A stretch of 40,000 bases of DNA, taken from Bisgaard Taxon 45 (GTDB taxonomy: Bacteria > Pseudomonadota > Gammaproteobacteria > Enterobacterales > Pasteurellaceae). Of this stretch, positions 1-40,000 are shown piece after piece. Below the pieces are notes generated by a model. The model saw nothing but the letters and a program-made list of their open reading frames with translations. It did not search any database and had not been told where the DNA came from. A program made the position numbers and the translations under genes. Each line of letters opens with the position of its first letter. Position 1 is the stretch's first letter. The stretch covers positions 104,925 to 144,924 of the forward strand of contig JBLUWJ010000002.1 in the NCBI GenBank assembly GCA_049888895.1. The letters run 5' to 3'.

Positions 1-170
1 TTAGCCAAAAAGAAATGAGTTATCAGCAATTTATGTCCACTTTAACAAACTTTTTACCTGAGTTGATGCGTTATGTGAATTTTTCCGCACTGCGTCAATT
101 AAGTCAGGTAGACGCTCGCCTATCGTTGGGCAAAAAAACGCGGAAGAGATTTAACAAGAATCCCGCCTAG
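1..170 (+). CDS. topB: 3' end of a CDS entering from the left edge; the C-terminus resembles DNA topoisomerase III
   Basis: Frame 3 is open from the window edge to TAG at 168-170 (..SQKEMSYQQFMSTLTNFLPELMRYV..GKKTRKRFNKNPA*). The pattern SxKxxxYQxFMxxL plus a basic tail matches my recollection of the E. coli TopB C-terminus (SEKQCRYQDFMQPL...KKKAAPRKRSAKK). I also recall topB-secG adjacency in H. influenzae. Only 55 aa are visible. Confidence 0.45.
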   Translation, partial: SQKEMSYQQFMSTLTNFLPELMRYVNFSALRQLSQVDARLSLGKKTRKRFNKNPA

Positions 171-398
171 CAATCAGCAAGACGGCATAGCAATTTAGCG
201 AAAAAAGCAATCTCTCTCGGTAGGCTTGCTTGAATAAGATGAGTGGCGTGAGGTTGAGTGAGTACAGAATGCCATGCCATTGAATAAAATACCAACAAGT
301 AACATGGGAATGAAGAAAAGTACTTGCGCTTGGTAGCGATATTCGATAATATCCGCACGTTAATTTGAATGCGAATTTGCAATTTAGAGAAGAGTATA

Positions 399-746
399 AT
401 GTATCAAGCACTATTATTTGGTTATTTAATCATTTCACTTGCCATCATCGTCCTAATCTTGCTTCAACAAGGTAAAGGCGCAGATGCAGGGGCTTCTTTT
501 GGTGGTGGCGCCTCTGGTACAATCTTTGGCTCTGTTGGGTCAGGTAACTTTTTATCTAAAATGACCGCACTTTTAGCGACAGCATTTTTTGTGATGAGCA
601 TTGTAATTGGTAATATGAATGCGCATCGCGATAATGTAAAACAAGGCAAATTTGATGATTTATCTTCAACAGCTGAGCAAATTCAACAACAACAAAAAGT
701 AGATGTGCCAGCAGTTGAAACAAAAAATAGTGATATTCCTCAATAA
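399..746 (+). CDS. secG: Preprotein translocase subunit SecG
   Basis: MYQALLFGYLIISLAIIVLILLQQGKGADAGASFGGGASGTIFGSVGSGNFLSKMTALLATAFF aligns nearly residue for residue with E. coli SecG (MYEALLVVFL..LQQGKGADMGASFGAGAS..GSGNFMTRMTALLAT). I chose the internal ATG at 399 rather than the ORF-track start at 369 because it matches the orthologue N-terminus. Confidence 0.93.
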   Translation: MYQALLFGYLIISLAIIVLILLQQGKGADAGASFGGGASGTIFGSVGSGNFLSKMTALLATAFFVMSIVIGNMNAHRDNVKQGKFDDLSSTAEQIQQQQKVDVPAVETKNSDIPQ

Positions 747-759
747 TTAAAAAGATTAA

Positions 760-845
760 GCTCTGGTGGTGGAATTGGTAGACACGCTATCTTGAGGGGG
801 TAGTGTCCATCGGACGTGCGAGTTCAAGTCTCGCCCAGAGCACCA
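760..845 (+). tRNA. leuU: tRNA-Leu (anticodon GAG), type II with long variable arm and encoded CCA
   Basis: Acceptor stem GCTCTGG/CCAGAGC, discriminator A, then CCA. The D-arm GTGGAATTGGTAGACAC is as in E. coli leuU. Anticodon stem CTATC/GGTAG with loop TTGAGGG. T-arm GCGAG-TTCAAGT-CTCGC. The secG-leuU order is the same as in E. coli. Confidence 0.92.
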
Positions 846-862
846 TATTAAAAGCGAGTAAA

Positions 863-894
863 AGGCTAGAATTTTGATTTTCTAGCCTTTTTTG
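863..894 (+). terminator. Rho-independent terminator after secG-tRNA-Leu
   Basis: AGGCTAGAA..TTCTAGCCT stem followed by TTTTTT. Confidence 0.8.
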
Positions 895-912
895 TCAATG
901 TGATTTAGCTTA

Positions 913-941
913 TTGACAGGCTTTCAGATTGTGAATATTTA
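913..941 (+). promoter_or_regulatory. Candidate sigma-70 promoter for the ECF sigma operon, overlapping a 7-bp inverted repeat
   Basis: TTGACA (913-918), 17-nt spacer, TATTTA (936-941). TGTCAAT (893-899) and ATTGACA (912-918) form an inverted repeat that includes the -35 element. Found by eye only. Confidence 0.3.
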
Positions 942-966
942 ATGGATTAAACTAGGTAGTGGTGTT

Positions 967-1518
967 ATGCACAATATTTCATCAGAAGAACTAGAAACAA
1001 TTCGTGGGCAAATGTTGAAATTTGCAACGTTGCAATTAAAAGATCCTATTTTAGCAGAGGATGTCGTACAAGACGCTTTTGTTAGCGCATTAAAAAATAT
1101 AGCGAGTTTTAAACGACAATCTGCATTAAAAACATGGATCTTTGCGATTTTAAAGAACAAAATTATTGACTCTTTGCGAGTGAATCATCGTTTTGTGGTG
1201 GAGAGTGAACTTATCACAGACGAAGATGAAAATAGCTTTTTTGATGGTGGACGTTGGCGTAAAGAGTATGCACCCTCGCGTTTACAAGAGAATGAAAATA
1301 CAGTGTATTCTGAGCAATTTTGGGTGCTATTTGAAATGTGTTTGACACGTCTGCCTGCATTGCAAGCAAAAGTTTTCATGATGCGAGAGTATTTAGAGCT
1401 GACATCAGAGGATATTTGTTCGACAGAGCAAATAACAACCTCAAACCTGCATGTGTTACTGTACCGCGCTCGCTTACAGTTGCAGCATTGCTTGACGACC
1501 AAAATGGGGGAGAGATAA
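967..1518 (+). CDS. ECF (sigma-70 family, group 4) RNA polymerase sigma factor
   Basis: 183 aa. Region 2 signature: DVVQDAFVSALKN..ALKTWIFAILKNKIIDSLR. Region 4 HTH: LPALQAKVFMMREYLELTSEDICSTEQITTSNLHVLLYRARLQL. Its stop abuts the next start codon (TAAATG). Confidence 0.88.
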   Translation: MHNISSEELETIRGQMLKFATLQLKDPILAEDVVQDAFVSALKNIASFKRQSALKTWIFAILKNKIIDSLRVNHRFVVESELITDEDENSFFDGGRWRKEYAPSRLQENENTVYSEQFWVLFEMCLTRLPALQAKVFMMREYLELTSEDICSTEQITTSNLHVLLYRARLQLQHCLTTKMGER

Positions 1519-1719
1519 ATGAAATATTGTTTTAAAGTGACGAAATTAATTTCAGAATCTCATGAAAGACCCTTGTCCTTAGTTGAGAGCGTCGGAGTAC
1601 GGTTACACCGTTTAATGTGCCCACAATGCGATAATTTTGGCAAGAATTGTGAAAGCTTAAGTCAGATGATGAAACAATTTGCGCAGCAGTCTGACAACGA
1701 TGAACCCAACCAGAAATAA
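1519..1719 (+). CDS. Small cytoplasmic zinc-binding (ZAS, zf-HC2) anti-sigma factor
   Basis: 66 aa with no TM segment. H-x3-C-x2-C motif (HRLMCPQC). Its start lies directly after the sigma gene stop. Confidence 0.7.
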   Translation: MKYCFKVTKLISESHERPLSLVESVGVRLHRLMCPQCDNFGKNCESLSQMMKQFAQQSDNDEPNQK

Positions 1720-1721
1720 CA

Positions 1722-1730
1722 AAGTGCGGT
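1722..1730 (+). repeat. Uptake signal sequence core AAGTGCGGT
   Basis: Exact 9-mer, embedded in the terminator stem. Confidence 0.9.
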
Positions 1731-1753
1731 GAAAATGTTTAACATTTTCACCG
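1727..1753. terminator. Bidirectional hairpin terminator between the convergent anti-sigma and DUF2063 genes
   Basis: CGGTGAAAATGTT / AACATTTTCACCG perfect 13-bp stem. A T-rich tract follows on the plus strand and an A-rich tract precedes it. Confidence 0.75.
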
Positions 1754-1787
1754 TGTTGTTTTGTGGTTTGGTAAATTTTTTGCTTTT

Positions 1788-2507
1788 TTAGTGTGTAACT
1801 GGGCAGATAACATCCGCCTCAAGCCAATTTGTCCATGCTTGAGTTAAAATCGGTTGTAAACTAGCGTGGTCGACAATGAGATCCGCTAATGCTTGTGACA
1901 GATGTGATAAGGAGGTTGGTTGTTCCGCAAGGTAAGTCAGTAACCAAAAATCTAATTCGGACAGTTTCTGTTCTTTTACTTGAAAGTATCGGTTACGCCA
2001 AATAATGATATGTGATGCGACTTGTTCAATCTGGCTAAAATGGCTAGATAAAAAATCCACCGCATAACTTTTGAGAAAGACAGTTGGCGATAATTGCATT
2101 TCGGTCATTTCATCCCACGCTATCGGATCGGCGAGATTTGCTTGTTCAACCTCAGCAAGCAGTTGAGTATATTCAAAATCCATTAGCGCTAAAACATCAG
2201 CAGAAAAATCAGTTTGTGTTTGACAAAAAGTCAGGAATTCTCCTGCGATATCTTGGAAATAAGGGGATGTGGCTTTCCCTTCTTGGATAAAGCGCTCCTT
2301 CGTTTCTGCCCATGTTGATGCGGAAAGATGATTAGGTGCTTCAACAAAACAACGATCAATAAAACCAAAGGTATTATTACGTACTAAGCGGGCATAGACA
2401 GCTAAACGTTGTGGGGCATAGCCATTTAAGGGGGCTGCATGACCTAGACGTACGGCTTTTGCTAACGCAGCTTGGGTTGCTTTGAGGGTTGAGGGTTTAG
2501 GCTGCAT
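1788..2507 (-). CDS. hvfC: DUF2063-family partner protein of the MNIO enzyme (HvfC/MbnC-like RiPP maturation protein)
   Basis: 239 aa. The N-terminal segment [20 protein letters not shown] resembles the YRNN-type motif I associate with DUF2063. It overlaps the upstream DUF692 gene by 11 nt, which implies translational coupling. Confidence 0.75.
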
Positions 2508-3420
2508 GGCGATTTTCCCCGGTCAGTTTAATGTGTTTTTGTTGTAGTTGGGCAATATGTTCGACTTCTGCATAAAGTTCCGCAAATGGAGGAAAATTAA
2601 AATCACGCTCAAGTAATGTCGGTGGAATATGCGGTAAGCGTTGATAAGCATAGTCTAATAAATCCCAAACATTACCTTTTACAGCTTCACCATGTGTATC
2701 CACTAATAATTGCGGAAGATGACGATATTCACCTTTTATTTTATTAAAGGCTTCATCAGAAGGGGAAACCGGATTTGCGGCACCATGTTCTTCATCGTGT
2801 CCTGCAATATGAATATAGTTGACTCGGCTAACATCAACATGGTCTAAAAAGACATAAGGATTGAGCAAGCCATGATTTACCCCATTTACATAAATATTAT
2901 TCACATCTAAATGAATGCCACAGTGAGCTTCTTGAGCAATGGCGTTTAGAAATTCGACTTCATTCATGGTGCTAGTAGGCGAATGCAAATAATAGGACGT
3001 ATTTTCTAAGGAAATTTGCATACCCAGAAAATCTTGTACATCACGAATACGTTGTGCTACATGTGTTACTGCTTCTTCCGTAAACGGCATTGGGAGTAAA
3101 TCATAAAGATGCCCGTCACATTCGCAATAACTTAAATGTTCAGAAAAAAAGACAGCATTATACTGGGTCATGAGCGCTTTAATACCCTGTAATAAGGCCC
3201 TATCTAATGGCGCTTGCCCACCTAAAGAGAGCGAAAGTCCATGAACAGCGAGTGGAAATCGTTCTGCCGCCTGATCAAATTTATAGCGTGCTGCGCCACC
3301 CATTTTGATCCAATTTTCTGGTGCAACTTCCATAAAGTTGATGACACTGTTGTCGGGCAGTAATAAAAAATCTTCAGCGAGATCACGGCGATACCCTAAA
3401 CCTGCACCTTGTAACATCAT
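2497..3420 (-). CDS. hvfB: DUF692 / MNIO (multinuclear non-heme iron oxidative) enzyme, MbnB/HvfB-like peptide maturase
   Basis: 307 aa. Family-typical blocks: [79 protein letters not shown]. Confidence 0.85.
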
Positions 3421-3479
3421 ATTGACTCCATTATTCTGGTTAAAGCGCTGGTGTAATGTTTACACCAGCAACCTTTGGG

Positions 3480-3770
3480 TTATTTAGACCCACATTTTCC
3501 TTCGCCGCATTTCCCTTCAGCCGCTTTCGCTTTGTGGTCATGTGCACCGCATTTACCCTCACCACATTTCCCTTCAGCCGCTTTTGCTTTGTGATCATGT
3601 GCACCGCATTTCCCTTCACCACATTTGCCTTCCGCTGCTTTAGTTTTCAGGCATTTCCCTTCCATGCATTGCTCAGCTTTCTCTGCTGATTTCATTTCGG
3701 CTTGTGCAGGTGCCGTTGCGGCCATGGTTAATGCACCCGCTAATGCGGCTAACGTCGCTAATTTTTTCAT
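3480..3770 (-). CDS. hvfA: Secreted Cys-repeat RiPP precursor (HvfA-type; six EGKCG motifs)
   Basis: 96 aa. Sec signal peptide MKKLATLAALAGALTMAATAPAQA|EM. The mature part contains CMEGKCLK, then AAEGKCGEGKCGAHDHKAK twice, then AAEGKCGEGKCGSK. SD AGGAG lies 7 nt upstream of the ATG. Confidence 0.85.
   Translation of the reverse strand: MKKLATLAALAGALTMAATAPAQAEMKSAEKAEQCMEGKCLKTKAAEGKCGEGKCGAHDHKAKAAEGKCGEGKCGAHDHKAKAAEGKCGEGKCGSK
3483..3638 (-). repeat. In-frame 57-bp tandem repeat (2 full units plus a 42-bp partial unit) inside the precursor gene
   Basis: Units at 3582-3638, 3525-3581 and 3483-3524. The two full units differ at 7 of 57 positions and all 7 differences are synonymous. Confidence 0.9.
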
Positions 3771-3808
3771 CTTTAATCTCCTATATAGTGTATGAATAAT
3801 TTCGTTTT

Positions 3809-4258
3809 TTACTGATTTAAAGTGGAGGATTTTCGCTGCAATAACGCATCTACAGCGAATATGCCTGCCCCTTGAGTGATTAATGGTAACAAGGTGACGA
3901 TATAAATTAGGGCCATTTTGTAACCATTACTACACACGTTATAACCCGCGCCTGCATGTACGCTGTACCAAGCAACAGCGGTTAATACGGTTAAGCTGAA
4001 TGCACTCCAGCGAGTGAAAAAGCCGAGGATAAGGAAGAACGGGAATACAAGTTCTGCCCCCATCGCCAATGTCCAATTAAGATCGCTTGGGATGATATTG
4101 AAGGGGAAAGGAAAACTTTCTTGTATTTCCATAAACCAGTTTTCGCCTCTCCATTTTTCTTTACCTGATTCAAAAAACTCCCAAGCGAGAAAAAGACGTA
4201 AACCAAGTAGGCCGATGCCCGTGCCAATCCGTTGGATATTGGAATTTGTCTTATACAT
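3809..4258 (-). CDS. DoxX-family integral membrane protein, first gene of the precursor operon
   Basis: 149 aa with about 4 TM segments. DoxX-like N-terminus: GLLGLRLFLAWEFFESGKEKW. Lies 38 nt upstream of the precursor gene on the same strand. Confidence 0.78.
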   Translation of the reverse strand: MYKTNSNIQRIGTGIGLLGLRLFLAWEFFESGKEKWRGENWFMEIQESFPFPFNIIPSDLNWTLAMGAELVFPFFLILGFFTRWSAFSLTVLTAVAWYSVHAGAGYNVCSNGYKMALIYIVTLLPLITQGAGIFAVDALLQRKSSTLNQ

Positions 4259-4536
4259 TATTTACCTCATTGTTATTACAAGTTATCCGTGCCTTGTAAG
4301 CTCATTGATGACACTTTCCGTATGCCTAACGTCAAATGGCATACGGAAAACGCCCTTTTAAGCAAGAATAGCGTCCTTTTCTTTTCTCTGCTTCATACGT
4401 CGAAGATAACACCATATAGTGGGCCTTTTGTGTACATCGCTAATTGCACAGAAAAGTCTAGTTCTTTCTCTATGATCATTCGACATATCGCGTACTGCGT
4501 TTCCTTAATCATCGCGTTACGGTGAGATTAGTCGAA

Positions 4537-4576
4537 GTAAGAAATGGATTTCTTACAACATTTTTTTATTTTTTTT
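4537..4576 (+). terminator. Orphan intrinsic terminator with no credible upstream CDS
   Basis: GTAAGAAAT-GG-ATTTCTTAC perfect 9-bp arms, then AACA, then TTTTTTTATTTTTTTT. The T-tract is present only on the plus strand. Confidence 0.45.
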
Positions 4577-4591
4577 GTGATTGCCTGATAA

Positions 4592-4600
4592 AAGTGCGGT
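4592..4600 (+). repeat. Uptake signal sequence core AAGTGCGGT
   Basis: Exact 9-mer. Confidence 0.9.
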
Positions 4601-4719
4601 TAGTTTTTTCGAAAGAGTGTGGTGAGATTAAGACTTCCTTAATCTTTATCTGCTAACTTAAGGCATGTGAGAGTGGGGATGGTGTTTATTTTTGTGTAAA
4701 ATAAGAGCAAATTTTTAAC

Positions 4720-4728
4720 AAGTGCGGT
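4720..4728 (+). repeat. Uptake signal sequence core AAGTGCGGT
   Basis: Exact 9-mer, 7 nt upstream of the qseB ATG. Confidence 0.9.
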
Positions 4729-4734
4729 CAAAAA

Positions 4735-5400
4735 ATGCGAATTTTATTAATAGAAGATGATGCTTTAATTGGCAATGGGTTACAGATAGGACTCACAAAA
4801 TTAGGTTTTTTAGTGGACTGGTTTCAAGAGGGGAAAACAGGGTTAGAGGCAGTGAAAAGTGCGCCTTATGATGCGGTGGTGTTAGATTTAACTTTACCTA
4901 AAATGGATGGACTCGATATTTTACAGCATTGGCGTAAAGAAAAGTGTGATGTGCCAGTATTAATCTTAACCGCGCGTGATACGTTGGATGAACGGGTGAG
5001 GGGATTACAGCAAGGGGCAGATGATTATCTATGCAAACCTTTCGCATTAGTCGAAGTGGTTGCACGTTTACAGGCATTAATTCGCCGTCGTTATGGACAG
5101 GCGAATCCTGTGATTGAACACAGTTTAGTCTGTTTTGACCCCAATCAGCGGAAAGTCTTTTTAAGGCAGGAAGAAGTCGCCTTAACGACGAGAGAGTATA
5201 AATTATTAGAGTTATTTATGTTGAATAAAGATCGTGTACTTTCTCGCCGTATGATCGAAGAAAAACTTTACAACTGGGATGATGAAGTCAGTAGTAATGC
5301 ACTCGAAGTGCATATTTATAATTTACGCCAAAAATTAGGTAAACACTTTATTCGTACCGTACATGGTGTGGGGTATGCGTTAGGAAAAAATGATGAATAG
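4735..5400 (+). CDS. qseB: OmpR-family response regulator, QseB-like
   Basis: [53 protein letters not shown] is very close to E. coli QseB. C-terminal winged-helix domain present. Confidence 0.85.
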
Positions 5401-6766
5401 GCTTAAGCAAACAAGTTTACGTGCACGTTTAATGGTGACTTTATCTTTAACCGCGTTAGTGATTTGGCTTGTTGCAACTGCGGTGACATGGTTCCAAGTA
5501 AGACAAGATGTGAATGATGTGTTTGATGCGCAACAGATTTTATTAGCACAGCGTTTAGCTTCTGCGAATTTACACAACACGATGATTGCCCGTGCGCCCC
5601 ACGATGTGAATAAACAACTTAAGAAAGTTCGTCATTATGACGATGATGCCCTTGCTTTTGCGATTTTTAATCAGCATGGAATGCTCCTTTTAAGTGATGG
5701 CAATAATGGGGAAAACTTTATTTTTGCCCCACATAGTGGATTTTCAATCAGTGCGATTCGTGACGATGATGATCAGTGGCGCATTTTTTGGTTGCCAGTG
5801 AATCAGGGGAAATGGATTATCGCAGTGGGTCAAGAGGTTGATTACCGAGATGACCTCATCAACCAAATGGTGTTTGGGCAAATGTGGATTTGGTTAGCAA
5901 GTTTACCTTTTTTATTAGGCATGCTGATTTGGGTAATTAGTCGTGAATTGCGACCATTAAAACAAGTGAATGTACAGTTAATGCAACGTCGCCCAGATGA
6001 TACGTCGTTATTGGCCACAGAACATTTGCCGACGGAAATATTGCCCTTAATTGATAACTTAAATCACTTTTTTGAACGAACGGCCGCATTGCTATTACGT
6101 GAAAGACGTTTTACATCAGATGCAGCACATGAGTTACGCAGTCCACTTACCGCTTTACGCATTCAAACGGAAGTCGCACAAATGGCCGGGGAAGATTCAT
6201 TGATGCGTGAACAGGCTTTGCAAAATTTAACCCTCGGGATTGATCGTGCGAGCCAATTGATCGAGCAATTACTGACTTTATCTCGTCTAGACAGTCTAGC
6301 TGAATTAGTGGAAAAAGAGGAGATTCATTGGGACGCCTTAATTTCATCTTTAATCAGTGAGCTCTATTTTGCAGCACAAAAACGACAAATCGCACTTGAA
6401 TTCGAATGTAAGGCCTCCCCCCCTCCACAGCAAGGACAACCTTTTTTATTAGCCTTAATGCTACGTAACTTAATGGATAATGCGATTCGCTATTGCCCAG
6501 AAGGCAGTACAATTACGATTAAGCTTTATGCCGATCGTATTGTGATTGAAGATAATGGTAACGGGGTGAATGAGGAGGACTTAGTGAAATTAGGACAACG
6601 CTTTTATCGCCCAGCAGGCCAAAATGAGAAAGGTAGTGGACTCGGTTTATCTATTGTTCAACGTATTGCAATTTTACATCACTATCAATTACGGTTAGAA
6701 AATGTGACCGACAAAGAGGGTTATATAAATGGTTTTAGATCGTTGATTTTATTAAATAAAATCTAA
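5390..6766 (+). CDS. qseC: Sensor histidine kinase, QseC-like
   Basis: 458 aa. Two TM segments flank a ~130-aa periplasmic domain. H-box [13 protein letters not shown]-box MDNAIRY, G-boxes EDNGNGV and GSGLGLSIV. Overlaps qseB by 11 nt. Confidence 0.85.
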
Positions 6767-6797
6767 CTTTTTAGGACTTGTTTTATTTTTTTTGTTG

Positions 6798-6822
6798 GAT
6801 ATAATTGCGGCGAATTCATATC
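6798..6822. promoter_or_regulatory. Imperfect inverted repeat upstream of mop; possible ModE-type operator
   Basis: GATATAATTGCGGCGAATTCATATC has GATAT/ATATC arms and TATA-rich halves. It lies 33 nt upstream of the mop ATG. By eye only. Confidence 0.25.
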
Positions 6823-6854
6823 GAATTTTGTTCATTTTATAAAGAGGAAAAAAT

Positions 6855-7064
6855 ATGAAAATTAGTGCAAGAAATCAATTTAAAGGAAAAGTGGTGTCTT
6901 TGGAGAAAGGTGCGGTGAACGCAGTTGTCGGTATTGATATTGGTGCAGGCAATGTGGTGACATCGACTATTTCTATTGCCGCAGTGGAAGAGTTGAAACT
7001 AGAAGTGGGTAAAGACGCTTATGCGATTATCAAGGCCACTTCTGTGATGGTCGGTGTAGAATAA
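6855..7064 (+). CDS. mop: Molybdate-binding single-TOBE-domain protein (molbindin, Mop)
   Basis: 69 aa. MKISARNQFKGKVVSLEKGAVNAVV..KATSVMV is the classic Mop/TOBE sequence. Good SD (AAGAGGAAAAAATATG). Confidence 0.85.
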   Translation: MKISARNQFKGKVVSLEKGAVNAVVGIDIGAGNVVTSTISIAAVEELKLEVGKDAYAIIKATSVMVGVE

Positions 7065-7080
7065 TTAACGTATTATTCAC

Positions 7081-7118
7081 AAAAGCCTTGTGATCGTTAT
7101 TGTCACAAGGCTTTTTTT
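7081..7118. terminator. Bidirectional terminator shared by mop and smpB
   Basis: AAAA-GCCTTGTGA..TCACAAGGC-TTTTTTT. Confidence 0.8.
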
Positions 7119-7599
7119 AACCAAGACGCGCATTTTTCATAATACGATCTTTGGTCACTTTCCATTCACGCTCTTTGATGTCTTCACGTTTGTCGTGTTG
7201 TTTTTTCCCTTTGGCAAGACCAATTTTTAATTTAGCCCAGGCACCTTTCCAGTAGAGTGAGAGAGCTACAATCGTATAGCCATCGCGATTGGCTTTACCA
7301 AACAGTGATGCCAGTTCTTTTTGCTTGAGTAAGAGTTTACGTGTGCGAGTGGGATCACACACAATATGTGTTGAGGCAACATTAAGTGGCTGAATTGTTG
7401 AACCAAATAAATAGGCTTCACCTTGTTTAAAAATAATATAGCTATCACTAATGTTGGCCTTTCCTGCTCGCATTGACTTGACTTCCCAGCCCTGTAATTC
7501 CAGACCGGCTTCCATTTCGTCTTCAATAAAATAATCGTGTCGTGCACGTTTATTTAATGCAATTGTATTCGAGCTCACTTTTACTTTTTTCTTTGTCAT
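7117..7599 (-). CDS. smpB: SsrA-binding protein SmpB
   Basis: [72 protein letters not shown] matches E. coli SmpB throughout. Start set at MTKKK (7599), not at 7614. Confidence 0.93.
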
Positions 7600-7756
7600 A
7601 ATAATCCGTGTCATCCAATCCTAATTTGTCTGATTTTACAGAAAGTTGCTTGAGATAGCAAAATTGCTTGCAATCAGGCTTGTTCTCTATAACATATTTT
7701 CCTGTCTAAGGTGCAACAACATGGGCATCGAAAATAACATCGGAATGGTACTGACT

Positions 7757-9235
7757 ATGAAATATAAAGATTTGCGTGAGTTTCTTGATTTACTGGAACA
7801 ACGTGGCGAGTTAAAACGGATCAAGCAGGAAATTGATCCCCACCTTGAAATGACAGAAATTGCCGACCGCACGTTGCGCGCAGGTGGCCCAGCGCTATTG
7901 TTTGAGAATCCGAAAGGATTTGATATTCCTGTGTTATGTAATTTATTCGGCACACCGAAAAGAGTAGCGATGGGAATGGGACAAGAACAGGTTTCATCTT
8001 TACGCGATGTCGGGAAATTATTGGCTTTTTTGAAAGAACCTGAACCACCAAAGGGGTTTAAAGATTTTCTTTCAAGTATTCCGCAATTTAAACAAGTGCT
8101 GAATATGCCAACTAAGGTATTGGGAAGAGCAGATTGCCAGCAAATCATTTTAGCAGGGGAAGAGGTTGATCTATACAAATTACCGATTATGCAATGTTGG
8201 AAAGATGACGTTGCTCCTTTAGTGACATGGGGCTTGACGATTACAAAAGGACCATTGAAAAAACGACAAAATTTAGGGATCTATCGTCAGCAATTAGTGG
8301 CTAAAAATAAATTGATCATGCGTTGGCTTTCTCACCGCGGTGGCGCATTAGATTTTCAAGAATGGAAAGAAACCCATCCTGGTGAGCCTTTTCCTGTTTC
8401 GGTGGCACTGGGTGCCGATCCTGCCACAATTTTAGGGGCAGTGACACCAGTACCCGATACCTTATCAGAGTATGCGTTTGCGGGTTTATTGCGTGGGACT
8501 AAGACCTCTGTGGTGAAATCGATCAGTAATGATCTCGAAGTGCCAGCCAGTGCAGAAATCGTGCTAGAAGGCTATATTGACCCAAATGAGACCGCACTTG
8601 AAGGTCCTTATGGTGATCATACGGGGTATTATAATGAGCAAGAATATTTCCCCGTGTTTACCATCACGCACATGACGATGCGTAAAGATCCGATTTATCA
8701 TTCAACTTATACAGGGCGTCCGCCTGATGAGCCCGCAGTATTAGGGGAAGCGTTAAATGAAGTCTTTATTCCGATCTTACAGAAACAATTTCCAGAAATT
8801 GTGGATTTTTATTTACCACCTGAAGGCTGTTCTTATCGTTTAGCGGTGGTGACGATTAAGAAACAGTATGCTGGGCATGCTAAGCGCGTGATGATGGGGG
8901 TATGGTCTTTCCTACGCCAGTTTATGTATACCAAGTTTGTGATTGTCTGTGATGATGATGTCAACGCACGGGATTGGAAAGATGTGATTTGGGCGATGAC
9001 CACAAGATGTGATCCGGCGCGTGATTTAACCTTGGTGGAAAATACTCCGATTGATTATCTTGATTTTGCCTCGCCAGTTGCAGGATTAGGGTCTAAAATG
9101 GGGATTGATGCCACTAATAAGTGGCCAGGAGAAACGCAACGAGAGTGGGGCGTGCCGATTAAAAAAGATCCTGACGTGGAGAAAAAAGTAGATGAGATTT
9201 GGGCAAGTTTAGGGATCTTGGAAAGCGAAACATAG
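7757..9235 (+). CDS. ubiD: 4-hydroxy-3-polyprenylbenzoate decarboxylase UbiD
   Basis: [38 protein letters not shown].. is the UbiD N-terminus. 492 aa from this start. The 37 upstream codons in the ORF track look non-coding. Confidence 0.9.
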
Positions 9236-9237
9236 CA

Positions 9238-9272
9238 TAAAAAAGCCTGTAACACAGATTACAGGCTTTTTG
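9238..9272. terminator. Bidirectional terminator between ubiD and arcA
   Basis: AAAAAAGCCTGTAA..TTACAGGCTTTTT. Confidence 0.8.
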
Positions 9273-9285
9273 TCATTATTCAGCT

Positions 9286-9996
9286 TTATTCGAGTACGCC
9301 ACAGAAACGATAACCTTCGCCATGGATCGTCGCGATAATTTCAGGGGTCTCAGGATGATCTTCAAAATGTTTGCGAATGCGACGGATGGTGACATCGACA
9401 GTACGATCTTGGGGCTTTAATTCACGTCCCGTCATTTTCTTCAATAATTCTTCACGGGTTTGAATTTTGCCCGGATTTTCACAGAAATGTAACATTGCAC
9501 GGAATTCACTGCGTGGGAGTTTATACTCTTCCCCTTCAGGATTAATTAACATACGGCTATTTAAGTCTAATGTCCAACCATTAAAGCGATATTGCTCAAT
9601 AGGATGATGGCTATCTTTCGTATTTTCTTGCATCGTACGTTGTAATAAATTGCGTGCACGGATAGTTAATTCTCTAGGATTAAATGGCTTTGTAATATAA
9701 TCATCTGCACCGATTTCGAGACCAAGAATTTTATCCACTTCATTATCACGACCAGTTAAAAACATTAATGCTGTATTGGTGGTTTCTCGTAGTTCGCGCG
9801 CCAACATTAGGCCATTCTTACCTGGTAAGTTAATGTCCATGATGACAAGATTAATCACTCTATTCGCTAGAATACGGTGCATCTGTGCGCCATCTGCAGC
9901 CTCAAATACTTCATAACCCTCCGCCTCAAAAATACTTTTTAAGGTATTTCTTGTGATTGCTTCGTCTTCAACAATTAAAATTTGTGGCGTTCCCAT
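9286..9996 (-). CDS. arcA: Aerobic respiration control response regulator ArcA
   Basis: [115 protein letters not shown] is near-identical to E. coli ArcA. Confidence 0.95.
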
Positions 9997-10132
9997 TTAT
10001 ACATCCTATTGTAAGTGTTCAATGTTAATCATTCTGTTGATAATATAAGGATAAAATTAACTTACCCATTTTATAGTTGCAACATAATTGTAACAATAGG
10101 AAAAAGATGTTTTGTTAAATTAGATGTTGATT

Positions 10133-10150
10133 TTATGATATAGATCATAA
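10133..10150. promoter_or_regulatory. 18-bp palindrome TTATGAT-ATAG-ATCATAA upstream of arcA (FNR/CRP-family-like half sites)
   Basis: Perfect 7-bp arms. The core aTGAT-N4-ATCAt is an 8/10 match to the FNR consensus TTGAT-N4-ATCAA. It lies ~140 bp upstream of the arcA start. Confidence 0.3.
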
Positions 10151-10183
10151 AAAAATCCCCCAATAGAGTGAGGTTATTGGGGG
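10149..10183 (-). terminator. Rho-independent terminator after the L31B-L36B operon
   Basis: CCCCCAATA..TATTGGGGG stem, followed on the minus strand by TTTTTTT. Confidence 0.75.
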
Positions 10184-10232
10184 AAAAGTCGAGCGTTAGC
10201 TCGTTTTACTTACATACAAAAAAGAGGGTGTT

Positions 10233-10373
10233 CTAGCGTTTTTTCTTGCCGCCTTGGCGTGCTTTAAAACGTGGATTTTCTTTACAAATAACATACACTA
10301 CGCCATGGCGACGAACGATTTTACAGCCAGGATGACGCGTTTTGGCACTTTTTAATGAACTTAATACTTGCAT
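10233..10373 (-). CDS. rpmJ: 50S ribosomal protein L36, type B (Cys-poor, Zn-independent paralogue)
   Basis: Not in the ORF track because it is under 60 aa. My translation is [46 protein letters not shown], 46 aa, the YkgO-like form. It starts 10 nt downstream of the L31B stop. Confidence 0.85.
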
Positions 10374-10382
10374 GATGTGTCC

Positions 10383-10649
10383 TTATTTTGATTTTAATGT
10401 GCCAAATTTGCCATAGCGATTGACGAAGTCACTGGCACGACCTTCATTCGCAATTTGACGTGTTTTACCTGTATAGTATGGGTGTGATGCCGAGGAGGTA
10501 TCACACATAAAGACCGGATATTCATTGCCATCTTCCCATTTCATGGTCGTTGTGGTTCTAGCGCAAGAGCGGATTAAAAAACCTTGCTTTGCATTTGAGT
10601 CATAAAATAGTACAGTACGGTAATTGTCTGGATGAATACCTTTTTTCAT
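10383..10649 (-). CDS. rpmE2: 50S ribosomal protein L31, type B (lacks the CxxC zinc ribbon)
   Basis: [45 protein letters not shown] matches the YkgM-type L31. Start set at MKKGIHP (10649). Confidence 0.88.
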
Positions 10650-10858
10650 ATTTGAAATGCCCCTTATTTTTTTCTGAAAAATAACGAATGAGGCTATCCT
10701 ACATGAAATAGAAATAATTATCAAAACTTATTTTTTGTGAGAAAATAAGTTGTTCAGGGATTAAACTTCGCAATAAACGGGTATTGATGTTTATAATTAT
10801 ATGAAAAAGAAATGATTTTTAGTGTTTTATGTTGTCATGGCGGGACATGGTTTTGCTT

Positions 10859-12598
10859 ATGAAAAAAATATTTTTTATTTTATTGTTGATTTGGACAAGT
10901 TTATCCACCAATGCAGGGGTGTTTGATAAAAAAACGCCCTTTTTGAGAGCGGATCAAGCATTTGTCTTTACTCCGAGTCAACAGCATGATGGGCTATCTT
11001 TAAATTGGGATATTGCCCCTGGTTATTATCTGTATAAAAAAAGTATTGAAATAAGAGGGAAACCAGGGCAAGTGATTCACCCTACATTGCCGTTGGCAGA
11101 AACCCATCAAGATGACTTTTTTGGTGATGTAGAGATTTATCGTCATCAATTGACTGCTGTTTTGCCGTTTTCTCAGCTATCCTCAACTCAGCAACTTGAA
11201 ATCAGTTATCAAGGTTGTACAGAAGGCTTTTGCTACCCACCAGAAACTCAGGTCATTGATTTAATGGCGCTAGAGAGGGATGCGGGGCAGATGTCGAGTG
11301 TAATATTGATAAAAGATAGCGTACTGTCTTCATTGCCGTTAGCAGAGCAAGATCGTTTAGCTGCCAAACTGGTCGAAAGTAAATATGCCGTCTTTTGGTT
11401 TTTCTTATTTGGGTTAGGACTTGCTTTTACCCCTTGCGTTTTACCCATGCTACCTCTTTTGTCAGCCATTGTAATTGGTCGTCAGCAGCGCCCGAGTACC
11501 GCTAAAGCATTCGCCTTAAGTGTTGTGTATGTACAAGGTATGGCGTTGACTTATACACTGCTAGGTTTAATTGTCGCGGCGATTGGCTTGCCTTTCCAAG
11601 TGGCATTACAAAGCCCTTATGTTTTATTAACGTTGTCGTTTATTTTTGTGTTGCTTGCTTTATCCATGTTTGGGCTGTTCACTTTGCAATTACCTGTTAG
11701 CTTGCAAACTCGATTAACTCAATACAGCCAGCAGCAAAAATCAGGTGCATTTGGTGGGGTGTTTGTAATGGGGATGATCGCAGGTTTAATCGCATCGCCT
11801 TGTACCTCTGCACCATTGTCTGGGGCGTTACTTTATGTCGCGCAAAGTGGCGATTTATTCACTGGCGCAATCATCCTATATTTATTAGCCTTAGGGATGG
11901 GGCTTCCCCTCATTTTCATTACGGTATTTGGTAATAATATGTTGCCAAAATCAGGGAATTGGATGATTCAAGTGAAACATGCCTTTGGTTTTGTGTTGTT
12001 AGCGTTACCGGTCTTTCTCATTTCTCGTGTGTTCCCTGAAATCGAAATGGCATTATGGTTTAGCTTAGTGTTTGCGTTCTCGTTGTGGGTGTTGTATCAA
12101 TTTAGAAACAATAAAGGGCTCTGGGTCTTTGCTTTTGTGATGGGGGTCATGGGATATGTATATTATGCGGAGACAACGAAAGTCTCTAGAGTCAATACAC
12201 AAGTCGCTCAAACTCCTTCATTGGTTAAATTTGAACGCATTACGAGTTATGCGCAATTGCAACAGCTGTTAACTGAAAATCCTAATTCGCTAGCGATGTT
12301 AGATTTATATGCCGATTGGTGTGTGGCTTGTAAAGAATTTGAGAAATTCACTTTTAGTGATCCACAGGTGAAAGATCAGTTTGAACATATGTTACTCTTG
12401 CAAGTGGATATGACTAAAAACAGTGAAGCGAATCGTGAATTTATGCAAAAACTTCAAGTCATTGGTTTGCCCACCCTGATTTTTTTTAATCAACGTGGTC
12501 AGGAAATTGAAGGCTCAAGAATAACGGGTTTTATGCAAGCTCGCCCTTTTTTGAGTTGGTTAAAAAAAATTAACTCGATCCAGCCATTTAGCCAATAG
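10859..12598 (+). CDS. dsbD: Thiol:disulfide interchange protein DsbD
   Basis: Signal peptide. N-terminal domain with YQGCTEGFCYPPE. TM core with FTPCVLPMLP and ASPCTSAPL. C-terminal thioredoxin fold with WCVACK. Confidence 0.92.
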   Translation: MKKIFFILLLIWTSLSTNAGVFDKKTPFLRADQAFVFTPSQQHDGLSLNWDIAPGYYLYKKSIEIRGKPGQVIHPTLPLAETHQDDFFGDVEIYRHQLTAVLPFSQLSSTQQLEISYQGCTEGFCYPPETQVIDLMALERDAGQMSSVILIKDSVLSSLPLAEQDRLAAKLVESKYAVFWFFLFGLGLAFTPCVLPMLPLLSAIVIGRQQRPSTAKAFALSVVYVQGMALTYTLLGLIVAAIGLPFQVALQSPYVLLTLSFIFVLLALSMFGLFTLQLPVSLQTRLTQYSQQQKSGAFGGVFVMGMIAGLIASPCTSAPLSGALLYVAQSGDLFTGAIILYLLALGMGLPLIFITVFGNNMLPKSGNWMIQVKHAFGFVLLALPVFLISRVFPEIEMALWFSLVFAFSLWVLYQFRNNKGLWVFAFVMGVMGYVYYAETTKVSRVNTQVAQTPSLVKFERITSYAQLQQLLTENPNSLAMLDLYADWCVACKEFEKFTFSDPQVKDQFEHMLLLQVDMTKNSEANREFMQKLQVIGLPTLIFFNQRGQEIEGSRITGFMQARPFLSWLKKINSIQPFSQ

Positions 12599-12635
12599 CT
12601 TATCCGTTTCCTTTTATTGTTATGTGCATAAAGTA

Positions 12636-12673
12636 AAACAGCTTATTTGATTGCAGAAATAAGCTGTTTTTTA
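12636..12673 (+). terminator. Rho-independent terminator after dsbD
   Basis: CAGCTTATTT..AAATAAGCTG stem followed by TTTTTT. Confidence 0.8.
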
Positions 12674-12690
12674 TTGAAAATCGTTACACA

Positions 12691-12708
12691 AGCGCAAACG
12701 TTTGCGCT
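12691..12708. promoter_or_regulatory. PurR operator overlapping the purH promoter
   Basis: AGCGCAAACGTTTGCGCT is a perfect 18-bp palindrome containing the PurR core GCAAACGTTTGC. TATAAT follows at 12708-12713. Confidence 0.8.
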
Positions 12709-12764
12709 ATAATGCGACCTTTCTTTTATGACTTATTTTTAACGCTTAATTTTAAGGATTTTCC

Positions 12765-14366
12765 ATGCAATCTAATCGTCCTATTCGCCAAGCATTACTG
12801 AGTGTTTCTGATAAAACAGGCATTGTTGAGTTCGCCCAAGGTCTTGTACAACGTGGTGTGAAATTACTTTCAACTGGTGGTACGGCAAAATTATTGGCTG
12901 ACCATGGTTTAGCCGTGACGGAAGTATCAGATTATACGGGTTTTCCAGAAATGATGGATGGACGCGTAAAAACGTTACATCCTAAAGTGCACGGCGGTAT
13001 TCTAGGTCGTCGTGGTACAGATGATGAGGTGATGAGCCAACATGGTATTCAAGGTATCGACATGGTGGTGGTGAATTTATATCCGTTCGCCGCAACCATT
13101 GCTAAACCCAATTGCACGCTTGAAGAGGCCGTAGAAAATATTGATATCGGCGGACCCACTATGGTGCGTTCAGCCGCGAAAAATCACAAAGATGTGGCGA
13201 TTGTTGTGAATAATAACGATTTCAATGCCATTCTTAGCGAGATGGATCAACATCAAAATAGTTTAACCCTAGAAACACGTTTCGATTTAGCTATTAAGGC
13301 CTTTGAACATACCGCACAATATGATGCCATGATTGCCAACTATTTTGGTCAATTAGTGAAACCTTATTTTGTCGCTGAGGAAGAAGATCCCGACGCGAAG
13401 TGCGGTCAATTTCCACGTACTTTAAATTTAAACTTCATTCGTAAACAAACCATGCGTTATGGTGAAAATGGTCACCAAAAAGCCGCTTTTTATGTGGAAC
13501 AGGAAGTGAAAGAAGCCTCTGTCTCCACCGCAAAACAATTACAAGGCAAAGCCCTTTCTTATAACAATATCGCGGATACTGATGCTGCGCTTGAATGTGT
13601 GAAAAGCTTTGATGAGCCGGCTTGTGTCATTGTGAAACATGCTAATCCCTGTGGTGTAGCATTAGGTGAAGATATTTTAGAAGCTTATAACCGTGCTTAT
13701 CAAACTGACCCAACCTCCGCTTTCGGTGGGATTATTGCTTTTAACCGAGAATTAGATGCCACCACTGCGCAAACGATTATTGATCGCCAATTTGTGGAAG
13801 TGATTATTGCCCCAACTGTTGCCGAAGAAGCTAAAACCTTATTAAAAGCCAAGAAAAATGTGCGAGTGTTGGCATGTGGCGAATGGTCAAACACGCAACA
13901 ACGCCTAGATGTGAAGCGTGTCAATGGTGGTTTATTGGTACAAGAAGCGGATTTAGGGATGGTCGATTTAGCTGACTTAAAAGTCGTGAGTAAACGTCAA
14001 CCAACAGAACAGGAATTAAAAGATTTGTTATTCTGTTGGAAAGTGGCGAAATTTGTCAAATCTAATGCCATTGTGTATGCCAAAGAGAATCAAACTATTG
14101 GCATTGGTGCGGGGCAAATGAGCCGTGTCTATTCGGCTAAAATCGCGGGTATTAAAGCGCAAGATGAAGGACTTGATGTGGCGGGTTGTGTGATGGCATC
14201 TGATGCGTTCTTCCCATTCCGTGATGGGATTGATGCGGCAGCGAAAGTAGGCATTCAATGTGTGATTCACCCAGGTGGTTCAATGCGTGATCAGGAAGTG
14301 ATTGAGGCAGCAGATGAACATAATATGGTGATGGTCTTAACGGGAATGCGCCATTTTAGACATTAA
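12765..14366 (+). CDS. purH: Bifunctional AICAR transformylase / IMP cyclohydrolase PurH
   Basis: 533 aa. [44 protein letters not shown] and the C-terminal GGSMRD..MRHFRH are diagnostic. Confidence 0.95.
13398..13406 (+). repeat. Uptake signal sequence core AAGTGCGGT (inside purH)
   Basis: Exact 9-mer. Confidence 0.9.
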
Positions 14367-14414
14367 TAAAAAATAAAAGCACCCCCCTTTTCAGGATGAT
14401 TAAGGTAGACAATA

Positions 14415-15995
14415 ATGAAAAAAACGCTTTTTATTCTATTTGGTTATTCTGCAATCTTGTTATTGAGCGAAATACTTTATCGTTATTTTTTCAAGATTAA
14501 TAGCCTGTATCGTATTGGTGAGAGTTTTTTAATTATCTTTGTGGTGCTTTCACTATTTTATTTTTCTAAATATAAGGTATCCCGTTTTTTTATCGCGTTA
14601 TTCTTTTGTTGTAGTACATTGATTAATAATGTGCATTATGAGGTTTATCAAAACTGGATTAATGGCACCAATTATTTATTAATGTTTAAAGAATATTGGG
14701 AAGTGACTCATGCCGGTTTGCATATGTTAGACAAAATTGCAGGTGGTGTGATTTGGGGTATGGTCGATATCTTTATTTTTCTCTCTATTTCTCGTTTTAG
14801 ACAGAAAACGCATTGGGTAGCAGATGTCTCATTTTTCTTAGTAATGGGCTATATCTTTGTTCGTTCTTTTTATACTAATCAAGAATTAGGTATCACCTCT
14901 AATCCGGGATATTCGAGAATTAAAGCCAACTTTTTCGCCTTTGGCTACTTCATTGGTAAAACATTGCCTTATGATATTTTTAATTTGAGTAATGTGTCTG
15001 TTTATTATCGAGATAAGCCCAACATTGTTCATCCACCCATGGTAAAAAATATTGTCTTAATTATGGGGGAAAGTCTGAGTGCGAGTCACGTGGGCACGTT
15101 TGGTTACCAAAGACAAACCATGCCATTTTTGGATCAGTTAGTAAAAAATAAACCGGCAGAAACCGTCTTCAAACCTGCCTATTCTGCTGGCTTAGGCACG
15201 GCCATTTCATTGCCTGCTTTTTTTAATGCGATTCCTCGTCCAAATGGATTAGAGCAAATTGTCAGTGGTAGAACCAATTTATTTCGTTTAGCGAAAGAAC
15301 GGGGCTACAAGACGTATTTTTATTCAGCACAGCCTGAAAACCAAATGATGATCATGAGTATCATGGGGAAAACCTGGGTCGACCATTTACTTTTTCCGAG
15401 TGACATTGGCTATAAGCGTTCAGAAGGTATGCACGACCATCAACTTTTACCACTATTTGACAAAATAGATTTAAGTGAGGGGAATCATTTTATCGTGCTA
15501 CACCAAAGAGGTTCTCATGCACCTTATGCGTACTATTTATCAGAAGAGGAAAAAGCGTTTAAAGAAAACACGCCATTAGATAATTATGACAGCACGCTTT
15601 ACAATACGGATCAATTCATTGAAAAAGTCTTTATGCAGCTCAAACAATACCCTGATGACTGGATATTAATTTACACCTCGGATCATGGTCAGTTTGTGTC
15701 AAACCAAGTCTATAACCAAGGTACGGCAAAAGAAGCGAATTACTTAGTACCCATCATGACTTATACCGAAAATAAAATGTTGCAGCAACGACAACAACCA
15801 TTTTTGGCTTGTGATAGACTGTTTCATCAGCAATTATCAACATTGATTGTCAATATGTTGGGCTACGATATGCCGATTTCAGATTGTCAACATGGGGTGA
15901 TTAATTCATTGATTTTAACGGGGGATTCCGGTTATTTAGAAGTACAAAAAAATCAACCCCCAGCATTTTTTATACCTAAAAATCGTTCAAAATAA
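14415..15995 (+). CDS. Phosphoethanolamine transferase of the EptA/Lpt/MCR (sulfatase-fold) family
   Basis: 526 aa. The N-terminal ~200 aa has about 5 TM helices. The periplasmic domain carries IMGESLSASHVGTFGYQRQTMPFL (compare MCR-1 GETARADHVSFNGYERDTFPQL), SAGLGTAISLP (nucleophile Thr region), HQRGSHAPY, DNYDSTLYNTDQFI and YTSDHGQ. Confidence 0.8.
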   Translation: MKKTLFILFGYSAILLLSEILYRYFFKINSLYRIGESFLIIFVVLSLFYFSKYKVSRFFIALFFCCSTLINNVHYEVYQNWINGTNYLLMFKEYWEVTHAGLHMLDKIAGGVIWGMVDIFIFLSISRFRQKTHWVADVSFFLVMGYIFVRSFYTNQELGITSNPGYSRIKANFFAFGYFIGKTLPYDIFNLSNVSVYYRDKPNIVHPPMVKNIVLIMGESLSASHVGTFGYQRQTMPFLDQLVKNKPAETVFKPAYSAGLGTAISLPAFFNAIPRPNGLEQIVSGRTNLFRLAKERGYKTYFYSAQPENQMMIMSIMGKTWVDHLLFPSDIGYKRSEGMHDHQLLPLFDKIDLSEGNHFIVLHQRGSHAPYAYYLSEEEKAFKENTPLDNYDSTLYNTDQFIEKVFMQLKQYPDDWILIYTSDHGQFVSNQVYNQGTAKEANYLVPIMTYTENKMLQQRQQPFLACDRLFHQQLSTLIVNMLGYDMPISDCQHGVINSLILTGDSGYLEVQKNQPPAFFIPKNRSK

Positions 15996-16004
15996 GGAAT
16001 AAAT

Positions 16005-17294
16005 ATGAATATTTTGATTATTGGAAACGGCGGTCGTGAACACGCCTTGGCTTGGAAAGTCGCACAATCGCCTTTAGCAGATAAGGTATTTGTTGCACCA
16101 GGTAATGCGGGAACGGCATTAGAAGAGAAAGTTGAAAACGTCGCGATTTCCGCAACCGATGTCGAAAAATTAGTGGCATTTGCACAAGAAAACCATATTG
16201 GTTTAACTATTGTTGGCCCAGAAGCGCCCTTGGTGATTGGGGTGGTGGATGCTTTCCGTGCGGCAGGATTGAAAATTTTTGGTCCAACGCAAGCTGCCGC
16301 GCAACTAGAAGGCTCAAAAGCGTTCACTAAAGATTTTTTAGCCCGTCATCACATCCCAACCGCAGAGTATCAGAACTTTACTGAAGTCGAGCCAGCACTG
16401 GCTTATTTACGCAAGAAAGGCGCACCAATTGTGGTAAAAGCAGACGGACTTGCGGCTGGCAAAGGGGTAATTGTGGCGATGACGTTAGCAGAAGCGGAAG
16501 CCGCAGTGAAAGATATGCTTTCAGGCAATGCCTTTGGTGAAGCCGGTAGTCGTGTGGTGATTGAAGAGTTTTTAGATGGTGAAGAAGCCAGTTTCATTGT
16601 CATGGTAGACGGTAAGAATGTGGAACCGATGGCAACCAGTCAAGACCATAAGCGTGTTGGTGAGAACGATACCGGTTTAAATACCGGCGGTATGGGGGCC
16701 TATTCGCCTGCACCAGTGGTGACGCCAGAGATTCATGACCGTATTATGCAGCAAGTGATTTATCCAACGGTCAATGGTATGGCGGCAGAAGGCAATGTGT
16801 ACACAGGTTTCTTATATGCCGGCTTGATGATTATGCCAAATGGTCAACCAAAGGTTATCGAATTTAACTGCCGTTTTGGTGATCCTGAAACACAACCGAT
16901 TATGCTTCGTTTAGAATCCGATTTGGTGGAACTTTGTCTTGCGGCATGTGACGGTAAATTAGACCAGAAAAAATCCCACTGGTGTGAAAAAGCCTCATTA
17001 GGAATTGTGCTTGCTGCAGAAGGTTATCCAGGGGATTATCGCAAAGGGGATGAAATCACCGGCATTGAAAGTGCGGTCGGCAATCAAAAAGTTTTCTTAG
17101 CCGGTGTAGAAAATAAAGAGGGCAAATTAGTCACCAATGGGGGACGTGTCGTGTGCGTGACGGCATTAGGCGACACCGTTTACGATGCACAACAACAAGC
17201 GCTTGCCCTTGCGGAACAAGTCAAATGGACTGGCCGTTTTTATCGCCGTGATATTGGTTATCGCGCAGTGGCAAGAGAGAAAAGTCAGGCTTAA
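16005..17294 (+). CDS. purD: Phosphoribosylamine-glycine ligase PurD
   Basis: MNILIIGNGGREHALAWK.., ATP-grasp core, 429 aa as in E. coli. Confidence 0.95.
   Translation: MNILIIGNGGREHALAWKVAQSPLADKVFVAPGNAGTALEEKVENVAISATDVEKLVAFAQENHIGLTIVGPEAPLVIGVVDAFRAAGLKIFGPTQAAAQLEGSKAFTKDFLARHHIPTAEYQNFTEVEPALAYLRKKGAPIVVKADGLAAGKGVIVAMTLAEAEAAVKDMLSGNAFGEAGSRVVIEEFLDGEEASFIVMVDGKNVEPMATSQDHKRVGENDTGLNTGGMGAYSPAPVVTPEIHDRIMQQVIYPTVNGMAAEGNVYTGFLYAGLMIMPNGQPKVIEFNCRFGDPETQPIMLRLESDLVELCLAACDGKLDQKKSHWCEKASLGIVLAAEGYPGDYRKGDEITGIESAVGNQKVFLAGVENKEGKLVTNGGRVVCVTALGDTVYDAQQQALALAEQVKWTGRFYRRDIGYRAVAREKSQA
17069..17077 (+). repeat. Uptake signal sequence core AAGTGCGGT (inside purD)
   Basis: Exact 9-mer. 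Confidence 0.9.
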
Positions 17295-17421
17295 TTGGGA
17301 ATGATGAATTTTTTTCATCATAGAAATGAAAAAATTCCCATAAAGTTTTCATTAAAAAATGCAGTGTAAACGAGTACACTAAACAAATTCACCATCATCT
17401 TTACTTAAAGAGGACATCATA

Positions 17422-18684
17422 ATGTTAAAAAGAAGTATGAACATCGCTGATTACGATCCGGTTTTATGGCAGGCAATTCAAGACGAAAATCGTCGCCAAG
17501 AAGAACACATTGAATTAATTGCATCAGAAAACTATGCCAGCCCACGCGTGATGGAAGCGCAAGGTTCTCAATTTACCAATAAATATGCGGAAGGTTACCC
17601 AGGTAAACGTTATTACGGTGGTTGTGAATATGCCGATATCGTTGAGCAATTAGCCATTGATCGTGCAAAAGAATTGTTTGATGCGGATTATGTGAATGTA
17701 CAACCGCACTCTGGATCACAAGCCAACGCGGCAGTGTATGGTGCCTTATTACAGCCACACGATACCATTCTTGGTATGAGCCTTGCGCATGGTGGTCACT
17801 TAACGCATGGTGCATCAGTCAGCTTCTCAGGCAAAATCTATAACGCAGTACAATATGGGATTACGGCTGACGGTTTAATTGACTATGAAGATGTACGTCA
17901 AAAGGCATTAGAATGTAAACCAAAAATGATCGTGGCGGGTTTTTCTGCGTATTCTCAAGTGGTGGATTGGGCGAAAATGCGTGAAATCGCAGATGAAGTG
18001 GGGGCTTATCTTTTCGTGGATATGGCACACGTGGCAGGGCTTATCGCGGCAGGTGTTTACCCAAGTCCATTACCACATGCACATATTGTGACTACAACTA
18101 CACATAAAACCTTAGGTGGACCACGTGGTGGACTAATCCTTTCTAATGCGAAAGACGAAGATCTCTATAAAAAATTACAAAGCTCCGTCTTCCCAGCCAA
18201 CCAAGGTGGGCCATTAGTGCATGTAATCGCCGCAAAAGCAGTCTGTTTTAAAGAAGCTCTTGAACCAGAATACAAAGTGTATCAACAACAAGTGGTGAAA
18301 AATGCGAAAGCCATGGTGGAGGTGTTTAAACAACGTGGTTATAACGTGGTATCCAATGGTACAGAAAACCATTTATTCTTAGTGGATTTAGTCAGTCACG
18401 GTTTAACAGGGAAAGCGGCAGATGCGGCGTTAGGCAGTGCAAACATTACTGTCAACAAAAATGCGGTGCCAAACGATCCACAAAAACCATTCGTGACATC
18501 AGGTATCCGTGTCGGCACACCTTCTATTACTCGTCGTGGCTTTAAAGAAGCCGAATCGGCAGAATTAGCCGGTTGGATGTGTGATGTGTTAGATGCGATG
18601 GGTAAAGACAACGAAGCACAAGTGATTGCACAGACAAAAGAGAAAGTCTTAGCAATTTGTAAACGTCTTCCTGTTTATGCTTAA
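17422..18684 (+). CDS. glyA: Serine hydroxymethyltransferase GlyA
   Basis: [38 protein letters not shown].. and the PLP-lysine block [14 protein letters not shown]. Confidence 0.96.
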
Positions 18685-18707
18685 TTGACTTTTTACTAGA
18701 TAACGAC

Positions 18708-18738
18708 ATAAGCGGTGTTTATCACCGCTTATTTTTTG
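18708..18738 (+). terminator. Rho-independent terminator after glyA
   Basis: ATAAGCGGTG..CACCGCTTAT stem followed by TTTTT. Confidence 0.8.
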
Positions 18739-18769
18739 TCCTCAATCTTTTACTCACCTTAAACAAGCA

Positions 18770-18806
18770 AAATAAAAAACGGTCTGAAATTTTTCAACTT
18801 CAGACC
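18770..18806 (-). terminator. Rho-independent terminator after secF
   Basis: GGTCTGAA..TTCAGACC stem; a T-run follows on the minus strand. Confidence 0.75.
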
Positions 18807-18812
18807 GCACTT
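18804..18812 (-). repeat. Uptake signal sequence core (ACCGCACTT on plus strand)
   Basis: Exact reverse complement of AAGTGCGGT; overlaps the terminator stem. Confidence 0.9.
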
Positions 18813-18825
18813 AGATTGACTTCAC

Positions 18826-19797
18826 TTAAGGGAGCTGATCAATCTCATCGTTATCCACTTTTGGTGGTAACATATGTTCACGTTTCAAGCCTAAGTCATA
18901 AGCAAGCGCAATTGCGACGAAAATAGAGGAGTAGGTACCAAAACCAATCCCAATCAATAACGCAACGGAAAAACTGTGAATACTCGGGCCACCGAATAAT
19001 AACAAGGACACCACGACGATAATGGTTGTCGCAGAGGTCATTAATGTTCTTGATAAGGTTTGTGACAGTGAGATATTGATAATATCGAGTACATCTGTTC
19101 GTCTAATTTTACGGATGTTTTCTCGCACACGGTCAAAGACGACAATACTGTCATTGAGTGAGTAACCGACCACAGTGAGAATCGCGGCAACAAAGGTTAA
19201 ATTCATCTCAATTTGCAGTAAAGAGAATAGACCAAGTGTCACTAATACATCATGGGCTAAGGAGGCAACGGCACCGAGTGCTAAGCGCCATTCAAAGCGC
19301 ATGCCGATATAAACTAATAACATTAATAATGTTGCTAAGGTGGCATAGATGGCAGATTGTGTTAATTCTTCACCTACGTTTGGTCCCACAAACTCAATAC
19401 TATGTACTGTCACGTTTTTATCCACTGTTGCGGCAAACAGTTCTTTAATATTGTTACCAATATTGGCATCACTGACTGCGGCAGGTAAACGGATAATAAT
19501 ATCGCGTACACTACCTGAGTTTTGTACGATAGCACCTTCAATGCCCTTTTGTTCAAGGGTGAGACGCACTTTATCTAACTCGGCAGGTTGAGAAAAACTC
19601 ATATCAATGACTGTTCCACCAGTAAAATCGAGCCCCCAGTTAAAGCCTTTGGTCACAATAAAAAAGAGGGACGCGACTATGACTAAAATAGACAGTAAAT
19701 AACCCCATTTACGGTAAGCCATAAAGTGAATTAAGCGATAGGGCAGTTTAATATTGCTCAATTCAGGTACCTCTTTTTTTTCTGTAAATAAACTCAC
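18826..19797 (-). CDS. secF: Protein translocase subunit SecF
   Basis: 323 aa, the same length as E. coli SecF. GLDFTGGT motif and six TM segments. Confidence 0.94.
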   Translation of the reverse strand: MSLFTEKKEVPELSNIKLPYRLIHFMAYRKWGYLLSILVIVASLFFIVTKGFNWGLDFTGGTVIDMSFSQPAELDKVRLTLEQKGIEGAIVQNSGSVRDIIIRLPAAVSDANIGNNIKELFAATVDKNVTVHSIEFVGPNVGEELTQSAIYATLATLLMLLVYIGMRFEWRLALGAVASLAHDVLVTLGLFSLLQIEMNLTFVAAILTVVGYSLNDSIVVFDRVRENIRKIRRTDVLDIINISLSQTLSRTLMTSATTIIVVVSLLLFGGPSIHSFSVALLIGIGFGTYSSIFVAIALAYDLGLKREHMLPPKVDNDEIDQLP

Positions 19798-19807
19798 ACT
19801 ATCCTCG

Positions 19808-21658
19808 CTAAATTGACAATTTGTTTATACGTTTACCACCGTATAGGAAGTTGACGATTGCGCGTGTGCCAACAATTGCAGTAAACATGGAAATCCCTAC
19901 CCCGAGGGCAAGTGTAATCGCAAAGCCTTTCACTGGTCCCGATCCAACCGCATAAAGAATCACTGAGGTAAGAATGGTCGTTAAGTTTGCATCAAAGATA
20001 CTGGTAAATGCGCCAGAATAGCCTTCATGAATGGCTTGTTGAACAGGTCTGCCGTTGCGAATTTCTTCTTTAATCCGCTCAAAGATCAGTACGTTCGCAT
20101 CAATGGACATTCCAACAGACAGCACGATCCCCGCAATCCCTGGCATGGATAACGTTGCTCCCGGCAGTAACGACATTAAACCCACAACCAACACAATATT
20201 CGCAATCAGCGCAATATTGGCGATCAAACCAAATTTACGATAATAAAGTGTCATGAACACAATGACGGCGAGTAAGCCCCAGAAACTGGCTTCTAAACCT
20301 TGACGCACATTTTCTGCGCCTAATGATGGCCCAATAGTGCGTTCTTCGACAATCTGAATTGGCGCAATTAAGGCACCAGAACGGAGAAGAACCGCAAGAT
20401 TTAATGCTTCTGCTGGGCTGTCAATCCCAGTGATTTGGAATTGGCTACCAAAACGCCCTTGAATTGTGGCCACGTTAATCACTTCTTCGTGTTTTTCTAA
20501 GATGGCTTTGCCATTTTCATCTTTTTTGCCGCTGTCTTTATATTCGACATATAAGGTTGCCATCGGTTTTTTTAGATTCAAACGGGTGGCTTGCGACATG
20601 ATTTCACCGCCTTCGCTGTCTAAGGTCACACTGACCTGCGGACGTGAAGTTTGTTGATCAACCCCAGAACTCGCGTTAGTAATATGTTCACCACCTAGCA
20701 CTGCTCTTTTATAGAGTACAACTGGGCGGCCATGACGATCCAATTTGACTTCGGAATCATTTGGCACAAAGCCGCGTGTGGCGGAATCAAGATTGACATT
20801 TTCATTCACTAAACGGAATTCTAAGGTCGCCGTTGCCCCGAGGATCTCTTTCGCGCGAGCAGTATCTTGTACACCCGGTAGTTCCACTACAATACGTTCC
20901 GCGCCTTGACGTTGAATCACGGCTTCAGACACGCCCAATTCAGACACACGTTTACGTAAAATCGTCAAGTTTTGCTCAATAGCACTTTCACGCGATTCAT
21001 TAAGAGCGGTCTCAGAAAGCGTTAATGCTAAGGTATTGTCTGACACGCTTTTTATCTCTAAATTATGATGCTGTTTACGTAAAAAGCGTTGTACTTCATC
21101 CCGTTGTTCAGGCTTTAATAAGGTGACGAGTGTACTGAAATTTTCAGCAGATTTAATCCCCGTATACTGATATTTTTCTTTACGTAATTGGGTGCGCAAG
21201 CTGTCTTGTAATTGTTCTTGGCGCTTATGTAAAGCTGACTTCATATCCACTTCCATTAAGAAGCGAACGCCACCACGTAAGTCTAATCCCCATTTCATTG
21301 GGTAGGCACCGACTGACGTAAGCCACGTTGGTGTAGCTGGTGCAAGGTTTAAGGCAACAGAATAGCCGTGACCTAATTTTTCAGACAGTTTATCTTTGGC
21401 AAGTAATTGATCATCAGTATTGTGAAAACGGGCAAGAATAGAGCCATTTTCTAAAATAATCGATTTGGTTTCTAAGTTGTTTTGATTTAATAAAGTTTGG
21501 ACTTCACTAAATATTTGAGTATTGGTTTCTTGTCCTCGGGTACCAGAAATTTGTACCGCAGGATCTTCACCATAAAGATTTGGAAGAGAGTATAAAACGC
21601 CAATGGCGATCACGAGGATCACCATTAGGTTCTTCCAAAGAGGGTAACGATTTAACAT
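19808..21658 (-). CDS. secD: Protein translocase subunit SecD
   Basis: 616 aa. MLNRYPLWKNLMVI.., GLDLRGGV, large periplasmic loop and C-terminal 5-TM bundle. Confidence 0.94.
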   Translation of the reverse strand: MLNRYPLWKNLMVILVIAIGVLYSLPNLYGEDPAVQISGTRGQETNTQIFSEVQTLLNQNNLETKSIILENGSILARFHNTDDQLLAKDKLSEKLGHGYSVALNLAPATPTWLTSVGAYPMKWGLDLRGGVRFLMEVDMKSALHKRQEQLQDSLRTQLRKEKYQYTGIKSAENFSTLVTLLKPEQRDEVQRFLRKQHHNLEIKSVSDNTLALTLSETALNESRESAIEQNLTILRKRVSELGVSEAVIQRQGAERIVVELPGVQDTARAKEILGATATLEFRLVNENVNLDSATRGFVPNDSEVKLDRHGRPVVLYKRAVLGGEHITNASSGVDQQTSRPQVSVTLDSEGGEIMSQATRLNLKKPMATLYVEYKDSGKKDENGKAILEKHEEVINVATIQGRFGSQFQITGIDSPAEALNLAVLLRSGALIAPIQIVEERTIGPSLGAENVRQGLEASFWGLLAVIVFMTLYYRKFGLIANIALIANIVLVVGLMSLLPGATLSMPGIAGIVLSVGMSIDANVLIFERIKEEIRNGRPVQQAIHEGYSGAFTSIFDANLTTILTSVILYAVGSGPVKGFAITLALGVGISMFTAIVGTRAIVNFLYGGKRINKLSI

Positions 21659-21683
21659 AGTTTTCCCTTTTAGGAATGAAAAA

Positions 21684-21980
21684 TTAAGATTTTAATGAGC
21701 CTTTTGGTAACACTGCAACAACGTAGTTGCGATTGATGGTGACTTCCGTTGTCGCATTTAATGCGATGATGATACTATCACTATCTGGTGATACTTTGGT
21801 AATACGACCGATTAACCCCCCCGCGATCAAGACTTCTGTGCCTTTTGCTAATTCAGACATTAATTTTTTGTGTTCTTTATTACGTTTCGCTTGCGGACGA
21901 TAGATCATGAAATAGAAAATCAGTCCGAAGATCACGAAAATAAATAACATTGACATTGGGCTACCTTGTTGAGCTTCCAT
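21684..21980 (-). CDS. yajC: Preprotein translocase subunit YajC
   Basis: QGSPMSMLFIFVIFGLIFYFMIYRPQAKRNKEHKKLMSELAKG..VLPKG parallels E. coli YajC. Confidence 0.92.
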   Translation of the reverse strand: MEAQQGSPMSMLFIFVIFGLIFYFMIYRPQAKRNKEHKKLMSELAKGTEVLIAGGLIGRITKVSPDSDSIIIALNATTEVTINRNYVVAVLPKGSLKS

Positions 21981-22228
21981 TTGTTATTTCCCTTCTTAAA
22001 AGTAAAATTAAAACATAAATTTGACGAAAAAATCGCTTGCTAAAAATACCATAAAATCCAATCAAGTGAAAGGAATTGCATTATTTTACTGTGGATCAGG
22101 ACTGTCAAATTCTCTCTTTATCTTGAAATAATAGCATTGTATCCTTTCTCTCAGAAGTGAATGGATTGGCGTTGGTGAGACAGGCGATAATCACATCATT
22201 TTAACATCGCTAAGTGGAAGGAGGCGTT

Positions 22229-22570
22229 ATGCATGAAATGTCTTTATGTGAAAGTATTATGCGTATTATTGAGAAAGAAGGTGCACGCAACCAAATAAGC
22301 CAAATAACCGATTTATGGTTAGAATTAGGCACATTCTCTTGCGTTGAAAAATCGTCATTACAGTTTTGTTTTGAAATAATGTGCAGAGGAACCATCGCTG
22401 AAAATTGCCGTTTACACATTATTGATGTGCCAGTAGAAGCATGGTGTTGGCAATGTAAAAAGAACGTTGAAATGAAAATTGGTCATGCATATTGCCCTAA
22501 TTGTGGTAATCCTCAGTTGCAAATTCAACATGGCAATGTGCTGAGAATTAAGGAAATGGCTGTGAAATAG
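22229..22570 (+). CDS. hypA: Hydrogenase nickel-insertion metallochaperone HypA
   Basis: 113 aa. N-terminal MHE nickel motif (MHEMSLCESI). Zinc site CWQC..CPNCG. SD GGAAGGAGG precedes the ATG at 22229. The ORF-track start at 22214 is a GTG inside the SD. Confidence 0.88.
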   Translation: MHEMSLCESIMRIIEKEGARNQISQITDLWLELGTFSCVEKSSLQFCFEIMCRGTIAENCRLHIIDVPVEAWCWQCKKNVEMKIGHAYCPNCGNPQLQIQHGNVLRIKEMAVK

Positions 22571-23210
22571 CGGGCATATGAATGATATCGGTAGCGATGT
22601 TTTGAATAAAAGCCATATCATGTGAGGCAATGATCATCGGCAGATTTGTTTGTAGAAGGGTGTTCATTAAACGCGTGACATTGTTTGGATCGAGTCCATT
22701 TGTTGGTTCATCAAGTAATAGGACTTGAGGTTGCATCGCTAAGACGCCAGCCAATGCCGTAAAGTTTTTTTCCCCGCCAGATAAGTGATTGACAGCCCGC
22801 ATCGCTAAGTGCGAGATCCCCAGTTGAGCCAAATGCTTTTCCGCGATGGCGTATGCCTCTTGTTTTGGTTTACCTTGGTTTAACGGACCAAATGCCACAT
22901 CATCAAGCACAGTCGGTCCAAACAGCTGATCATCAGGGTGTTGGAAAAGTAAACCAATTTTTCCTCGTTTTTGAGCAAAGTGTTTTTCGCTGTGACAGGC
23001 TTCCCCTAATAAATAAATCTTCCCATCAAACGGAATAAAACCTAATAATGTATGTAATAAGGTCGTTTTCCCACATCCAATCGGACCGCATAAACAGAGA
23101 CGTTGCTGTGCTTGAAGTGTAAGATTCACTTGATTTAGTAGTGTTTTTCCTTGCCTAATTACAGATAAATTCTCAGTGCGAATCATCACATTTTCGGTTT
23201 GATTTATCAT
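22548..23210 (-). CDS. nikO: ECF-type Ni/Co transporter ATPase component (NikO/CbiO)
   Basis: Walker A GPIGCGKTT, signature LSGGEKN, Walker B LLLDEPTNGLD. An alternative start lies at 23186. Its 3' end overlaps the hypA 3' end by 23 nt (convergent). Confidence 0.85.
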   Translation of the reverse strand: MINQTENVMIRTENLSVIRQGKTLLNQVNLTLQAQQRLCLCGPIGCGKTTLLHTLLGFIPFDGKIYLLGEACHSEKHFAQKRGKIGLLFQHPDDQLFGPTVLDDVAFGPLNQGKPKQEAYAIAEKHLAQLGISHLAMRAVNHLSGGEKNFTALAGVLAMQPQVLLLDEPTNGLDPNNVTRLMNTLLQTNLPMIIASHDMAFIQNIATDIIHMPAISQPFP

Positions 23211-23799
23211 AACAAAATCCTCTGGCTCTTAAGGCTTTATCAATATTTTCCGCTTTATACAGCGCATGAATTAATAATAGTGTGACACGCTGTGAAATTA
23301 CATAGAGGGTTCTTTTATTACAACCAGCCTGAAACCCTCGGGCGAGCATGGCGCGTTCTAAAGTGCGGTTTGTTTCTGCAAAAATTTTAATATAGCGTAG
23401 TGTCAGCAACGCAAGGTGGGCAAATTTTGTTGGAATCCAAGGATGTTGCAAGATCTGGACAAGCTGTAATTCGGAGAGATCTTGGAGTAACACGCGGATC
23501 ATAAGCGTGATTAAATTCATTTTGGCAATGAGTAAAAACGCTAACTCTTCACTTTCTTGAGAGTAGTGCCAACCATTACTCCATTCATAGCGCATTGACA
23601 ACCAAAGTAATACACTAAACAGATTGAATAAGGCTAGAAATTTGAAGGCAGAAACTAATTTGTTTTCTTGGTGTTTTTGATAGAGAAAAATAGTAAGAAT
23701 GGGCAGTAATAATATGAATATCATGCTTAATTGAGAAATGCTACTCAAGATAAGCGCGAAAAAAATGGCAGAATAAAAACGTTGACTTGGGCTAAACAT
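23173..23799 (-). CDS. nikQ: ECF transporter transmembrane (T) component NikQ/CbiQ
   Basis: 208-aa polytopic membrane protein in the CbiQ position, with a C-terminal ARG..ALRARG-type motif. Confidence 0.75.
   Translation of the reverse strand: MFSPSQRFYSAIFFALILSSISQLSMIFILLLPILTIFLYQKHQENKLVSAFKFLALFNLFSVLLWLSMRYEWSNGWHYSQESEELAFLLIAKMNLITLMIRVLLQDLSELQLVQILQHPWIPTKFAHLALLTLRYIKIFAETNRTLERAMLARGFQAGCNKRTLYVISQRVTLLLIHALYKAENIDKALRARGFCYDKSNRKCDDSH
23361..23369 (+). repeat. Uptake signal sequence core AAGTGCGGT (inside nikQ, antisense)
   Basis: Exact 9-mer. Confidence 0.9.
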
Positions 23800-24418
23800 G
23801 GTGTTTCTGGCTCACTAAATTAAGCATATCTGGTTGCATTTTTTGTAGGAGGAGAATCACGCTACAGCCAATAAGGCTATCGACAAACATAACGGGTAAA
23901 TGGCTGATAAATAATAAATAAATGAGTTCGACATAGTGTTTACCGCCATCAAGAAATAAGATGGTTGCGGTAATACATAATGCACCGACAATACCGATAA
24001 TCGCAGCTAATGTGCCAGCAATAATGAGTTGAGTTCGGTTAGCCTGTGCAGAAATAAGGGGGCGTAATAGATAATGTGCGAGTAGAGCAGAAAAGCCCAT
24101 ACTACATAAATTGGCCCCTAATACCGCAAATCCTCCGAAAGAAAAAAAGATAACCTGTAAAAGTAGAGCAATCAAAAAGGCGGGGAAAACAGTCCAACCA
24201 AGGAATAATCCTGCAATTCCATTTAAGATTAAGTGTACGCTACCGACTCCAACGGGAACATGAATGGTACTGGCAACAAAAAAAGTTGCTGCCAAAAGCG
24301 CACTCAAGGGTAATTTCTCATGTTGTAAACGACGTAAGCCTAACCCAACCGCACCTAGTGCAATAAGGTTGGTCGTGAGTAGTGTGGGGAGATGAAGAAT
24401 CCCTTCAGATAGATGCAT
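23792..24418 (-). CDS. nikM: Ni/Co ECF transporter substrate-capture component NikM/CbiM
   Basis: The N-terminus MHLSEGIL is the metal-ligating Met1-His2 motif of CbiM/NikM. 208 aa with multiple TM helices. Confidence 0.85.
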   Translation of the reverse strand: MHLSEGILHLPTLLTTNLIALGAVGLGLRRLQHEKLPLSALLAATFFVASTIHVPVGVGSVHLILNGIAGLFLGWTVFPAFLIALLLQVIFFSFGGFAVLGANLCSMGFSALLAHYLLRPLISAQANRTQLIIAGTLAAIIGIVGALCITATILFLDGGKHYVELIYLLFISHLPVMFVDSLIGCSVILLLQKMQPDMLNLVSQKHHV

Positions 24419-24426
24419 AATTCCTC

Positions 24427-24894
24427 TTATTTTTTAGCTTGTCGGCGCCATAATAAGACGCCGACCAAACCGAAAATATAACCGATACCACCTAAAATAT
24501 CGTGCCAATAAATCTTGTGCGCTAATTGGGCGATATCTTTACGTAACTGGGTAAATTCATCACAAGATGGCATATTTACTGCCGTATTTGATGCCACTTT
24601 GGGGACATTTAAGGTTGCTTTATGACCCTCTGCACCTTCGACGACAAGGACATAGGATTTGTCATTGGGGAGCGTAATTGAAATATGACCTTTTTTGTCA
24701 CTCATTGTTTCAATCACAGGCGTTTTTAAGTCATTTTCATTAAATACCGCAACATAGTGTTCTGCAGCGGGCGTCATGTCAGAATAATAGGTATCCCCCT
24801 GAAGTTGAGTGCCTTGCTGTTGTGCAACAACATAAAGTGCATGTGCAAATACGACTTGGGGGAAAAAGAATAATAACAGCAAGAGCACTCTCAT
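24427..24894 (-). CDS. nikL: NikL/CbiL-type accessory protein (signal peptide, periplasmic beta domain, C-terminal TM anchor)
   Basis: 155 aa. Sits between nikK and nikM, as in the nikKLMQO/cbiKLMQO operons of Pasteurellaceae. Confidence 0.65.
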   Translation of the reverse strand: MRVLLLLLFFFPQVVFAHALYVVAQQQGTQLQGDTYYSDMTPAAEHYVAVFNENDLKTPVIETMSDKKGHISITLPNDKSYVLVVEGAEGHKATLNVPKVASNTAVNMPSCDEFTQLRKDIAQLAHKIYWHDILGGIGYIFGLVGVLLWRRQAKK

Positions 24895-24895
24895 G

Positions 24896-25579
24896 TTATT
24901 TCACCTCGAAGGTTAGCATGTATTCGACACTGACTTGATCATAGTCTGGGTTATCTTTGGTATCTGTGGCAAATTCAGACCAGACTTTATTCATGCCAGC
25001 CGTTGGTGTGTAGTAAGCAATACCTTGATCATTGGTTTTTTCAGAAGGTAAATCTTCACCTAGACCGATTGGAATACCTGCGGCAGGTTTGCCGTCAACT
25101 AAGGCTAAAATGGCTAATGGTTTGCCTACTTCTGGTTTTGCTTGTGGTACTAATTCATGTTGTTGACCATGGGCTTTTAGGAAATTGTCATCTTGTTTCA
25201 AGACGGCTTTTCCCCCTTTTCTTGCCGCGACACAACTGACGGCATCTGGGGTATTTTTCTTAGTTTGCTCAACCCATTTCCCATTGGCTTTTTTACACCA
25301 AACGCCATTGTCAAAAGCAAGTAAAACTAATGATGTTTTTTCTGGCGTTGTCAGATAGGCTTCACCTTTTTTAAAGGTCGCTTTTAAGGTTTCTTGAGTA
25401 GCATCACCAAGAACAGCAACGGTTTTAGTCAGTTTATGTTCTGGGTAACTTTCCGTCTTTTCATGACCAAATTTCACAACGTATTCATGAGGTTGATTAC
25501 TGCTTTCTAACCAAACATTGTGTGCCATGGTAACGGCGCTAAGCGTCATGAGTGCGGTTGATAAAAGTAATTTTTTCAT
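24896..25579 (-). CDS. nikK: Periplasmic DUF4198-type nickel-uptake protein NikK/CbiK
   Basis: 227 aa. Signal peptide, then mature N-terminus AHNVWLES.. typical of DUF4198. First gene of the operon. Confidence 0.7.
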   Translation of the reverse strand: MKKLLLSTALMTLSAVTMAHNVWLESSNQPHEYVVKFGHEKTESYPEHKLTKTVAVLGDATQETLKATFKKGEAYLTTPEKTSLVLLAFDNGVWCKKANGKWVEQTKKNTPDAVSCVAARKGGKAVLKQDDNFLKAHGQQHELVPQAKPEVGKPLAILALVDGKPAAGIPIGLGEDLPSEKTNDQGIAYYTPTAGMNKVWSEFATDTKDNPDYDQVSVEYMLTFEVK

Positions 25580-25621
25580 TATAATCTCCTTGTGCTTTAG
25601 GGTTTTTGGATGATTAAGCCG

Positions 25622-25652
25622 ATACTAAATTATGAAGTTACTTTAGGATCAA
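25622..25652 (-). promoter_or_regulatory. MerR-type promoter of the nik operon with an over-long 19-bp spacer
   Basis: The minus strand reads TTGATC, then 19 nt, then TAGTAT. The spacer carries the dyad CTAAA-N12-TTTAG. It sits in the 108-bp divergent region between nikK and the MerR-family gene. Confidence 0.5.
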
Positions 25653-25687
25653 GAGTTAATTGATAAAAACATGAGGTAAATCAAGAA

Positions 25688-26104
25688 ATGAAAATCGGTA
25701 AGTTAGCAAAAGCAGTAGGTTGTACGGTGGAAACGATACGATTTTACGAACAGCAAGGCTTGTTACCTCCTGTTGAACGGGGAGAGAATAACTTTCGTAG
25801 TTATACTATAGAACATTTGGAGCGGTTGAGTTTTATTCGATATTGTCGCTCTTTGGATATTTCTCTTGATGAAATCAAACAGCTGCTCAGTCTTGATCAA
25901 CATTCTCCAGCACAACAACAAGAAATCATAAAATTACTTGAGCACCATATCAAAGATATTACAAAACGTATTCATGAATTAGATCATTTACGTATGCGTT
26001 TCATTGAATTGAGAGGGGAATGTGCGCAAAAATCACAACATAAAGAGAAGTTATTGGAGAGCCTGTTGAAGCATCAAGGGATGAGAATTGCCGCACTGCG
26101 TTAA
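25688..26104 (+). CDS. nimR: MerR-family metalloregulator, NimR-like (nickel-responsive activator of nikKLMQO)
   Basis: MKIGKLAKAVGCTVETIRFYEQQGLLPP..FRSYT..L.FIR is the MerR HTH/wing, followed by a coiled-coil dimerisation helix. Divergent from the nik operon, as I recall for H. influenzae NimR. Confidence 0.7.
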   Translation: MKIGKLAKAVGCTVETIRFYEQQGLLPPVERGENNFRSYTIEHLERLSFIRYCRSLDISLDEIKQLLSLDQHSPAQQQEIIKLLEHHIKDITKRIHELDHLRMRFIELRGECAQKSQHKEKLLESLLKHQGMRIAALR

Positions 26105-26379
26105 TTTTGCAGGGAATTCAATCCTAGAAAATCGCTGACTTCATGCTCTAGTTCACTCATTGTGAGTAAGGTTTCAAGGGTTTGTTGGGCTTCTGTTTCA
26201 TCAAGCAAACTCATCGCAAACCCAACATGGATAAGAACCCATTTATTCAGTACATCCTGTTCATTGTTTTGACAAATCAGTGAAATATTGATTTCGCGTT
26301 GCACACTGCAAACATCAGCGATAGCCATACCTTTGTTTTCACTTAACTTCACGATTTTTCCGGGGACACCTAAACACAT
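26101..26379 (-). CDS. hypC: Hydrogenase maturation chaperone HypC/HybG family
   Basis: Starts MCLGVPGKIV (essential Cys2). 92 aa. I trimmed the 12 upstream codons shown in the ORF track. Its stop overlaps the nimR stop (TTAA, 4 nt). Confidence 0.85.
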   Translation of the reverse strand: MCLGVPGKIVKLSENKGMAIADVCSVQREINISLICQNNEQDVLNKWVLIHVGFAMSLLDETEAQQTLETLLTMSELEHEVSDFLGLNSLQN

Positions 26380-26441
26380 CTCACTTCCTTCTATTAGGAC
26401 AACATTTCTTTTCACTTAACAAATAATAGGACAGAGATAAA

Positions 26442-26492
26442 AAAGTACCGCACTTTATCGGTCTGATAGCACCTCATCAACTACGGTACTTT
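26442..26492 (-). terminator. Possible terminator after fdhF
   Basis: AAAGTACCG..CGGTACTTT 9-bp arms with a long 33-nt loop, followed by a T-run on the minus strand. Contains a USS. Confidence 0.4.
26447..26455 (-). repeat. Uptake signal sequence core (ACCGCACTT on plus strand)
   Basis: Exact reverse complement of AAGTGCGGT. Confidence 0.9.
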
Positions 26493-26499
26493 GTTTATC

Positions 26500-28653
26500 T
26501 TAATTAACCAATGCCTCAGATTTTAGGTGGTGTTTCAGTTTAGTATATTCCTCAATAACATAACGCTCTGCCCAGGCTTGATCATCAATTTTTTCAATCC
26601 GCACCGCACTATATTTATATTCTGGCGTACGAGACCCTGGATTTAGATGCTCAGCGGTCAATGCGTTACATTTCCCAATCCACCATTGATAGGTCATATA
26701 GCACGCGCCTTTATTTGTTCGAGCACTGACATCGGCGCGAGAAATGACTTTACCGCGAGAATTTAGCACCCAAACTAGCTCACCATGTTTAATACCTAAT
26801 TCTTTGGCATCTAGATTATTCATTTGAACAAATCCCGGTTCATCGGCTAATGCCGCTAAAGATTTACAATTTCCGGTCATTGAACGACAAGAGTAATGTC
26901 CCACTTCACGGACGGTAGAAAGAACCATTGGGTACTCTTCGGAGACATCCTCCATTGGTGGCAACCAATCGCAAGCAAAGAATTCTGCTTTTCCTCCCTC
27001 ACGGTCAAATATTTGTCCTTTATACAAATATTGTGTCCCCTGATCTTCTGGTCCTTCATCGTAGCAAGGCCATTGGATATACCCCATACCTTCCATTTTC
27101 TCATACGTGGCCCCTTTATAAATTGGGCAAAGCTGACGAAGTTCGTCCCAAATTTCTTTGGTATTGTTGTAGTGCATTGGATAACCCATTGCAGTAGAGA
27201 TTTCACTGATAATTTCCCAATCGTGTTTAACATCGCCAACCGGCTCTACCGCTTTATAGAAACGTTGGAATCCACGGTCTGCCGCAGAATAAACACCTTC
27301 ATGTTCTGCACAAGATGTTGCCGGTAAAATCACGTCAGCGGCGGCAGCAGTTTGGGTCATAAAAATGTCTTGTACAATGATAAACTCAAGATCTTCAAAG
27401 GTTTTCTTCATTGCATTAATATCAGGTTCAGTTTGTAACGTATCTTCACCCATAATATAGAATGCTTTGAGATGACCTTCTTTGACGGCATGTGGTACCT
27501 CACTTAATGGTACACCAGGTTTAGTATTTAATTCATCTACTCCCCAAGCATTGGCAAATTTTTTCATGGTCGCTGGATCATTTAAACGCTGATAACCTGG
27601 TAATGTATTATACAGCGCGCCCATATCACACGCACCCTGAACGTTATTTTGTCCACGCACTGGGTTTACACCAACATTGGGTTTGCCTAAATTCCCTGTT
27701 AGCATAGCAATACTGGCGAGTGAACGAACGGCCTCAACGCCTTGACGGAATTGACAGACGCCCATTCCCCACAGAATGGTTGCACTTTCTGCCGTCGCAT
27801 AAGTACGGGCAATATCACGTACCATTTGAGGCTCAATCCCTGTAATGTGTGCGGTAGATTCTGGGGTGTAATTTTTGACGATTTCATACATTTCATCATA
27901 ATTTTCTGTATGTTCATCAATAAATTTCTGATCAACTAAGTTTTCTTCTATAATCACGTGCATCATTGCGTTAAGGAATGCGACATTACTACCATTTTTT
28001 AATGGCGCATAAATATCCGCAATCCTTGCCGTTTCAATTTTACGTGGGTCACAAACAATTATTTTTGCGCCTTTTTCTTTCGCTCTGTTAATACGACGTG
28101 CAACAATCGGATGTGATGTTGATGCATTATAACCAAAGATAAACAAGCATTTTGTCTCTTCAATCTCAACAATAGAGTTTGACATTGCTCCGTTACCGAC
28201 CGATTTGAGCAGACCTGCTACAGAAGGGCCATGTCAGACACGTGCACAACAGTCAACATTATTATTTCTTAATCCCGCACGGGCAAATTTTTGCATCACA
28301 TAATTCGCTTCATTCCCTGCACCGCGGGAGGAGCCTGTCACCATGATGGATTCATTGCCATATTTATTACGAATTTCTGTTAAACGGTTTGCACAGTAGC
28401 TAATGGCTTCGTCCCAACTAACCGGTGTGAATTTTTCGCCACGTTTATAACGAATCATTGGTTGAGTTAATCTTGGTGTTAAAATTTTTGTATCATGCAC
28501 AAAATCCCAACCATAGTATCCTTTTAGACAAAGTTCACCTTCATTGGTGAGACCATTTGCACCTTCAGCTCCCACAATCTTATTGTTTTCGACCAACAAA
28601 TAGATTTTGCAACCAGAGGCACAATATGGACATACAGTAATTACTTTTTTCAT
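26500..28653 (-). CDS. fdhF: Formate dehydrogenase H, selenocysteine-containing (in-frame TGA at 28234-28236)
   Basis: The two track ORFs (28234-28659 and 26500-28185) are one gene. Reading through gives ..NNNVDCCARV-U-HGPSVAGLLKSVGNGAMSN.., which is colinear with E. coli FdhF ..NNVDCCARVUHGPSVAGLHQSVGNGAMSN... N-terminal MKKVITVCPYCASGCKI 4Fe-4S motif. The whole length is similar to E. coli FdhF. Confidence 0.93.
28196..28233 (-). promoter_or_regulatory. Bacterial SECIS hairpin immediately 3' of the UGA codon
   Basis: The mRNA reads UGA-CAUGGCCCUUCUGUAGCAGGUCUGCUCAAAUCGGUCGG. The apical AGCA-GGUC-UGCU mirrors E. coli fdhF UGCA-GGUC-UGCA, with a compensatory U-A to A-U swap at the base pair furthest from the loop. 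Confidence 0.8.
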
Positions 28654-28683
28654 AATCATTGTCCTTTGTTGATGTTGCTTTAT

Positions 28684-28699
28684 GTGAACCGAAGTTCAC
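28684..28699 (-). other. GUGAAC-UUCG-GUUCAC tetraloop hairpin between hycI and fdhF
   Basis: Perfect 6-bp stem with a UUCG loop on the transcribed (minus) strand and no U-tract after it. Confidence 0.5.
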
Positions 28700-28749
28700 T
28701 CCCCACATTGTACGACGCTATTTGATAAGAGATCCCATCACCTTGGCTC

Positions 28750-29202
28750 TTACAGCGAACTAAAGTGCGGTCCGTTTTGCCAATTTTTTAGTGCATCATA
28801 AATTTGCACTACCCCTTTTTTTACGCAAGGGGTCATTGGGAACATAAAAGAGACAATATCAGGTTGAATCCCAATAAAATGTACTGCATTGATTTCTTGT
28901 TCTAATTGTTCGATTAAAAAGTTGAGCGGTAGATTATGTGTGCTCATAATAAACATATCTGCAATCAGCGCTTTATCAATAAAACGGATTTCTCCAGCAG
29001 CAAGATCCATTTCTGTAGCATCGACGATCACTAAACGCTCTGGTTTGATCTGCCGAATGATATGTACCTGATTTTCAGGCATCGATCCGCCATTAATCGC
29101 TTGCCAATTCGGCAGCGGTGCTTTTTGCAACATTTCATAAAGCATAATACCCGCTGCATCATCGCCCATCATGCTATTACCAACACAAAGTACAACATTC
29201 AT
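28750..29202 (-). CDS. hycI: Hydrogenase 3/4 large-subunit C-terminal endopeptidase HycI
   Basis: MNVVLCVGNSMMGDDAAGIMLYE..LVIVDATEM.. is the HycI/HyaD protease family. 150 aa from the ATG at 29202. That ATG shares one nt with the upstream stop (TAATG). Confidence 0.88.
   Translation of the reverse strand: MNVVLCVGNSMMGDDAAGIMLYEMLQKAPLPNWQAINGGSMPENQVHIIRQIKPERLVIVDATEMDLAAGEIRFIDKALIADMFIMSTHNLPLNFLIEQLEQEINAVHFIGIQPDIVSFMFPMTPCVKKGVVQIYDALKNWQNGPHFSSL
28763..28771 (+). repeat. Uptake signal sequence core AAGTGCGGT
   Basis: Exact 9-mer (inside hycI, antisense). Confidence 0.9.
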
Positions 29203-29627
29203 TATCCCCTCCGTTTTACCATAAGGTACATGACGGGTTCTTTTTGAATGGCGGCAAAGGTTGCCATTAAAATGTCTGTCCATTTACATTCTTGGGGATT
29301 GAAGTGCGGTCTATTTTTACTGAACATGATTGCTAAACTATTGATATGTGTAATATCAATCATAATTTCGCCAAACTTAATTAAACCGACTAATTTTCGT
29401 TTTGCCTCACTTTCAGGCAGTTTATCTAGCCATTGTTTATAGTCTTCATAAGGGCATTGTAAAATAGGTTTAAAGCAGTCAATGACCCCCACATGATGTC
29501 CAATGGCCAATGAGTAATACATGACTTGTTGACTTTGTTCAGGCACATCTTCATCTCTGTCCACAAATTTCTGATTGAGCACATAAAACTCAACAATGGG
29601 TTGTGAGTATTGACGATAACGATCCAT
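29202..29627 (-). CDS. hyfJ: Formate hydrogenlyase maturation protein HyfJ/HycH
   Basis: 141 aa. VMYYSLAIGHHVGVIDCF is the HycH family block. Position after hyfI. Confidence 0.8.
   Translation of the reverse strand: MDRYRQYSQPIVEFYVLNQKFVDRDEDVPEQSQQVMYYSLAIGHHVGVIDCFKPILQCPYEDYKQWLDKLPESEAKRKLVGLIKFGEIMIDITHINSLAIMFSKNRPHFNPQECKWTDILMATFAAIQKEPVMYLMVKRRG
29302..29310 (+). repeat. Uptake signal sequence core AAGTGCGGT
   Basis: Exact 9-mer (inside hyfJ, antisense). Confidence 0.9.
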
Positions 29628-29635
29628 TTAAAACC

Positions 29636-30400
29636 TCAACCTGAAAATGGGAGACTAATGGCATGTAAGCGATGCATTATCTCACTCAAACGTGGATCTT
29701 GTTCTTTTGCTAAGTATTCGCCAAGACGAACACCAAAAGGAATCGATTCATTTGCTGTCATCATTTTTAAATACCGCGTTGCGATATCTCCACCTTGACG
29801 GTATCCAGCCAAACGTCTTGCTTCTCGTTCTAATTCAATGCGTAAGTCTGCTGGCACAGAAGGAAAGTGAAGTTGGGCGTTTATTTTCGGATCGGCTACT
29901 TCTTGTTTGCCTTTTAGTTTTTGATCGAGTAAACCTAATGCCATTGCAAAACCATAAATAGTTGCGGCAGGCGTTGGCGGACACCCCGGAATATACACAT
30001 CAATTGGCACGATACGGTCGCTTCCCCCCCAAACACAATAAAGATCATGGAAAATCCCACCACTGCAACCACAGGCACCATAAGAAATACAAATTTTAGG
30101 ATCTGGCGCAGATTCATAGGCTCTAATAGCGGGCACTAACATGGAACGTGTCACGGCACCAGTGAATAAAAGAATGTCAGCATGACGTGGTGAAGCCACC
30201 ACTTTTATGCCAAAACGTTCAGCATCAAATACGGGGGTAATCGTACTAAAAATTTCAATTTCACAACCATTACAACCACCGCAGTCAACACGATAAACAT
30301 AGGCAGAACGTTGGATATCTTTGAGTAATTTGCCTTTTAATTGGGCTATTTGTTCATCAACAGTAAGAGGTTGAACTTGGAAATTTTGTAAATCAGTCAT
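29636..30400 (-). CDS. hyfI: Hydrogenase-4 small subunit HyfI (HycG/NuoB-like)
   Basis: [26 protein letters not shown] cluster-binding cysteines. 254 aa. Confidence 0.9.
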
Positions 30401-30966
30401 GTTCTGTCCTCCTGTTGATAGGTTGCTAGGGACATTCCCATTACTTTACCCATTTCGCCAGTTCTATTTAAAGATAATTGTCGGCGACATTCAGGGCAAC
30501 ATGAAAGCACCGCTCGTTGATGTTCAATTTGTTCATCGTTTAAACCGGCTTGTTTTAATAACGCAAGTGTATAGTTAAATTCTTTGTAGCTGGTAAAAGG
30601 TTGATGACAGTGAGAGCAACATATTGTTGGAAATACGGTTTCTTGTAGTAGGTCATTTTTATTGATAACCGCTAATTCAAAATCGGGCGTCAACCGAATG
30701 GCTTTTGTTGGGCAAACTTCTTCGCATCGCCCACAGAAGATGCAACGCGCTAAAAATAAGGACCATGTACGATCGCCTGTGACCGGATCTGTTCTCATCG
30801 TAAGGGCATTCGCCGGACAGGCAATAGTACAAGCAGAGCAGACGATGCATTGATCTGAATTAAATTCAGGTTTTCCACGTAAATCAGGATGCACTTCTAA
30901 AGGTTTAAACGGGTATTTAACGGTCACATCACCTGTTTTAAAGACGGATTTTAAAAGTTTAAACAT
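30397..30966 (-). CDS. hyfH: Hydrogenase-4 2x[4Fe-4S] subunit HyfH (HycF/NuoI-like)
   Basis: [12 protein letters not shown] and [12 protein letters not shown] motifs. Overlaps hyfI by 4 nt. Confidence 0.88.
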
Positions 30967-30976
30967 GTTGTCCTCC

Positions 30977-32701
30977 CTATTTTAACGGAGAGTTTTTACG
31001 TTCAATGCCATAGCGCTCTATTTCTTTATAGTCAATGATTTGCGCTTTACGTTTACGCACGTCAACCACCGTTACACGGTCAGTACAAGAATAACAAGGA
31101 TCCACGCTACCAATAATTAATGGTGCATCAGAAACGGTATTTCCTCGTAACATATAACGTAATACCGGCCAATTTGCATAAGTGGCAGCACGACAACGCC
31201 AACGATAGAGTTTTTGGTTATCACCCAGCATAGACCAATGGATATCTTCGCCACGTGGCGCTTCAGTAATACCTAAAGCAAATTTATAGGGTTGATAAGT
31301 AAAACCTTCAGAAAGTAATGGTCCTTCTGGCAAGTTATCTACCATATATTCCACGATGTTCATCGATTCATAAGTTTCTTGAATGCGAATACTTAAACGT
31401 GCAAAAACATCACAATTATCTGCGTGGTGTGTTTCAAATGGGATTTTGTCATACGCAGAAAATGGATGATATTTACGTACATCCCGTTCAAATCCACTAC
31501 CACGTACTAATGGACCGACAGGGCTATAGTCACGAGCAATCTTATTGGCTAGTTGTCCAATATTGACCGTTCTTTGTTGTATATTGGGGGTATTGAGTAG
31601 AATATCCACTAATTCTTTAAAGTCTTGGCGCATTTCTTTCACTAATTGGATACAGGCATTACGTTGCTCTTTTAAAATATCTCGACGTACACCACCAATA
31701 AGGTTTATTCCGTAAGTTTTTCTTGCTCCTGTCAGTATCTCAGCCAGTGTCATTGACTTCTCTCTAACGCGGAAGAATTGCATAAAACCTGTGTCAAATC
31801 CAACGAAGTGACTAGATAGACCAATATTTAACATATGACTATGTAAACGTTCTACTTCTAATAATAAGGTTCGAATCCATTGCGCCCGTTCGGGTACGAT
31901 TAAACCTAATGCATTTTCTACAGAGTTTGCATAGGCTACACTGTGAGTAAATCCACAGATACCGCAAACACGGTCAGCTAAAAACGTCACTTGATCATAG
32001 TCCATACGCGTTTCTGCCAGTTTTTCCATGCCGCGATGAACATAGAATAGACGATAATCGGCATCAACAATATCTTCACCATCAACAAATAAGCGAAAAT
32101 GTCCGGGTTCGTCAGAAGTAATATGTAATGGCCCGATTGGTACAATTCTTCCTTCACCTTTTTCATTGATAAATTCATAGGTTTCAGTTTCTGTTGTCGG
32201 TTCAGGACGTAAGCGATAGTCCATCGCATCTTTACGTAAAGGATAAAGTCCATCCGGCCAATCGTCAGGGAGTACTAAACGACGTTCATCGGGCAAACCA
32301 ACCGGAATTAAGCCATACATATCACGCACTTCACGCTCTCCCCAAACCGCAGCAGGAACTTTAGGCGTGACAGACGGGTATTCTAATGTAATCGCATCAA
32401 CGAGCGCTTTAATCACCACCCAACTTTTAGTATGACCTTCCATTGATAAGACGTAATACACCGCATAATGACCATTAATTGTTCTCTCATCGTTACCAAA
32501 GAGGACAGAAAGCCACCCATTATGTTCGTAATACAGCCATTCAACGACGTCAGGCAACATATTGGTTTTGACGGTTAATGTCACTTGTTCATCTGTTGAC
32601 CACACTTCCTCTAAAATCGTATTCGGAAATTTCTGTTCAAGTGCGACAACATAGCATTTCCCCGTTTGTTGACCGACGGTAAGATTTTCATTTAAGACCA
32701 T
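30977..32701 (-). CDS. hyfG: Hydrogenase-4 [NiFe] large subunit HyfG (HycE-like, fused NuoC-NuoD)
   Basis: 574 aa. N-terminal Ni ligands RVCGICGFTHS. C-terminal DPCYSCTDR|VTVVDVRKRK..ERKNSPLK, meaning the HycI cleavage site and a 32-aa extension as in E. coli HycE. Confidence 0.93.
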   Translation of the reverse strand: MVLNENLTVGQQTGKCYVVALEQKFPNTILEEVWSTDEQVTLTVKTNMLPDVVEWLYYEHNGWLSVLFGNDERTINGHYAVYYVLSMEGHTKSWVVIKALVDAITLEYPSVTPKVPAAVWGEREVRDMYGLIPVGLPDERRLVLPDDWPDGLYPLRKDAMDYRLRPEPTTETETYEFINEKGEGRIVPIGPLHITSDEPGHFRLFVDGEDIVDADYRLFYVHRGMEKLAETRMDYDQVTFLADRVCGICGFTHSVAYANSVENALGLIVPERAQWIRTLLLEVERLHSHMLNIGLSSHFVGFDTGFMQFFRVREKSMTLAEILTGARKTYGINLIGGVRRDILKEQRNACIQLVKEMRQDFKELVDILLNTPNIQQRTVNIGQLANKIARDYSPVGPLVRGSGFERDVRKYHPFSAYDKIPFETHHADNCDVFARLSIRIQETYESMNIVEYMVDNLPEGPLLSEGFTYQPYKFALGITEAPRGEDIHWSMLGDNQKLYRWRCRAATYANWPVLRYMLRGNTVSDAPLIIGSVDPCYSCTDRVTVVDVRKRKAQIIDYKEIERYGIERKNSPLK

Positions 32702-32721
32702 AATTTCCCCCTAATGTCGAT

Positions 32722-34242
32722 CTAGTTATTTAATGGTAACCAAGGTAATACATCTGCGAGTGCCAGATTTTTCCCTAATACAATATTGACTGCGTTATGT
32801 AACAGTTGCAGCATCGGTTCACTGAGGTATAAGCCAAAGAGGAACATTAAGCCAAGTAAAACGGCCATGGCAACAAGCGTTGTTATTGAAAATTCCCCCT
32901 CCTCAATATGTTCTGGTTTATCGCCTAATACGGTATTGAGGATCATTTTAGCTAATGCCGTTAATACGATGGTTAACAATAATAAGCAGAATAACATGAG
33001 ACCAATATGACCAGCAGAAATCCCTGCTGTCACAAGTGCTAATTCACTAATAAATAAGTTAAACGGTGGAATACCACTTAAAGCTAATGCACCGCCCGCA
33101 AAGAGAAGCGCCGTCACTGGCATGGTTTTCCATAATCCTCTGACTTCGCCGATATCACGGCTGTGATATTTGACTAAAATATTCCCTGAGGCACAGAAAA
33201 GTAGGGTTTTGGCGAGACTATGATTAATGGTATGTAATAATCCCGCAAATACACCAAGTGGCCCGCCAATACCAAAACCTAATGCAATTAATCCCATATT
33301 TTCAATACTCGAATAGGCTAATAAACGTTTTATATCGCGTTGTGCAATGATAAATAAGGCGGCAATTGCCACAGAGACAATACCAAAGGCTAACAATAAG
33401 GTTTGAGCAAAAGCATCGCCAATCGCTTTATTAGTAATAATGTAATAACGAATCACAATAAGCATTGCACAGTTAAGTAGAATGCCAGATAAAATCGCAC
33501 TGACGGGGCTAGGCGCCTCACTATGCGCATCGGGTAACCAAGTATGCATTGGAAAGAAACCACATTTGGTGCCAAATCCAATTAAGATAAAAATAAAAGC
33601 AAGATGGACGAGTGCGGGATCAAGTGCGCTTGCATTTTCATTTATTTTTGTCCAGAAAATAGCCTGTTCTGGATCAGCTAATATGTTACTTGCATCCGCA
33701 AAGATGAGTAGCGTGCCATATAAACCAAATGCGACCCCGACAGAACAAATAATGACGTATTTCCAGGCGGCCTCTAACGAAGTTCGTTTGCTATAAGCCC
33801 CGACTAAAAAGGCTGAACTTAGTGTGGTTGCTTCAATACCGACCCACATGACAATAATGTTATTTGTCATTACAGAAAGAAACATCGTAAAGAAGAATAG
33901 GTGGAAAAAACCATAGTAATTGCTGTATTGCAAAAGACTAAATTCACCTAACGCGAGCTCTTTATTCATATAGCCAATGGAATAAATACCAGCAAGTAAG
34001 CCAACTATTCCTATGATAATAACGAAGATAGCGGATAAACTGTCTACATAGAACCAATGACCTTCGGTGCTTACCGACCCTTGTGATAAGACATCGATAC
34101 CCAGTCTAAGTGTGAAAAACGCCATCAGCATCAACCCAGTGACATGTAAGCTCATGCTCCAACTTTTAGAACCTATACGAGCAGAAACAAAGCAACCGAG
34201 AGAGACTAGTAATGGTGTAAGTAATAAAATTTCTATCCACAT
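32722..34242 (-). CDS. hyfF: Hydrogenase-4 antiporter-like membrane subunit HyfF (NuoN/M-like)
   Basis: 506-aa polytopic protein with a Mrp/NuoLMN-type core. Position and size match E. coli HyfF. Confidence 0.8.
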   Translation of the reverse strand: MWIEILLLTPLLVSLGCFVSARIGSKSWSMSLHVTGLMLMAFFTLRLGIDVLSQGSVSTEGHWFYVDSLSAIFVIIIGIVGLLAGIYSIGYMNKELALGEFSLLQYSNYYGFFHLFFFTMFLSVMTNNIIVMWVGIEATTLSSAFLVGAYSKRTSLEAAWKYVIICSVGVAFGLYGTLLIFADASNILADPEQAIFWTKINENASALDPALVHLAFIFILIGFGTKCGFFPMHTWLPDAHSEAPSPVSAILSGILLNCAMLIVIRYYIITNKAIGDAFAQTLLLAFGIVSVAIAALFIIAQRDIKRLLAYSSIENMGLIALGFGIGGPLGVFAGLLHTINHSLAKTLLFCASGNILVKYHSRDIGEVRGLWKTMPVTALLFAGGALALSGIPPFNLFISELALVTAGISAGHIGLMLFCLLLLTIVLTALAKMILNTVLGDKPEHIEEGEFSITTLVAMAVLLGLMFLFGLYLSEPMLQLLHNAVNIVLGKNLALADVLPWLPLNN

Positions 34243-34246
34243 AACC

Positions 34247-34894
34247 TTACCCCTTTAACTCACTGAGATCTTTAGAGTCTAAGCTATTGATCTTATGATA
34301 AATTTTATTGACTAGTACCACCATAATAATAATCGCGAAAATTGCATCAGTTGAGATACCAATTTCAACCAATTTAGGTGCATTATTCGCCAGTAAAGCC
34401 AAACTGAGATGGGCACCGTTTTCCATTAAGCAATAACCAAATACTTGCTTTAAAATATGGCGTTGTGAGGCAATACACAGCAACCCTAAAAAGAAATGTG
34501 CAAAGGAAACGGCAAGTGCGGGTTTCAAATTTTCTACTACAGCTAAATTAATTGGCTCTACAATTAAATGACTAACTAACATCACTATTGGTAAAATAGG
34601 CAGTAGCCAAGCTTTGTTTAATCCGTCTGAAAAATCATTTTCAGGTAACTTTTTGACCATATATAAAATGAGTGCAGGCACAAACACGACTTTAGTAAAA
34701 AAAGCTGAAATTGACCACACATATAACTCATGCGCTTGCATAATGTCGGCAAGGCTAAAGAAGAGTGCCACTAATACAAAAGACTGAATCGCATAACCAA
34801 TCGCTGCACTTTTTACTTTTTTTGTATAAATAATAATGATAGATGTAAAAATAAGTAATCCAGCCAAACTATTGACGAATAATAAACTTGTCAT
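34247..34894 (-). CDS. hyfE: Hydrogenase-4 membrane subunit HyfE
   Basis: 215 aa, hydrophobic. Size and position match E. coli HyfE (216 aa). Confidence 0.75.
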   Translation of the reverse strand: MTSLLFVNSLAGLLIFTSIIIIYTKKVKSAAIGYAIQSFVLVALFFSLADIMQAHELYVWSISAFFTKVVFVPALILYMVKKLPENDFSDGLNKAWLLPILPIVMLVSHLIVEPINLAVVENLKPALAVSFAHFFLGLLCIASQRHILKQVFGYCLMENGAHLSLALLANNAPKLVEIGISTDAIFAIIIMVVLVNKIYHKINSLDSKDLSELKG

Positions 34895-34903
34895 GATTCC
34901 CCC

Positions 34904-36346
34904 TTAACCTAGCCACCAAGCTGCAATGACACTAGAAAATACAGACATCAGCATTAACACAATTAAAACAAAGGACATCGATTTTGGTAATGGTTGTGCA
35001 TCAATCACCTCTTGTGATGGTTCACCAATGACACATTGTCCAAATCGATATAGCAACCAAACAAACGTGGCAATAGACTCAATCAGTGCGAGAATAATTA
35101 ATGGCATAATCCAACCATGCAGTTGACTCACTTCAAACCCTGCCGCAAATAGTGGGAATTTACTGAAGAAACCATTAAATGGCGGAACCCCAGCTATGGC
35201 AAGTGTCGCAATGCCAAAGCCGGTTCCAATTAATGGCATTGTTCGCATAATGCCTTGTAAACGAGAAATTAATCGGGTACCGGTACTGTAACTTAATGCC
35301 CCCGCAATGAGGAAGAATAAGCTTTTGGCAAAAGCATGGTTGAAGATATAAACAATGGCGGCAATGAACGCCAGTTTTGAATCAAATACTGCAAGTGATA
35401 AGGCAATAAAAATATAAGCTAACTGTGTAATGGTGGAATAAGCTAATAAGCGTTTTAAATCATCCTGTGGTAAATACATTAAGAAACCATAAATTAGCGT
35501 GATCATTGCCATAATGAGTCCTACCACCCCAATCACCTCAGGAATATCGCCTGCAGAATACACCGCTCTTGCAAAAATATAGACTCCTACTTTTACCATC
35601 GATGCCGCATGTAAATATGCACTGACAGGTGTTGGTGCTTCCATCGCATTTGGTAGCCAAATATGTAATGGCATTTGCGCGGATTTCCCCCATGCCGCGA
35701 TCATTACACCAAGTAAGACACAAATTTTTCCAGTTGGTGTGAGCGCAGACAGCGCATTGAGTGAAAATGTCCCACTTTGACTAAATAAATAGGCGGCGGC
35801 AAAATATAACCCTAATGCACCAATATGAGTGAGTATCAAGGCTTTCATTGCTGCGGCTTTAGCTTTAGGTGTTTGGTAATAACTGATTAATCCCCAAGAA
35901 CAAGCCCCAGTAATTTCAAAGAAGAATAATTGTCCAATAAGCGTAGAAGAAAAGACTAACCCCGCCATTGCCCCAATAAAGATAAGTAAGAATGCATAAA
36001 AGCGTGGTTTACCTGCATGGGGATGTTCTTTATTTTCACGCGTTAAATAACCACAGGAATAAAGTGCAATAAAGAAACCTAATACCACCACCGCAAAGCC
36101 AATTAAAGTACTGACCTCATCTAAGGTGATGCCCCAAATCACCATATGCCCAAAGCTAATCATGTCATAAGTAATGGGCGTTCTACCATTGCTATGCCAG
36201 TTGAGTGCAAGGAATAAAACCAGTAATGAGCTGAATAGGGCAATAGCCGTTGCAAATTTTGCAAAGTGATTGCGCACAACCGGTAAGCCTGTTATGAATG
36301 CGCCTATGAAAGGCAGTATAATGGTCATGAGTGCTAAACTTTCCAT
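34904..36346 (-). CDS. hyfD: Hydrogenase-4 antiporter-like membrane subunit HyfD
   Basis: 480 aa (E. coli HyfD is 479 aa). NuoM/N-type motifs: WLPNAMEAPTPVSAYLHAA. Confidence 0.8.
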   Translation of the reverse strand: MESLALMTIILPFIGAFITGLPVVRNHFAKFATAIALFSSLLVLFLALNWHSNGRTPITYDMISFGHMVIWGITLDEVSTLIGFAVVVLGFFIALYSCGYLTRENKEHPHAGKPRFYAFLLIFIGAMAGLVFSSTLIGQLFFFEITGACSWGLISYYQTPKAKAAAMKALILTHIGALGLYFAAAYLFSQSGTFSLNALSALTPTGKICVLLGVMIAAWGKSAQMPLHIWLPNAMEAPTPVSAYLHAASMVKVGVYIFARAVYSAGDIPEVIGVVGLIMAMITLIYGFLMYLPQDDLKRLLAYSTITQLAYIFIALSLAVFDSKLAFIAAIVYIFNHAFAKSLFFLIAGALSYSTGTRLISRLQGIMRTMPLIGTGFGIATLAIAGVPPFNGFFSKFPLFAAGFEVSQLHGWIMPLIILALIESIATFVWLLYRFGQCVIGEPSQEVIDAQPLPKSMSFVLIVLMLMSVFSSVIAAWWLG

Positions 36347-36355
36347 TATTTCCCC

Positions 36356-37324
36356 CTATAAGCCTACCAAATAAAATATGAACGCTAATACCGAGATGCC
36401 AAATCCCATGACCGTGACATTGCCTGTTAGCATGAAACGTAAACGAGCAAGACTATTTTCAAAGAGACAGGCGATGATATAAAGTGCGGTAAGTTTTACG
36501 AAAAAAATGAATGTTCCAATGAATACCGCACTCAAGCTCAACTCAGTGGCTGCGCCATAAGGGATAACCACACTAATAAAAATAGCGGCAATAATCATTT
36601 GTTTTAGACTTAGACCAATTTTTATCATTGCAAAAGCGGGACCTGAATATTCGGTCAGAGGACCTTCTTGTAGTTCTTGTTCCGCTTCAGCTAAGTCAAA
36701 TGGAATTTTACCCATTTCAACAAATACCGCAAAAGCAAGGGCACCTGCTGCAATCATCACTGAAATAGGTGCGGTTATTTGATATGTGGCAATCGTATTA
36801 CTTATTACGCCTAAATGTGTTGAGCCAGCGCAAAGCGCAATAACAAGTAAGCTCAACATCAAGGTTGGTTCAACTAATACGCCTAACGTCACTTCACGAC
36901 TTGCGCCAATGCCTGCAAAACTACTATTAGAATCAAGACCAGCGATAGAGAAAAAGAAACGAAACAGCGCAAATAAGTAAATGATTGTGATTAAATCGGC
37001 AACACTGCTAATCGGCGAATAACGAGTAAATAAAGGTAATCCCATTGCAATGACTAATATGCTACCGACAAGAACATACGGCATGATTTTAGAAACCGCT
37101 CCAGCTGCTTCAGGTGCGATATTTTGGCGTTTCATTAATTTAATAATATCACGATAATCTTGTAATAAACCTGGGCCACGACGTGATTGGATTCTTGCCC
37201 TAATCATGCGCGATAAGCCAGAATACAAAGGGGCAAGGAGTAATAATAATACGCCTTGAAAGAGACCGAACAACCACATGGTCATGGATGTCATTATTTC
37301 ATTTGGAATAGTCATCATCTCCAT
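36356..37324 (-). CDS. hyfC: Hydrogenase-4 membrane subunit HyfC (HycD/NuoH-like)
   Basis: ARIQSRRGPGLLQDYRDIIKLMKRQ parallels E. coli HyfC ARMHSRRGPGIWQDYRDIHKLFKRQ. The true start may be the third or fourth Met (37318 or 37315), given the SD spacing. Confidence 0.85.
   Translation of the reverse strand: MEMMTIPNEIMTSMTMWLFGLFQGVLLLLLAPLYSGLSRMIRARIQSRRGPGLLQDYRDIIKLMKRQNIAPEAAGAVSKIMPYVLVGSILVIAMGLPLFTRYSPISSVADLITIIYLFALFRFFFSIAGLDSNSSFAGIGASREVTLGVLVEPTLMLSLLVIALCAGSTHLGVISNTIATYQITAPISVMIAAGALAFAVFVEMGKIPFDLAEAEQELQEGPLTEYSGPAFAMIKIGLSLKQMIIAAIFISVVIPYGAATELSLSAVFIGTFIFFVKLTALYIIACLFENSLARLRFMLTGNVTVMGFGISVLAFIFYLVGL
36482..36490 (+). repeat. Uptake signal sequence core AAGTGCGGT
   Basis: Exact 9-mer (inside hyfC, antisense). 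Confidence 0.9.
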
Positions 37325-37331
37325 TTCCTCC

Positions 37332-39356
37332 CTACTTGAGTATTGTGAGGCTAAATAACAACACCACTAATGTAATAACGAAATACAAGCAATAAACACG
37401 AAAATCACCTTGTTGCAACCAACGTATTTTTTCAGCCAAATAAGGGATTTTGTTGGCTGTTGGCATTGTGATGTTTTCTTCCCAAATGGGTTCCACTTTG
37501 CTGGAAAGGGAAATGCTTTGCGCTATTACTCTTTGACTTAGTTCACTTACAGATAGACGTTGGCGTAAGAGGTAAAGTGGCTTAAACATAACACGGAGTG
37601 GACGAGTAAAATTACTAGAAGAAAGGCTCATTTTTCTTTCATACTCATAACCACAAGCCCAAGGCGTACCTTTATTTTGGTCAGGTAAGCGACTTGGTTT
37701 GGTACACGCATAATAAATAAAAGGTAACGTAATACAGGCTAACAGCATGATAGCAAGCATTGGCGTAGAGAGTAGGGTTGTGGCATTTTCACCTGACAAC
37801 ACCATACCCTTTTCAGCAATAACGAAACTTTGTGTTTGAGCAAGAGAGGCCGAAACATTCAGAATAATAGGCGCAATAAGGGATGCACCGATACCAAGCA
37901 AAATACATAAACCCGCTAAAATGCCCATCGCAAACCACATTGTTTTGGGGACTTCGGTGGCTTGAGCGGCTTTCTCACTGCGAGGTGCGCCAGAGAAACT
38001 AATACCATAAACTTTAACAAAGCAGAGGGCGGCCAAAGCACCTGTTAAGGCAAGCATAACAATAGCAATAGGACCTAATATATGAAGAATGGTATGCTCG
38101 CTATGGCTTAAGCTAAATAAAGATTGATAAGTGAACCATTCACTTACAAAGCCATTAAATGGCGGTAATGCAGAAATTGCCATCGTCCCAATTAAAAAAC
38201 AGAGCGCGGTATAAGGCATTAATTTACCCAAGCCCCCCATCAGATCCATGTCTTTAGTATGTAGACGATACATGATTGAACCCGCACCAAGGAAGAGCAA
38301 GCCTTTAAATACCGCGTGGTTGAGTAAGTGGTATAATCCCCCTAAAAAGCCAATGGCTGCCAAGGTCGGTTGATTAATTGCCATTCCAATCATACCAACC
38401 CCAACCCCCATCATGATAATCCCTACATTTTCTACTGTATGATATGCAAGTAGGCGTTTTATATCATGCTCAGCAATCGCATAAAGTACACCAAGCACCG
38501 ATGAAATTGCACCAACCGAAAGCACAATCACACCAAACCAAAGATTGGTTGAGTGAAGGATATCTACCCCCACTTTAATAATGCCAAAAATCCCAATTTT
38601 TACCATGACACCTGACATCAGTGCCGATGCATGAGAGGGGGCTGCCGGGTGAGCTTGTGGTAACCAACCATGTAGTGGCACCATACCAGCTTTGGCACCA
38701 AATCCTAAAAAGGCAAGGACAAAGACAGTAAACGCCGTGATTGGAGAGAAATTCGCTTGGCGGAATGTATCAAAATCTAAACTACCTGTTTCTCGATAAC
38801 ATAAGAAAAAGGCAATCATAATGAATACGGAACCTGCATGGGCAATAAAGAAATACAGTAAGCCTGCATTAATGGCTTTTTTGTCTTGTTCTGTGAGGAC
38901 AAGAAAATAGGATGCCAGAGACATCAGCTCGAAAAACACTAAAAACCAAAAGGCGTTGTCAACGGTCACTACGGCAATCATTGAGGCGATGAAAAGGTTC
39001 ATGAAGAACCCCATACTACCCGCTCCCTTACCTATATATTCTTTTACATAGTCAAGGGAATAAATAGCGCTGACAATTACTAAAAGTGAAATGACAAAAA
39101 CCATAAAGGCACTTAAGCCATCAAGATAGATCACATAATTTGCAAAGGCATAAGGTGTGGAAACTGTATGACTTTCAACTCCGCCATTAAATAAAACAGC
39201 TAAACTTGATGCAACGCCTAGACCACCGCCAATGATGCTTGAAATGCCCGCAATATAAATCGACGGTTTTTCTTGTTTACGCCATATCAGAGACGTAAAA
39301 GCCCCTATCGTATAAATAGCTAAAGAAAGGAGGAGTAATATAATTGAGTCACTCAT
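37332..39356 (-). CDS. hyfB: Hydrogenase-4 antiporter-like membrane subunit HyfB (HycC/NuoL-like)
   Basis: 674 aa (E. coli HyfB is 672 aa). WLPQAHPAAPSHASALMSGVMVK motif. Confidence 0.85.
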   Translation of the reverse strand: MSDSIILLLLSLAIYTIGAFTSLIWRKQEKPSIYIAGISSIIGGGLGVASSLAVLFNGGVESHTVSTPYAFANYVIYLDGLSAFMVFVISLLVIVSAIYSLDYVKEYIGKGAGSMGFFMNLFIASMIAVVTVDNAFWFLVFFELMSLASYFLVLTEQDKKAINAGLLYFFIAHAGSVFIMIAFFLCYRETGSLDFDTFRQANFSPITAFTVFVLAFLGFGAKAGMVPLHGWLPQAHPAAPSHASALMSGVMVKIGIFGIIKVGVDILHSTNLWFGVIVLSVGAISSVLGVLYAIAEHDIKRLLAYHTVENVGIIMMGVGVGMIGMAINQPTLAAIGFLGGLYHLLNHAVFKGLLFLGAGSIMYRLHTKDMDLMGGLGKLMPYTALCFLIGTMAISALPPFNGFVSEWFTYQSLFSLSHSEHTILHILGPIAIVMLALTGALAALCFVKVYGISFSGAPRSEKAAQATEVPKTMWFAMGILAGLCILLGIGASLIAPIILNVSASLAQTQSFVIAEKGMVLSGENATTLLSTPMLAIMLLACITLPFIYYACTKPSRLPDQNKGTPWACGYEYERKMSLSSSNFTRPLRVMFKPLYLLRQRLSVSELSQRVIAQSISLSSKVEPIWEENITMPTANKIPYLAEKIRWLQQGDFRVYCLYFVITLVVLLFSLTILK

Positions 39357-39397
39357 AATTCACTCCGTTTAACAAAATGAAAACGATAGACTGTCAG

Positions 39398-40000
39398 TTA
39401 CCGTATATGAAGATGTTGTGCCGCTTCAAGTTCGTGCTCACGCTTTTTATAACTGACATTTTCAATGCCTTGACTGTCAATTAAAAATAACGTTTTTGTT
39501 GGACAGGCTTGAACGCATGCTGGACCTTCTTTACGGAAATAGCATAGATCACATTTTACCGCGACTGCTTTGACCCCCGGTTGCCATGCTAAGGTTTCAC
39601 GCAATTGACTATTATCAGGTGAAACACGGATATCACGACTGACGGCATCTTTAAAATTAAAATGCTCGTAATAGGTTGGGGCATTAATGGCAGTACTACC
39701 CGATGGCGTGATAGCACCAAATGGACAGGCTATTGCACAGAGTTTACAGCCAATACAAAGGCTTTCATTAAGTTGAATCGTGCGATCGACTAACTTAATG
39801 GCATTAACTGGACAGACAGTGGCACAAGGTGCATCATCACAATGATGGCATACTAAAGGCGCAGTAATATCTTCATTACGCATCAGTGTGAGTCTTGGAT
39901 GAGATTGTAAACCAAATGCTTTATGGACTTCACTACAAGCTGCAAGACACGTATTGCAACCGATACAACCACTGGGATCGGCAATGACGAAACGGTTCAT
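39398..40000 (-). CDS. hyfA: Hydrogenase-4 4x[4Fe-4S] ferredoxin-type subunit HyfA (HycB-like)
   Basis: MNRFVIADPSGCIGCNTCLAAC.., CHHCDDAPCATVCP, CIGCKLCAIACP, CDLC..C.QACP. The ATG occupies the last three bases of the window, so the promoter is not visible. Confidence 0.88.
   Translation of the reverse strand: MNRFVIADPSGCIGCNTCLAACSEVHKAFGLQSHPRLTLMRNEDITAPLVCHHCDDAPCATVCPVNAIKLVDRTIQLNESLCIGCKLCAIACPFGAITPSGSTAINAPTYYEHFNFKDAVSRDIRVSPDNSQLRETLAWQPGVKAVAVKCDLCYFRKEGPACVQACPTKTLFLIDSQGIENVSYKKREHELEAAQHLHIR

Follow-up and report, generated by a model that had tools for sequence, protein, structure and literature searches.

An hvfXABC operon in Bisgaard Taxon 45, very probably orthologous to the Haemophilus influenzae oxazolin cluster

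Four tightly packed genes on the minus strand of a 40,000-nt stretch of the Bisgaard Taxon 45 genome (here called the window) very probably constitute the hvfXABC operon of this member of the Pasteurellaceae, a direct orthologue of the oxazolin cluster of H. influenzae as far as sequence comparison can tell. In this sense the locus is already known: it is the Pasteurella-group version of the operon characterised in H. influenzae, which makes oxazolin, a copper-binding peptide that is secreted and modified at its cysteines. The locus is ordinary and not new. Nothing in the sequence contradicted the hvfXABC assignment.

Gene layout and protein identity

The genes are hvfX (3809-4258, 149 aa), hvfA (3480-3770, 96 aa), hvfB (2497-3420, 307 aa), and hvfC (1788-2507, 239 aa). 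The hvfX-hvfA and hvfA-hvfB gaps measure 38 and 59 nt, and hvfB and hvfC overlap by 11 nt (2497-2507); an identical 11-nt overlap is found in Pasteurella multocida, of which the host is a close relative. All four open reading frames, with their packing and overlap, were found where a first-pass annotation made from the letters of the window had placed them. The four proteins exceeded the NCBIfam curated equivalog cut-offs for HvfX, HvfA, HvfB, and HvfC, and these matches, together with the gene order and the precursor layout, bear out the earlier reading of the locus as an MNIO-type RiPP metallophore operon of the HvfA/HvfBC kind. It had also been expected that most automated annotation would call the products four hypothetical or DUF proteins. 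This holds for the deposit of the Bisgaard Taxon 45 genome, where the names are "DUF692 domain-containing," "DNA-binding domain-containing," and "DoxX family," but not for the current NCBIfam models, which name all four. None of the four proteins matched a PADLOC defence model.

The precursor gene hvfA encodes a protein that matched the HvfA equivalog over its entire length (residues 1 to 96 of 96; 163.2 bits versus a cut-off of 95) and the KCGExKCG domain model (81.6 bits versus 19.5), with no match to Pfam DUF2282. Its exact 96-aa sequence was not found in the protein collection searched. Codons 1 to 24 (3699-3770, minus strand) were judged by hand to specify a signal peptide, which shows an MKK n-region, a hydrophobic core at residues 4 to 18 (Kyte-Doolittle 1.86), and A-Q-A at 22 to 24; on manual inspection the N terminus had neither a lipobox nor a twin arginine. 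Eight cysteines are present, at positions 35, 40, 50, 55, 69, 74, 88, and 93. C35 and C40 form a CxxxxC pair in the N-terminal region, and the other six lie in EGKCG motifs (residues 47, 52, 66, 71, 85, and 90), exactly the count given before for a 96-aa precursor with a Sec signal. These motifs are arranged as three AEGKCGEGKCG units (residues 46, 65, and 84; DNA 3489-3635) connected by AHDHKAKA linkers, and the mature part is dominated by a few residues (K16, G13, A12, E10, C8, and H4). At the DNA level, hvfA contains a 57-nt tandem repeat of 2.6 copies (score 228) with 15-nt periods nested inside it, which means that the repeat pattern of the protein is not due to chance.

The Pfam searches that had been proposed for the other three proteins returned MbnB_TglH_ChrH (PF05114) at 1.5e-95 for HvfB, DUF2063 at 2.6e-16 and NGO1945_C at 3.5e-13 for HvfC, and DoxX at 7.7e-24 for HvfX. 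HvfB, called earlier a DUF692 TIM-barrel enzyme of the MNIO (formerly DUF692) family, is placed there by PF05114 and by the HvfB equivalog, the cut-off of which was passed only narrowly (367.2 versus 360 bits). The Histophilus somni structure PDB 3BWW matched it at 7.6e-154. Among the residues invariant across 21 homologues are H60, H95, E139, D172, N175, H204, H208, D241, H243, and E271, of which N175, D241, and H243 sit in the motifs of the essential N175, D242, and H244 of the nontypeable H. influenzae (NTHi) enzyme. HvfC, a DUF2063 partner with a peptide-recognition (RRE) domain, scored 166.9 bits against an equivalog cut-off of 142 and matched PDB 3DEE (NGO1945) at 3.1e-42; by extension of the NTHi work, it would be the partner required for HvfB activity. 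HvfX, the product of the first gene, is a DoxX-family inner-membrane protein with hydrophobic segments (135.9 bits versus 80). In Caulobacter, modification proceeds without DoxX (PMC11626156), and by analogy HvfX is expected to be dispensable for it. The earlier remark that the role of DoxX and the physiological metal are poorly defined in the family is still correct.

Modification chemistry, copper, and related systems

The closest known system is hvfXABC of NTHi 86-028NP (NTHI1440, 1441, 1443, and 1444), and the comparison with it is based on HMMs, published residue numbers, and 3BWW rather than on direct protein alignment. The two operons share the X-A-B-C order with hvfX first. Their precursors are 96 and 95 aa long, with a 24-residue Sec signal, three AEGKCGEGKCG units (six modified cysteines in NTHi), an N-terminal CxxxxC (C38/C43 in NTHi), and a distance of 10 residues from the second N-terminal cysteine to the first repeat cysteine. 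Unlike the NTHi operon, that of Taxon 45 has AHDHKAKA linkers and a leader of ∼263 nt between the promoter and hvfX. The Neisseria cluster NMB2140-NMB2145/NGO1944-1948 ("gonophorin") likewise combines a DoxX protein and an EGKCG precursor with an MNIO and its DUF2063 partner.

Work on these orthologues defines what the Taxon 45 proteins may do. HvfB and HvfC modify HvfA, as reconstituted in vitro and in vivo, and NTHi HvfABC gives six −4 Da modifications, a C38-C43 disulfide, and Cu(I) binding. In the NTHi, N. gonorrhoeae, and Fontimonas orthologues, four-electron oxidation of each repeat Cys to 5-thiooxazole (−4 Da), which depends on HvfB plus HvfC, has been demonstrated. Cu(I) binding has been shown for the NTHi oxazolin and related peptides, although EGKCG peptides may be heterogeneous in their copper stoichiometry. 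By analogy, the Taxon 45 HvfA would be made as a 96-aa precursor and modified in the cytoplasm by HvfB with HvfC and O2, each of the six cysteines of the AEGKCGEGKCG units undergoing a four-electron oxidation (−4 Da) to 5-thiooxazole. The modified protein would then be exported by Sec and cleaved by signal peptidase I after A-Q-A at residue 24, and a C35-C40 disulfide would form. The resulting 72-residue mature peptide is predicted to hold Cu(I) by its thiooxazole pairs, nominally three Cu per molecule. Three roles are still being proposed for the NTHi oxazolin: copper scavenging, copper detoxification, and oxidant defence. In Caulobacter, related peptides protect against excess copper (PMC11626156), and the most likely physiological role in Taxon 45, again by analogy, is protection of the cell envelope against copper and oxidant stress in the host.

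Three other interpretations were weighed against this scheme. It is very improbable that oxazolone/thioamide pairs of the methanobactin kind arise from the cysteines, the operon being otherwise as described. This was the original assignment for the NTHi oxazolin, it survives as "oxazolone/thioamide-modified" in NCBIfam model names, and Cys chemistry of this type was also assumed in the first-pass annotation. However, it has been withdrawn in favour of 5-thiooxazole by the original authors and by an independent group, the latter using alkylation-assisted HMBC. Moreover, HvfB-type enzymes with DUF2063 partners group with the bufferin enzymes and apart from MbnB, and the MbnB model gave only 37.3 bits on the Taxon 45 HvfB against a cut-off of 325. 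The reassignment has a practical consequence. Since iodoacetamide alkylates 5-thiooxazoles, the loss of free thiols suggested earlier as a test, with an unmodified precursor expected to keep all thiols alkylatable, is misleading and not a valid discriminator; −4 Da per Cys and a chromophore at ∼302-305 nm are. A function as a chalkophore, with scavenging of scarce copper as the main job, is less improbable but still distinctly unlikely. The NTHi authors raised scavenging as one possibility, and the high Cu(I) capacity of the peptide would suit it. Against it stand the lack of any TonB-dependent receptor or uptake gene within or adjoining the operon, the predicted export of the peptide by Sec to the periplasm, the tie between hvf expression and an oxidative-stress sigma factor, and the protection against excess copper given by related peptides, which are argued to detoxify copper. 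Finally, it is scarcely credible that the older annotation is right and the DUF2063 protein is a DNA-binding regulator, the DUF692 protein a sugar-isomerase-like TIM barrel, and the Cys-rich protein unrelated. The deposit label "DNA-binding domain-containing protein" and a regulatory role proposed in the 3DEE structure paper speak for it, but reconstituted HvfB and HvfC modify HvfA, and DoxX, precursor, MNIO, and DUF2063 genes co-occur in about 2,000-3,000 loci. For the orthologues, this older reading has already been refuted.

Membership in two other families was considered and rejected. Like the hvf system, Buf1/Buf2 of Caulobacter vibrioides (bufABCD) combine a precursor exported by Sec with an MNIO, its DUF2063 partner, and DoxX, and their 5-thiooxazole, copper binding, and ECF sigma control also liken them to the Taxon 45 operon. 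However, their precursors have DUF2282 or folded domains with 6 or 12 Cys in place of the EGKCG repeats, and their sigma/anti-sigma pair is SigF/NrsF; the Taxon 45 HvfB reached 251 bits against the MNIO_BufB cut-off of 310, and the Taxon 45 precursor gave no Pfam DUF2282 match. Bufferins form a sister family to hvf in one proposed umbrella class ("captophorins"). In methanobactin biosynthesis (MbnABC), an MNIO also oxidises Cys of a ribosomal peptide to copper ligands, but the outcome is an oxazolone/thioamide product, made from a precursor that carries a leader peptide in place of a Sec signal; MbnC serves as the partner, and the system includes dedicated transport genes. The score against MbnB (TIGR04159) given above, the HvfA-type precursor, and the DUF2063-type partner place the Taxon 45 operon outside this family.

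Promoter, leader, and neighbouring regulators

A predicted sigma-E/RpoE2-type (ECF) promoter, GTAAGAAAT and CGACTAAT separated by a 13-nt spacer, lies at 4527-4556 on the minus strand, with transcription predicted to start near 4521-4523; its function is assigned from the motif. It is the sole match in the 40-kb window (0.00-0.01 expected) and is on the operon strand. A motif of this type precedes hvfX in 14 of 21 related loci. Compared with the Neisseria sigma-E consensus (−35 GTMAGBWTT, −10 CGTCTAAH, spacer of 12-13 nt, start 6 nt downstream; PMC2893595), it has three mismatches, two of them in the −35 and one in the −10 element. A sigma-70 promoter scan gave fewer matches than in shuffled sequences and none upstream of hvfX.

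The factor that would recognise this promoter is encoded next to the operon. An ECF sigma factor of 183 aa (967-1518, plus strand) contains Sigma70_r2 and r4_2 and exceeded the cut-offs of PRK12530 (306 bits versus 264) and TIGR02943 (206 versus 162). H. influenzae RpoE2 and Neisseria sigma-E are its probable orthologues. In Neisseriaceae and Cardiobacteriaceae, hvf-type operons themselves contain a sigma gene, to which it shows 34-50% identity. Immediately 3′ of it, a gene at 1519-1719 on the plus strand encodes an anti-sigma factor of 66 aa (NCBIfam anti-sigma-E, 57.8 bits versus 50), which is cytoplasmic, zinc-binding (ZAS), and of the HrsE/MseR type. This protein carries C4-x25-H30-x3-C34-x2-C37 and no hydrophobic segment, and it matches both the ZAS motif (C/H-x23-26-H-x3-C-x2-C) and the size of HrsE (67 aa). 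In 12 of 21 related loci, a sigma/anti-sigma pair adjoins the operon or lies within it. In H. influenzae, the response of the hvf operon to HOCl depends on RpoE2 (PMC7907618), and the corresponding operon of N. meningitidis is sigma-E-dependent (PMC2893595).

The adjoining ECF sigma factor is thus a likely activator of hvfXABC. In the proposed scheme, it would drive a single sigma-E/RpoE2-type promoter ∼270 nt upstream of hvfX and would be restrained by the small redox-sensitive zinc anti-sigma; we propose that the operon is therefore turned on under oxidative stress, for example by hypochlorite. No sigma-E-type motif was found upstream of the sigma gene itself, in line with a report that autoregulation in H. 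influenzae is very weak. The sigma type, the small ZAS anti-sigma, and the promoter architecture are shared with the Neisseria sigma-E operon. However, in Neisseria the sigma/anti-sigma genes stand at the end of the operon itself and are autoregulated (PMC2893595), whereas in Taxon 45 they form a separate convergent unit; in H. influenzae, the rpoE2-hrsE pair is located away from the operon, near msrAB. In Taxon 45, hvfC and the anti-sigma gene converge on a shared hairpin terminator (1723-1757) that would act in both directions and is built on the DNA uptake signal sequence AAGTGCGGT; the terminator scan gave 16 pairs for the plus strand and 12 for the minus strand.

Between the promoter and hvfX lies a long, apparently noncoding 5′ leader of ∼263 nt (4259-4526, minus strand; fold of −67.6 kcal/mol, z = −2.7). 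It is treated as noncoding because its small open reading frames (39, 42, 27, and 29 aa) have no conserved counterparts in P. multocida or Pasteurella sp. and were rejected as genes. The leader contains a hairpin of 17 bp and, directly upstream of the hvfX ribosome-binding site, a last one with the loop GCACGGAUAA. This last hairpin and the first ∼35 nt after the promoter are kept in Taxon 45, Taxon 46, P. multocida, and Pasteurella sp. An Rfam search of 700-5000 (E ≤ 1) returned only a tRNA-Leu (760-842) and two chance-level matches, with no family for the leader.

A further hairpin is present in the hvfA-hvfB gap (3442-3475, minus strand), where GCUGGUGUAA-ACA-UUACACCAGC forms part of a longer stem (−20.2 kcal/mol, z = −3.73; 0 of 200 shuffles fold as well). 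A strong hairpin occurs in this gap in 18 of 21 sequences (20 related loci plus the window); its sequence varies by clade, and a T-run often follows it in the relatives. It is probably a partial terminator or stabiliser that would leave more precursor than enzyme mRNA. The T-tail in the window is weak (GCUUUAACC), so here the hairpin may stabilise the RNA instead of terminating transcription.

Control by the neighbouring two-component system (4735-6766, QseBC/PmrAB-like) was also weighed. If it were the main controller and repressed the operon, the sigma-E motif would be secondary or nonfunctional. This is unlikely, though a little less so than a chalkophore function. One indication comes from P. 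multocida, where deletion of PM0214, the orthologous response regulator, was reported to raise PM0213, a "membrane protein," by a log2 fold change of 11.79 (PMC4730259), and PM0213 is the DoxX/hvfX gene by gene numbering. The qseBC-hvfX arrangement is also kept across the Pasteurella clade, and the shared qseB-hvfX intergenic region contains a conserved palindrome, ATTAAGGAAGTCTTAAT. However, the kanR cassette of the PM0214 mutant adjoins the divergent hvfX, and read-out from the cassette could explain the rise in PM0213; among the genes in the excerpted list, only PM0213 appears and not those downstream of it. In H. somni, H. felis, and Neisseriaceae, there is no adjoining qseBC, but the sigma-E-type promoter is retained, and RpoE2 dependence has been shown directly in H. 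influenzae (PMC7907618). The two-component and sigma controls could also coexist. A PmrA-type direct-repeat box upstream of qseB was considered and rejected: the site, ATTAAG-N5-CTTAAT, is a palindrome and was retained solely as a conserved site with no assignment.

Variation in the Pasteurella clade and significance

Some features set the Pasteurella-clade operons apart. The Taxon 45 HvfA has six EGKCG units compared to five, four, or three in P. multocida, and the His-containing AHDHKAKA form of the linker was confined to Pasteurella-clade matches. A tentative reading, for which the odds are low, is that the oxazolin of this clade is a tunable variant, with metal sites in His linkers, a number of EGKCG units variable by slippage, and expression set by three inputs. 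The linker histidines could supply metal sites additional to the thiooxazole pairs. The nested 15- and 57-nt DNA repeats may permit the number of EGKCG units to change by slippage, and odd numbers would leave one ligand unpaired. Expression could respond jointly to the oxidative-stress sigma factor encoded next to the operon, to the QseBC/PhoP-like two-component system on its divergent side, and to the long leader, the last hairpin of which could offer a GGA loop beside the ribosome-binding site.

The immediate gain is one of annotation: the deposited DUF692, DNA-binding, and DoxX proteins become HvfB, HvfC, and HvfX, and the 96-aa precursor becomes HvfA. Existing knowledge of the hvf system is unchanged by the Taxon 45 locus. 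The family is important in itself, as host-cell invasion by H. influenzae requires oxazolin, and the operon is shared by P. multocida and its relatives, which are pathogens of animals and bite wounds. In the Pasteurella clade, a stretch of 6 kb contains the genes for the stress sigma and anti-sigma factors, the promoter that they would control, and the two-component system, and this arrangement would be convenient for dissecting the regulation.

Identity of the hvf locus

Four open reading frames lie on the minus strand at the positions assigned by the first-pass annotation, which had read them as an MNIO-type RiPP metallophore operon. This reading was correct, as all four proteins scored above the cut-offs of the NCBIfam equivalog models, which are curated for exactly the hvf system, each with its own cut-off. 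The genes are hvfX (3809-4258; 149 aa; Pfam DoxX, 7.7e-24; 135.9 bits versus a cut-off of 80), hvfA (3480-3770; 96 aa; 163.2 versus 95 bits, covering residues 1-96 of 96), hvfB (2497-3420; 307 aa; Pfam MbnB_TglH_ChrH, the domain once called DUF692, 1.5e-95; 367.2 versus 360 bits), and hvfC (1788-2507; 239 aa; Pfam DUF2063 and NGO1945_C; 166.9 versus 142 bits). The DoxX, DUF692, and DUF2063 assignments of the first pass held in Pfam. The sister-family NCBIfam models fell below cut-off for the MNIO enzyme of the window (BufB, 251 versus 310; MbnB, 37.3 versus 325). The hvfB and hvfC genes overlap by 11 nt (ATGCAGCCTAA), and gaps of 38 nt and 59 nt separate the other genes.

HvfB matched the Histophilus somni structure 3BWW at 7.6e-154, and HvfC matched the NGO1945 structure 3DEE at 3.1e-42. 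The HvfB residues invariant in 21 homologues include H60, H95, E139, D172, N175, H204, H208, D241, H243, and E271, which, from general knowledge of MNIO enzymes, we take to be the iron-ligand set. N175, D241, and H243 share motifs with N175, D242, and H244 of HvfB from nontypeable Haemophilus influenzae (NTHi), where substitution of these residues abolished activity.

The expectation that automated annotation would leave the genes as hypothetical or DUF proteins was borne out only in part. The deposit uses the names "DUF692 domain-containing protein," "DNA-binding domain-containing protein," and "DoxX family protein," but the NCBIfam models name all four proteins, and newer annotations of Pasteurella multocida orthologues already read "HvfB family MNIO-type RiPP peptide maturase." Previous work has characterised and named the hvf system, public HMM libraries already contain models of it, and the window locus has the same gene content, gene order, and motif architecture. 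Exact protein matches assign the window to Bisgaard Taxon 45, a Pasteurellaceae lineage adjoining P. multocida, and a second Taxon 45 genome carries the same locus with proteins 96 to 100% identical. Elsewhere in the window, a formate dehydrogenase H-type gene (about 26500-28660, minus strand) contains an in-frame TGA, a selenocysteine codon in the motif CARV*HGPSV, because of which only its C-terminal 561 aa appear in the ORF list; formate hydrogenlyase/complex-I-like subunits follow at about 29.6-39.4 kb.

The HvfA precursor and its repeats

The characterised hvf operon is NTHI1440-1444 of H. influenzae, where HvfA (95 aa) has a 24-residue Sec signal, a disulfide between C38 and C43, and three copies of the AEGKCGEGKCG unit. 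There, HvfB together with HvfC modifies HvfA six times (-4 Da each) to give oxazolin, which binds Cu(I) and has been linked to epithelial-cell invasion (PMC11252979). The modification was at first described as oxazolone/thioamide and later, by the original group, as 5-thiooxazole, a reassignment also reached independently in work showing that iodoacetamide alkylates 5-thiooxazole products (PMC13097082). In a related Caulobacter system, modification proceeds without DoxX. Surveys of the EGKCG precursor family put it at ∼2,000 to 3,000 members.

The window HvfA reads MKKLATLAALAGALTMAATAPAQA and then EMKSAEKAEQCMEGKCLKTKA-(AEGKCGEGKCG-AHDHKAKA)x2-AEGKCGEGKCG-SK. The translated ORF bears out the Cys-rich 96-aa precursor proposed at first pass, with six of its eight Cys within EGKCG. 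Its layout is that of NTHi HvfA with a three-residue offset, the Cys pairs beginning with C35/C40 and C50/C55. At the DNA level, the repeats form a 57-nt tandem array with 15-nt periods nested inside, and the EGKCG pattern is not due to chance.

Six EGKCG units (3489-3641) are present in both Taxon 45 genomes. The P. multocida protein clusters carry five (P0050, 91 aa), four (P0052, 78 aa; P0054, 77 aa), or three (P0053 and P0056, 72 aa each), and P0080 is a truncated form of 53 aa. The relatives differ by whole 15-nt or 57-nt units lost without a change of frame, a pattern that fits slippage within the nested repeats of the DNA. With an odd number of units, one ligand would be left without a partner. 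Both linkers are AHDHKAKA (codons at 3537-3560 and 3594-3617), and their His residues could provide extra metal sites. Among the best 120 family hits, the HDH linker is confined to Pasteurella-clade sequences; the linkers of Mannheimia, Glaesserella, and Histophilus have no His.

Predicted promoter, sigma unit, and flanking elements

The convergent neighbours on the downstream side of hvfC are an ECF sigma factor gene (967-1518, plus strand) and, directly after it, a gene for a 66-aa protein (1519-1719, plus strand) with a ZAS zinc motif and no membrane segment. In H. influenzae, the ECF sigma factor RpoE2 and the 67-aa ZAS anti-sigma factor HrsE are needed for HOCl induction of all four operon genes (PMC7907618). 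Comparison of related upstream regions revealed a sigma-E-type motif, GTAAGAAAT-N13-CGACTAAT, on the operon strand (minus) at 4527-4556. It is the sole such site in the 40-kb window (∼0 expected), is found upstream of hvfX in 14 of 21 related loci, and fits the published Neisseria sigma-E consensus GTMAGBWTT/CGTCTAAH with a 12- to 13-nt spacer; the N. meningitidis operon itself ends with the sigma and anti-sigma genes (PMC2893595). Among the loci compared, the sigma unit is separate and convergent in the Pasteurella clade, window included, within the operon in Neisseriaceae and Cardiobacteriaceae, and away from it in H. somni, H. felis, and Mesocricetibacter; according to the literature it does not adjoin the operon in H. 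influenzae either. H. somni, one of the 14 loci with the motif, has no nearby sigma gene. P. canis (locus L003, 3960-4059), P. oralis (locus L004, 4009-4108), and Pasteurella sp. PK-2025 (motifs beginning 315 and 177 nt ahead of hvfX) have two tandem copies. The window and P. multocida have one each, and a decayed copy lies in the window where PK-2025 has its second. A tRNA-Leu (GAG) gene (760-845, plus strand) sits between secG and the sigma gene; secG adjoins the sigma gene in Pasteurella-clade relatives too.

The predicted transcription start gives a ∼263-nt leader ahead of hvfX (4259-4526, minus strand) that matches no Rfam family and contains no conserved ORF. It contains a perfect 17-bp hairpin at about 4322-4366 and a last hairpin at about 4285-4310, with loop GCACGGAUAA, directly upstream of the hvfX ribosome-binding site. 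In PK-2025 and Taxon 46 the stem of the last hairpin differs in sequence yet pairs, around a preserved A(C/A)GGAU loop; a GGA loop so close to the ribosome-binding site is reminiscent of CsrA-type sites. The hvfA-hvfB gap holds a strong hairpin (-20.2 kcal/mol, z = -3.7), and most relatives have one of unrelated sequence there, often followed by a T-run. A hairpin between precursor and enzyme genes is the usual layout for overproducing the precursor relative to the enzymes. A two-way hairpin terminator found by the terminator scan (1723-1757, both strands) closes both convergent units. One copy of the Pasteurellaceae DNA uptake signal (AAGTGCGGT/ACCGCACTT) contributes to this terminator stem; other copies, at about 4715-4723 and about 4595-4603, flank the qseB-hvfX intergenic region and are found at the corresponding places in relatives.

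A QseBC/PmrAB-like two-component system (4735-6766, plus strand) is divergent from hvfX and syntenic with it across the Pasteurella clade; its response regulator (4735-5400, plus strand) is orthologous to PM0214. In a published P. multocida mutant, deletion of PM0214 ("phoP") strongly raised PM0213 (PMC4730259), which by gene numbering is probably the DoxX gene, hvfX. However, because the kanR cassette of the mutant adjoins the divergent promoter region and may account for this up-regulation, a second regulator is kept only as a lead. The palindrome ATTAAGGAAGTCTTAAT (4627-4643) occurs only once in the window and lies ∼70 nt ahead of the hvfX promoter. All seven Pasteurella-clade loci conserve a version of it ∼92 nt ahead of the qseB-like gene, and it may serve the two-component system as an operator.

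Proposed mechanism and role

The operon structure, the invariant metal-ligand-type residues, the predicted sigma-E-type promoter, and the putative ZAS anti-sigma factor are supported by the window sequence. By analogy with the orthologues, in which chemistry, export, and copper binding were shown, HvfB and HvfC would oxidise six HvfA Cys to 5-thiooxazoles in the cytoplasm, modified HvfA would then be Sec-exported and its signal cleaved, and thiooxazole pairs would bind Cu(I). The neighbouring sigma unit, long leader, His-containing linkers, and repeat-number variation are minor clade-specific leads.

Copper scavenging as the main role is a minority alternative, and no uptake genes are found at the operon. 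Because of this, together with the stress-sigma control and the Caulobacter data, the physiological role that we favour is protection of the envelope from copper and oxidants.
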